This document shows, piece by piece, positions 1 through 37,055 of a stretch of 37,055 nucleotides of DNA. The stretch lies in sequence record DRR723986_5535. One strand, written 5' to 3'. Under the pieces are notes generated by a model. That model was not told where the DNA came from. It saw only the letters and a program-made list of their open reading frames with translations, and ran no database searches. The translations under genes and the position numbers were made by a program. Position 1 is the first letter of the stretch; every line of letters begins with the position of its first letter.

Positions 1-1038
1 AACTTCCCGCTGGCCATCTTCACCGGCCAGCTCGCCGCGGCGCTTGCCGCCGGCAACACGGTCGTGGCCAAGCCTGCGGAACAATCGCCGCTGATCGCAT
101 TTGAAGCCGTGAAGCTGTTCCACAGGGCCGGCCTGCCGGTGGATGCGCTGCACCTGCTGCCCGGTAAAGGCGAGACGGTCGGCGCGAAGCTGACTTCAGA
201 TCTTCGAATCTCCGGCGTCTGCTTTACCGGCGGCACGAACACGGCCCGCCTGATCAACCGCACACTGGCAGAGCGGGACGGGCCGATCATTCCGCTGATC
301 GCGGAGACCGGCGGCCTCAACGGCCTGTTCGTGGATACGACCGCCCTGCGCGAGCAGGTGCTCGATGACATGATCATCTCCGCCTTCGGTTCCGCCGGCC
401 AGCGCTGTTCGGCGCTGCGCGTTGCCTTCCTTCCCAAGGCGACCGCCGATCACCTGATCGAGGGCCTGATCGGTGCGATGAATGAGCTGAAGCTCGGCGA
501 TCCGGTCCAACCCGATACCGATATCGGCCCGGTCATCGATGCGGAGTCCCGCGACATGCTGCAGGCCCATCTCGACGACATGAAGTCGCGGGCAAAAGTC
601 CTGCACCAGATTGATGCCGGTGTCATCGGTGCGGAAGGCTATGGTTTCGGCCCGGCGCTGGTAGAGCTGTCCTCACTCGATCAGATCACGGAAGAGAAGT
701 TCGGGCCGATCCTGCATATCATCCGGTACGATCCGGACGACATTGATGAAGTCGGCGCGAAACTCCACGCCAAGGGCTATGGCCTCACGCTGGGCGTGCA
801 TTCGCGTCTCGACAGCTTCTACAAGGAAGTCCGCGAGGCCTGTCCGGTGGGCAACACCTATGTGAACCGGTCGATGATCGGGGCCGTGGTGGGCGTCCAG
901 CCCTTTGGCGGGGAAGGCCTTTCCGGCACCGGCCCCAAAGCGGGCGGGCCGCATTATCTTCATCGCTTCGCCGCAGAAAGGGCGCTGACCGTGAATATCA
1001 CGGCACAAGGTGGTGACGCCGAACTGCTCAGCCTGTAG
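1..1038 (+). CDS. putA: Bifunctional proline dehydrogenase/P5C (GSAL) dehydrogenase PutA, C-terminal part (5' end outside window)
   Basis: Frame is open from base 1 (NFPLAIFTGQLAAALAAGNTVVAKPAEQ). ALDH motifs FTGGT, ETGG, SAGQRCSALR, EKFGP; PutA-typical end VGVQPFGGEGLSGTGPKAGGPHYL. Confidence 0.95.
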   Translation, partial: NFPLAIFTGQLAAALAAGNTVVAKPAEQSPLIAFEAVKLFHRAGLPVDALHLLPGKGETVGAKLTSDLRISGVCFTGGTNTARLINRTLAERDGPIIPLIAETGGLNGLFVDTTALREQVLDDMIISAFGSAGQRCSALRVAFLPKATADHLIEGLIGAMNELKLGDPVQPDTDIGPVIDAESRDMLQAHLDDMKSRAKVLHQIDAGVIGAEGYGFGPALVELSSLDQITEEKFGPILHIIRYDPDDIDEVGAKLHAKGYGLTLGVHSRLDSFYKEVREACPVGNTYVNRSMIGAVVGVQPFGGEGLSGTGPKAGGPHYLHRFAAERALTVNITAQGGDAELLSL

Positions 1039-1047
1039 AGAATAGCG

Positions 1048-1917
1048 ATGAAACACGCCCTGCTTCTGTCCGCTGCCCTGATGCTGGCAGCTGTTCCGGC
1101 TGCCTGCGGACAGGCGGGCGAGACGGCTGAGACGGCTGAGACGCCCAACACCGTGGTCAAGGTGGCCGGGTCCGACGGTGCGGCGACGGATCCGCAGGGC
1201 ATGTCCGCAGCGGACATGCCGCGCTTCCTTCTTGCGGACACCGAGACTCTGAAGGCCGACGTCCGGTTCGAGGATGCGCTCTTTTCCTTCAATCCGGCCA
1301 TTGCGGCAGACCTCATCGAAGATGCGAATGGCCGGATCGAGGCCATGCAGGAAGATGCAGACACCTACAAGGAAGCCGACCCGGAATATTTCCGGCCCTA
1401 TGGCCTGAAGATCGACTGGCGTGTCACCGGTGCGGCCGGAACACTCGCCGGGCTGGAAGGGTTCATCTTCACCTTCACCGGCGGGGCGCATGGCAACTAC
1501 ATGACCGATGCGCGCATCTATGACACGGAAACCGGCGAGCGGATGCGGGTAGGGGACCTGTTTGCAGACCGCGCCACTGCCGCCAGCGCACTTGCCCCTA
1601 TCGTGGCCGAAGGCATAGCCGAGGCGAAGGTCCAGCGCAGCGGGTCACCTGAAAGCCGGGAAACCTTCCTCGGCGAAGCAAAAGACGCGCTCGGGAACCT
1701 CGATGTCCTCTCAGGGGAGATCAGCCTGGTTGCGTCCACCGAAGCGGAAAAGCTCGGCGGGATCGTCCTGCATTTTGCCCCCTACGAAATCGGTTCGTAT
1801 GCGGAAGGGGCTTATCACATCACCCTGCCGCAGGCCGGTTTCCATGACCTGTTGAAGCCGGAATATGCAGACTTGTTTGCCGGAGACCCGGCAGACATTC
1901 AGCGCTTCGGCGACTGA
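1048..1917 (+). CDS. DUF3298/DUF4163 (RsiV/PdaC-like) lipoprotein
   Basis: Signal peptide ending PAAC; motifs FTGGAHGN and HFAPYEIGSYAEG are typical of DUF3298/RsiV-like proteins. Confidence 0.75.
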   Translation: MKHALLLSAALMLAAVPAACGQAGETAETAETPNTVVKVAGSDGAATDPQGMSAADMPRFLLADTETLKADVRFEDALFSFNPAIAADLIEDANGRIEAMQEDADTYKEADPEYFRPYGLKIDWRVTGAAGTLAGLEGFIFTFTGGAHGNYMTDARIYDTETGERMRVGDLFADRATAASALAPIVAEGIAEAKVQRSGSPESRETFLGEAKDALGNLDVLSGEISLVASTEAEKLGGIVLHFAPYEIGSYAEGAYHITLPQAGFHDLLKPEYADLFAGDPADIQRFGD

Positions 1918-1920
1918 CCC

Positions 1921-2361
1921 CTAGTCTCTGCAGGCGCGGAAGGCGAAGCCCTGGCCTTTTGAGCCGTCGATCAAAGAAATCTCGGCTGTCATCCGGTCGC
2001 CGTCACGGGTGTAGCGGATGCGTTGGGGGTAATCATGGCTGGCGTCTGCAAAGACGATGAAGTTTTCGCCACGCTCGATTTCCCTGAAGGGGGATGGGCC
2101 CCTGCCGCCCGGATAGGCGTTGAACGTGAAGGCCTCACCGGGGGCGATGCGGGATTGTTCGAAGAAGGTGACGGCATCGCCCTTGAGCGACATCGCATAG
2201 CCGAACAGGTAGCCGTGATCCGGCGCCGACCAGACTTCGCGATAGTCGCCGTCGGCGTTCTCCCAGCAACCGCTGATCCAGCCGAGAGGATGATCGCTGT
2301 CAGGCACGGGAACCGCGCGACAACCTCCCAGCAGGAGGCAGGCGGCCAGCACGCGGATCAT
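1921..2361 (-). CDS. DUF6265-like lipoprotein
   Basis: Lipobox LLGGC; LGWISGCW, EVW, FFEQ and HDYPQRIRY pattern. Confidence 0.65.
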   Translation of the reverse strand: MIRVLAACLLLGGCRAVPVPDSDHPLGWISGCWENADGDYREVWSAPDHGYLFGYAMSLKGDAVTFFEQSRIAPGEAFTFNAYPGGRGPSPFREIERGENFIVFADASHDYPQRIRYTRDGDRMTAEISLIDGSKGQGFAFRACRD

Positions 2362-2485
2362 GACTTGCCCGGAAATGCATTTTGGTGAGCCACGACTTCC
2401 CCCCTGAGCCCCGTGCCTCAGAATAGGAGCTCCGCCACAGAATAGGCAATAGGGGAAAGAAACCCGGCCTGATATGGAGAATCGG

Positions 2486-2557
2486 GCCGTATATATCGTC
2501 CATAAATGGTCTGTATATTGTGTTCTTTATTGTCCGGAGGGCGAACTTATCCCCCCC
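2486..2557 (-). repeat. Intergenic element copy 1 (G7-ATA plus four ACRAT-like units)
   Basis: Reverse complement GGGGGGGATAAGTTCGCCCTCCGG-ACAATAAAGAAC-ACAATATACAG-ACCATTTATGG-ACGATATATAC aligns with 28338-28420. Confidence 0.75.
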
Positions 2558-2559
2558 TC

Positions 2560-2991
2560 TCAGTCACTGCTCACCTTGAAGTGGGCCAGCAGGCTGGTGA
2601 CCGGTTTTGATCGCTCGTCCTGCCAGGCTTCGGCCCGGACCGAGCACATGCGCCGGCCCATTTTGGTGATGGTCGCGCGCGCAAACGTGTCCTTGGCATG
2701 GCCCTGGCGGAGATAGTCGATCGTCAGGTTGATCGGCCGGGGCGGGCGTTCCAGATGTTCGGTCACGAGGTAGACCTGCGCCATGGCGGTCAGCTCCAGA
2801 AAGGCGGCAATGGCGCCGCCATGCAGGGCCTGGATCGTGAAATTGCCGATCAGTTTCTGCTGGAACGGCATGATGGCTGTCATCTCGTCGCCCATGACTT
2901 CACAGCGCATGCCGATTTCCTGCGCGAAGGGCGTACGGCCGAGGAAGGCCTGAACCTGTTCGCCGCGGGTGGGGAGAAGTTCGTCGGCCAT
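2560..2991 (-). CDS. PaaI family (hotdog-fold) thioesterase
   Basis: LIGN...ALHGGAIAAFLE, INLTIDYLR; overlaps the upstream paralog by one base (TGATG). Confidence 0.9.
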   Translation of the reverse strand: MADELLPTRGEQVQAFLGRTPFAQEIGMRCEVMGDEMTAIMPFQQKLIGNFTIQALHGGAIAAFLELTAMAQVYLVTEHLERPPRPINLTIDYLRQGHAKDTFARATITKMGRRMCSVRAEAWQDERSKPVTSLLAHFKVSSD

Positions 2992-3470
2992 CAGAATTCC
3001 CTCAGCGACTCGACCGAGCGCGGCTTGTTGATGGCAAAGGCGCCGGCAGCGGTGGCGATCACCTTGTCCCGGCTCTCATGATAGGCCCAGGCATGGGTGA
3101 AGCAGACATTGCGGGTGATGTGGTAGCACTCGGCCTCGCCCAGGATTTCCCGGTGCGGTTCGGCCGGGCGCATATAGTCGATGCGCAAGTCCAGCGTGGA
3201 GACGAAACGGGCCTTTTCGAGCGAGGAGCTCGCTGCCATGCCCGAGAGATTGTCGAGGAAAGACGTCAGCACGCCGCCATGGATCACGCCGGTATCGGGG
3301 TCGCCAACAAGGCGCTCCTTCCAGGGCTGCACGCCCCAGACACGGCCCTTTTCCAGCTTCGTCACGCGGAAGCTCATCCGGCGTCCCCACGGGATGCCGC
3401 CGGTCATGATGTCCAGGTTTTCTCCCATAACCTGCCATGGTTCGGCAGTTGGCGTGGCGTCATCTTCCAT
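2991..3470 (-). CDS. PaaI family (hotdog-fold) thioesterase
   Basis: LVGDPDTGVIHGGVLTSFLD, TLDLRIDYMRPA; start set at ATG 3470 behind a GAGG SD. Confidence 0.9.
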   Translation of the reverse strand: MEDDATPTAEPWQVMGENLDIMTGGIPWGRRMSFRVTKLEKGRVWGVQPWKERLVGDPDTGVIHGGVLTSFLDNLSGMAASSSLEKARFVSTLDLRIDYMRPAEPHREILGEAECYHITRNVCFTHAWAYHESRDKVIATAAGAFAINKPRSVESLREF

Positions 3471-3560
3471 ATGGGCCCTCATTCATTTGACCTGCATTTC
3501 GCCTCAGATAACATCCGCAAGGGCGAGAACATACATATGACCTGAGGTCAGGAGGAAACA

Positions 3561-4892
3561 ATGGCATTTGAGGGAACGGGCAAGCCGAAAACCTGCATTA
3601 TCGGCGCAGGATGTTCGGGCTTCACGATGGCGAAGCGGTTGAAAGACCGGGGCCTGCCCTATGATTGTTTCGAGATGTCGGACAATATCGGCGGGAACTG
3701 GTACTACAAGAACCCCAATGGTGCCTCGTCCTGCTACCAGTCGCTGCACATCGATACGTCGAAGTGGCGCCTCGCGTTCGAGGACTACCCTGTGCCGGAA
3801 GACTGGCCGGATTTCCCGCATCACGCCCAGCTGCTGCAGTACTTCCACGACTATGTGGATCATTTCGGCCTGCGCGAGACGATCACCTTCAATACGGCTG
3901 TCACGAATGTCGAAGACCTGCCGGGCGGGCGCTGGAAAGTGACATTATCGACCGGTGAGACGCGCGAATATGATGCCGTCGCGGTCGCAAACGGTCACCA
4001 CTGGGACCCGCGCACGCCCACCTATCCCGGGCATTTCGATGGTTACCAGGTCCACTCCCACAACTATACCGACCCGTTCGAGCCTTATGACTTCCGCGGC
4101 AAGCGCGTGATGATCGTCGGGGCAGGGAACTCCGCGATGGACATTTCCTCGGAACTGTCCCAGCGCCCGCTGGCGGAGAAGCTGTTCATCTCCATGCGCC
4201 GGGGCGTCTGGGTGATGCCGAAATACATGGACGGCAAGCCGGCCGACAAGGCGGTGCTGCCGGCCTGGATGCCGGCCAGCCTTGGGCGCAAGCTCGCGCG
4301 CAAGAAGATCAAGAAAACCATCGGCATGATGGAAGACTATGGCCTCCCGAAGCCGGACCATGAGCCGCTGGAGGGGCACCCGTCGGTCTCCGGCGAGTTC
4401 CTGACCCGCGTTGGCTGCGGCGACATCACGCCGAAACCCGGGATCGAGAAGCTGGACGGCGACGGAGTCGTCTTCACTGACGGCACGCGCGAGAAGGTCG
4501 ATGCGATCGTCTGGGCGACGGGCTACAATGTGACCTTCCCCTTCCTGAAGCAGGACGATCTCACGCCGAAGGACAATGTCTTCCCGCTCTACAAGCGTAT
4601 GGTGAAACCGGGCCGCGAGACGATCTTCTTCCTGGGGCTGGCCCAGCCGCTGCCGACGCTGGTGAACTTTGCCGAACAGCAGTCCAAGCTGGTGGCCGCG
4701 GCCCTTGATGGCGAGTATGCTTTCCCCGATGCTGCCGAAATGGAACGCATTACAGTGGCGGACGAGAAGGAGCACCTCGGGCACTTCTATGACAGCCCGC
4801 GCCACCGCATGCAGGTGGATTTCAACCTCTATTGCCGGGACCTCTTGAAGGAGATCGAAAAAGGCATGAAACGCGCGAAAGTACCCGCATGA
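3561..4892 (+). CDS. Flavin-containing monooxygenase (class B, FMO-like)
   Basis: Two Rossmann motifs (IIGAGCSG, IVGAGNSA), GGNW, fingerprint FDGYQVHSHNY, ATGY; AGGAGG SD. Confidence 0.92.
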   Translation: MAFEGTGKPKTCIIGAGCSGFTMAKRLKDRGLPYDCFEMSDNIGGNWYYKNPNGASSCYQSLHIDTSKWRLAFEDYPVPEDWPDFPHHAQLLQYFHDYVDHFGLRETITFNTAVTNVEDLPGGRWKVTLSTGETREYDAVAVANGHHWDPRTPTYPGHFDGYQVHSHNYTDPFEPYDFRGKRVMIVGAGNSAMDISSELSQRPLAEKLFISMRRGVWVMPKYMDGKPADKAVLPAWMPASLGRKLARKKIKKTIGMMEDYGLPKPDHEPLEGHPSVSGEFLTRVGCGDITPKPGIEKLDGDGVVFTDGTREKVDAIVWATGYNVTFPFLKQDDLTPKDNVFPLYKRMVKPGRETIFFLGLAQPLPTLVNFAEQQSKLVAAALDGEYAFPDAAEMERITVADEKEHLGHFYDSPRHRMQVDFNLYCRDLLKEIEKGMKRAKVPA

Positions 4893-5560
4893 GGCAGCTG
4901 CTGGGGGCTGCACTCACGCTTATTTTCCTTGCTGGCTGTGCCTCTTCGCCGGCCCCGACACAGGTGCGGACCTACACGCCGCCGCCGGGGCCGCCGCAGG
5001 TCACTGCCGCGCAGGGCAGCTTCCAGCCGAATGCCTATCTCCGCTCCTGCGGGGGCATCTACGTCACCAATGCACCGCCCATGGACCGCGATTTCTGGGT
5101 GGTCGATTACAAGCCGATCATTGTTGTCGGCTCGGTCGTTCTGGCGACGGCGCCAGCGAACGATGTCTGCCTCTCTTCGGGGTTTGGCATCCGCTCGGCG
5201 CGGCGCCATGACGGGATCGACCTGCAATCCATTCCGGCGGGGCCGATCTATGCCGCTGCGCCGGGGCGCATCCTCGAAGCGCGCGTCTCGACCGGCTATG
5301 GCAATATGGTCCTGATCGATCATGGCGGGGGCGTCTACACGCGCTACGCCCACCTTGCGTACTTTGCTCAGGGGATCCGTACTGGCGCTGAAGTGGGTTT
5401 CGGGCAGGAGCTGGGCATGATGGGCAGGTCTGGCAATGCGACAGCCGTCCACCTTCATTTCGAGATCCTGACGGGCAACTACAATAATCCGAAAGGGTCC
5501 AAAGGGCTGGCGCCCCGCAACCCGTTCGAGTTTCCGGCCTACGATCCAGCGGGCAGCTGA
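4889..5560 (+). CDS. M23 family metallopeptidase, lipoprotein
   Basis: ATGA overlap with the FMO stop; lipobox LAGC; HDGID (HxxxD), TRYAHL and HLHFEI zinc motifs. Confidence 0.9.
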   Translation: MRQLLGAALTLIFLAGCASSPAPTQVRTYTPPPGPPQVTAAQGSFQPNAYLRSCGGIYVTNAPPMDRDFWVVDYKPIIVVGSVVLATAPANDVCLSSGFGIRSARRHDGIDLQSIPAGPIYAAAPGRILEARVSTGYGNMVLIDHGGGVYTRYAHLAYFAQGIRTGAEVGFGQELGMMGRSGNATAVHLHFEILTGNYNNPKGSKGLAPRNPFEFPAYDPAGS

Positions 5561-5586
5561 TAAATAACAGGGTGGAGGGACAAGAC

Positions 5587-6171
5587 ATGGTGAGGCGCTT
5601 TTCGATCTGGGCCGCAGGCCTTGTCATTGCAGCCTGTGCGCAGGTGCCGGCAGTCCAGCCGCAAGCGGCGGCGCAAGAGGCAGTCGCTGATTATGGCTTC
5701 GGCGTGCTGGCAGACCTTGCCGGGACGCGCTGGCGCGGCGAACCCGGGGAGGCCGACAAGGAACACGGGCAGCCTGCGGACTATTCCGAATGGGACTGGG
5801 ACCTTGGCGGCAGCGTGCTGGTCAACCGCCACGTCCTGGAGGATGGCTCCTATGGGGGCTTGACCTATGTCCAGTTGTCGCGAACGCCTGGCGTACTGGA
5901 TTATGTCTACATCACCAGCGCGAACTTCCGCACCAGCGGGACGATGACTCTGAACGCCGACGGCAGCTGGACGGCTGAGGAAGATGTGAAAGGCCTGCCG
6001 CACGTTCTAAAAGTGCGCTCGACGGGCCGGAGACATGCCGACGGCACCATGTCAGGCGTGTCGGAATTCCTGGGCGATGACGGCGAATGGACGCCGGGCC
6101 ATAGCTTCACCTATACGCAGACGGATGCGCCCTTGCCGGAACTGGTTCCCGCAGGCAAAGCGCCGGAATGA
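5587..6171 (+). CDS. Hypothetical lipoprotein (predicted beta-rich)
   Basis: GGAGG SD, lipobox IAAC, LAGTRWRG; coupled to the next gene by ATGA. Confidence 0.7.
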   Translation: MVRRFSIWAAGLVIAACAQVPAVQPQAAAQEAVADYGFGVLADLAGTRWRGEPGEADKEHGQPADYSEWDWDLGGSVLVNRHVLEDGSYGGLTYVQLSRTPGVLDYVYITSANFRTSGTMTLNADGSWTAEEDVKGLPHVLKVRSTGRRHADGTMSGVSEFLGDDGEWTPGHSFTYTQTDAPLPELVPAGKAPE

Positions 6172-6863
6172 ACCGTTTTTTCGACCCTGACCTGTTTGCC
6201 CGGACCTATCGGGACCCGATGGCCTGGCTGACCCTGCTGGTCGACTTGCTGCCCATCATCGCCGTGGTGTTTTTCGGCTGGAAAGCTGTGCCGCTGGTGG
6301 CGCTCTACTGGCTGGAGAATTTGGTCATTGGCGCGTTCACCGTCCTGCGCATGATTGGCACGGCGGCGAACAATGTCCTGAACCTCGCAGGAGCGGCATT
6401 CATGGTACCATTCTTCACGGTCCATTACGGCATGTTCTGTTTTGGCCATGGTATCTTCCTGCGCGGCTTTGCGGGCGGAGAGGAAGGGTCGGGACCCTTC
6501 GGCGGTGGGCCCTTGTCGCTAATTGATTGGGCGCTCAGCACTGGCTCGCACATGATATGGTTCGTCATGGCGATCATTGGGGTGAATGCAATTTTCTATG
6601 TCACTGATTTCATCCTGCGCGGCGGGTATCGCGAAGCGGAACTCGGGGCCGAGATGTTTGCCCCTTACGGCCGGATCGTTACCCTGCACGTTGCGATCAT
6701 CCTGGGGGCAGGCCTGATGCTGGCAGTCGGCCAGCCGCTGCTCGGCGTGCTGATCCTGATCATCCTGCGCGTCGTGTTCGGCATGATCCTGAACATGCTT
6801 CGCCAACGGAAGATCGAGGGTGGCGGCAGCAAGCTCATGAATGCGGTAGCAGAAGCAGGATAG
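6168..6863 (+). CDS. DUF6498-like integral membrane protein
   Basis: LYWLENLVIG, FFTVHYGMFCFGHG, MFAPYGRIVTLHVAII; several TM segments. Confidence 0.8.
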   Translation: MNRFFDPDLFARTYRDPMAWLTLLVDLLPIIAVVFFGWKAVPLVALYWLENLVIGAFTVLRMIGTAANNVLNLAGAAFMVPFFTVHYGMFCFGHGIFLRGFAGGEEGSGPFGGGPLSLIDWALSTGSHMIWFVMAIIGVNAIFYVTDFILRGGYREAELGAEMFAPYGRIVTLHVAIILGAGLMLAVGQPLLGVLILIILRVVFGMILNMLRQRKIEGGGSKLMNAVAEAG

Positions 6864-6867
6864 GGCC

Positions 6868-7902
6868 ATGACACTGAACATTGCTGCGATCGAGGCACAG
6901 GCAGAGCTGCATCACCAGTACCTGCTCGGACTGGAATTGATGGTCGCAACGCGGGAAGGGCCAGAAGTCGTCGGCGACTGGATGTTCCGCCTGTTCCGCC
7001 GCCAGCATGAGGACAAGTTCCTGTCCTCCTTCCGCAAACTCGGCCTCGATGGCCTGCCGGACGCGGTGGCCTGCGCAAAGTATCACGTGCTTTCGAATGG
7101 TGTCGGCGGCGTGGCGGTCGAATACATGGAAGAGAGCGACACCAAGGCCTGGGTCCGCTTCCGTTATCCGCGCTGGATGTATGATGGCGCCGTGATCTGC
7201 GGCGTGCCGGTGGAGGCCAGCCGGGGCTTCCTGCGCGGCTGGTATGGCCAGAACGGTGTCTCGCTCGGCAATCCGCGCCTCGGCTTTGTCTGCGTATCGG
7301 AAGACATGACCGGCCAGTTCGGCCTCTGCGGATATTTCCGGGAATATGACCACGACCTGTCGGAAGAGGAGCGCCTCCGGTTCGCGCCGGACGAGCGCCC
7401 GCCGCCTTTCGATCCGGCGATGCAGCCGGAACCGCCCCCCGGGGAGTGGACGGCCGAGCGCCTTGCCAAGGCAAACCGGAACTATGCGGTCGAGTATATC
7501 CGCAACGGTGTGCGCGAATTGGTCAATGTACTGGGGCAGGACCGGGCGCTTGAGCTCTGCCACCTTGCTGCGCGCCTGACGGGCCTGCAGCATTTCCGGC
7601 GCATGGCGGATGCTGTCGGCGGCGTCGATGGCGGTCCGGCAGAGGCGGCCGAATTCCTGGCCGCCATGTTCGCCGGCATGGGCGATGAAGCCCGTATTGA
7701 CATTGCCGGAGATGGGGCCGTTGTGCGCCAGTCCGGGTTCCGGATCGTACGTGGTCTGGAGGGCGCTGAACGCGACAATCTCGTGTCCTGCTGGACCGAA
7801 ATCTGGCGCGGCGCTGTGCATTCTCAGCGGGCCTTCATGGATGTGGCCTGCGAACCGTCAGGAGATGGCCTGACTTGGCGGATCAGCCTCGCTGCAAGGT
7901 AA
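6868..7902 (+). CDS. Conserved hypothetical protein
   Basis: 344-codon ORF with normal codon bias starting 4 nt after the previous stop; no confidently recognised family. Confidence 0.8.
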   Translation: MTLNIAAIEAQAELHHQYLLGLELMVATREGPEVVGDWMFRLFRRQHEDKFLSSFRKLGLDGLPDAVACAKYHVLSNGVGGVAVEYMEESDTKAWVRFRYPRWMYDGAVICGVPVEASRGFLRGWYGQNGVSLGNPRLGFVCVSEDMTGQFGLCGYFREYDHDLSEEERLRFAPDERPPPFDPAMQPEPPPGEWTAERLAKANRNYAVEYIRNGVRELVNVLGQDRALELCHLAARLTGLQHFRRMADAVGGVDGGPAEAAEFLAAMFAGMGDEARIDIAGDGAVVRQSGFRIVRGLEGAERDNLVSCWTEIWRGAVHSQRAFMDVACEPSGDGLTWRISLAAR

Positions 7903-7982
7903 CCCGTATAAACCGCTGGCAATCCGGCAAACCCCTGATTCTTTTGAAACGAAATGCATTGCAGCCTTGCAGTGTTATAAAG

Positions 7983-8019
7983 TTGACACATGATGACGCC
8001 TTCGGCGACGATGCCGTCA
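7983..8019 (+). promoter_or_regulatory. Putative sigma70 promoter of tetR overlapped by an imperfect inverted repeat (candidate operator)
   Basis: TTGACA at 7983-7988; TGACGCCTTCG-GCGA-CGATGCCGTCA (7994-8019, 9/11 pairs) covers the spacer and -10 region. Confidence 0.45.
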
Positions 8020-8036
8020 GGTGAGGACGGGTATTC

Positions 8037-8660
8037 ATGACGATTGACGTGAAAACGGCAGGCAAATCCGGCAAACGTGCGCGTTCAAAAGCTGCGAACC
8101 GCCGGGCGATTCTGGATGCTGGCCGGCGCGTATTCGCTCGCATCGGGTTCGAAGCGACGACGGTGCGCGACATCATCCGGGAAACCGACCTCGCCGCGGG
8201 GACGTTCTACAACTACTTCAAGTCCAAGGAAGAAGTGTTCGAGGCAATCGCCGAGGATTCCACGCGCCACTTCCGGGAACTTCTGAAAGACGTCCGCGCC
8301 AGCGCCCGCACGGCGCATGACTACATGCACGACGCCTACTACGCCTATTTCAGCTTCATTGCCGAAGAGAACCGGCAGGCTCTGTCCGAAGGGGCGCCGC
8401 ACATGGCGCTGATCGGTGTCCGGGTGGATACGCCGGAAATGTCGGCCGTTGCCGCGGAAATCCGGTCGGACCTGGAGCGCATCCTGGCCGCGGATACCTC
8501 CTCTACCATCGATATCGATTATCTGACCGCTGCCGCCATCGGTACCGCCCGGGAAATGGGTGAAATCATGCTGCTGCGCCGGCCGGTCGATGTGGAGGGG
8601 GCGACCGAGTTCGCCTCGCGAATGCTGATGGCCGGCGTGAAGGAACTTGCCGCGAAGTAA
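8037..8660 (+). CDS. TetR/AcrR family transcriptional regulator
   Basis: AILDAGRRVFARIGFEATTVRDII...AGTFYNYFKSKEEVF helix-turn-helix. Confidence 0.95.
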   Translation: MTIDVKTAGKSGKRARSKAANRRAILDAGRRVFARIGFEATTVRDIIRETDLAAGTFYNYFKSKEEVFEAIAEDSTRHFRELLKDVRASARTAHDYMHDAYYAYFSFIAEENRQALSEGAPHMALIGVRVDTPEMSAVAAEIRSDLERILAADTSSTIDIDYLTAAAIGTAREMGEIMLLRRPVDVEGATEFASRMLMAGVKELAAK

Positions 8661-8732
8661 GCCTGTTGCCCCCTTGGCGAGCGAGGCGCGGCAGGTCTAA
8701 GCTTTGCCTGACAATACAACAGGGGAGCGGCC

Positions 8733-9767
8733 ATGAGCCTTCAGCAGACCATCACCAAGCTCGTCATGAAACTGCCGGGCGGCCTGCTCGTGAAAATGGC
8801 AGGCGGCAAACCGCTGACCATCCGCGGCCGTACGCTTGAGCCACAGCTGCAGCTGATGGCGTGGAACGGCCGCAATGCGCCGGCGCTCTCCAGCCTGCCC
8901 GCAGAAACCGTTCAGGCGGTCACCAAGGAAACGCTCGCCTCCGTCGCCGCGCCCATCGAGCCCGGCGTGCGGACGGAAGACCTGACCATTCCCGGTCCGA
9001 ACCAGAACCAGATCCCGGCCCGCATTTACCGTCCCGACGGCCAGGATCCGAAGGCGCCGCTGATGGTCTACTACCATATGGGCGGCGGCGTGATCGGGGA
9101 TCTGGAAACCTGCCATGCCTGGTGCTCCATTCTTGCCAGCCGCGTGAAATGCCCGGTCCTGTCGGTGGACTATCGCCTCGCGCCACAGCACAAATTTCCG
9201 GCCGGCATCGATGATTGCTGCGCAGCCTATGAATGGGGCATGCGCAATGCCGCAAAATTCGGTGCGCCGGAAGGTGTCGCGGCGGTTGGCGGCGATTCCA
9301 TGGGCGGCAATTTCTCGGCGATCATCGCACAGGAGATGCAGCGCGAGGACAAACCCCTGCCGGCGATGCAGTTGCTGATCTATCCGGCCATCGATCTGGT
9401 CGAGGAGTTCCCGTCCCGCAAGGAATTCAGCGAGACCTTCTCCCTGTCCACCGACACGATGGACTGGTTCATGGAGCAATACCTGCCGGAAGGCTTCGAC
9501 AAGTCCGACAAGATGCTGTCGCCCGGCCAGACGGGGCATCTGGATGGCCTGCCGCCGGCGGTCGTTGTTACGGCCGGGCACGATCCGCTCTGCGACGAGG
9601 GTGACGACTATGCCCGCCGCCTGAAGGATGCCGGCGTGCCGGTGATCCACAAATGCTACGACAATCTCGCGCACGCCTTCACGGCCTTCACGCTGATCTC
9701 ACCGGGCTCGCGCAAGGCCTGTCTGGAAATCGCCGACATGGTCCGCACCGTCTATTCAAAGCTCTAG
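8733..9767 (+). CDS. Alpha/beta hydrolase, hormone-sensitive-lipase-like esterase
   Basis: YYHMGGG oxyanion loop, VDYRLAP, GDSMGG nucleophile elbow, HDPLCDEG, HAF. Confidence 0.92.
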   Translation: MSLQQTITKLVMKLPGGLLVKMAGGKPLTIRGRTLEPQLQLMAWNGRNAPALSSLPAETVQAVTKETLASVAAPIEPGVRTEDLTIPGPNQNQIPARIYRPDGQDPKAPLMVYYHMGGGVIGDLETCHAWCSILASRVKCPVLSVDYRLAPQHKFPAGIDDCCAAYEWGMRNAAKFGAPEGVAAVGGDSMGGNFSAIIAQEMQREDKPLPAMQLLIYPAIDLVEEFPSRKEFSETFSLSTDTMDWFMEQYLPEGFDKSDKMLSPGQTGHLDGLPPAVVVTAGHDPLCDEGDDYARRLKDAGVPVIHKCYDNLAHAFTAFTLISPGSRKACLEIADMVRTVYSKL

Positions 9768-9776
9768 GAGCTCCGC

Positions 9777-10751
9777 TTGAAAGCGCTAGTCTGTCACCAG
9801 ATCACGGATGACTTTTCCGGGCTGGAGGTGCGGGATATTCCCGTGCCGCAGCCGGGGGAAGGGGACGTTCTGGTTCGCGTGAAGGCGGCCGGGGTGAACT
9901 TCCCGGACCTTTTGATGAGCCAGGGCAAGTACCAGTTCAAACCGGAACTGCCTTTCACGCTCGGCATGGAAGTCGCCGGCGTGATCGAAGCGGTCGGCGA
10001 CGGGGTGACGGAGTGGAAACCCGGCGACGAAGTGATCGGCGGGAACAAGACCGGCGCCTATGCGGAATTCGCCGTGCTGCCGGCAGCGAGCCTGTCGCCT
10101 AAGCCTGCGCCTTTCTCCTTTGCCGAAGCCGCCGCGTTTCCGGCGGCCTACATCACCGCTTATGTGGCGCTGGTCGTGCGAGCGAATCTGCAGCCGGGTG
10201 AAACCCTGCTTGTGCATGGCGCCAGCGGCGGGGTCGGCATGGCGGCGGTCGATGTCGGCAAGCTGCTTGGCGCGACCGTCATCGCCACGTCTGCCTCAGA
10301 CACCAAGCTCGAAAAGGTGCTGGAGTATGGCGCGGATTACGGCATCAACGTCACCCAAGGTTTTCGCGACAAGGTGAAGTCGCTGACGGGCGGGCGAGGC
10401 GCCGACGTCATCTTCGACCCGGTCGGCGGGGACGTATTCGATGAAAGCGTGCGCTGTATCGCCTTCGACGGACGCCTGCTGGTGGTGGGCTTCACATCCG
10501 GCCGCATTCCGGAAGTCAAAGTGAACATGCCGCTGATCAAGGGCTTCTCGGTCGTCGGCGTGCGCGCCGGAGAATATGGCCGACAGTTCCCGGTGCGGGG
10601 GCGGGCGAACCAGGCCGCAATCCGGAAATGGGCCAATGACGGCAAGGTACATCCGCATGTCTTCCGCGAGATCCAGCTGGAGGACTGGCGCGAAGCGTGG
10701 CGCCTGCTGACGGACCGCGAAGTTGTCGGTAAGGTCATTATAAGGCCCTGA
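9777..10751 (+). CDS. NADPH:quinone oxidoreductase family protein (MDR)
   Basis: TTG start behind AGGAG; GVNFPD, LVHGASGGVG, FDPVGG, GFTSGRIP, GKVII. Confidence 0.92.
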   Translation: MKALVCHQITDDFSGLEVRDIPVPQPGEGDVLVRVKAAGVNFPDLLMSQGKYQFKPELPFTLGMEVAGVIEAVGDGVTEWKPGDEVIGGNKTGAYAEFAVLPAASLSPKPAPFSFAEAAAFPAAYITAYVALVVRANLQPGETLLVHGASGGVGMAAVDVGKLLGATVIATSASDTKLEKVLEYGADYGINVTQGFRDKVKSLTGGRGADVIFDPVGGDVFDESVRCIAFDGRLLVVGFTSGRIPEVKVNMPLIKGFSVVGVRAGEYGRQFPVRGRANQAAIRKWANDGKVHPHVFREIQLEDWREAWRLLTDREVVGKVIIRP

Positions 10752-10791
10752 GACACATTCAAAAATTCAAACCCTTAGAGAGGAATACCCG

Positions 10792-11931
10792 ATGGCTGAT
10801 CAACTTCCCGAGACAAGCCTGCAGATCCGAACGCTGGTGACGCCGGAAGGCAAACTCGAACTCTCCCTCGCCGAAGCGCCTGTGAAAGCGCCCGGCCCGG
10901 ACCAGGTTGTGGTTCGTGTCGAAGGCACACCGATCAACCCGTCCGACCTGGGCCTCCTGGTTGGCGGCGCTGACATGTCGACCGCCGTTCAGGGTGGCAC
11001 GAAAGACAGTCCGACCATTTCTGCCGATGTACCGGAAGGCGGACTGCGCGCCATGAAAGCCCGGCTTGGCCAGTCGCTGGCCGTTGGCAATGAAGGCGCA
11101 GGCACCGTGATTGCCGCGGGCGACTCCCCGGCAGCACAGGCACTGCTCGGCAAGATGGTCACCTGCCTTGGCGGGAATATGTACCAGCAATACCGTACAC
11201 TGCACGTCTCGCAGTGCATGGCCCTGCCGGACGGCACGACGGCAGAGCAGGGGGCGTCTTGCTATGTGAACCCGCTGACGGCGTTGTCCTTTGTGGAAAC
11301 GATGAAGGCCAAGGGGCATGAGGCGCTGGTTCATACCGCTGCCGCTTCAAACCTTGGCCAGATGCTGAACAAGATCTGCCTCAAGGACGGCGTGCCGATC
11401 CTCAATATCGTCCGCAAGGAAGAGCAGGCGGAAATCCTGCGCGGCATCGGTGCGAAGCATATCGTCAACTCGACCTCGCCGACTTTCATGGAAGACCTGA
11501 TCAATGGCCTCGTCGAGACAGGCGCCACAATGGGCTTCGATGCCATCGGCGGCGGTCCGCTGGCCGGGCAGCTGCTGATCGCGATGGAAGCGGCCGCCAG
11601 CCGGAAGATGAAGGAATATTCCCGCTACGGCTCCGGCACTGAAACGCAGGTCTATATCTACGGCCGGCTCGACATGTCACCGACCATTGTCCCGGCCGGC
11701 GTCGGCTTTGCCTGGAACCTCAGCGGCTACCTGCTGACTCCGTTCCTGGAAAAGGCTGCTCCGGAAGTGCGCGCACGCATGTACAAGCGTGTCATCGACG
11801 AACTGAACACGACCTTCGCCAGCCACTATACGAAGACAATCTCGCTGGCTGACGCGCTCGATCTGGAAACGCTGCACGCCTATAATGCCAAGGCGACCGG
11901 CGAGAAATACCTGATCGACCCGACCCTTTAG
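10792..11931 (+). CDS. MDR superfamily (zinc-binding dehydrogenase-like/enoyl reductase-like) oxidoreductase
   Basis: PINPSDLG, GNEGAGTV, VNPLTA, HTAAASNLGQML, FDAIGGG. Confidence 0.88.
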   Translation: MADQLPETSLQIRTLVTPEGKLELSLAEAPVKAPGPDQVVVRVEGTPINPSDLGLLVGGADMSTAVQGGTKDSPTISADVPEGGLRAMKARLGQSLAVGNEGAGTVIAAGDSPAAQALLGKMVTCLGGNMYQQYRTLHVSQCMALPDGTTAEQGASCYVNPLTALSFVETMKAKGHEALVHTAAASNLGQMLNKICLKDGVPILNIVRKEEQAEILRGIGAKHIVNSTSPTFMEDLINGLVETGATMGFDAIGGGPLAGQLLIAMEAAASRKMKEYSRYGSGTETQVYIYGRLDMSPTIVPAGVGFAWNLSGYLLTPFLEKAAPEVRARMYKRVIDELNTTFASHYTKTISLADALDLETLHAYNAKATGEKYLIDPTL

Positions 11932-11935
11932 GTCG

Positions 11936-12676
11936 TCAAAGCAGCCTGTCTTCCGCGATCGTGATTGTATGGTCGCGGGTCTTGAAGAGAACGATATCGG
12001 CCCGCTGTTTCAGCGGGGCGATATTTTCTCTGAGGTTCGCCAGATTGATCCGCTCCCAGACGGACTGAGCGAATTCGAGCAGCTCCGGTTCCGACATGTG
12101 CAGGAAGTTCGCGTAGAAGGATGACGGATCCTCCCGTGCGGCGTTCCACAAGCTCACGAAGCGTTCCAGGAACCAGGCAAGCAGGTCGTCCTCGCTGGCA
12201 TCAAGATAGATCAGCAAGTCCGGTTCATGCGTCTCGCGCGGAGGCGGCGACAATGGCTGGAAGCCGAGCCCTTCCAGGATCAGGACATCCGGCTGGGCGA
12301 TGACGCGCGTCAGAGCCGGGTCCACATCATAGGTGACATGGCTATAGGCCGGAAAGGCGGCTTCGCCCGTGCGAAGGGTGCGGAGCGCCTCGCCGAGGGC
12401 CTGATGGTCATAGGTTTCGGGGAAGCCTTTGCGAAGTGTCAGCTCCCGCTCGGCCAGCACGCTGTTCGGGTACAAAAATCCGTCTGTCGAAACGGTTGCG
12501 ACGTCCAGCGTATCGTCCAGCACATCGGCAAGCGCCGCGGCAAGTGTCGTCTTGCCGGAGGCGACGGAACCGGTGAGGCCAGCGATCAGGCCTTCCCGGT
12601 CCGACTGCAGGTCAGAGAGGCGGGCGGCCAGCGCTTGGATGCCGCCCCCATCGGTGTTCTGCGTCTCTGTCGTCAT
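11936..12676 (-). CDS. coaA: Type I pantothenate kinase (short N-terminus)
   Basis: GSVASGKTT, STDGFLYPN, RKGFPETYD, AYSHVTYD, PDVLILEGL, WFLERF, INLANLRENIAP match CoaA motifs; start set at ATG 12676. Confidence 0.8.
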   Translation of the reverse strand: MTTETQNTDGGGIQALAARLSDLQSDREGLIAGLTGSVASGKTTLAAALADVLDDTLDVATVSTDGFLYPNSVLAERELTLRKGFPETYDHQALGEALRTLRTGEAAFPAYSHVTYDVDPALTRVIAQPDVLILEGLGFQPLSPPPRETHEPDLLIYLDASEDDLLAWFLERFVSLWNAAREDPSSFYANFLHMSEPELLEFAQSVWERINLANLRENIAPLKQRADIVLFKTRDHTITIAEDRLL

Positions 12677-12711
12677 TCTGGTCCGTTCTGGTATTGCGAA
12701 ACGCTCGCAAC

Positions 12712-13611
12712 CTACACGGTTCGTTTCGCCTTGTCCTCTGCATTCGCGCCTTCGATGGCTTCGCGGGCAGCAGTCCATTGTTCGTCGCTCCAGGCGGCCA
12801 GCGCGCTGAAGTTTCCGCCGGAGGCGTTGTACATGCCGCCATCGATCGCGATGGTCTGGCCGTTGATGTACTCGGCGCCCGGCGCCATCAGCAGGACGGC
12901 AAGGTTCACCAGCTCATGCATCTCGCCCACGCGGCCCATCGGGTTGGCGGTGGTTCGCTCCATGCTGCTTGTGCCGGAGTCCGGCGACAGGCGTGCCCAT
13001 GCGCCCTTGGTGGGGAAAGGCCCCGGCGCAATCGCATTGAAGCGCAGGCCGTAGCGGCCCCACTCGACGGCGAGGGATTGCGTCATCGTATTCACCGCCG
13101 CCTTCGACATCGCCGACGGCACGACGAATGGCCCGCCATTCCAGACCCAGGTCGTCAGGATGGAGCAGACACTGCCCTTCAGTTTCTGGTCGATCCAGCG
13201 CTTGCCGATGTCGTGCGTCATATAGAAGGAGCCGCGGAACACGATGTTCGAAATCGCATCGAAGCCACGGATGGAAAGGTCTTCCGTGCGCGAGATGAAA
13301 TTGCCTGCGGCATTGTTCATCAGGCCGGTAAGAGGCCCGTGCTTTGACCAGATCTCATCGTTCATGTCCGTGATCGCTTCGGCGACCCGGATATCGCAGG
13401 CATGCGGCACGACCTTGCCGCCATGCTTGTCCATGAGTTCGGCCGCTGTTTCTTCGCACACGCCGCCGCGCCGGCCGCAAATGTGTACCTCCGCGCCGAG
13501 CTTCAGGAAGCCTTCGGCCATTTCCTTGCCAAGGCCGGTGCCGCCTCCTGTGATGAGGATGCGTTCGTCCTTCATCAGGCCGTCGCGAAACATGAGTTTG
13601 GATGTGTCCAT
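12712..13611 (-). CDS. SDR oxidoreductase, 2,4-dienoyl-CoA reductase-like
   Basis: ITGGGTGLG, NNAAGNF, PSAMSKA, SLAVEWG, IAPGPFPTKGA; start at ATG 13611 behind GGGAGG. Confidence 0.88.
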   Translation of the reverse strand: MDTSKLMFRDGLMKDERILITGGGTGLGKEMAEGFLKLGAEVHICGRRGGVCEETAAELMDKHGGKVVPHACDIRVAEAITDMNDEIWSKHGPLTGLMNNAAGNFISRTEDLSIRGFDAISNIVFRGSFYMTHDIGKRWIDQKLKGSVCSILTTWVWNGGPFVVPSAMSKAAVNTMTQSLAVEWGRYGLRFNAIAPGPFPTKGAWARLSPDSGTSSMERTTANPMGRVGEMHELVNLAVLLMAPGAEYINGQTIAIDGGMYNASGGNFSALAAWSDEQWTAAREAIEGANAEDKAKRTV

Positions 13612-13711
13612 GATGATCCTCCCGAGATCTCTGCTTGTTTTGGAGAGATCATAGGACAGGCAGCCGGACTGAACAGCCCGTATCGCGGCGTCAGCGAAAA
13701 CAGTTCGCTTG

Positions 13712-14065
13712 CTATTTGCGGAATGGCAGGCTGACGAGGCGCCAGAGTATCCAGAGTGGCAGGACAATTGTGGCCCCGGCGAGCGCAGGCTTCCAGAAAT
13801 TGCGGATCGCCCAGCCAGCTGCAGCCAGTGTCTGTTTTGCAATTGCCGCCAGGGCGGCCGGAATGTTTGCATCCTGAGCAGCCGGATTGAAGTTTGCCGC
13901 CATCACGAAAAAGCCGACCAGAATGCAAAGCCCGGTCAGCTTCACGCCGCCCCAGAGGCTGATCCCGAACAGGCGTCGCAGGAGTGGGCGTTTTGGCGGC
14001 TTGCCGGGCTTCTCCGGCGGAGCGGGCGCCGGTGCCGGATCGCTGGCGGGTGGAAGGTCAGCCAT
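13712..14065 (-). CDS. Small hypothetical membrane protein
   Basis: Pro-rich N-terminus, two hydrophobic segments, basic C-terminus; start overlaps the mscS stop. Confidence 0.7.
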   Translation of the reverse strand: MADLPPASDPAPAPAPPEKPGKPPKRPLLRRLFGISLWGGVKLTGLCILVGFFVMAANFNPAAQDANIPAALAAIAKQTLAAAGWAIRNFWKPALAGATIVLPLWILWRLVSLPFRK

Positions 14066-15188
14066 CTTCCGAAGGGGCCATGGGTGGCGGTCCTGCCGCA
14101 GCACTCTGACCGGCATCAGCCGGTGCCTTGTACGGAACATAGACGACGTGCTGGAACGGGATTGTCACGCCATTGGCATCAAAGGCTTCTTTTACGGCCT
14201 TGGTGATATCTGCGCGGACATCGACGAATTCCGGTGTCGCCACGAAGGCGCGCAAGCGTACCTGGACGCTGGAAGAGGCGAGGGCATGAATTCCGACCCA
14301 GGTTTCATCGTCCGCCAGAATCCTCGGATGCGCATCGGCGACTTCCCGGACCAGCCGCATGGCAAGGTCCATATCGTCATCGTAGGAAATGTCGAAATAG
14401 AGATCGAGGCGCCGGCGTGTCTGGCGCGTGTGGTTGATCAGCGGTTCAGCCCACACCTTGTCATTGGTGATCGAGACGATCTTGTTGTCGATCTGTTTCA
14501 CCTGCGTGAGGAAGGGCGTGATGTCGATCACTTCACCATCGAGCCCGGCCAAGCTGACATAGTCACCGATCCGGAACGGCCGGAAGATTGCCAGCATGAT
14601 CCCGGCGGCAACAGCCTTCAACGTGTCCTGCAGGGCAAGACCGATGGCCAGGCCGGCTGCGCCGAGCAATGCGGCAAGCGATGCCGTCGGGAAGCCGAGC
14701 TGTGTCAGGGCAAAGACGATCGCGACGGCGAAGATCAGGTATTTGAAAAGCGATGCGGCAAAAGCGAACAGCGTGTCATCCGCGCCGGTACGCCGATGCG
14801 CTTTCCGTCCGAACCGGCGCAATGAACGCGCAATCCCGTTGGCGATGATCACCGCGACCACGAGGATTGCCACGGCCCCGACGGCGCCCGGTCCGCGTTG
14901 CTCCACCATGGCTTCCCAGTCATACCCGGCCAGGCCGAGCGGAATGGGGCTGAGCAGGATCAGCGCAAACACACGGGTGATCGAGGCGGCAAGGTCCCAG
15001 TTTGATCCCTCGAACTCCTTGTCCTTGGACAGGGCACGTTTACCGATCAATAAAACCAGTCGGCGAGCGAGCGCGGCCATGACCCATACAGCGATGGCCG
15101 ACAGGAGTACGATCCCCCATTTCTCGAAATAGGGTTCAATCGTTGCGGCCCATACCGGCCAGCCTGTAGTGTCTATCTGCAGCTTCAT
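14058..15188 (-). CDS. mscS: Small-conductance mechanosensitive channel with extra N-terminal TM helices
   Basis: AALLGAAGLAIGLALQDTL, FRPFRIGD, RRLDL...ISYDDD. Confidence 0.92.
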   Translation of the reverse strand: MKLQIDTTGWPVWAATIEPYFEKWGIVLLSAIAVWVMAALARRLVLLIGKRALSKDKEFEGSNWDLAASITRVFALILLSPIPLGLAGYDWEAMVEQRGPGAVGAVAILVVAVIIANGIARSLRRFGRKAHRRTGADDTLFAFAASLFKYLIFAVAIVFALTQLGFPTASLAALLGAAGLAIGLALQDTLKAVAAGIMLAIFRPFRIGDYVSLAGLDGEVIDITPFLTQVKQIDNKIVSITNDKVWAEPLINHTRQTRRRLDLYFDISYDDDMDLAMRLVREVADAHPRILADDETWVGIHALASSSVQVRLRAFVATPEFVDVRADITKAVKEAFDANGVTIPFQHVVYVPYKAPADAGQSAAAGPPPMAPSEDG

Positions 15189-15229
15189 GCGAGTCTTCTG
15201 TCACGCGGCGTCACGCGCCACAACTGACT

Positions 15230-16066
15230 TCAGCTGACCTCTCGCGTGATATTCACCTGGTGTGGATACGGAATGGAGATGCCGGCAGCATCCAGGGCCT
15301 CCTTGACCGTCCTGGTGAGAGTCCACCGGACTTCCCAATAGTCTGACGTCTTCACCCAGGGGCGGGCCACAATATCCACTGAGCTGGCGCCCAGCGTATT
15401 GACGCGCACCACCGGCGCCGGATCTGCAAGCACGCGATCGTCGGCTTTCATCGTCCGTTCGATCACCTCCATCGCATTCTCCAGGCCATCGCCATAATCT
15501 ACGCTGAAGACCAGATCGACGCGCCGGGTCGGGTATCCGGCATAATTGCGGATGACGCCGGAAATCGCCTGGCTGTTTGGGACGATGATCTGAACATTGT
15601 CGGGGGAGGCGAGAATGGTCTGGAACAGGTTGATGTCCTTCACCGTGCCGCCTTCGCCCGCGAGCTCGACATATTGGCCGACGCTGTAGGGACGGAAGAG
15701 CATGACCATGATGCCTGAGGCGATGTTGCCGAGGGCGCCCTGCAGCGACAGGCCAATGGCCAGTGTCATGGCGCCGAGGATGGCGACAAAGCTGGTCGCC
15801 TGAACGCCGAAGAGCTGCAGCGCGGCAATGATCGTGGCCGCCGTCAGGAACCAGCGCGTGATGGAGGCGAAGAAACTGCCGAGCGTATCGTCAATATCCG
15901 GTCGCTTCGTGGCCTGCGTGCGCACCATGCTGGCCACCCAACCGGAAATGCGGAGACCAATGATCAGGACAATGAAGGCTCCGACGGCTTTCAGCGCATA
16001 GCCTGCAAGTACCGGCCAATGTTCCGCCAGCTGGGCTTCCTAGTCGATATTGTTCAGAAAATCCAT
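15230..16066 (-). pseudogene. mscS: Second MscS gene interrupted by an in-frame TAG at codon 9
   Basis: GGAG SD then ATG 16066: MDFLNNID*EAQLAEHWPVLAGYALKAVGAFIVLIIGLRISGWVASMVR, continuing into AILGAMTLAIGLSLQGAL...FRPYSVGQ. TAG is at 16042-16040. Confidence 0.8.
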
Positions 16067-16079
16067 TTTGTACTCCGTA

Positions 16080-16844
16080 TCAAATTCCGGCCGGGACAGT
16101 CGTTCCGTCTGCGCCGCGCAACAGGCGCAGGCCGAGGATCAGCAACCCGGACACGCCGGTCATGATGGCGAGCCATCCCATACCCGTCACTGTCCAGTTA
16201 TTGGCAACAACTCCCGCCAAGCCCCAGGCAAGGGCGACAAAAAACCAAAGACTGCGGCTGACATAGCGCGCAAAAGCCCACGAACCAAACGCGGCAGTTC
16301 CCAAAAAGATCCATAGCATCTGCCATGGAAGATCGGTTGGGCCATAGCTCGTGAAATTGCGAATCAGCAGGGGTACTGAGATGCTGATGGCGACGAGTAT
16401 CCAGCCGGAAAGCAGGCCGGTGGCGGCGTCTGCGATTAATTTTACGACACTTCCGCCCATGCCTCGCATTCGGTCGAAACGTGCCGCGGCAGTCCAGGAT
16501 AAGGCCGCGATGGGAAACAGGAGCAGGAAATCGAGTGGCTGATACGCGATCAGTTGCGCGCTACACATCCACACAATGTTTGCTGCACCCGCCAGTGCGA
16601 GCGGCGTGCCGACGCGCAACATCCATGGCTCACGATGGCGCCATGTGGTGTAGGCAAAGGCAATATATGCCCCAAAAATAAGGCTCCAGATGGAAAAGAA
16701 GGCGGGGAGGGGCTGTTCAGGCGCATGCATCCCACGCGTGGCGTCGCCGATCGGTGTGCCAATTCCAAGCAATGGCGCGAGCGCGCCAGAGAGTGGCTGA
16801 AGGATTCCGAAGACAATCAGGAGAAGTGGAAGACGCGGTTTCAT
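16080..16844 (-). CDS. Integral membrane protein, TspO/MBR-related (tentative)
   Basis: About 7-8 TM segments, Trp-rich, PLPAFFSIWSLIF motif; start set at ATG 16844. Confidence 0.6.
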   Translation of the reverse strand: MKPRLPLLLIVFGILQPLSGALAPLLGIGTPIGDATRGMHAPEQPLPAFFSIWSLIFGAYIAFAYTTWRHREPWMLRVGTPLALAGAANIVWMCSAQLIAYQPLDFLLLFPIAALSWTAAARFDRMRGMGGSVVKLIADAATGLLSGWILVAISISVPLLIRNFTSYGPTDLPWQMLWIFLGTAAFGSWAFARYVSRSLWFFVALAWGLAGVVANNWTVTGMGWLAIMTGVSGLLILGLRLLRGADGTTVPAGI

Positions 16845-16970
16845 CAGTACCCTTGTGGCAGGGTTCGTGTGTGTAGAAAATTGCGTCGAACTGAAAAAAA
16901 GCAAGGCAGACCGGTATTTTTACGCTATTCGCCTGCCGACTCATTTGAGTCGGAATAGAGGAATTTGCTC

Positions 16971-17387
16971 ATGGCAAAGAAACCTGTGGCCAAGAAGGCC
17001 GCTGCGAAACCCGCCGCTAAGCCGGCAACGACCCGGGCTGCTGCTGCGAAGCCGGCCGCAAAGCCTGCTGCACGCACTGCTGCGAAAACGGCTGCTGCTC
17101 CGAAGAAGGTCGTCACCGTCACCCTGCGCCAGCTGGCTGCTGAACTGGCCGAAGCGCATGGCATGACGAAAAAGCAGACCGAAGCTGTTCTGGGCGATCT
17201 GGTCACCATGACCACGAAGCGCCTGAAGAAGGGCGAAAAAGTCCGTTTCACGGGCCTTGGCACGATGGAAGTGCGCAAGCGTCCGGCCCGCATGGGCCGC
17301 AACCCGGCAACCGGCGAAGCCATCAAGATCAAGGCTTCCAAGAAAGTTGCTTTCCGCGTTGCGAAGGAACTCAAGGAATCCGTCTGA
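16971..17387 (+). CDS. hup: HU family DNA-binding protein with Lys/Ala/Pro-rich N-terminal tail
   Basis: GEKVRFTGLGTMEVRKRPARMGRNPATGEAIKIKASKKVAFRVAKELKE; GAGG SD. Confidence 0.95.
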   Translation: MAKKPVAKKAAAKPAAKPATTRAAAAKPAAKPAARTAAKTAAAPKKVVTVTLRQLAAELAEAHGMTKKQTEAVLGDLVTMTTKRLKKGEKVRFTGLGTMEVRKRPARMGRNPATGEAIKIKASKKVAFRVAKELKESV

Positions 17388-17413
17388 TAACAGACGAAAT
17401 TCCAGACTTACTG

Positions 17414-17450
17414 AAGGCCGGGCGTATTATGCGCCCGGCCTTTTCTTGTT
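17414..17450 (+). terminator. Intrinsic terminator after HU (possibly bidirectional with the ligase gene)
   Basis: AAGGCCGGGCG-TATTATG-CGCCCGGCCTT followed by TTCTTGTT. Confidence 0.85.
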
Positions 17451-17456
17451 CGCGCC

Positions 17457-19058
17457 TTATTCCGGCAACATGGCTTCCAGCGTTTCCAGCCGGTCGGCCT
17501 CTTCAACGGGCTTGTCCCAGCGGATGCGATTGATGCGCGGGAACCGCATGGCGAGACCGGACTTGTGACGGGCCGATCGCTGCAGACCTTCGAAGGCGAC
17601 TTCCAGAACGATTTCAGGTGTCACGGAGCGTACAGGCCCGAAGCGCTCAATCGTGTTTTCACGGACGAATTTGTCGAGCTGTTTCAATTCCTCATCGGTA
17701 AAACCGAAATAGGCCTTGCCGACCGGGGTCAGCGTTTCGCCCTTCCAGACCGCGAAGGTGAAATCGGAATAGAATCCGGAGCGCTTGCCGTGGCCTCGCT
17801 GGGCGTAGAGCAGCACGGCATCGACGAGGAACGGGTCCCGCTTCCATTTGTACCAAAGGCCTGCCGGGCGTCCGGCGACATAGGCGCTGTCCCAGCGTTT
17901 CAGCATCAGGCCCTCGATTTCAGGGGCCGGCGGGTTCATGCGCAAGTCATCAAGGCCTTTGAGGCTTGCCACGGGGACGAGTGGCGATAGGTCCAGCTGT
18001 TCCGTTCCATGCCGGGCGATGAAGTCTTCAAGCGCGGTGCGCCGATGCCGGAAGGGCAAGGCGCGCAGGTCGTCATGGCCATCGTGCAGCAGGTCATAGG
18101 CGCGAATGAAGGCCGGGTGGCTTTCCATCAGCCGCTTGGTGACTGTCTTCCGGTTCAGACGCTGCTGCAGCGTATTGAAGGACGCGACACCTTCACCGTC
18201 CTGGGCACGGATCAGCAGTTCCCCGTCCAGCGTGCCCTGGAAGTTCAGGCCAGCCAGCACATCCGGGAAAGTGTGGGAGATGTCGTCGCCCGTGCGGGTG
18301 TAGATACGCCGGACCGTACCTTCAACGGATGCCTGGATACGAACGCCGTCATACTTCCATTCGGCGGCAAAGCTTCCCGGTGTGATGAGGGCCGGGTCTA
18401 CTGCGTCCGGGTTATCCCGGTCCGCTTTCGGGATCAGGGGATGGGCCAGCATCACGGGCCTGAAGGGCGCGGCAATATCCGGAGACGGACGGCTTGTGTG
18501 CCCCTCCAGCCAGGCAAACAGAGGCTCATAGGGAAGGGCGAGGCCATGCCAGATTTCCTCGATCTCTGTGATGTCGACATCACCGAGGTGAGCAAGCGCC
18601 ATTTTGGCCATGCGCGCTGACACGCCGATGCGCAGGCCCCCCATGATCAGTTTCAGCAGCGCCCACCGGCCAGTCGCATCCAGCCCATCCAGCCAGCCGG
18701 CGACGAGGCGCGGTGCTTCGGCGCGTGTGGCCTCCTGCAGGGTTTCGACGATCTCGGAGAGGGGCGGGGTCCGGTTTACCCCATGCTCTCCTTGCCAGAC
18801 GAGGCTGACCGTGTCGGCAAGGTCGCCGACATAATCGTAGGACATGTTGAACAGGACCGGGTCCATCCGCTCTTCTGCGAGTGTGCGGATCGCGGCAGGT
18901 TTGATGCTCTTGAGGTCCAGCTCGCCTGTCAGGGCGGCGAGGGCATAGCCCCGGTCCGGATCTGGTGCGCTGGCGAAATAGCCGGTCAGCAAGTACAGCT
19001 TGCCGTTCCGCGAAGGCGTCAGCAGCAGGCGTTCCAGCAGGTCGGCAAACTCTTGCAT
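17457..19058 (-). CDS. ATP-dependent DNA ligase (ligase-associated DNA damage response type)
   Basis: EWKYDGVR adenylation motif, LDGELL, YDLL, EGLMLK, WYKWK, MRFPRI; start at 19058 or 19070. Confidence 0.95.
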   Translation of the reverse strand: MQEFADLLERLLLTPSRNGKLYLLTGYFASAPDPDRGYALAALTGELDLKSIKPAAIRTLAEERMDPVLFNMSYDYVGDLADTVSLVWQGEHGVNRTPPLSEIVETLQEATRAEAPRLVAGWLDGLDATGRWALLKLIMGGLRIGVSARMAKMALAHLGDVDITEIEEIWHGLALPYEPLFAWLEGHTSRPSPDIAAPFRPVMLAHPLIPKADRDNPDAVDPALITPGSFAAEWKYDGVRIQASVEGTVRRIYTRTGDDISHTFPDVLAGLNFQGTLDGELLIRAQDGEGVASFNTLQQRLNRKTVTKRLMESHPAFIRAYDLLHDGHDDLRALPFRHRRTALEDFIARHGTEQLDLSPLVPVASLKGLDDLRMNPPAPEIEGLMLKRWDSAYVAGRPAGLWYKWKRDPFLVDAVLLYAQRGHGKRSGFYSDFTFAVWKGETLTPVGKAYFGFTDEELKQLDKFVRENTIERFGPVRSVTPEIVLEVAFEGLQRSARHKSGLAMRFPRINRIRWDKPVEEADRLETLEAMLPE

Positions 19059-19146
19059 CAACAGATACATAGGGCCAAATGCCGCTCATGACAGCGTCGG
19101 AAGACTTGGCGCGCGACAAAAACAGGACATCCAGAGGAAACGCCAC

Positions 19147-19761
19147 ATGACGCTCAAGCTCCACCACCTCAATGCCTCCCGTTCGCAGCGGATCGTCTGG
19201 CTGCTTGCCGAACTCGGCGTGCCGCACGAGATCGTGCACTACAAGCGCAACGAAGAGACCAACCTCGCGCCGCCGGATCTTCTGAAGATCCACCCAATGG
19301 GTAAGTCTCCATTGCTGGAGGATGGGGATATCGTCATCGCCGAGACGGGCGCCATCGCGGAATACCTCATGGGCCGGTATGACACCGATTACAGCCTGCA
19401 CCCGCGCCCCAGCTCTCCGGAATTTCCGCGATATCTCGAATGGGTTCACGCTGCTGAAGGCGCCGTGTTCCTTCCGGGCCTTTTGCAGGTCTATTTTGCC
19501 CGGGTCGATATGACCGGCAATCCTGCGCAGGCCATGATGGCAGCGGAACGCGAGAAGGCAGCGGCGACGATCGAGGCGCACCTGTCCAAACATCCCTACT
19601 TTGCGGGCGAGCGGTTCACCGCGGCAGACTGCCTGATGGGCTTCCAGATCCTGATGTCGAACGCGCAGGGTGGACTGGAAAACCGGCCCGCGACCAAGGC
19701 ATGGTTTGAAAAGATGCAGGCCCGTCCGGGCTGGCAGAAGATGATGGAAGTCGGGATCTAG
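19147..19761 (+). CDS. Glutathione S-transferase family protein
   Basis: LHHLNASRSQRIVWLL, HPMGKSP, AETGAIAEYL, FTAAD; GAGG SD before ATG 19147. Confidence 0.93.
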   Translation: MTLKLHHLNASRSQRIVWLLAELGVPHEIVHYKRNEETNLAPPDLLKIHPMGKSPLLEDGDIVIAETGAIAEYLMGRYDTDYSLHPRPSSPEFPRYLEWVHAAEGAVFLPGLLQVYFARVDMTGNPAQAMMAAEREKAAATIEAHLSKHPYFAGERFTAADCLMGFQILMSNAQGGLENRPATKAWFEKMQARPGWQKMMEVGI

Positions 19762-19789
19762 GCGAAGTCGGGATCCAGGTAAAAACCGT

Positions 19790-19820
19790 CCGGCTTCCGG
19801 AGGCTGACACCGGAAGCCGG
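19790..19820. terminator. Perfect 11-bp hairpin between convergent genes
   Basis: CCGGCTTCCGG-AGGCTGACA-CCGGAAGCCGG; no strong U-tract on the plus side. Confidence 0.55.
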
Positions 19821-19832
19821 GAATCCGGTTGC

Positions 19833-20402
19833 TTACTCTTCGTCGCCCATGTCGTCCTCCACGGTCACGGCCCCTTCGAATATGTGGGTGAGGTCTGACA
19901 GTTCCGCCAGAGTCTCCGTCACAAATTCTGCGCGCCGCGCATCAAGCGAGCCGGAACAGCCGGTGTCATAGTCGATCCGCTGGCCTGTATCCCCCCGGCC
20001 AAGGTGGATGTAATAGACCCGGCCGCGCTGCAGGTATTGCGGGCAGAGGACCGGATTGTCCTTTGTGATGTCGAGCACGCTGTCGGTATCGTCAAAGCCC
20101 TGACCTTCGAACGCGGTCTTCACAGCGGCGTACAGATCCCCCGGCGCGATGCCGGAATAGGCGCTGTCTTCCGCTGAGCGCTGCCAGTAATTGTCCGGGT
20201 CCAGCAGCACATTCACGACCGGACACCCACCCGCCTGGCAGTCCATGATCGAAATGCTGATCGAGTGTGGGCCGCCGGTCGGCAGCTCGTATGCGGCATC
20301 CGGCCGGGCTGGCAGGGGTGCGTACCGGTCCGCCTCATCCGCATTGCGGCTGGCACATGCCGCGAGAACGAACCCGGACGCGAGTAGGATCAGATTGCGC
20401 AT
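19833..20402 (-). CDS. Hypothetical Cys-containing lipoprotein (DUF6438-like, tentative)
   Basis: Lipobox LAAC; CQAGGCPV, CP and YDTGC; TGATG coupling with the protease gene. Confidence 0.7.
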   Translation of the reverse strand: MRNLILLASGFVLAACASRNADEADRYAPLPARPDAAYELPTGGPHSISISIMDCQAGGCPVVNVLLDPDNYWQRSAEDSAYSGIAPGDLYAAVKTAFEGQGFDDTDSVLDITKDNPVLCPQYLQRGRVYYIHLGRGDTGQRIDYDTGCSGSLDARRAEFVTETLAELSDLTHIFEGAVTVEDDMGDEE

Positions 20403-21604
20403 CACCGGCAAATATCCTCATCACTGTCGCACAGTGCCATCACATCGCTCAGCCAGCCCGTATAGCCCTGCAGGTTTGTGTAGCGGCCATTATAGTCCCC
20501 GGCACAGAACTGCCCGGTTTCGCGGTTCTGTTCGACGACGGACAGAACCCCGACCGCCGTCTTGGAACCATCTTCCTCGGTCACATAGAGCGGCCCGCCG
20601 CTGTCGCCGACACAGGGACCGGCACCTGCCTGGCTGGCCACATAGATGGTTGCAGGGCCGGTGCCTGTGATGCGGATACTGGCGGCAAGAAGACTGTTCG
20701 ACAGCTTTCCACCGAAATGCGTCAGGCCCCAGCCGGCCATTTCGCCAGTCTGATAATTCGCAGGTGCCAGCGGCATATCCGTCGCGCCGTATCGGGCGAC
20801 GGGCACATCACCCAGCGCCAGGGCTTCCTCATCAGACAGGCGGATCAGGGCGAGGTCGTTGGCGTATCCGTTTGCCGTTCCGGCATAGCCGCCATGGCAG
20901 ATGGCAAACTCACCCTCGGTCGCGTGGGCAAGCGGAGAACTCAGATTTTCAGCGGTACCGATGATACGCAGCTGATCGAACGGCTCGTCGACGCAGTGGG
21001 CGGCCGTCGCCAGCCAGTGGTCCGCGATACGCACCGCGCCGCAATGGCCGGTGACAATCATGCCATCCTGGGCCGGTTTTACGGGCTCCAGTTTCACGAT
21101 GCCGGGGAAGCTGGCGAGGCTGGCCGCGAGGCCGTTCACCGCTTCGGCGCCGACGGCGGTCTCCTCGATTTGTGTGGCGCCGGCGACTGCGCCGACGGTC
21201 AGGGTGGGCGGCGCATCGGCCGGCAGGCCGCAGGGGACCGCGTTCAGCTCGGCCAGCGTCAGGCCGGGTGCCTCCTTGGCGGCGTCTTCGCTTTCGCCTT
21301 CGTCCACGTCTGGTTCGGCATCCGCTTCTTCGCCAACAATGCTTTCCGGGGAGAGGAGGGTTTCCTCCTGCACCTCATCAAGAGGCGTGTCCCGGTCGAC
21401 CGTTGGCGTTTCCCCCATGCCTGCAGAGTCTGCCTCAGGTTCTGCCATCAGCAGATCCGAATCGCGCTCGGTCATTTCTGTCGCGGGTGCCGCTTCAGCC
21501 TCTTCCTGACCCGCCGGATTGAACACCGGCAGGCGGACTGCATCGCAAGCGGGCAGGGCACTCAGCGCAATCAGCGCAGCCCCGGCAAGCAGGTGGCGTT
21601 TCAT
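20402..21604 (-). CDS. Trypsin-like (S1) serine protease lipoprotein with acidic linker
   Basis: Lipobox LPAC; LATAAHC, NDLALIRL and CVGDSGGP catalytic triad motifs; start at ATG 21604. Confidence 0.92.
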   Translation of the reverse strand: MKRHLLAGAALIALSALPACDAVRLPVFNPAGQEEAEAAPATEMTERDSDLLMAEPEADSAGMGETPTVDRDTPLDEVQEETLLSPESIVGEEADAEPDVDEGESEDAAKEAPGLTLAELNAVPCGLPADAPPTLTVGAVAGATQIEETAVGAEAVNGLAASLASFPGIVKLEPVKPAQDGMIVTGHCGAVRIADHWLATAAHCVDEPFDQLRIIGTAENLSSPLAHATEGEFAICHGGYAGTANGYANDLALIRLSDEEALALGDVPVARYGATDMPLAPANYQTGEMAGWGLTHFGGKLSNSLLAASIRITGTGPATIYVASQAGAGPCVGDSGGPLYVTEEDGSKTAVGVLSVVEQNRETGQFCAGDYNGRYTNLQGYTGWLSDVMALCDSDEDICR

Positions 21605-21713
21605 TCTGAAATCCCCTTCTGGAACACCGTAGTGCGCAGTTAATGCCGGTGCCGCAGGCGGGGTCAACCGGCCTGATCGTCGTGGCCAGTCAGACGCAGG
21701 AGGGAATGTGTCT

Positions 21714-22175
21714 TCAGAACATGGAATTTCCATGCTGCGAATTTTCAGGCACCGGCTGGCTTGCGCCCCAGTGCTCTGCGAACTTACCGTCTTCCATACG
21801 GAAGATATGGATCACGGCATTGCCGCGGGAGTCCGGTTCCGCCTTGAAATGGACGTGCAGCCAGACAAGGTCGCCATCCGCAGCGGCGCGTTTGACGTCT
21901 GCATGCATCTCGGGGAATTTTTCGATGCGCCCGGCGAAATAGGCAAGGAAGCCATCCTTGCCATCAGGGACGTGCTGCGAATGCTGAATATAGCCGTCGG
22001 CGATGCATTCGCGGCCGGCCGTTTCAAGGTCGAGCTCCACCTCAATGACATTCATACACCAGATCGCCTTTTCAAGGTTTGCGGCTTCCAGTTGTTCCTG
22101 CGCGCTGGGTACCGTTGTGCATGCGCCGATTGTGGCCAGGGCGAGCGTGCTGAGAAGGAGGGCGTTGAAACGCAT
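21714..22175 (-). CDS. SnoaL-like/NTF2 family lipoprotein
   Basis: Lipobox IGAC; YIQHS..VPDGKDGF, ADGDLVWLH, IFRMEDGKFAEHW. Confidence 0.88.
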   Translation of the reverse strand: MRFNALLLSTLALATIGACTTVPSAQEQLEAANLEKAIWCMNVIEVELDLETAGRECIADGYIQHSQHVPDGKDGFLAYFAGRIEKFPEMHADVKRAAADGDLVWLHVHFKAEPDSRGNAVIHIFRMEDGKFAEHWGASQPVPENSQHGNSMF

Positions 22176-22270
22176 AAATGTCCTTTCGGTACCAATTCGG
22201 AACTGATCCGAGGGGTAAAGCCGGGGGGAGTGCGTGTCGATGCAACAAAATGTTATCGTTCACCGAGCTC

Positions 22271-23299
22271 TTACCCAGCCTCTTCCTCGTAGCCCACCAG
22301 GCGCAGCGGCCGGGCGCGGCGTCCTTCCAGCATGGCCCAGCGCACGAGCGCATCTTCCCGGCCATAGGTGACCCACAGCTCGTCGGGATTCACGTCCCGC
22401 ACCGTGCCGGTCAGCTCGTCCCAGTCGGCATGATCCGAAATGATCAGGGGCAGCTCGACGCCGCTCGCCTTGGCGCGCTGGCGCACGCTCATCCAGCCGG
22501 AAGCAAAACCGATCAGTGGATCCGGGAAGCGCTGCGCCCATGTCCCTTCGAACGAGCCCGGCGGAGCGATCACGACCTGGCCGCGGAAGGCTTCGCGGGC
22601 AGCTTTGGATGTGTCGTCCATTGTGGCCGGGCGCAGGTCGCCCATCGGGACGCCGGCATCTTCATAGACCGCGCAGAGCTTTTCCAGCGCGCCATGGATG
22701 TAGATCGGCGCGTCATGCCCGGCGAGGCGCAGGTGACGGATCATCCGCTGCGCCTTGCCGAGGGAGTAGGCGCCGACACAGTGTGTGCGGTCCGGGAAGT
22801 CCGCGATGTTGCGCAGCAGCTTGCCCATTTCGTGTTCGGTCGGCGGATGGCGGAAAACCGGCAGGCCGAACGTCGCTTCGGAGATGAAGACATGCGTGCC
22901 GTCGACGGGCTCGAAACTGGCGCACGTTGGGTCCCACCGGCGCTTGTAATCGCCGGTAAAGGTCATCCGCAGGCCCTTGTATTCCACGGTGATCTGGGCG
23001 GAGCCGAGGATGTGTCCGGCGGGCGTCAGCCAGACCGAGACGCCGTTGATGTCGATGACTTCGCCGTATTCCAGCGCCTGCGTCGATTTCGCGAAATTCT
23101 TTCCGTATCGCGCCGCCATGATGGCCAACGTGTGCGGATGCGACAGGACCGCGCCATGGCCGCCGCGGGCGTGATCGGAATGGCCGTGGCTGATGACGGC
23201 TCGGTCAACCGCACCGCGCACCGGGTCGAGATAGAAATCCCCCGGCGGGCAATAAAGGCCCTTTGGCGTTGGCTGCAGCAGGAGGTCCGGACGGAGCAT
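22271..23299 (-). CDS. Ligase-associated DNA damage response exonuclease (MBL/beta-CASP)
   Basis: GLYCPPGDFYLDP, ISHGHSDH, AGHILGS, TGDYK, SEATFGLP, SDHADW; start at ATG 23299. Confidence 0.93.
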   Translation of the reverse strand: MLRPDLLLQPTPKGLYCPPGDFYLDPVRGAVDRAVISHGHSDHARGGHGAVLSHPHTLAIMAARYGKNFAKSTQALEYGEVIDINGVSVWLTPAGHILGSAQITVEYKGLRMTFTGDYKRRWDPTCASFEPVDGTHVFISEATFGLPVFRHPPTEHEMGKLLRNIADFPDRTHCVGAYSLGKAQRMIRHLRLAGHDAPIYIHGALEKLCAVYEDAGVPMGDLRPATMDDTSKAAREAFRGQVVIAPPGSFEGTWAQRFPDPLIGFASGWMSVRQRAKASGVELPLIISDHADWDELTGTVRDVNPDELWVTYGREDALVRWAMLEGRRARPLRLVGYEEEAG

Positions 23300-23477
23300 G
23301 CGGTTAATGTAGCGGTCCGTTGGCGGCAGGGAAGGCGGGGTTCGGTCAATTTCAACCCCGGCAGAAATGCCTCGCCCTGAATTTTCAGCGATTTTTCCAT
23401 ATTCTAACTGAGTTGCCACACTTGCGACACGAAGAGGTGTGCATAGACTCCCCCCGGAGAAGAGGGAGTTTTCCAAC

Positions 23478-25031
23478 ATGCAGCCAGTCCGTTCCGTTTT
23501 TGCCTCCGCTGTCGCGCTGGCCCTGATGGCCATGCCATCTTTCGCCCAGGAAGGCGGGAATACGGACCTGATGGACAAGTCGCTGGCAGCTGGCTGGAAA
23601 GCGAGCTTCGTCTGCTCCGACACGTTCGTTGCAGGCATGGATCTGGAAACGATCGAGGACAACGACCTCGACGGCATCTACACCGACTACCGCCGCGCGT
23701 TTAACCAGCTGCCCGATGCGAAGATCGACTTCAACGAGCAGACGGTGAGCGTGCAGTATGACCGCTCCATGCCGCCGCGCATGGCGGTTTACCGGCCGGG
23801 CTTTGGCTGCACCCAGCTGCCGCCCGGCGCCGATGAAATCATGATCGGTTACCTGCCGCGCTTTGCTGCCTGGCCGGAAGTTACCGGCGAGGACCGGGGC
23901 AGTGCCATCGGGTCCAATGTGAAAGTCAGCCTGCGGACCGAAGAGGCAGAGCGTCTAGACATTCCGGTCTCTTTCGCCTTTGACGAACGCACCTATGGCA
24001 ATGGCACGCGCACCAGCGCTGTGGTTGTGGTCAAGGACGGCCAGATCGTCGCGGAGCGCTATGCCCGCGGAATCGATCACGAGACACCACAGCGCACCTG
24101 GTCGGTTGCCAAGTCGATCACCGCCACAGTGCTCGGCGCCGCGCGCCGTCAGGGCATGATCGATATCGATTATCCTGCCGTGATCGAAGCCTGGGATTCC
24201 GGCGCCGATCCGCGCCGTAACATCACAATCCGCAATCTGATGCACATGGCGAGCGGCCTGGACAGCGGCGAGTCCGGTTCGCGCACCGACCGGCTCTATT
24301 TCGGTGGCGGGCGCGTCGTGGACCAGGCCGCATCCAAAGTGATGGAGGCGATGCCCGGCAAGCGGTTCAAATACGCCAATGACGACACGCTGATTGCCAT
24401 GCGCTCCCTGCGTGAGGCGCTGGAGGATGACAGCAAGTTCCACAGCTTCCCGTACGAGGCTGTGCTGCACAAGATCGGCGCGCGCCATACCACGATGGAA
24501 GTGGACTGGAACGGCGACTTCATCTCGTCCAGCCAGGTCTGGTCGACGGCGCGGGATCTCGCCCGTGTCGGCCAGCTCTACCTGCAGGACGGCATGTGGG
24601 GCAGCGAGCGCATCCTGCCGGAAGGCTGGGTCGATTTCGTGAAAACCCCGGCACCGGCCCAGCCGGCCAGCGGTCCGGGCTATGGCGCCCAGTTCTGGCT
24701 TATGACGGATGCAGAAGGCGTGCCGGCCGACACGTTCTACATGGCCGGTAATCGCGGCCAGTACGTCGTCATCGTGCCCAGCATGAATGCCGTCATCGTG
24801 CGCCGCGGCTTCGATGTGATCGGCGGGGCCCGGTTCAACATCAACAATTTCACGCGCGATGTGCTGATGGGGCTGCAGGCGGCCGCAGACGAACGGGCCG
24901 CTGTCACCGCGCAGCGCGATGCGGCCGAGGCGGAAATCGAAGCCGAGATCGACCGCCGCCGCGCGCGCAGCGAGAAGGCCATTCAGGCGATCCGCGAGGA
25001 GATCCTGGCGAAGTACGGCTTGACGGAATAG
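23478..25031 (+). CDS. Secreted serine hydrolase, beta-lactamase class C-like
   Basis: Signal peptide (SFA|QE), SVAK (SxxK), LMHMASGL, YAN, TARDLARVGQLYL, GYGAQFW; charged helical C-terminal tail. Confidence 0.88.
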   Translation: MQPVRSVFASAVALALMAMPSFAQEGGNTDLMDKSLAAGWKASFVCSDTFVAGMDLETIEDNDLDGIYTDYRRAFNQLPDAKIDFNEQTVSVQYDRSMPPRMAVYRPGFGCTQLPPGADEIMIGYLPRFAAWPEVTGEDRGSAIGSNVKVSLRTEEAERLDIPVSFAFDERTYGNGTRTSAVVVVKDGQIVAERYARGIDHETPQRTWSVAKSITATVLGAARRQGMIDIDYPAVIEAWDSGADPRRNITIRNLMHMASGLDSGESGSRTDRLYFGGGRVVDQAASKVMEAMPGKRFKYANDDTLIAMRSLREALEDDSKFHSFPYEAVLHKIGARHTTMEVDWNGDFISSSQVWSTARDLARVGQLYLQDGMWGSERILPEGWVDFVKTPAPAQPASGPGYGAQFWLMTDAEGVPADTFYMAGNRGQYVVIVPSMNAVIVRRGFDVIGGARFNINNFTRDVLMGLQAAADERAAVTAQRDAAEAEIEAEIDRRRARSEKAIQAIREEILAKYGLTE

Positions 25032-25045
25032 GGGCGGAAGCGCGC

Positions 25046-25732
25046 CTAGCGCTGCCCGAGTGCGGTGTCTGCCGAGGCAGGCAGGGCCACGAGATTCGTC
25101 ACTTCGCGCCGCTCCGACTGGCTGAAGGGTTGCATCATCGCATTGCCGCTGATGTCCAGCGCGAAGTCCTGAATATAAGTCCGCCCATCCGGGGCGCGAT
25201 CGCAATTCGCCTTCATGCTGAAGCTGTCGATCTTGGCGACCATGGCCGGTTTGAACGGCTTTTCGGCGAACATTTCGAACGCGAGGATGCCGGGTGCCTC
25301 TTTTGACACTGTCACCCGGCCGGTGAGGTGCTTATAGACTTTGGCGGTTTCCTTGTCGTCGCCGGGCAAAGGCGTGAAACTGTAGACGGCCGCCTCGCCG
25401 GATTCCGAAATCATCTTCGCATCGGCAGGAATGTTCTCCTTGAAGCTGCTGCACCAGATCTTGTCGCCGGAAGTGTTTGCCTTGAGATCCGCGTAGCGCT
25501 CTGCAGCGTCGCCCTCCAGCGTGTCGGCATCGGGGGAGATCAACATCAGGCGTTCGCCTTCCGGCAGGGATGGGTCGACCTGTGCTTCGGCGTTCAGGTT
25601 ATCTCCTTCGAGCTTCAGGTCGAACTTGTAGACCGGCCCTTCCGTTGGCGCGGCGAGGGCCGCTTCCAGCGGTGTTTCCGCGAAGGCGGGAAGGGCGAAC
25701 AGGGGCAGGGCGATCAGGAAGGCAGGGCGCAT
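25046..25732 (-). CDS. Hypothetical secreted protein
   Basis: Signal peptide MRPAFLIALPLFALPAFA; normal codon bias. Confidence 0.75.
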   Translation of the reverse strand: MRPAFLIALPLFALPAFAETPLEAALAAPTEGPVYKFDLKLEGDNLNAEAQVDPSLPEGERLMLISPDADTLEGDAAERYADLKANTSGDKIWCSSFKENIPADAKMISESGEAAVYSFTPLPGDDKETAKVYKHLTGRVTVSKEAPGILAFEMFAEKPFKPAMVAKIDSFSMKANCDRAPDGRTYIQDFALDISGNAMMQPFSQSERREVTNLVALPASADTALGQR

Positions 25733-25830
25733 CGGGTTTCCATCAGCTGGGGAGAGGCGCTCACCTTGCCGGAAAGTGACTGGAAAAAAACCCGCAAATG
25801 CCGTGTCTTGCGGTAGTTTAATCTGAAGCC

Positions 25831-28338
25831 ATGCCAGACAGCGCCCATCCTCCCGCATTTACCTTGCCCGAGCCTTTTGCAGGCTGGTTCGGCGCGCGCG
25901 GCTGGTCGGCGCGGCCGCACCAGCTGGCGCTGGCGGAGACGTCGCTGGCCAGCGAGAGCGCGCTGCTGATCGCGCCGACGGGGGGCGGCAAGACGCTGGC
26001 CGGCTTCCTCGGCAGCCTGATCGAGCTCAGCCAGCAAGGCGTGCGCAGGAATTCCGGCATCCCGGCGCTGCACACGCTCTACATCTCACCGCTGAAGGCG
26101 CTGGCGACGGATGTGCAGCGCAACCTCATGATGCCGGTCGAGGAGATGGGGCTTGGCCTCCGCATCGAGACGCGCACGGGCGACACGCCTTCCCATGTGC
26201 GCCAGCGGCAGCGGAAGACCCCGCCGGACGTGCTGCTGACGACGCCGGAACAGCTGGCCCTGTTCATTGCGTCCGACCATGCGAAGGAATTCTTTGCCGA
26301 CCTGAAATGCGTGATCGTTGACGAGATCCACGCCATCGCCGCCTCGAAGCGTGGGGATTTGCTCTCCCTTGGCCTTGCGACATTGGCACAGTGGGCGCCA
26401 GCCTGCCGCTTCCTCGGCCTGTCCGCCACGGTGCGCGACCCGCATGGCCTGGCCGACTGGCTGGATGTGCGCGGCGACGGGAAGGGCGTACGTATCCTGC
26501 AGGCCGATGGCGGCGTCTCGGCGGATGTCGATATTCTCATTTCAAATCAGCGCATTCCATGGAGCGGTCATTCCGGGCGCTTCGCTGTGCCGGAGGTTTA
26601 CGAAGCCATCAAAAAGGCGACGATGACACTGGTCTTCGTCAACACGCGCAGCCAGGCAGAGCTGATGTTCCAGGAGCTGTGGAACGTGAACGAGGATGGT
26701 CTGCCGATCGCGCTGCACCATGGCTCCCTGTCGCGGGAACAGCGCACAAAGGTCGAGGCGGCCATGGCGGCGGGCAGACTGAAAGCCGTCGTCTGCACCT
26801 CGACGCTGGACCTTGGCATCGACTGGGGGGAGGTGGACCTCGTCATCCAGATGGGCGCGCCGAAAGGGGCCGCGCGGCTGATCCAGCGCATCGGCCGGGC
26901 CAACCACCGGATGGACGAAGCGAGCCGCGCCGTGCTGGTGCCGACCAACCGGTTCGAAGTGCTGGAATGCCGCGCCGCCGAGGCCGCCGTGGAAGCCGGA
27001 GAGATCGACGGCGAGGGCCTGAGGCAGGGCGCCCTCGACGTGCTGGCCCAGCATGTCATGGGCCGCGCCTGCGGCGACGGGTTCGACCTCACCGAGCTCT
27101 ATGACGAGATTGTCCGTGCCGGGCCTTACCAGGATCTGGACTGGGAGGCCTTTGAAAGAATTGTCGATTTTGTCGCCACGGGCGGCTATGCCCTGAAGAC
27201 CTATGACCGCTATCACCGTATCGTGCGCCGATCGGACGGACGCTGGGTGGCACGCACACCGCGGGATGCGCAGGCACACCGGATGAATGTCGGGGCCATC
27301 GTCGAGGCGCCCATGCTGTCTGTCCGGATGGCGAGCTTCATCGGCAAACCCACAGCGGGTGAGCAGCGGGCGGTTCGGGCCGGCCACAAGCTGGGCGAGA
27401 TGGAAGAATACTTCCTCTCGCAGCTGACCCCCGGCGACACCTTCCTGTTTGGCGGCGAGGTGCTGCGCCTTGTCGGCATAGAGGGGCTGGACGCGCTGGT
27501 CGTCCGCGCAACCGGCGACCGGCCCGCGATCCCCAGCTACAATGGCGGCAAGTTCCCGCTGACGACCTTCCTGGCCGACCGCGTGCGCCACATGATCCAT
27601 AACCCCGAGGAATGGCGCCACCTGCCGCAGCCAGTGCAGGAATGGTTCGAGATCCAGCGCCTGCGTTCGGAGATCCCGCCGCCCGACCATCTGCTGGTCG
27701 AAACCTTCCCGCGCGGCGACCGGCACTACCTTGTCACTTACCCCTTTGAAGGCCGCCTCGCACACCAGACCCTCGGCATGTTGGTGACCCGCCGGCTGGA
27801 GCGGATCGGCGCCAAACCGACCGGCTTTGTGGCCAGTGAATACGCCATGGCCGTCTGGGGCATGGAGGACCTCGGCCCTTTAAACATGGAAGAATTATTC
27901 CATCCGGACATGCTGGGCGACGACCTTGAAGCCTGGCTGGACGAGAGCGCCCTGATGAAGCGCACATTTGGCCAGTGCGCGCAGATTTCCGGCCTGATCC
28001 ACCGCAACCTGCCCGGCAAGGAGAAGAACTCAAGACAGGTCAGCTTCTCCACCGATCTCATCTATGACGTGCTGCGCAGCCATGAGCCGGATCACGTGCT
28101 CCTGCAGGCGGCACGACAGGATGCGGCGACGGGCCTCTTGGATGTGCGGCGCCTGGGGGAGATGCTGGTGCGCATCCAGAGCAAGATCGACCATGTGCCG
28201 CTGGAGCGGATCAGCCCCTTTGCCGTGCCCGTGATGCTGGAGATCGGGAAGGAGCCCGTCTTCGGCGCGAGCGTGCAGGACGCGATCCTCAGCGAGGCGG
28301 AAGACACGCTGGTACGCGACGCCATGCGCATCGACTAG
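25831..28338 (+). CDS. lhr: Lhr-core DEXH-box helicase (ligase-associated DNA damage response)
   Basis: APTGGGKT, YISPLKAL, DEIH, SAT, HHGSL, LDLGID, QRIGR; 835 aa. Confidence 0.95.
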   Translation: MPDSAHPPAFTLPEPFAGWFGARGWSARPHQLALAETSLASESALLIAPTGGGKTLAGFLGSLIELSQQGVRRNSGIPALHTLYISPLKALATDVQRNLMMPVEEMGLGLRIETRTGDTPSHVRQRQRKTPPDVLLTTPEQLALFIASDHAKEFFADLKCVIVDEIHAIAASKRGDLLSLGLATLAQWAPACRFLGLSATVRDPHGLADWLDVRGDGKGVRILQADGGVSADVDILISNQRIPWSGHSGRFAVPEVYEAIKKATMTLVFVNTRSQAELMFQELWNVNEDGLPIALHHGSLSREQRTKVEAAMAAGRLKAVVCTSTLDLGIDWGEVDLVIQMGAPKGAARLIQRIGRANHRMDEASRAVLVPTNRFEVLECRAAEAAVEAGEIDGEGLRQGALDVLAQHVMGRACGDGFDLTELYDEIVRAGPYQDLDWEAFERIVDFVATGGYALKTYDRYHRIVRRSDGRWVARTPRDAQAHRMNVGAIVEAPMLSVRMASFIGKPTAGEQRAVRAGHKLGEMEEYFLSQLTPGDTFLFGGEVLRLVGIEGLDALVVRATGDRPAIPSYNGGKFPLTTFLADRVRHMIHNPEEWRHLPQPVQEWFEIQRLRSEIPPPDHLLVETFPRGDRHYLVTYPFEGRLAHQTLGMLVTRRLERIGAKPTGFVASEYAMAVWGMEDLGPLNMEELFHPDMLGDDLEAWLDESALMKRTFGQCAQISGLIHRNLPGKEKNSRQVSFSTDLIYDVLRSHEPDHVLLQAARQDAATGLLDVRRLGEMLVRIQSKIDHVPLERISPFAVPVMLEIGKEPVFGASVQDAILSEAEDTLVRDAMRID

Positions 28339-28425
28339 GGGGGGATAGACCGGCCCGCCGGACGATACAAAACACGATAACGAGTACGATATACGGACGA
28401 TTTATACACGATATACAGCGCCCCC
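28338..28425 (+). repeat. Intergenic element copy 2 (G7-ATA plus five ACGAT units)
   Basis: ACGAT at 28362, 28374, 28386, 28397 and 28408 (spacing 12,12,11,11); homologous to 2486-2557 on the minus strand. Confidence 0.78.
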
Positions 28426-28447
28426 TTCGCGGGGCCGCATTCGGCAT

Positions 28448-28482
28448 TTGACCGGTTTTGCGAGCCGGTCCAGAGTTCGCCC
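28448..28482 (+). promoter_or_regulatory. Putative leaderless sigma70 promoter of pdeM
   Basis: TTGACC-17 nt-CAGAGT-6 nt-ATG, no SD. Confidence 0.5.
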
Positions 28483-29208
28483 ATGACACCAGCCCTCGCA
28501 AACCGGCGTGAAGAGACCTTCCTGCATCTTGCGGGCGAGCTGCTCGTGCCGCTGCCGGAGGGCGGCCTCTGGTGGCCGGGCCAGCGCCTGCTGGTCGTCT
28601 CCGACCTGCACCTTGAGAAGGGCAGCGCCTATGCCGCGCGCGGCCAGATGCTGCCGCCCTATGACACGGGCGCAACCCTCGCCGTGGTCGAGCGGCTGTG
28701 TGCGCAGCTGATGCCACAGACGATTATCTCCCTCGGCGACAGCTTCCATGACCGGGCGGCGGAGCTGCGCCTGCCGGAGCCTTACGCGGAACGCATTTGC
28801 GCGCTGACCTCCGCCCATGACTGGATCTGGGTGGAAGGCAATCACGACCCCGACCCGCCGGCGCATCTGGGCGGCCGGGCGGAGAAGACTGTGCGGCTAG
28901 GGGCCCTCGTCTTCCGCCACGAGCCGGAAGGGGAGGCAGGCGAGGTTGCCGGGCACCTGCACCCCGTCGCGAAAGTGAAAGGCCGTGGACGGAATGTCCG
29001 CCGCCGCTGCTTCGCCAGCGACGGCGCCCGCCTCGTCATGCCCGCCCTCGGCGCCTTCACCGGCGGCCTCAACGTGCTCGACGACGCCTTCGACAAAGTC
29101 TTCCCGGAGGGCCTGACAGCCTTTGCGCTGGGCGAAGGGAAGGTGTTCGTGCTTTCCGGCGGGAGTTTGCTGGGCGACGTACCTCGCGGGGCCCAGTGGA
29201 AGCTTTAA
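28483..29208 (+). CDS. pdeM: Ligase-associated metallophosphoesterase/endonuclease PdeM (MPE)
   Basis: SDLHLEKG, LPPYDT, LGDSFHD, GNHD, GHLHP, MPALGAFTGGLNV; directly after lhr. Confidence 0.93.
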   Translation: MTPALANRREETFLHLAGELLVPLPEGGLWWPGQRLLVVSDLHLEKGSAYAARGQMLPPYDTGATLAVVERLCAQLMPQTIISLGDSFHDRAAELRLPEPYAERICALTSAHDWIWVEGNHDPDPPAHLGGRAEKTVRLGALVFRHEPEGEAGEVAGHLHPVAKVKGRGRNVRRRCFASDGARLVMPALGAFTGGLNVLDDAFDKVFPEGLTAFALGEGKVFVLSGGSLLGDVPRGAQWKL

Positions 29209-29249
29209 AGAACTGTGGACGAGGTGTCACCGATACTCACCCTTGTATT

Positions 29250-29501
29250 GTCATTTTGGTATAGGATTTGGCTGACAGGCGGGGCCTGTCTCCACCCTTG
29301 GTCTTTGCGGACCGCAGCGTAGCCCATGGCCCACCTGTCAGTTTGAGTTCGCCCTGAACAGTTGACAGGGGCGGGTGTTGGAAGCGCCCGGCCGCGCATG
29401 ACAAGGACAGGCACACCATGCCCCAGAATGTCATCGACATCGATATTGCCATGGACTGGATCGACACCCATTGCCTCGACAGCGGCCGGGCGGGCCGCAT
29501 T
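29250..29501 (+). mobile_element. IS110-family remnant: structured left non-coding end plus first ~28 codons of a degenerate transposase (left boundary approximate)
   Basis: AAGGA SD and ATG 29418 give MPQNVIDIDIAMDWIDTHCLDSGR, two single-base changes (GAC/GGC, ATG/AAG) from the IS110 N-terminal pattern IGIDIAKDWID; preceded by ~150 nt with four hairpins. Confidence 0.6.
29270..29400 (+). ncRNA. Candidate IS110 bridge-RNA-like structured RNA (boundaries uncertain)
   Basis: Hairpins at 29274-29290, 29300-29313, 29334-29369 and 29372-29390, downstream of a -10-like TAGGAT (29262-29267) and upstream of the IS110-like start. Confidence 0.35.
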
Positions 29502-29702
29502 ATCGTTGCCCTTGGGGCAGAGGGAAAAAAGGGCGACCGGGTCGTTGCGAAAACCACGGGCGGCGAAGTGATGGCGAAGGTTCTGGAGCGGAAAAGCAGC
29601 TGCACCATGGCACTCGCCTCGCTGAACCCCGACTATCCCACGCGCGAGTTCAAACCGGCGGAAATTGCCTGGATCGCGCGCGTTTTATGGGCCAGCCAAT
29701 AG
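29496..29702 (+). pseudogene. C-terminal fragment of an S24 peptidase (LexA/CI-like) HTH regulator
   Basis: RIIVALGAEGKKGDRVVAKTTGGEVMAKVL...LASLNPDYP...IAWIARVLWASQ; HTH and the catalytic Ser motif (GDSM) are absent. Confidence 0.75.
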
Positions 29703-29769
29703 GAATTGTTGACTCACATGTGACATCCGGTGCTTTGCAAACGCCTCAAAAGCGGGTGATTACGCGCGC

Positions 29770-31269
29770 ATGACTGACAAGCCCATTGAAGAGCCGACCC
29801 CGCAGGAATCCCTCGACCCGGAAAACTGGGACGAATTCCGCGCGCAGGCCCGTCACATGCTGGATGCCGCCATCGACCGGCTGCAGGACGCCCGCCAGGG
29901 CCGCGTGTGGACCGAGCTGCCGGGCGAGATCAAGGATACGTTGAAGGCGCCGCTGCCCCGCGAGGGCTGGGGCGTGCCGGACGTGATGGGGCGGATGGAG
30001 GCGCTGCTGCCCTATGGCGCGGGCAACACCAATCCGCGCTTCTTCGGCTGGGTGCATGGCTCCGGCACGCCGGCAAACCTGCTGGCCGAGATTGCCGCCA
30101 GCGCGATGAACGCCAATGTCGGCGGGCGCGACCATGGCGCGATCTATGTCGAGAAACAGGTCGTGCGCTGGTGCCGGGAGCTGTTCGAGTTTCCGGAAAC
30201 CGCGAGCGGCATTGTCGTCTCCGGCACGTCCATCGCGACGATCATCGCGGTGAAGGTGGCGCGGGATGCGCGGCTGAACTTCCACAGCCGCAAGGAAGGC
30301 ATCTGCGGGCATGGCCTGGTCGGCTATACTTCGACCGAAACCCACTCTTGCGTCGCGCGGGCGTTTGACCTCCTCGGCCTCGGCACGGACGCGCTGCGCA
30401 AGATCCCGGCGAATGACCGGTTTGAGATCGACATGGACGCCCTCAAGGCCGCCATCGCCGCCGACCGGGAAGCGGGCCTCACGCCCTTCATCGTTATCGG
30501 CACGGCCGGCACGGTGAATGTCGGCGCGATCGACCCGCTGGAGGAGCTCGCCGACCTCGCTGCAGAAGAGAGCCTGTGGTTCCACATCGATGGCGCTTTT
30601 GGATCGCTCGGTGTGCTGAGCGACCGAGTGAAGGACCGGTTGACCGGCGTGAAGCGCGCGGACTCGCTGGCCTTCGATTTCCACAAATGGCTGCACGTGA
30701 ACTACGATGCAGGCTTTGCGCTCATCCGGGACGAGAAACTGCACCGCGCCGCCTTTACTGATCGGCCGGATTACCTGACCGCCAAGGCGCGCGGCCTTGC
30801 GGGCGGTAATCCGTGGCCTGTCGAATATGGCCCGGAGCTGTCGCGTGGGTTCCGGGCCCTCAAAGTGTGGGCGCAGATCGCCGAGTTCGGGACAGACCGT
30901 CTCGGCCGCATGATCGAGCGCAACTGCTACCAGGCGTCATACCTGGGTGAGCAGGTGGAGAAGACGCCGGGCCTCGAACTGCTGGCGCCGGTGGCGCTGA
31001 ACATCTGCTGTTTCCGCTATACCGAGCCCGGCCTCTCCGACGCGGTGCTGGACGCGGTGAACGACGAGATCGTTATCCAGCTGCAGGAGCAGGGGAGCGC
31101 GGCGCCATCGACCACGCGCCTGAAAGGGCGTCTCGCCATCCGCGTGAACATCACCAACCACCGTACCGCCCGCGCCGATCTCGACATCCTGCTGGATGAA
31201 GTGCAACGCATCGCCGCCTCGCCGGAAGTTGCGGCAGTCAAGGAAGCGGCGCTCAAGGATGCGGGCTAG
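29770..31269 (+). CDS. Group II PLP-dependent decarboxylase (aromatic amino acid/glutamate/DABA decarboxylase family)
   Basis: PRFFGWV, VSGTS, GTAGTVNVGAIDP, HIDGAFG, DFHKWL (PLP lysine), SRGFRALKVW. Confidence 0.92.
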   Translation: MTDKPIEEPTPQESLDPENWDEFRAQARHMLDAAIDRLQDARQGRVWTELPGEIKDTLKAPLPREGWGVPDVMGRMEALLPYGAGNTNPRFFGWVHGSGTPANLLAEIAASAMNANVGGRDHGAIYVEKQVVRWCRELFEFPETASGIVVSGTSIATIIAVKVARDARLNFHSRKEGICGHGLVGYTSTETHSCVARAFDLLGLGTDALRKIPANDRFEIDMDALKAAIAADREAGLTPFIVIGTAGTVNVGAIDPLEELADLAAEESLWFHIDGAFGSLGVLSDRVKDRLTGVKRADSLAFDFHKWLHVNYDAGFALIRDEKLHRAAFTDRPDYLTAKARGLAGGNPWPVEYGPELSRGFRALKVWAQIAEFGTDRLGRMIERNCYQASYLGEQVEKTPGLELLAPVALNICCFRYTEPGLSDAVLDAVNDEIVIQLQEQGSAAPSTTRLKGRLAIRVNITNHRTARADLDILLDEVQRIAASPEVAAVKEAALKDAG

Positions 31270-31308
31270 GCCCTTGCCGCAGGCACAAGAAACGGTCAGA
31301 AGTCAGTG

Positions 31309-32214
31309 ATGGATTGGGGCAAACTGAGATCGTTCCACGCTGCCGCGGAAGCTGGCAGCCTGACGTCCGCCGGAGACCGGCTGGGCATTTCGCAGTCGGC
31401 TGTCTCGCGCCAGATCGCGGCGCTGGAGGAGGCGCTGGGTGTGTCGCTGTTCCAGCGCCATGCGCGCGGCCTTGTGCTGACCGATGCGGGCCACACGCTG
31501 TTCCGCTCCACCATGGACATGGCGCAGGCGGCCCAGTCAGCGAACACGGCGTTGCGCGACCAGCAGGAGACGCCTCAGGGCGAGCTGATCGTGTCCGCGC
31601 CGGTTGCCTTCGGCTCCACCTGGCTGGTGCCGCGCCTTGGCGGCTTTGTGAAAAAGCACCCGGACCTGCACCTCGACCTGCGCCTCGAAGACCGGGAATA
31701 CGACCTGTTGAAGCTGGAGGCCGAATGCGCCATTCGCCTCTGGGCCGCCGACAAGGCAGACCTGATCCAGCGCAAGCTCGGCACGGTGGCGACGAACCTC
31801 TACGCCTCGCCGGAATATCTGAAGACCGCCGGCATGCCACGCACGCCGCAGGATCTGGATAATCACCGCATCATCGCCTATGGCGACGAAAGCTCGCCCC
31901 TGCAGGAGATGAGCTTTGCCTGCCGTGTGGGCCGCGACGACGCCCCGCCGCGCCCGGCCACGCTGAAGGTGAACAATGTCTTCGCCATGCTCCGCGCGGT
32001 TGATGCTGGTCTCGGGATTGCGGACGTGCCGGACTATATGGCCTCCACCATGCCGCGGCTGGTGAAGGTCTTGCCGGAAAATGTCGGCCCGATCTTCGAC
32101 CTCTACTTTATCTACCCAAGCGATCTGCGCCGTTCGAAGCGGGTTGCGGCCTTCCGCGACTTCGTAACAGCTGAAACAGAACAGCTACGCCGGTCAGCCA
32201 TGCGGCAGGTCTAA
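31309..32214 (+). CDS. lsrB: LysR family regulator, LsrB/VtlR-like
   Basis: MDWGKLRSFHAAAEAGS...SQSAVSRQI...LFQRHARGLVLT, DLIQRKL, LDNHRII and AFRDFV match the LsrB/VtlR subfamily as recalled. LysR family is certain; orthology is inferred. Confidence 0.8.
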   Translation: MDWGKLRSFHAAAEAGSLTSAGDRLGISQSAVSRQIAALEEALGVSLFQRHARGLVLTDAGHTLFRSTMDMAQAAQSANTALRDQQETPQGELIVSAPVAFGSTWLVPRLGGFVKKHPDLHLDLRLEDREYDLLKLEAECAIRLWAADKADLIQRKLGTVATNLYASPEYLKTAGMPRTPQDLDNHRIIAYGDESSPLQEMSFACRVGRDDAPPRPATLKVNNVFAMLRAVDAGLGIADVPDYMASTMPRLVKVLPENVGPIFDLYFIYPSDLRRSKRVAAFRDFVTAETEQLRRSAMRQV

Positions 32215-32229
32215 ATGAACACTCGTTAA

Positions 32230-32247
32230 TCATGCATAATTGCATGA
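32230..32247. promoter_or_regulatory. Palindromic operator upstream of the sRNA (candidate LsrB/VtlR site)
   Basis: TCATGCA-TAAT-TGCATGA perfect arms, ~20 nt upstream of a TTGTGC -35 candidate (32268). Confidence 0.55.
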
Positions 32248-32299
32248 GTGATCTGACACAGTGACGGTTGTGCAAGTGCGAAAAGGGACTATCTAGGCG

Positions 32300-32413
32300 T
32301 TATGCCAAGGGTCCCGGGCATTACCCAATCATTCCTCCGATTGGGCGTTTCCTCCCCCTTCGGGACCCGATACTCACAAGCCCGGCGCGTCAATCGCAGC
32401 CGGGCTTTTTTTT
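32300..32413 (+). ncRNA. suhB/alpha-r8 (MmgR-like) small RNA, 5' end approximate
   Basis: CCCAATC-ATTCCTCC-GATTGGG hairpin followed by CGTTTCCTCCC (two anti-SD motifs), enclosed by GGGTCCCG/CGGGACCC and ended by a GC hairpin with T8. Confidence 0.7.
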
Positions 32414-33846
32414 CGATCCCCAATCAGGCCGCGGGATTCCAGCTTGCCAATCACCAGATACACCGCCAGCGCAGCCAGCACGGCAAACAGGTAGGCCCCC
32501 TCATAGCCCTGCGTCCAGCCGGGCATGGACTCTGCAGCCGCCTCATCGAAAAGGCTGACGAACCAGGCCGGCATGCCCTCTCCGAAAAAACTGGCCAGCG
32601 CCCCGGCGACCATGGCCCCGAGGGCCGCCATTTCGCGTCCAAATTTGGAATGTAGTCCGATCAGCAGGGCGACCGCAATGCCAGCCGAGCCGAAGGATGA
32701 GGCAATCTCGACAAGGCCCTTGATCGTCTCGCCCGAGGCCGCGATGGCATAGGCGAAGAGGCCTGCCAACAGGGTGAGCGAGCGGCCAAAGAGCAGCTTG
32801 CGCGGCTCCGGCAGGTTGCGCGCCACGCGCTCGATCAGGTTCCGGCTGGCGATGGCGGAGACGGCGAGCAGGGTCGTGTCCACCGTCGACAGGATGGCTG
32901 AGACGAGCGCCCCCATTAGCACAGTGTACATGAGCGGCGAGAGATACTGCCGCGCCAGTTCAGGCAGGTAGCTGTCGGTGCTCTTGGCCTCGAACCCTGC
33001 CGCATGGCCGAGCAGGCCGATGATCAGTGGGACTGCACCCAGCACGAGGTAGAGCCCGGAGGCGAGGTAGCAGCCCATGCGGGCGATGCTGGCGGACTTC
33101 GCGCCAAGGAAGCGGGAGATCGCCTCCTGCGCCACGAGCGAGCCGACGATGGGGATCATCCAGGCGTCGATCGAGGAGAGCCAGCTTTCCTTCGTGCCGC
33201 CTTCTTCTGCGAGGCGCCATTGCAGCTGTTCCGGCCCGATATGGGAGAAGGAGAAATCGCCGGTGGCGAGCACTGTAATCAGCAGGATGATCAGGCCGGC
33301 CATCATCACGGCGCCCTGCACCATGTCGGTCATTGCATCGCCGAGCAGCCCACCGATCGTCGTGTAGAGGATGATGATCACCGCGCCGGCGAACAGGGCG
33401 AAGCCGAGATCTATCCCCGCCGTCTCAGACAGGATCTGGCCCATGGCGAGCAGCTGGGCAGAGGCCCAGATGATCGAAGTCGGGATAGTGAGGATCGCGG
33501 CGGTGACTTCCGCGCGCTGGCCGAAGCGCAGCTGCATATAGTCCGGGAAGGTCATCACGCCGGCTTCGCGCAGCTTGTAGGCGAGGAAGAGGGCCATGCC
33601 GATCAGGCAGAGCGTGTAGCCAAACGGGTCTGCGCGACCGCCGGCCAGGCCTTCCTCGGCAATGGCGCCCGAGGCGCCCATCACCGTCTCTGCCCCGAAC
33701 CATGTGGCAAAGACCGAGACGCCGACCATCAGCACACCAAACCGGCGCCCCGCGACAAAATAATCGGCTTCGGAAATGACGAACCGGCTGGCCCAGACCG
33801 CGATGGCAAATTGCAGCACGATATAGACCGCTAGCGCAGCGACCAT
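32374..33846 (-). CDS. Sodium:solute symporter (SSS) family protein
   Basis: DYFVAGR, SVFATWFGAET, YTTIGGLLGDAMTDMVQ, SAILSTVDT; about 13 TM segments. Confidence 0.92.
   Translation of the reverse strand: MVAALAVYIVLQFAIAVWASRFVISEADYFVAGRRFGVLMVGVSVFATWFGAETVMGASGAIAEEGLAGGRADPFGYTLCLIGMALFLAYKLREAGVMTFPDYMQLRFGQRAEVTAAILTIPTSIIWASAQLLAMGQILSETAGIDLGFALFAGAVIIILYTTIGGLLGDAMTDMVQGAVMMAGLIILLITVLATGDFSFSHIGPEQLQWRLAEEGGTKESWLSSIDAWMIPIVGSLVAQEAISRFLGAKSASIARMGCYLASGLYLVLGAVPLIIGLLGHAAGFEAKSTDSYLPELARQYLSPLMYTVLMGALVSAILSTVDTTLLAVSAIASRNLIERVARNLPEPRKLLFGRSLTLLAGLFAYAIAASGETIKGLVEIASSFGSAGIAVALLIGLHSKFGREMAALGAMVAGALASFFGEGMPAWFVSLFDEAAAESMPGWTQGYEGAYLFAVLAALAVYLVIGKLESRGLIGDRKKSPAAIDAPGL
32378..32413 (+). 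terminator. Intrinsic terminator of the sRNA
   Basis: AAGCCCGGC-GCGTCAATCGCA-GCCGGGC-TTTTTTTT. Confidence 0.85.
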
Positions 33847-33938
33847 CCGCCAGATCTCCCGTCTCAGCCCGTCAGAAGAGCGAAACGGTTATGACTTTTT
33901 GGCCGCCGCGCAAGCGGTTTGTTTTGGGGCCGGACGCC

Positions 33939-34403
33939 TTAGATGCTGGCGCGCAGCATCCAGGCAGTTTTCTCGGCGATCGTGGCCCGCTGGGTCATCA
34001 GGTCGACCGTGACAGCATCACCCACTTTCTCGGCAGCCTCGATCCCTTGCTTGGCTGCGCGGCTGATTGCCTCGTGCCCCTTGGCCAGGTTAGCGACCAT
34101 TTCATCGGCGTCCGGGATGCCATTGTCAGGCTTGATGCTGGCGAGATCTGTCATTTCACCGGGCGAGCCCGGGGCGAAATGGCCAAGGGCGCGGATGCGT
34201 TCGGCGATCTCGTCGAGCGCGGCCCAGAGCTCGTTGTATTGCAGTTCAAACATGGTGTGCAGGGCGTTGAAGCGCGGCCCGGTCACGTTCCAGTGGTAGC
34301 TATGGGTCTTGGCATAGAGTGCATAGGTCTCGCCCAGCAGCTTCTTCAGTGCCTCTACGGATTGGGCCCGTTGGTCTTCCGTCAGTCCGATGTCGATAGG
34401 CAT
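33939..34403 (-). CDS. dps: Dps family DNA starvation/stationary phase protection protein
   Basis: KTHSYHWNVTGPRFNALHTMFE, DEIAERIRALG, EKTAWML; AAGGAG SD before ATG 34403. Confidence 0.95.
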   Translation of the reverse strand: MPIDIGLTEDQRAQSVEALKKLLGETYALYAKTHSYHWNVTGPRFNALHTMFELQYNELWAALDEIAERIRALGHFAPGSPGEMTDLASIKPDNGIPDADEMVANLAKGHEAISRAAKQGIEAAEKVGDAVTVDLMTQRATIAEKTAWMLRASI

Positions 34404-34459
34404 GAAATCTCTCCTTCTGGTTACTCCAACTATATGGGGATTTGCTGCTGTTGCAGCCA

Positions 34460-35827
<1,368 letters not shown>

Positions 35828-35954
35828 TTAACGAAGCGTGGTGCGGGCCGGCGCGATTTCCTGGCCCGCAGCGTACGATATTTAAAGATTATGTGAGATC
35901 CTGCCCGCCGGTTGAGGGAGCTTTCTTTTCCTGTGGCAGGGGAGGAGAGGTGTC

Positions 35955-36284
35955 ATGAGAATGGCGAACATGCCGAACGCGTACGAGAAGATCGAACGCG
36001 ACCTCGGCAGACTGATCGACGAAGCAGCCAGAGACGTCCAGATCTGGTTTGAGCGGCTTTCCGACATGGAACGCCTGATGGGGCTTTGCGGCTTCATCCT
36101 GATATTGTTCTGTCTGGTCATCGCGAAATCGGCGACCCGGGCGGCAGATCCCGGCACCAGCCGCAGCTTTGCCGGCTCGTTCACACTGGTCGTGGTGTTC
36201 AGCTTCCTGGCAGGCATGCTGATCGACAGTCCGTTCGATCCGCGCAACTTCGTGAACGAAGACTTCATCCGCCGCATCCTCTAA
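35955..36284 (+). CDS. Small hypothetical membrane protein (2 TM)
   Basis: Strong GGAGGAGAGG SD; two hydrophobic segments. Confidence 0.7.
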   Translation: MRMANMPNAYEKIERDLGRLIDEAARDVQIWFERLSDMERLMGLCGFILILFCLVIAKSATRAADPGTSRSFAGSFTLVVVFSFLAGMLIDSPFDPRNFVNEDFIRRIL

Positions 36285-36323
36285 AGCTCGCATAACGGCG
36301 CCAGCTCGCCTATTTTGCGGTTC

Positions 36324-37055
36324 ATGGAGACTGAATCGCCAGGCGCAGCCCCTTTGCGGGGTGTTGACGTCATCAAGGACAATCTGACCCGCCTGCCGGC
36401 CAAGCCCGGTGTCTACCGCATGTACGGGGACGCCGACGAAGTGCTGTATGTCGGCAAGGCGCGGAACCTGAAGGCGCGTGTCTCAAACTATGCCCGCCTT
36501 GGCGGCCATACGCAGCGGATCGCGCGGATGATCGCGCTGACCAAGCGGATGGAATTCGTCGTTACCGAAAGCGAGACCGAGGCGCTGCTGCTGGAGGCGA
36601 GCCTCATCAAGAGCCTGAAGCCGCGCTTCAACGTGCTGCTGCGGGACGACAAATCCTTCCCCTACATCCTGATCCGGCGGGATCATGAGGCGCCGCAGAT
36701 CAAGAAGTATCGCGGCTCGAAGCAGGACCAGGGCGATTATTTCGGCCCGTTCGCCAGTGCCGGGGCGGTGATGCGCACGCTGGACACGCTGCAGAAGGCC
36801 TTCCTGCTGCGCACCTGCGAGGACAGTGTCTACAATGCCCGCACGCGGCCTTGCATGCTGCACCAGATCAAGCGCTGCGCCGCGCCCTGCGTGGGCCTGA
36901 TCTCCATTCCCGACTATCAGGAGCTGGCCGACGAGGCGGCAGACTTCCTGCGCGGGAAGGGCGCGGACCTGCAGAAACGCCTCGCCAGGGAAATGGAAGA
37001 GGCCGCCGAGGCGATGGACTTCGAGCGCGCCGCCGCCCTGCGCGACCGCATCCGC
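36324..37055 (+). CDS. uvrC: Excinuclease ABC subunit C (3' end outside window; missing from the ORF track)
   Basis: Own translation: METESPG...[11 protein letters not shown]...[17 protein letters not shown] (GIY-YIG), [59 protein letters not shown]. Confidence 0.97.

Follow-up and report, generated by a model that had tools for sequence, protein, structure and literature searches.

A probable relic of an IS110-family insertion sequence downstream of pdeM retains a predicted two-loop bridge-RNA gene

Introduction

The window analysed here, a 37,055-nt stretch of sequence record DRR723986_5535, carries a structured segment between the host gene pdeM and the start of an IS110-like reading frame that is soon interrupted. 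Bridge RNAs of IS621 and the IS110 group were reportedly described by Hiraizumi et al. in 2024 (PMC11208158). The locus raises the question of what such an RNA gene is when it stands without its recombinase. The original prediction, made from the letters of the window, took the segment for an orphan IS110-type left end with a bridge RNA and offered three readings of it, namely that it is decaying, usable in trans by an intact element elsewhere, or domesticated.

Results

Identity and extent of the element fragment

Homology identifies window 29244-~29500 as the left end of an IS110-family insertion sequence. The retained piece corresponds to the first 257 bases of an element of this type and extends beyond the 29250-29417 originally outlined; its non-coding part (29244-29417) comprises 174 nt. 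The neighbours of the segment were as described, with a TIGR04123 match (pdeM) upstream and a recombinase-like ORF from 29418. The features of the locus, all on the + strand, are as follows.

28483-29208, +: pdeM, ligase-associated DNA damage response endonuclease, the host gene upstream (TIGR04123, 220.2 bits, cut-off 150; Metallophos)
29235-29241, +: left target flank (LT), ACTCACC, adjoining the core on its left side
29242-29243, +: core dinucleotide CT at the left junction (from the G026 junctions and the unoccupied L013 site)
29244-29417, +: IS110-family non-coding left end, putative bridge-RNA gene (identity to L142 and G026; covariance-model match)
29260-29267, +: -10-like TATAGGAT (TATAGG / TAGGAT), read from the sequence
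29273-29340, +: predicted target-binding loop module (helices 1-4, with compensatory changes)
29353-29411, +: predicted donor-binding loop module (helices 5-6)
29418-29500, +: first 27 codons of an IS110 (DEDD) recombinase (alignment with the intact L142, G026 and G012 genes)
29495-29501, +: deletion junction in the microhomology CCGCAT(C) (comparison with L142 and G077)
29502-29702, +: HTH-S24 repressor-like pseudogene fragment, C-terminal third (Peptidase_S24; 93% DNA identity to the G001 gene)
29418-29702, +: chimeric 94-aa ORF, recombinase stub plus S24 tail (ORF list)

The original prediction had proposed a search for intact relatives and for the left-end boundary, and both were found. 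The relic shared 95.1% identity over window 29235-29500 with L142, an apparently intact copy on a metagenome contig, and 90% identity over window 29238-29497 with two intact 1116-bp copies in the congeneric genome G026. Among 61 relatives, the homology search matched two genomes, G026 and G012, the latter with one copy (82% identity) at a contig end; the nearest genome, G001, had no copy. No second element fragment, further recombinase or right-end sequence was present elsewhere in the 37-kb window. L142 was one of six loci recovered by a metagenome scan with the target-loop pattern, and its recombinase frame runs on to the end of the stored locus. Its host flank is 84% identical to G001, G014 and G077, and L142 therefore lies in a related species rather than in the window's strain.

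The prediction had been made to depend on homologues standing upstream of IS110 transposases and on covariation within the stems. The homologues indeed precede IS110 recombinases, and the covariation is given below. An orphan left end with a bridge RNA is the correct description because the window copy has only 27 recombinase codons.

Element ends and core dinucleotide

The intact element (L009, 1507-2622) is 1116 bp long, has a CT core and encodes a 308-aa DEDD recombinase. This protein (P0001) scored 201.8 bits against NF033542, 'IS110 family RNA-guided transposase' (cut-off 140), and contains the domains DEDD_Tnp_IS110 (PF01548) and Transposase_20 (PF02371). The two G026 copies have 1157 bp in common, part of which is target sequence and not element. 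With a slash marking each element boundary, the occupied G026 sites read GCCCCACC-CT/TGTATTG...AACAGTTG/CT-ATCCCTCCCC, and an unoccupied REP-like site in L013 reads GCCCCACC-CCAA-CCCTCCCC..GGGGAGGG. CT was assigned as the core because it alone reproduces the 4-nt spacing of the empty L013 site. TT was also considered and rejected, since it would place 8 nt between GCCCCACC and CCCTCCCC, against 4 nt in the empty REP-like site. The core of the window copy occupies 29242-29243, and its left end begins at T29244.

Two-loop structure and covariation

Sixteen left ends, from elements whose recombinases are 39-100% identical to that of G026, were aligned. RNAalifold returned four helices with compensatory changes in 9/19 pairs; the first module's basal stem and the upper portion of the apical hairpin in the donor loop were added by hand, resulting in six helices. 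Across the 16 sequences, 86.8% of cells were paired, compared to 37.5-50.5% with slid partners, and 18/31 pairs were compensatory. None of 500 shuffles reached the observed value on four of the five measures, and 48/500 did so for further pair types. Among 43 distinct sequences (of 59 matches), 87.0% of cells were paired versus 35-49% with slid partners, 29/30 pairs were compensatory and 0/500 shuffles reached the observed values on all five measures, although this alignment leans towards the model because it was fitted to it. The two-loop structure is thus strongly supported by covariation.

A covariance model (R1) gave 59 matches in 85 sources, all of them in recombinase-bearing loci or in the window. 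In the 34 elements with a tabulated recombinase start, the match was on the recombinase strand and ended just before that start. The window contained a single, full-length match (29240-29417, 146.1 bits; intact close relatives, 149-157 bits), which ends at 29417, with the recombinase start codon at 29418. The RNA gene consequently occupies the left non-coding end, upstream of and co-directional with the recombinase gene. In the window copy 29/31 modelled pairs were standard; L142 had no non-standard pair.

The covariation-supported fold has two stem-loops, both of which combine an internal loop with an apical hairpin. In the target loop, a basal stem (29273-29288 with 29327-29340) leads to an apical hairpin at 29300-29313, and the internal loop between them has TGTCTCCACCCTT on its 5' side and GCAGCGTAGCCCAT on its 3' side. 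After a short linker, the donor loop is closed by a CCTG/CAGG stem (29353-29356 with 29408-29411) and carries its apical hairpin at 29368-29395, with AACAGTTGACA on the 5' side and GCATGACAAGGA on the 3' side. Of the four stems originally named, two correspond to conserved helices and two are alternative pairings without support in the relatives. GGTC-TTTGCG-GACC (29300-29313) is the target-loop apical hairpin, in which 4/4 pairs were compensatory, and CGGGTGTT..AGCGCCCG forms the top of the apical hairpin in the donor loop (29368-29395). GACAGGC-GGG-GCCTGTC did not hold up, as the relatives pair GACAGGC with the distal CCTGTC at 29334-29339 in the target-loop basal stem. The long bulged stem CCTGTCAGTT..GAACAGTTGACAGG fared no better: its 5' half belongs to the target-loop stem, as the 3' strand, and varies without compensation, and its 3' half is the sequence-conserved guide AACAGTTG, which matches the right end of the element.

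No conserved 5' stem-loop before the target loop was found by RNAalifold or in the model alignment, and 29 nt separate the start of the left end from the first stem. Such a stem-loop is a consensus feature of IS621 and not clearly a defining one for bridge RNAs. Folding of 168 nt of the + strand gave a minimum free energy of -65.1 kcal/mol (z = -0.38 relative to shuffles), and the minus strand gave z = -2.06. Thermodynamic stability alone does not distinguish the region; the structural support comes from homology and covariation. In Rfam 15, no family reached its gathering score; the sub-threshold matches were sX15 on the minus strand (23.2 vs 55 bits) and tpke11 (20 vs 43 bits).

Assignment of the guide segments

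Durrant et al. 2024 (PMC11208160) define four guides, LTG, RTG, LDG and RDG, of which LDG and RDG are the donor guides. The original prediction could not place these segments; comparison with the relatives now identifies all of them. LTG, CTCCACCCT, lies at 29290-29298 and RTG within GCAGCGTAG at about 29314-29322; LDG, AACAGTTG, lies at 29357-29364 and RDG, GCATGACAAGGA, at 29396-29407.

Whether the loop segments match the flanks and the donor junction had been put forward as a check, and in the relatives they do match their own flanks and element ends. For 29 distinct elements, each guide was compared with the element's own DNA and with that of the other elements, counting a shared run of ≥7 nt as a match:

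LTG against upstream DNA: own 17/29, others 43/812, wrong-orientation control 6/29
RTG reverse complement against downstream DNA: own 17/29, others 76/812, wrong-orientation control 3/29
LDG against downstream DNA: own 24/29, others 224/812, wrong-orientation control 1/29
RDG reverse complement against upstream DNA: own 6/29, others 51/812, wrong-orientation control 0/29

The own-versus-other contrast was weaker for LDG because this guide is conserved across elements. The apparent match of RDG to the elements' own ends was weak; discontiguous RDG pairing is described for IS621 in PMC11208160. The target-loop guides thus match insertion sites family-wide, and the donor-loop guides match the elements' own ends in the relatives; in the window the right flank has been deleted and the right end lost. 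In G026, the LTG CCCCACCCT equals flank plus core at 9/9 positions, and AACAGTTG is identical to the final 8 nt of the right end.

In the window itself, LTG agrees with its own flank ACTCACC at 4/7 positions and with ACTCACC-CT, including the core, at 6/9, or at 8/9 by eye when a 1-nt gap is allowed. The RDG reverse complement, also by eye, shares CCTTGT with the window's flank-core-left-end junction, CCCTTGT (29240-29246). The donor guides are identical in the relic, L142 and G026. As encoded, the relic RNA would specify about CTCCACC-CT-ACGCTGC.

Deletion junction and chimeric ORF

Homology between the window and G001 ends at 29211, just after pdeM, and restarts at 29487; the intervening 704 bp of G001 contain the 5' part of a 191-aa S24-family gene. 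The G077 version of this gene encodes 215 aa and is accompanied by an extra 227-aa ORF. At the junction, the intact insertion sequence (L142) reads GGGCCGCATCGAG, the intact S24 gene (G077) GACCGCATCATCG and the window GGGCCGCATTATCG. Homology to the insertion sequence stops at 29497-29501, inside the recombinase gene, and the break falls within the 7-nt microhomology CCGCATC (29495-29501). Judged from these three sequences, the microhomology is the signature of an illegitimate deletion. The deletion took away ~0.86 kb of the insertion sequence, including the right end, as well as two thirds of the S24 host gene from its 5' side.

The fusion is in frame because the microhomology encodes R-I in both parents. 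In the resulting chimeric ORF, residues 1-~27 resemble an IS110 recombinase, and residues 28-89 match Peptidase_S24 (E = 3.3e-9) at profile positions 55-115 of 116 only. The S24 fragment is 93% identical at the DNA level to the full G001 gene. The S24 proteins of G001 and G077 contain a GDSM segment that lies upstream of the junction and is lost in the window; this segment presumably holds the S24-family catalytic serine. No NCBIfam match was obtained for the 94-aa ORF, which is most likely not a gene. A longer recombinase remnant was also considered, as tblastn aligned 29418-29651 with intact residues 1-81 (47%). The part beyond codon 27 was read as alignment run-on because its DNA is 93% identical to the G001 S24 gene.

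Promoter and transcription

The -10-like TAGGAT without a well-spaced -35, noted in the original prediction, was located at 29262-29267. The slot 17 nt upstream of this box (29239-29244) reads ACCCTT, and no sigma-70-type promoter was called anywhere in the left end. The G026 right end finishes in ...GTTG, followed by CT. At a circle junction, right-end TTG, core CT and the first T would give TTGCTT, 17 nt and TAGGAT, which agrees with the reconstitution of a promoter across the core on excision (PMC11208160). We infer that the relic's -35 box lay in the lost right end. Durrant et al. 2024 (PMC11208160) found that, once the -35 box of the RE-LE junction was removed, recombination took place only when bridge RNA was provided in trans. 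Hiraizumi 2026 (PMC13626964) reports that integrated IS621 copies express their bridge RNA weakly.

Two observations bear on residual transcription. Position 29261 is A in the relic only (G in L142, G026 and G012), and this G>A change makes the -10 region more consensus-like. In addition, no terminator was predicted in the interval from pdeM to the stub, so that read-through transcription is possible. A weak terminator-like hairpin was predicted at 29482-29498. The six sequencing runs labelled as RNA contained only 0.06-0.16 of the words sampled from the stretch.

Decay and persistence of the stub

Changes were called relic-specific where the relic alone differed from L142, G026 and G012. Two of these break conserved pairs: 29333 G>A disrupts the pair C29280-G, and 29394 C>G disrupts G29369-C, where it is the single G-G cell for that pair in the 16-sequence alignment. 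The other relic-specific changes were 29261 G>A, 29324/29325 and 29412 A>C. In the recombinase stub, three relic-specific changes were non-synonymous (G7D, V8I and K12M) and none was synonymous; G7 is the Gly of the IGVD motif and is conserved in the relatives.

Contigs from four metagenome runs, belonging to three studies, were compared over 28900-30100. Both junctions were spanned by X1 record 1 (29001-29575, 9 differences) and X4 record 17 (29068-29588, 15 differences, 2 gaps), and X2 records 5 and 6 each covered one junction with no differences; X2 may be the sample from which the window comes. Gaps in contig cover, such as that of X2 at 29295-29385, carry no weight as evidence. The stub with both junctions therefore occurs in contigs of at least two further studies, in strains diverged by 1.5-3%, and must have persisted for a while and become fixed in the lineage.

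X4 had a 2-nt insertion (GA) behind 29524, which breaks the chimeric frame, three changes that turn G-C pairs into G-U (29286 C>T, 29330 C>T and 29385 C>T), and 29333 A>G, the state of the intact copies. X1/X3 had 29292 C>T and 29294 A>C within LTG, as well as 29356 G>C at a base (G29356) that is invariant in all 16 aligned relatives. Five of the seven strain variants in the stub fell on paired positions, and three of these stay paired as G-U. Simulation under the local mutation spectrum gave ~0.004-0.01 for ≥4 pair-keeping changes, unpolarised; polarised by hand, with 29333 counted as a break, the estimate was ~0.03 for three pair-keeping changes. These variants could hint at a structural constraint, although the events are few and the test was chosen after the data had been seen. 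Variant density did not clearly differ between stub and flanks (3/256 vs 6/319 and 4/256 vs about 11/265); the substitution rate in the stub was not above that of the flanks, yet the changes are too few to decide.

Recombinase-less left ends across the genus

Using Infernal's stricter filters, R1 matched in 19/80 genus genomes. Among the genomes searched, the six closest by flank identity (G001, G014, G077, G072, G037 and G081) had no match. Twenty-nine genus matches were retrieved, and in 25/29 an IS110 recombinase match followed that was not cut short inside the locus. These included 16 with a recombinase match of full length or nearly so, 3 with the recombinase in two pieces (L113, L124 and L133) and 6 cut by contig ends. 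Three matches had no recombinase match (L114, L126 and L132), and in one the recombinase was truncated at residue 81 (L131). Decay regularly yields recombinase-less left ends, which make up 4/29 of the retrieved genus matches.

Discussion

The explanation that we hold with good confidence is that the locus is a decaying relic of an IS110-family element that is now drifting. An IS110-family element would have inserted about 35 bp downstream of pdeM, and a later microhomology-mediated deletion (CCGCATC) would have joined recombinase codon 27 to the neighbouring HTH-S24 repressor-like gene. The remnant would be a 174-nt left non-coding end encoding a complete two-loop bridge RNA, with a target loop programmed for about CTCCACC-CT-ACGCTGC and a donor loop, AACAGTTG / ATGACAAGG, matching the element's own ends. 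It is no autonomous IS110 insertion sequence, which has a complete recombinase and both ends, since here 27 codons run into S24. Because recombinase, right end and -35 box are all gone, the stub probably cannot move or be properly switched on, and would drift as neutral DNA. Among the three readings first offered, decay is the one favoured by the broken pairs, the absent -35 and the non-synonymous changes in the stub.

Use in trans is the main competitor, and we consider it unlikely. Weak transcription, from the stub's own -10 or by lhr-pdeM read-through, would yield an RNA that is loaded by a sister recombinase, adding a second target specificity or allowing recombination between the left junction and intact copies. 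Both loops and all four guides are present, the model score is only about 10 bits under that of intact copies, and the donor guides are the same as in L142 and G026, so that the recombinase and donor of a sister element would be compatible with them. In E. coli, bridge RNA is functional when provided in trans (Durrant 2024, PMC11208160). The unterminated path from pdeM, the -10 improved by 29261 G>A, the retention of the stub across diverged strains with three G-C to G-U variants that keep pairing, and a 95% identical, intact-looking copy in a related species all point the same way. Weighing against trans use are the two broken conserved pairs and the invariant base lost in a sister strain, the lack of a -35, the absence of the RNA family from the six closest genomes examined and the absence of any other copy from the 37-kb window. 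The more specific proposal of a live 'spare guide', which steers a sister element to sites like CTCCACC-CT-ACGCTGC, or directs there the rearrangements of intact copies with the stub's left junction, is more doubtful still. If it were true, selection on the IS family as a whole would maintain recombinase-less bridge-RNA genes.

A host function for the RNA as a structured pdeM 3' UTR, or for the 94-aa chimeric protein, found no support as the 'domesticated' option of the original prediction and is very improbable. The fusion is in frame with the recombinase's ribosome-binding region kept, and the stub is fixed in several strains, but the frame is broken in one strain by the 2-nt insertion behind 29524, the S24 fragment covers profile positions 55-115 only and lacks the GDSM serine segment, and the ORF has no NCBIfam match. 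Moreover, the closest congeners differ in arrangement and have an intact S24 gene, and no conservation beyond strain level was seen. To the reading that the segment is not IS-derived at all, and is a host riboswitch, small RNA or REP-type structured repeat resembling an IS end, we give next to no credence: the sub-threshold Rfam matches (sX15 on the minus strand, and tpke11) and the minus-strand fold (z = -2.06) speak for it, but it is ruled out by the 90-95% identity to intact elements, continuous from the core dinucleotide into the recombinase, and by the position of the RNA relatives upstream of IS110 recombinase genes.

The relic reading has practical consequences. In annotation, the region should be marked as a truncated IS110-family element that retains a bridge-RNA remnant, and no gene should be called for the 94-aa ORF; in the window's lineage, the HTH-S24 repressor-like gene by lhr-pdeM has been destroyed. 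R1 is a reusable covariance model of a compact IS110 subgroup (1.1 kb), and the bridge RNA of this subgroup stays below threshold for every Rfam 15 family. If orphan bridge RNAs were ever shown to act in trans, such stubs would be hidden modifiers of IS110 target choice.

In partial literature coverage of orphan, truncated or remnant bridge RNAs, to which supplements may add cases, no recombinase-less bridge-RNA stub was found. A preprint (bioRxiv 10.64898/2026.08.14.744561) reports half-match recombination at IS110 loci. The nearest parallel comes from ISPpu9 in Pseudomonas putida, for which PMC12288879 describes orphan ssr9 modules, the remnant of a deleted module and REP targeting by the IS110 family. 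Like orphan ssr9, the stub is a small-RNA-bearing piece of the IS110/IS1111 family standing alone. The ssr9 modules retain the terminal boxes at both ends and form minicircles, and that paper proposes that they are MITE-like and mobilisable in trans, whereas the stub has the left junction only. It is hence not a MITE-like module of the ssr9 type with both terminal junctions kept, and is not excisable as a unit by the normal reaction because it has no right end. It more closely follows the course of ordinary truncated insertion sequences (solo ends), in which one end is kept, the rest is lost together with host DNA across a short microhomology and point changes come later, and it has sibling relics in the genus (L114, L126, L131 and L132). 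It is special only in retaining exactly the guide-RNA gene.

The relic also gave a full-length, sub-threshold minus-strand match to Rfam RF02234 (sX15), with blocks complementary to CCTGAACAGTTG and GTAGC..GGCC; at 23.2 bits against a gathering score of 55, it is a lead only and no assignment to that family. The sX15 RNA, a Xanthomonas plasmid small RNA, has a complementary partner, asX7, and 10 homologues in Stenotrophomonas maltophilia K279a, according to Schmidtke et al. 2011 (PMC3300014). Its copy number in K279a is as expected of an insertion sequence.

Compared to IS621, the relic's element is smaller (1116 bp, 308-aa recombinase), and the window copy lacks the recombinase and right end. 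No conserved 5' stem-loop was seen ahead of its target loop. The expected start of the RNA, near 29274, already falls at the base of the target-loop stem; the RNA would be about 144 nt long, compared to 177 nt for IS621, and the core positions of its LDG (AC) do not match CT. Several features are shared. In both, the RNA is encoded by the non-coding left end, ahead of a DEDD recombinase gene on the same strand, and the predicted RNA forms two stem-loops with internal loops, the core being CT. On its 5' side the first loop corresponds to the left flank and core, on its 3' side it is complementary to the core and right flank, and the second loop matches the tip of the right end and the start of the left end. 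The relic's relative in G026 shares with IS621 a REP-like palindrome as target, and in the relic, as in IS621, the -35 would be supplied only by the right end at the circle junction.

Host neighbourhood and loss of an S24 gene

The stub lies downstream of pdeM (28483-29208), which is itself preceded by a helicase gene:

25831-28338, Lhr-type helicase gene (domains DEAD, Helicase_C, WH_Lhr and DEAD_assoc), directly upstream of pdeM

Together, the helicase gene and pdeM form the usual neighbourhood of the ligase-associated DNA damage response. Congeners carry an HTH-S24 (LexA/UmuD-like) gene of 191-215 aa, with the lhr-pdeM DNA-damage genes on one side and a gene for a PLP-dependent decarboxylase on the other. 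We compared window 29209-29770 with the corresponding loci of two congeneric genomes, G001 (locus L092, 1899-2820) and G077 (locus L096, 294-1715). The spacer from pdeM to the S24 gene was variable, measuring 704 bp in G001 and ~1190 bp in G077, the latter including an extra 227-aa ORF. This putative HTH-S24 repressor is lost from the window's lineage. The truncated recombinase start of the stub is instead continued by S24 sequence in a single reading frame:

29418-29702, chimeric ORF of 94 aa, joining in frame 27 residues of the IS110 recombinase and the last ~67 residues of an S24 peptidase

This ORF is likely to be annotated as a protein by gene-calling software. It was broken in one metagenome strain by a 2-nt insertion behind 29524.

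Strain variation and the -10 region

Comparison with contigs from metagenome runs identified seven variants within the stub:

29286, 29330, 29333 and 29385, strain variants in run X4
29292, 29294 and 29356, strain variants in runs X1/X3

Across these runs, five of the seven fell on base-paired positions, and three changed G-C to G-U. This clustering may reflect mutational bias in GC-rich stems or structural constraint, n = 7 being too few to separate the two. A further substitution, G>A at 29261, was specific to the relic and converted TGTAGG to TATAGG, preceded by TGG. The -10 region of the relic is thus closer to consensus than in the intact relatives compared (metagenome locus L142 and genomes G026 and G012).

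Resemblance to known small RNAs

The Rfam family sX15 aligned over its entire length with the reverse-complemented bridge RNA (29262-29427, minus strand), albeit at a sub-threshold 23 bits. sX15 is a Xanthomonas plasmid small RNA, for which Schmidtke 2011 (PMC3300014) reports 10 Stenotrophomonas maltophilia homologs as well as a partner complementary to it, asX7. Because of this complementarity and these homologs, sX15 and asX7 may represent the two strands of one IS110-type left end. The Rfam entry for tpke11, a small RNA of E. coli, gave a weak, sub-threshold match in the donor-loop region (29357-29420, plus strand; 20 bits vs 43), which is probably due to chance.

Target site and damaged relatives within the genus

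In G026 and its relatives, the element had entered a REP-like palindrome (CCCTCCCC-ATAGTCAT-GGGGAGGG; locus L009, 2623-2653) at its left shoulder. A copy of this repeat lacking an insertion occurred near the damaged element in locus L013 (minus strand, near 1381). Further left-end relics of related elements, recombinase-less or truncated, were found in the same genus: L114 (G083:C37), in which IS positions 3-108 are fused to 797-831, L131 (G018:C501), retaining 81 codons, L126 (G096:C1) and L132 (G093:C8). The damaged copy in L013/L105 (G066:C6), 97% identical, is missing 91 nt from the very start of the element, comprising the promoter, LTG, apical hairpin and RTG, and a further 54 nt within the recombinase gene. 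It is the mirror image of the window stub, a recombinase gene deprived of the target-binding half of the bridge RNA.
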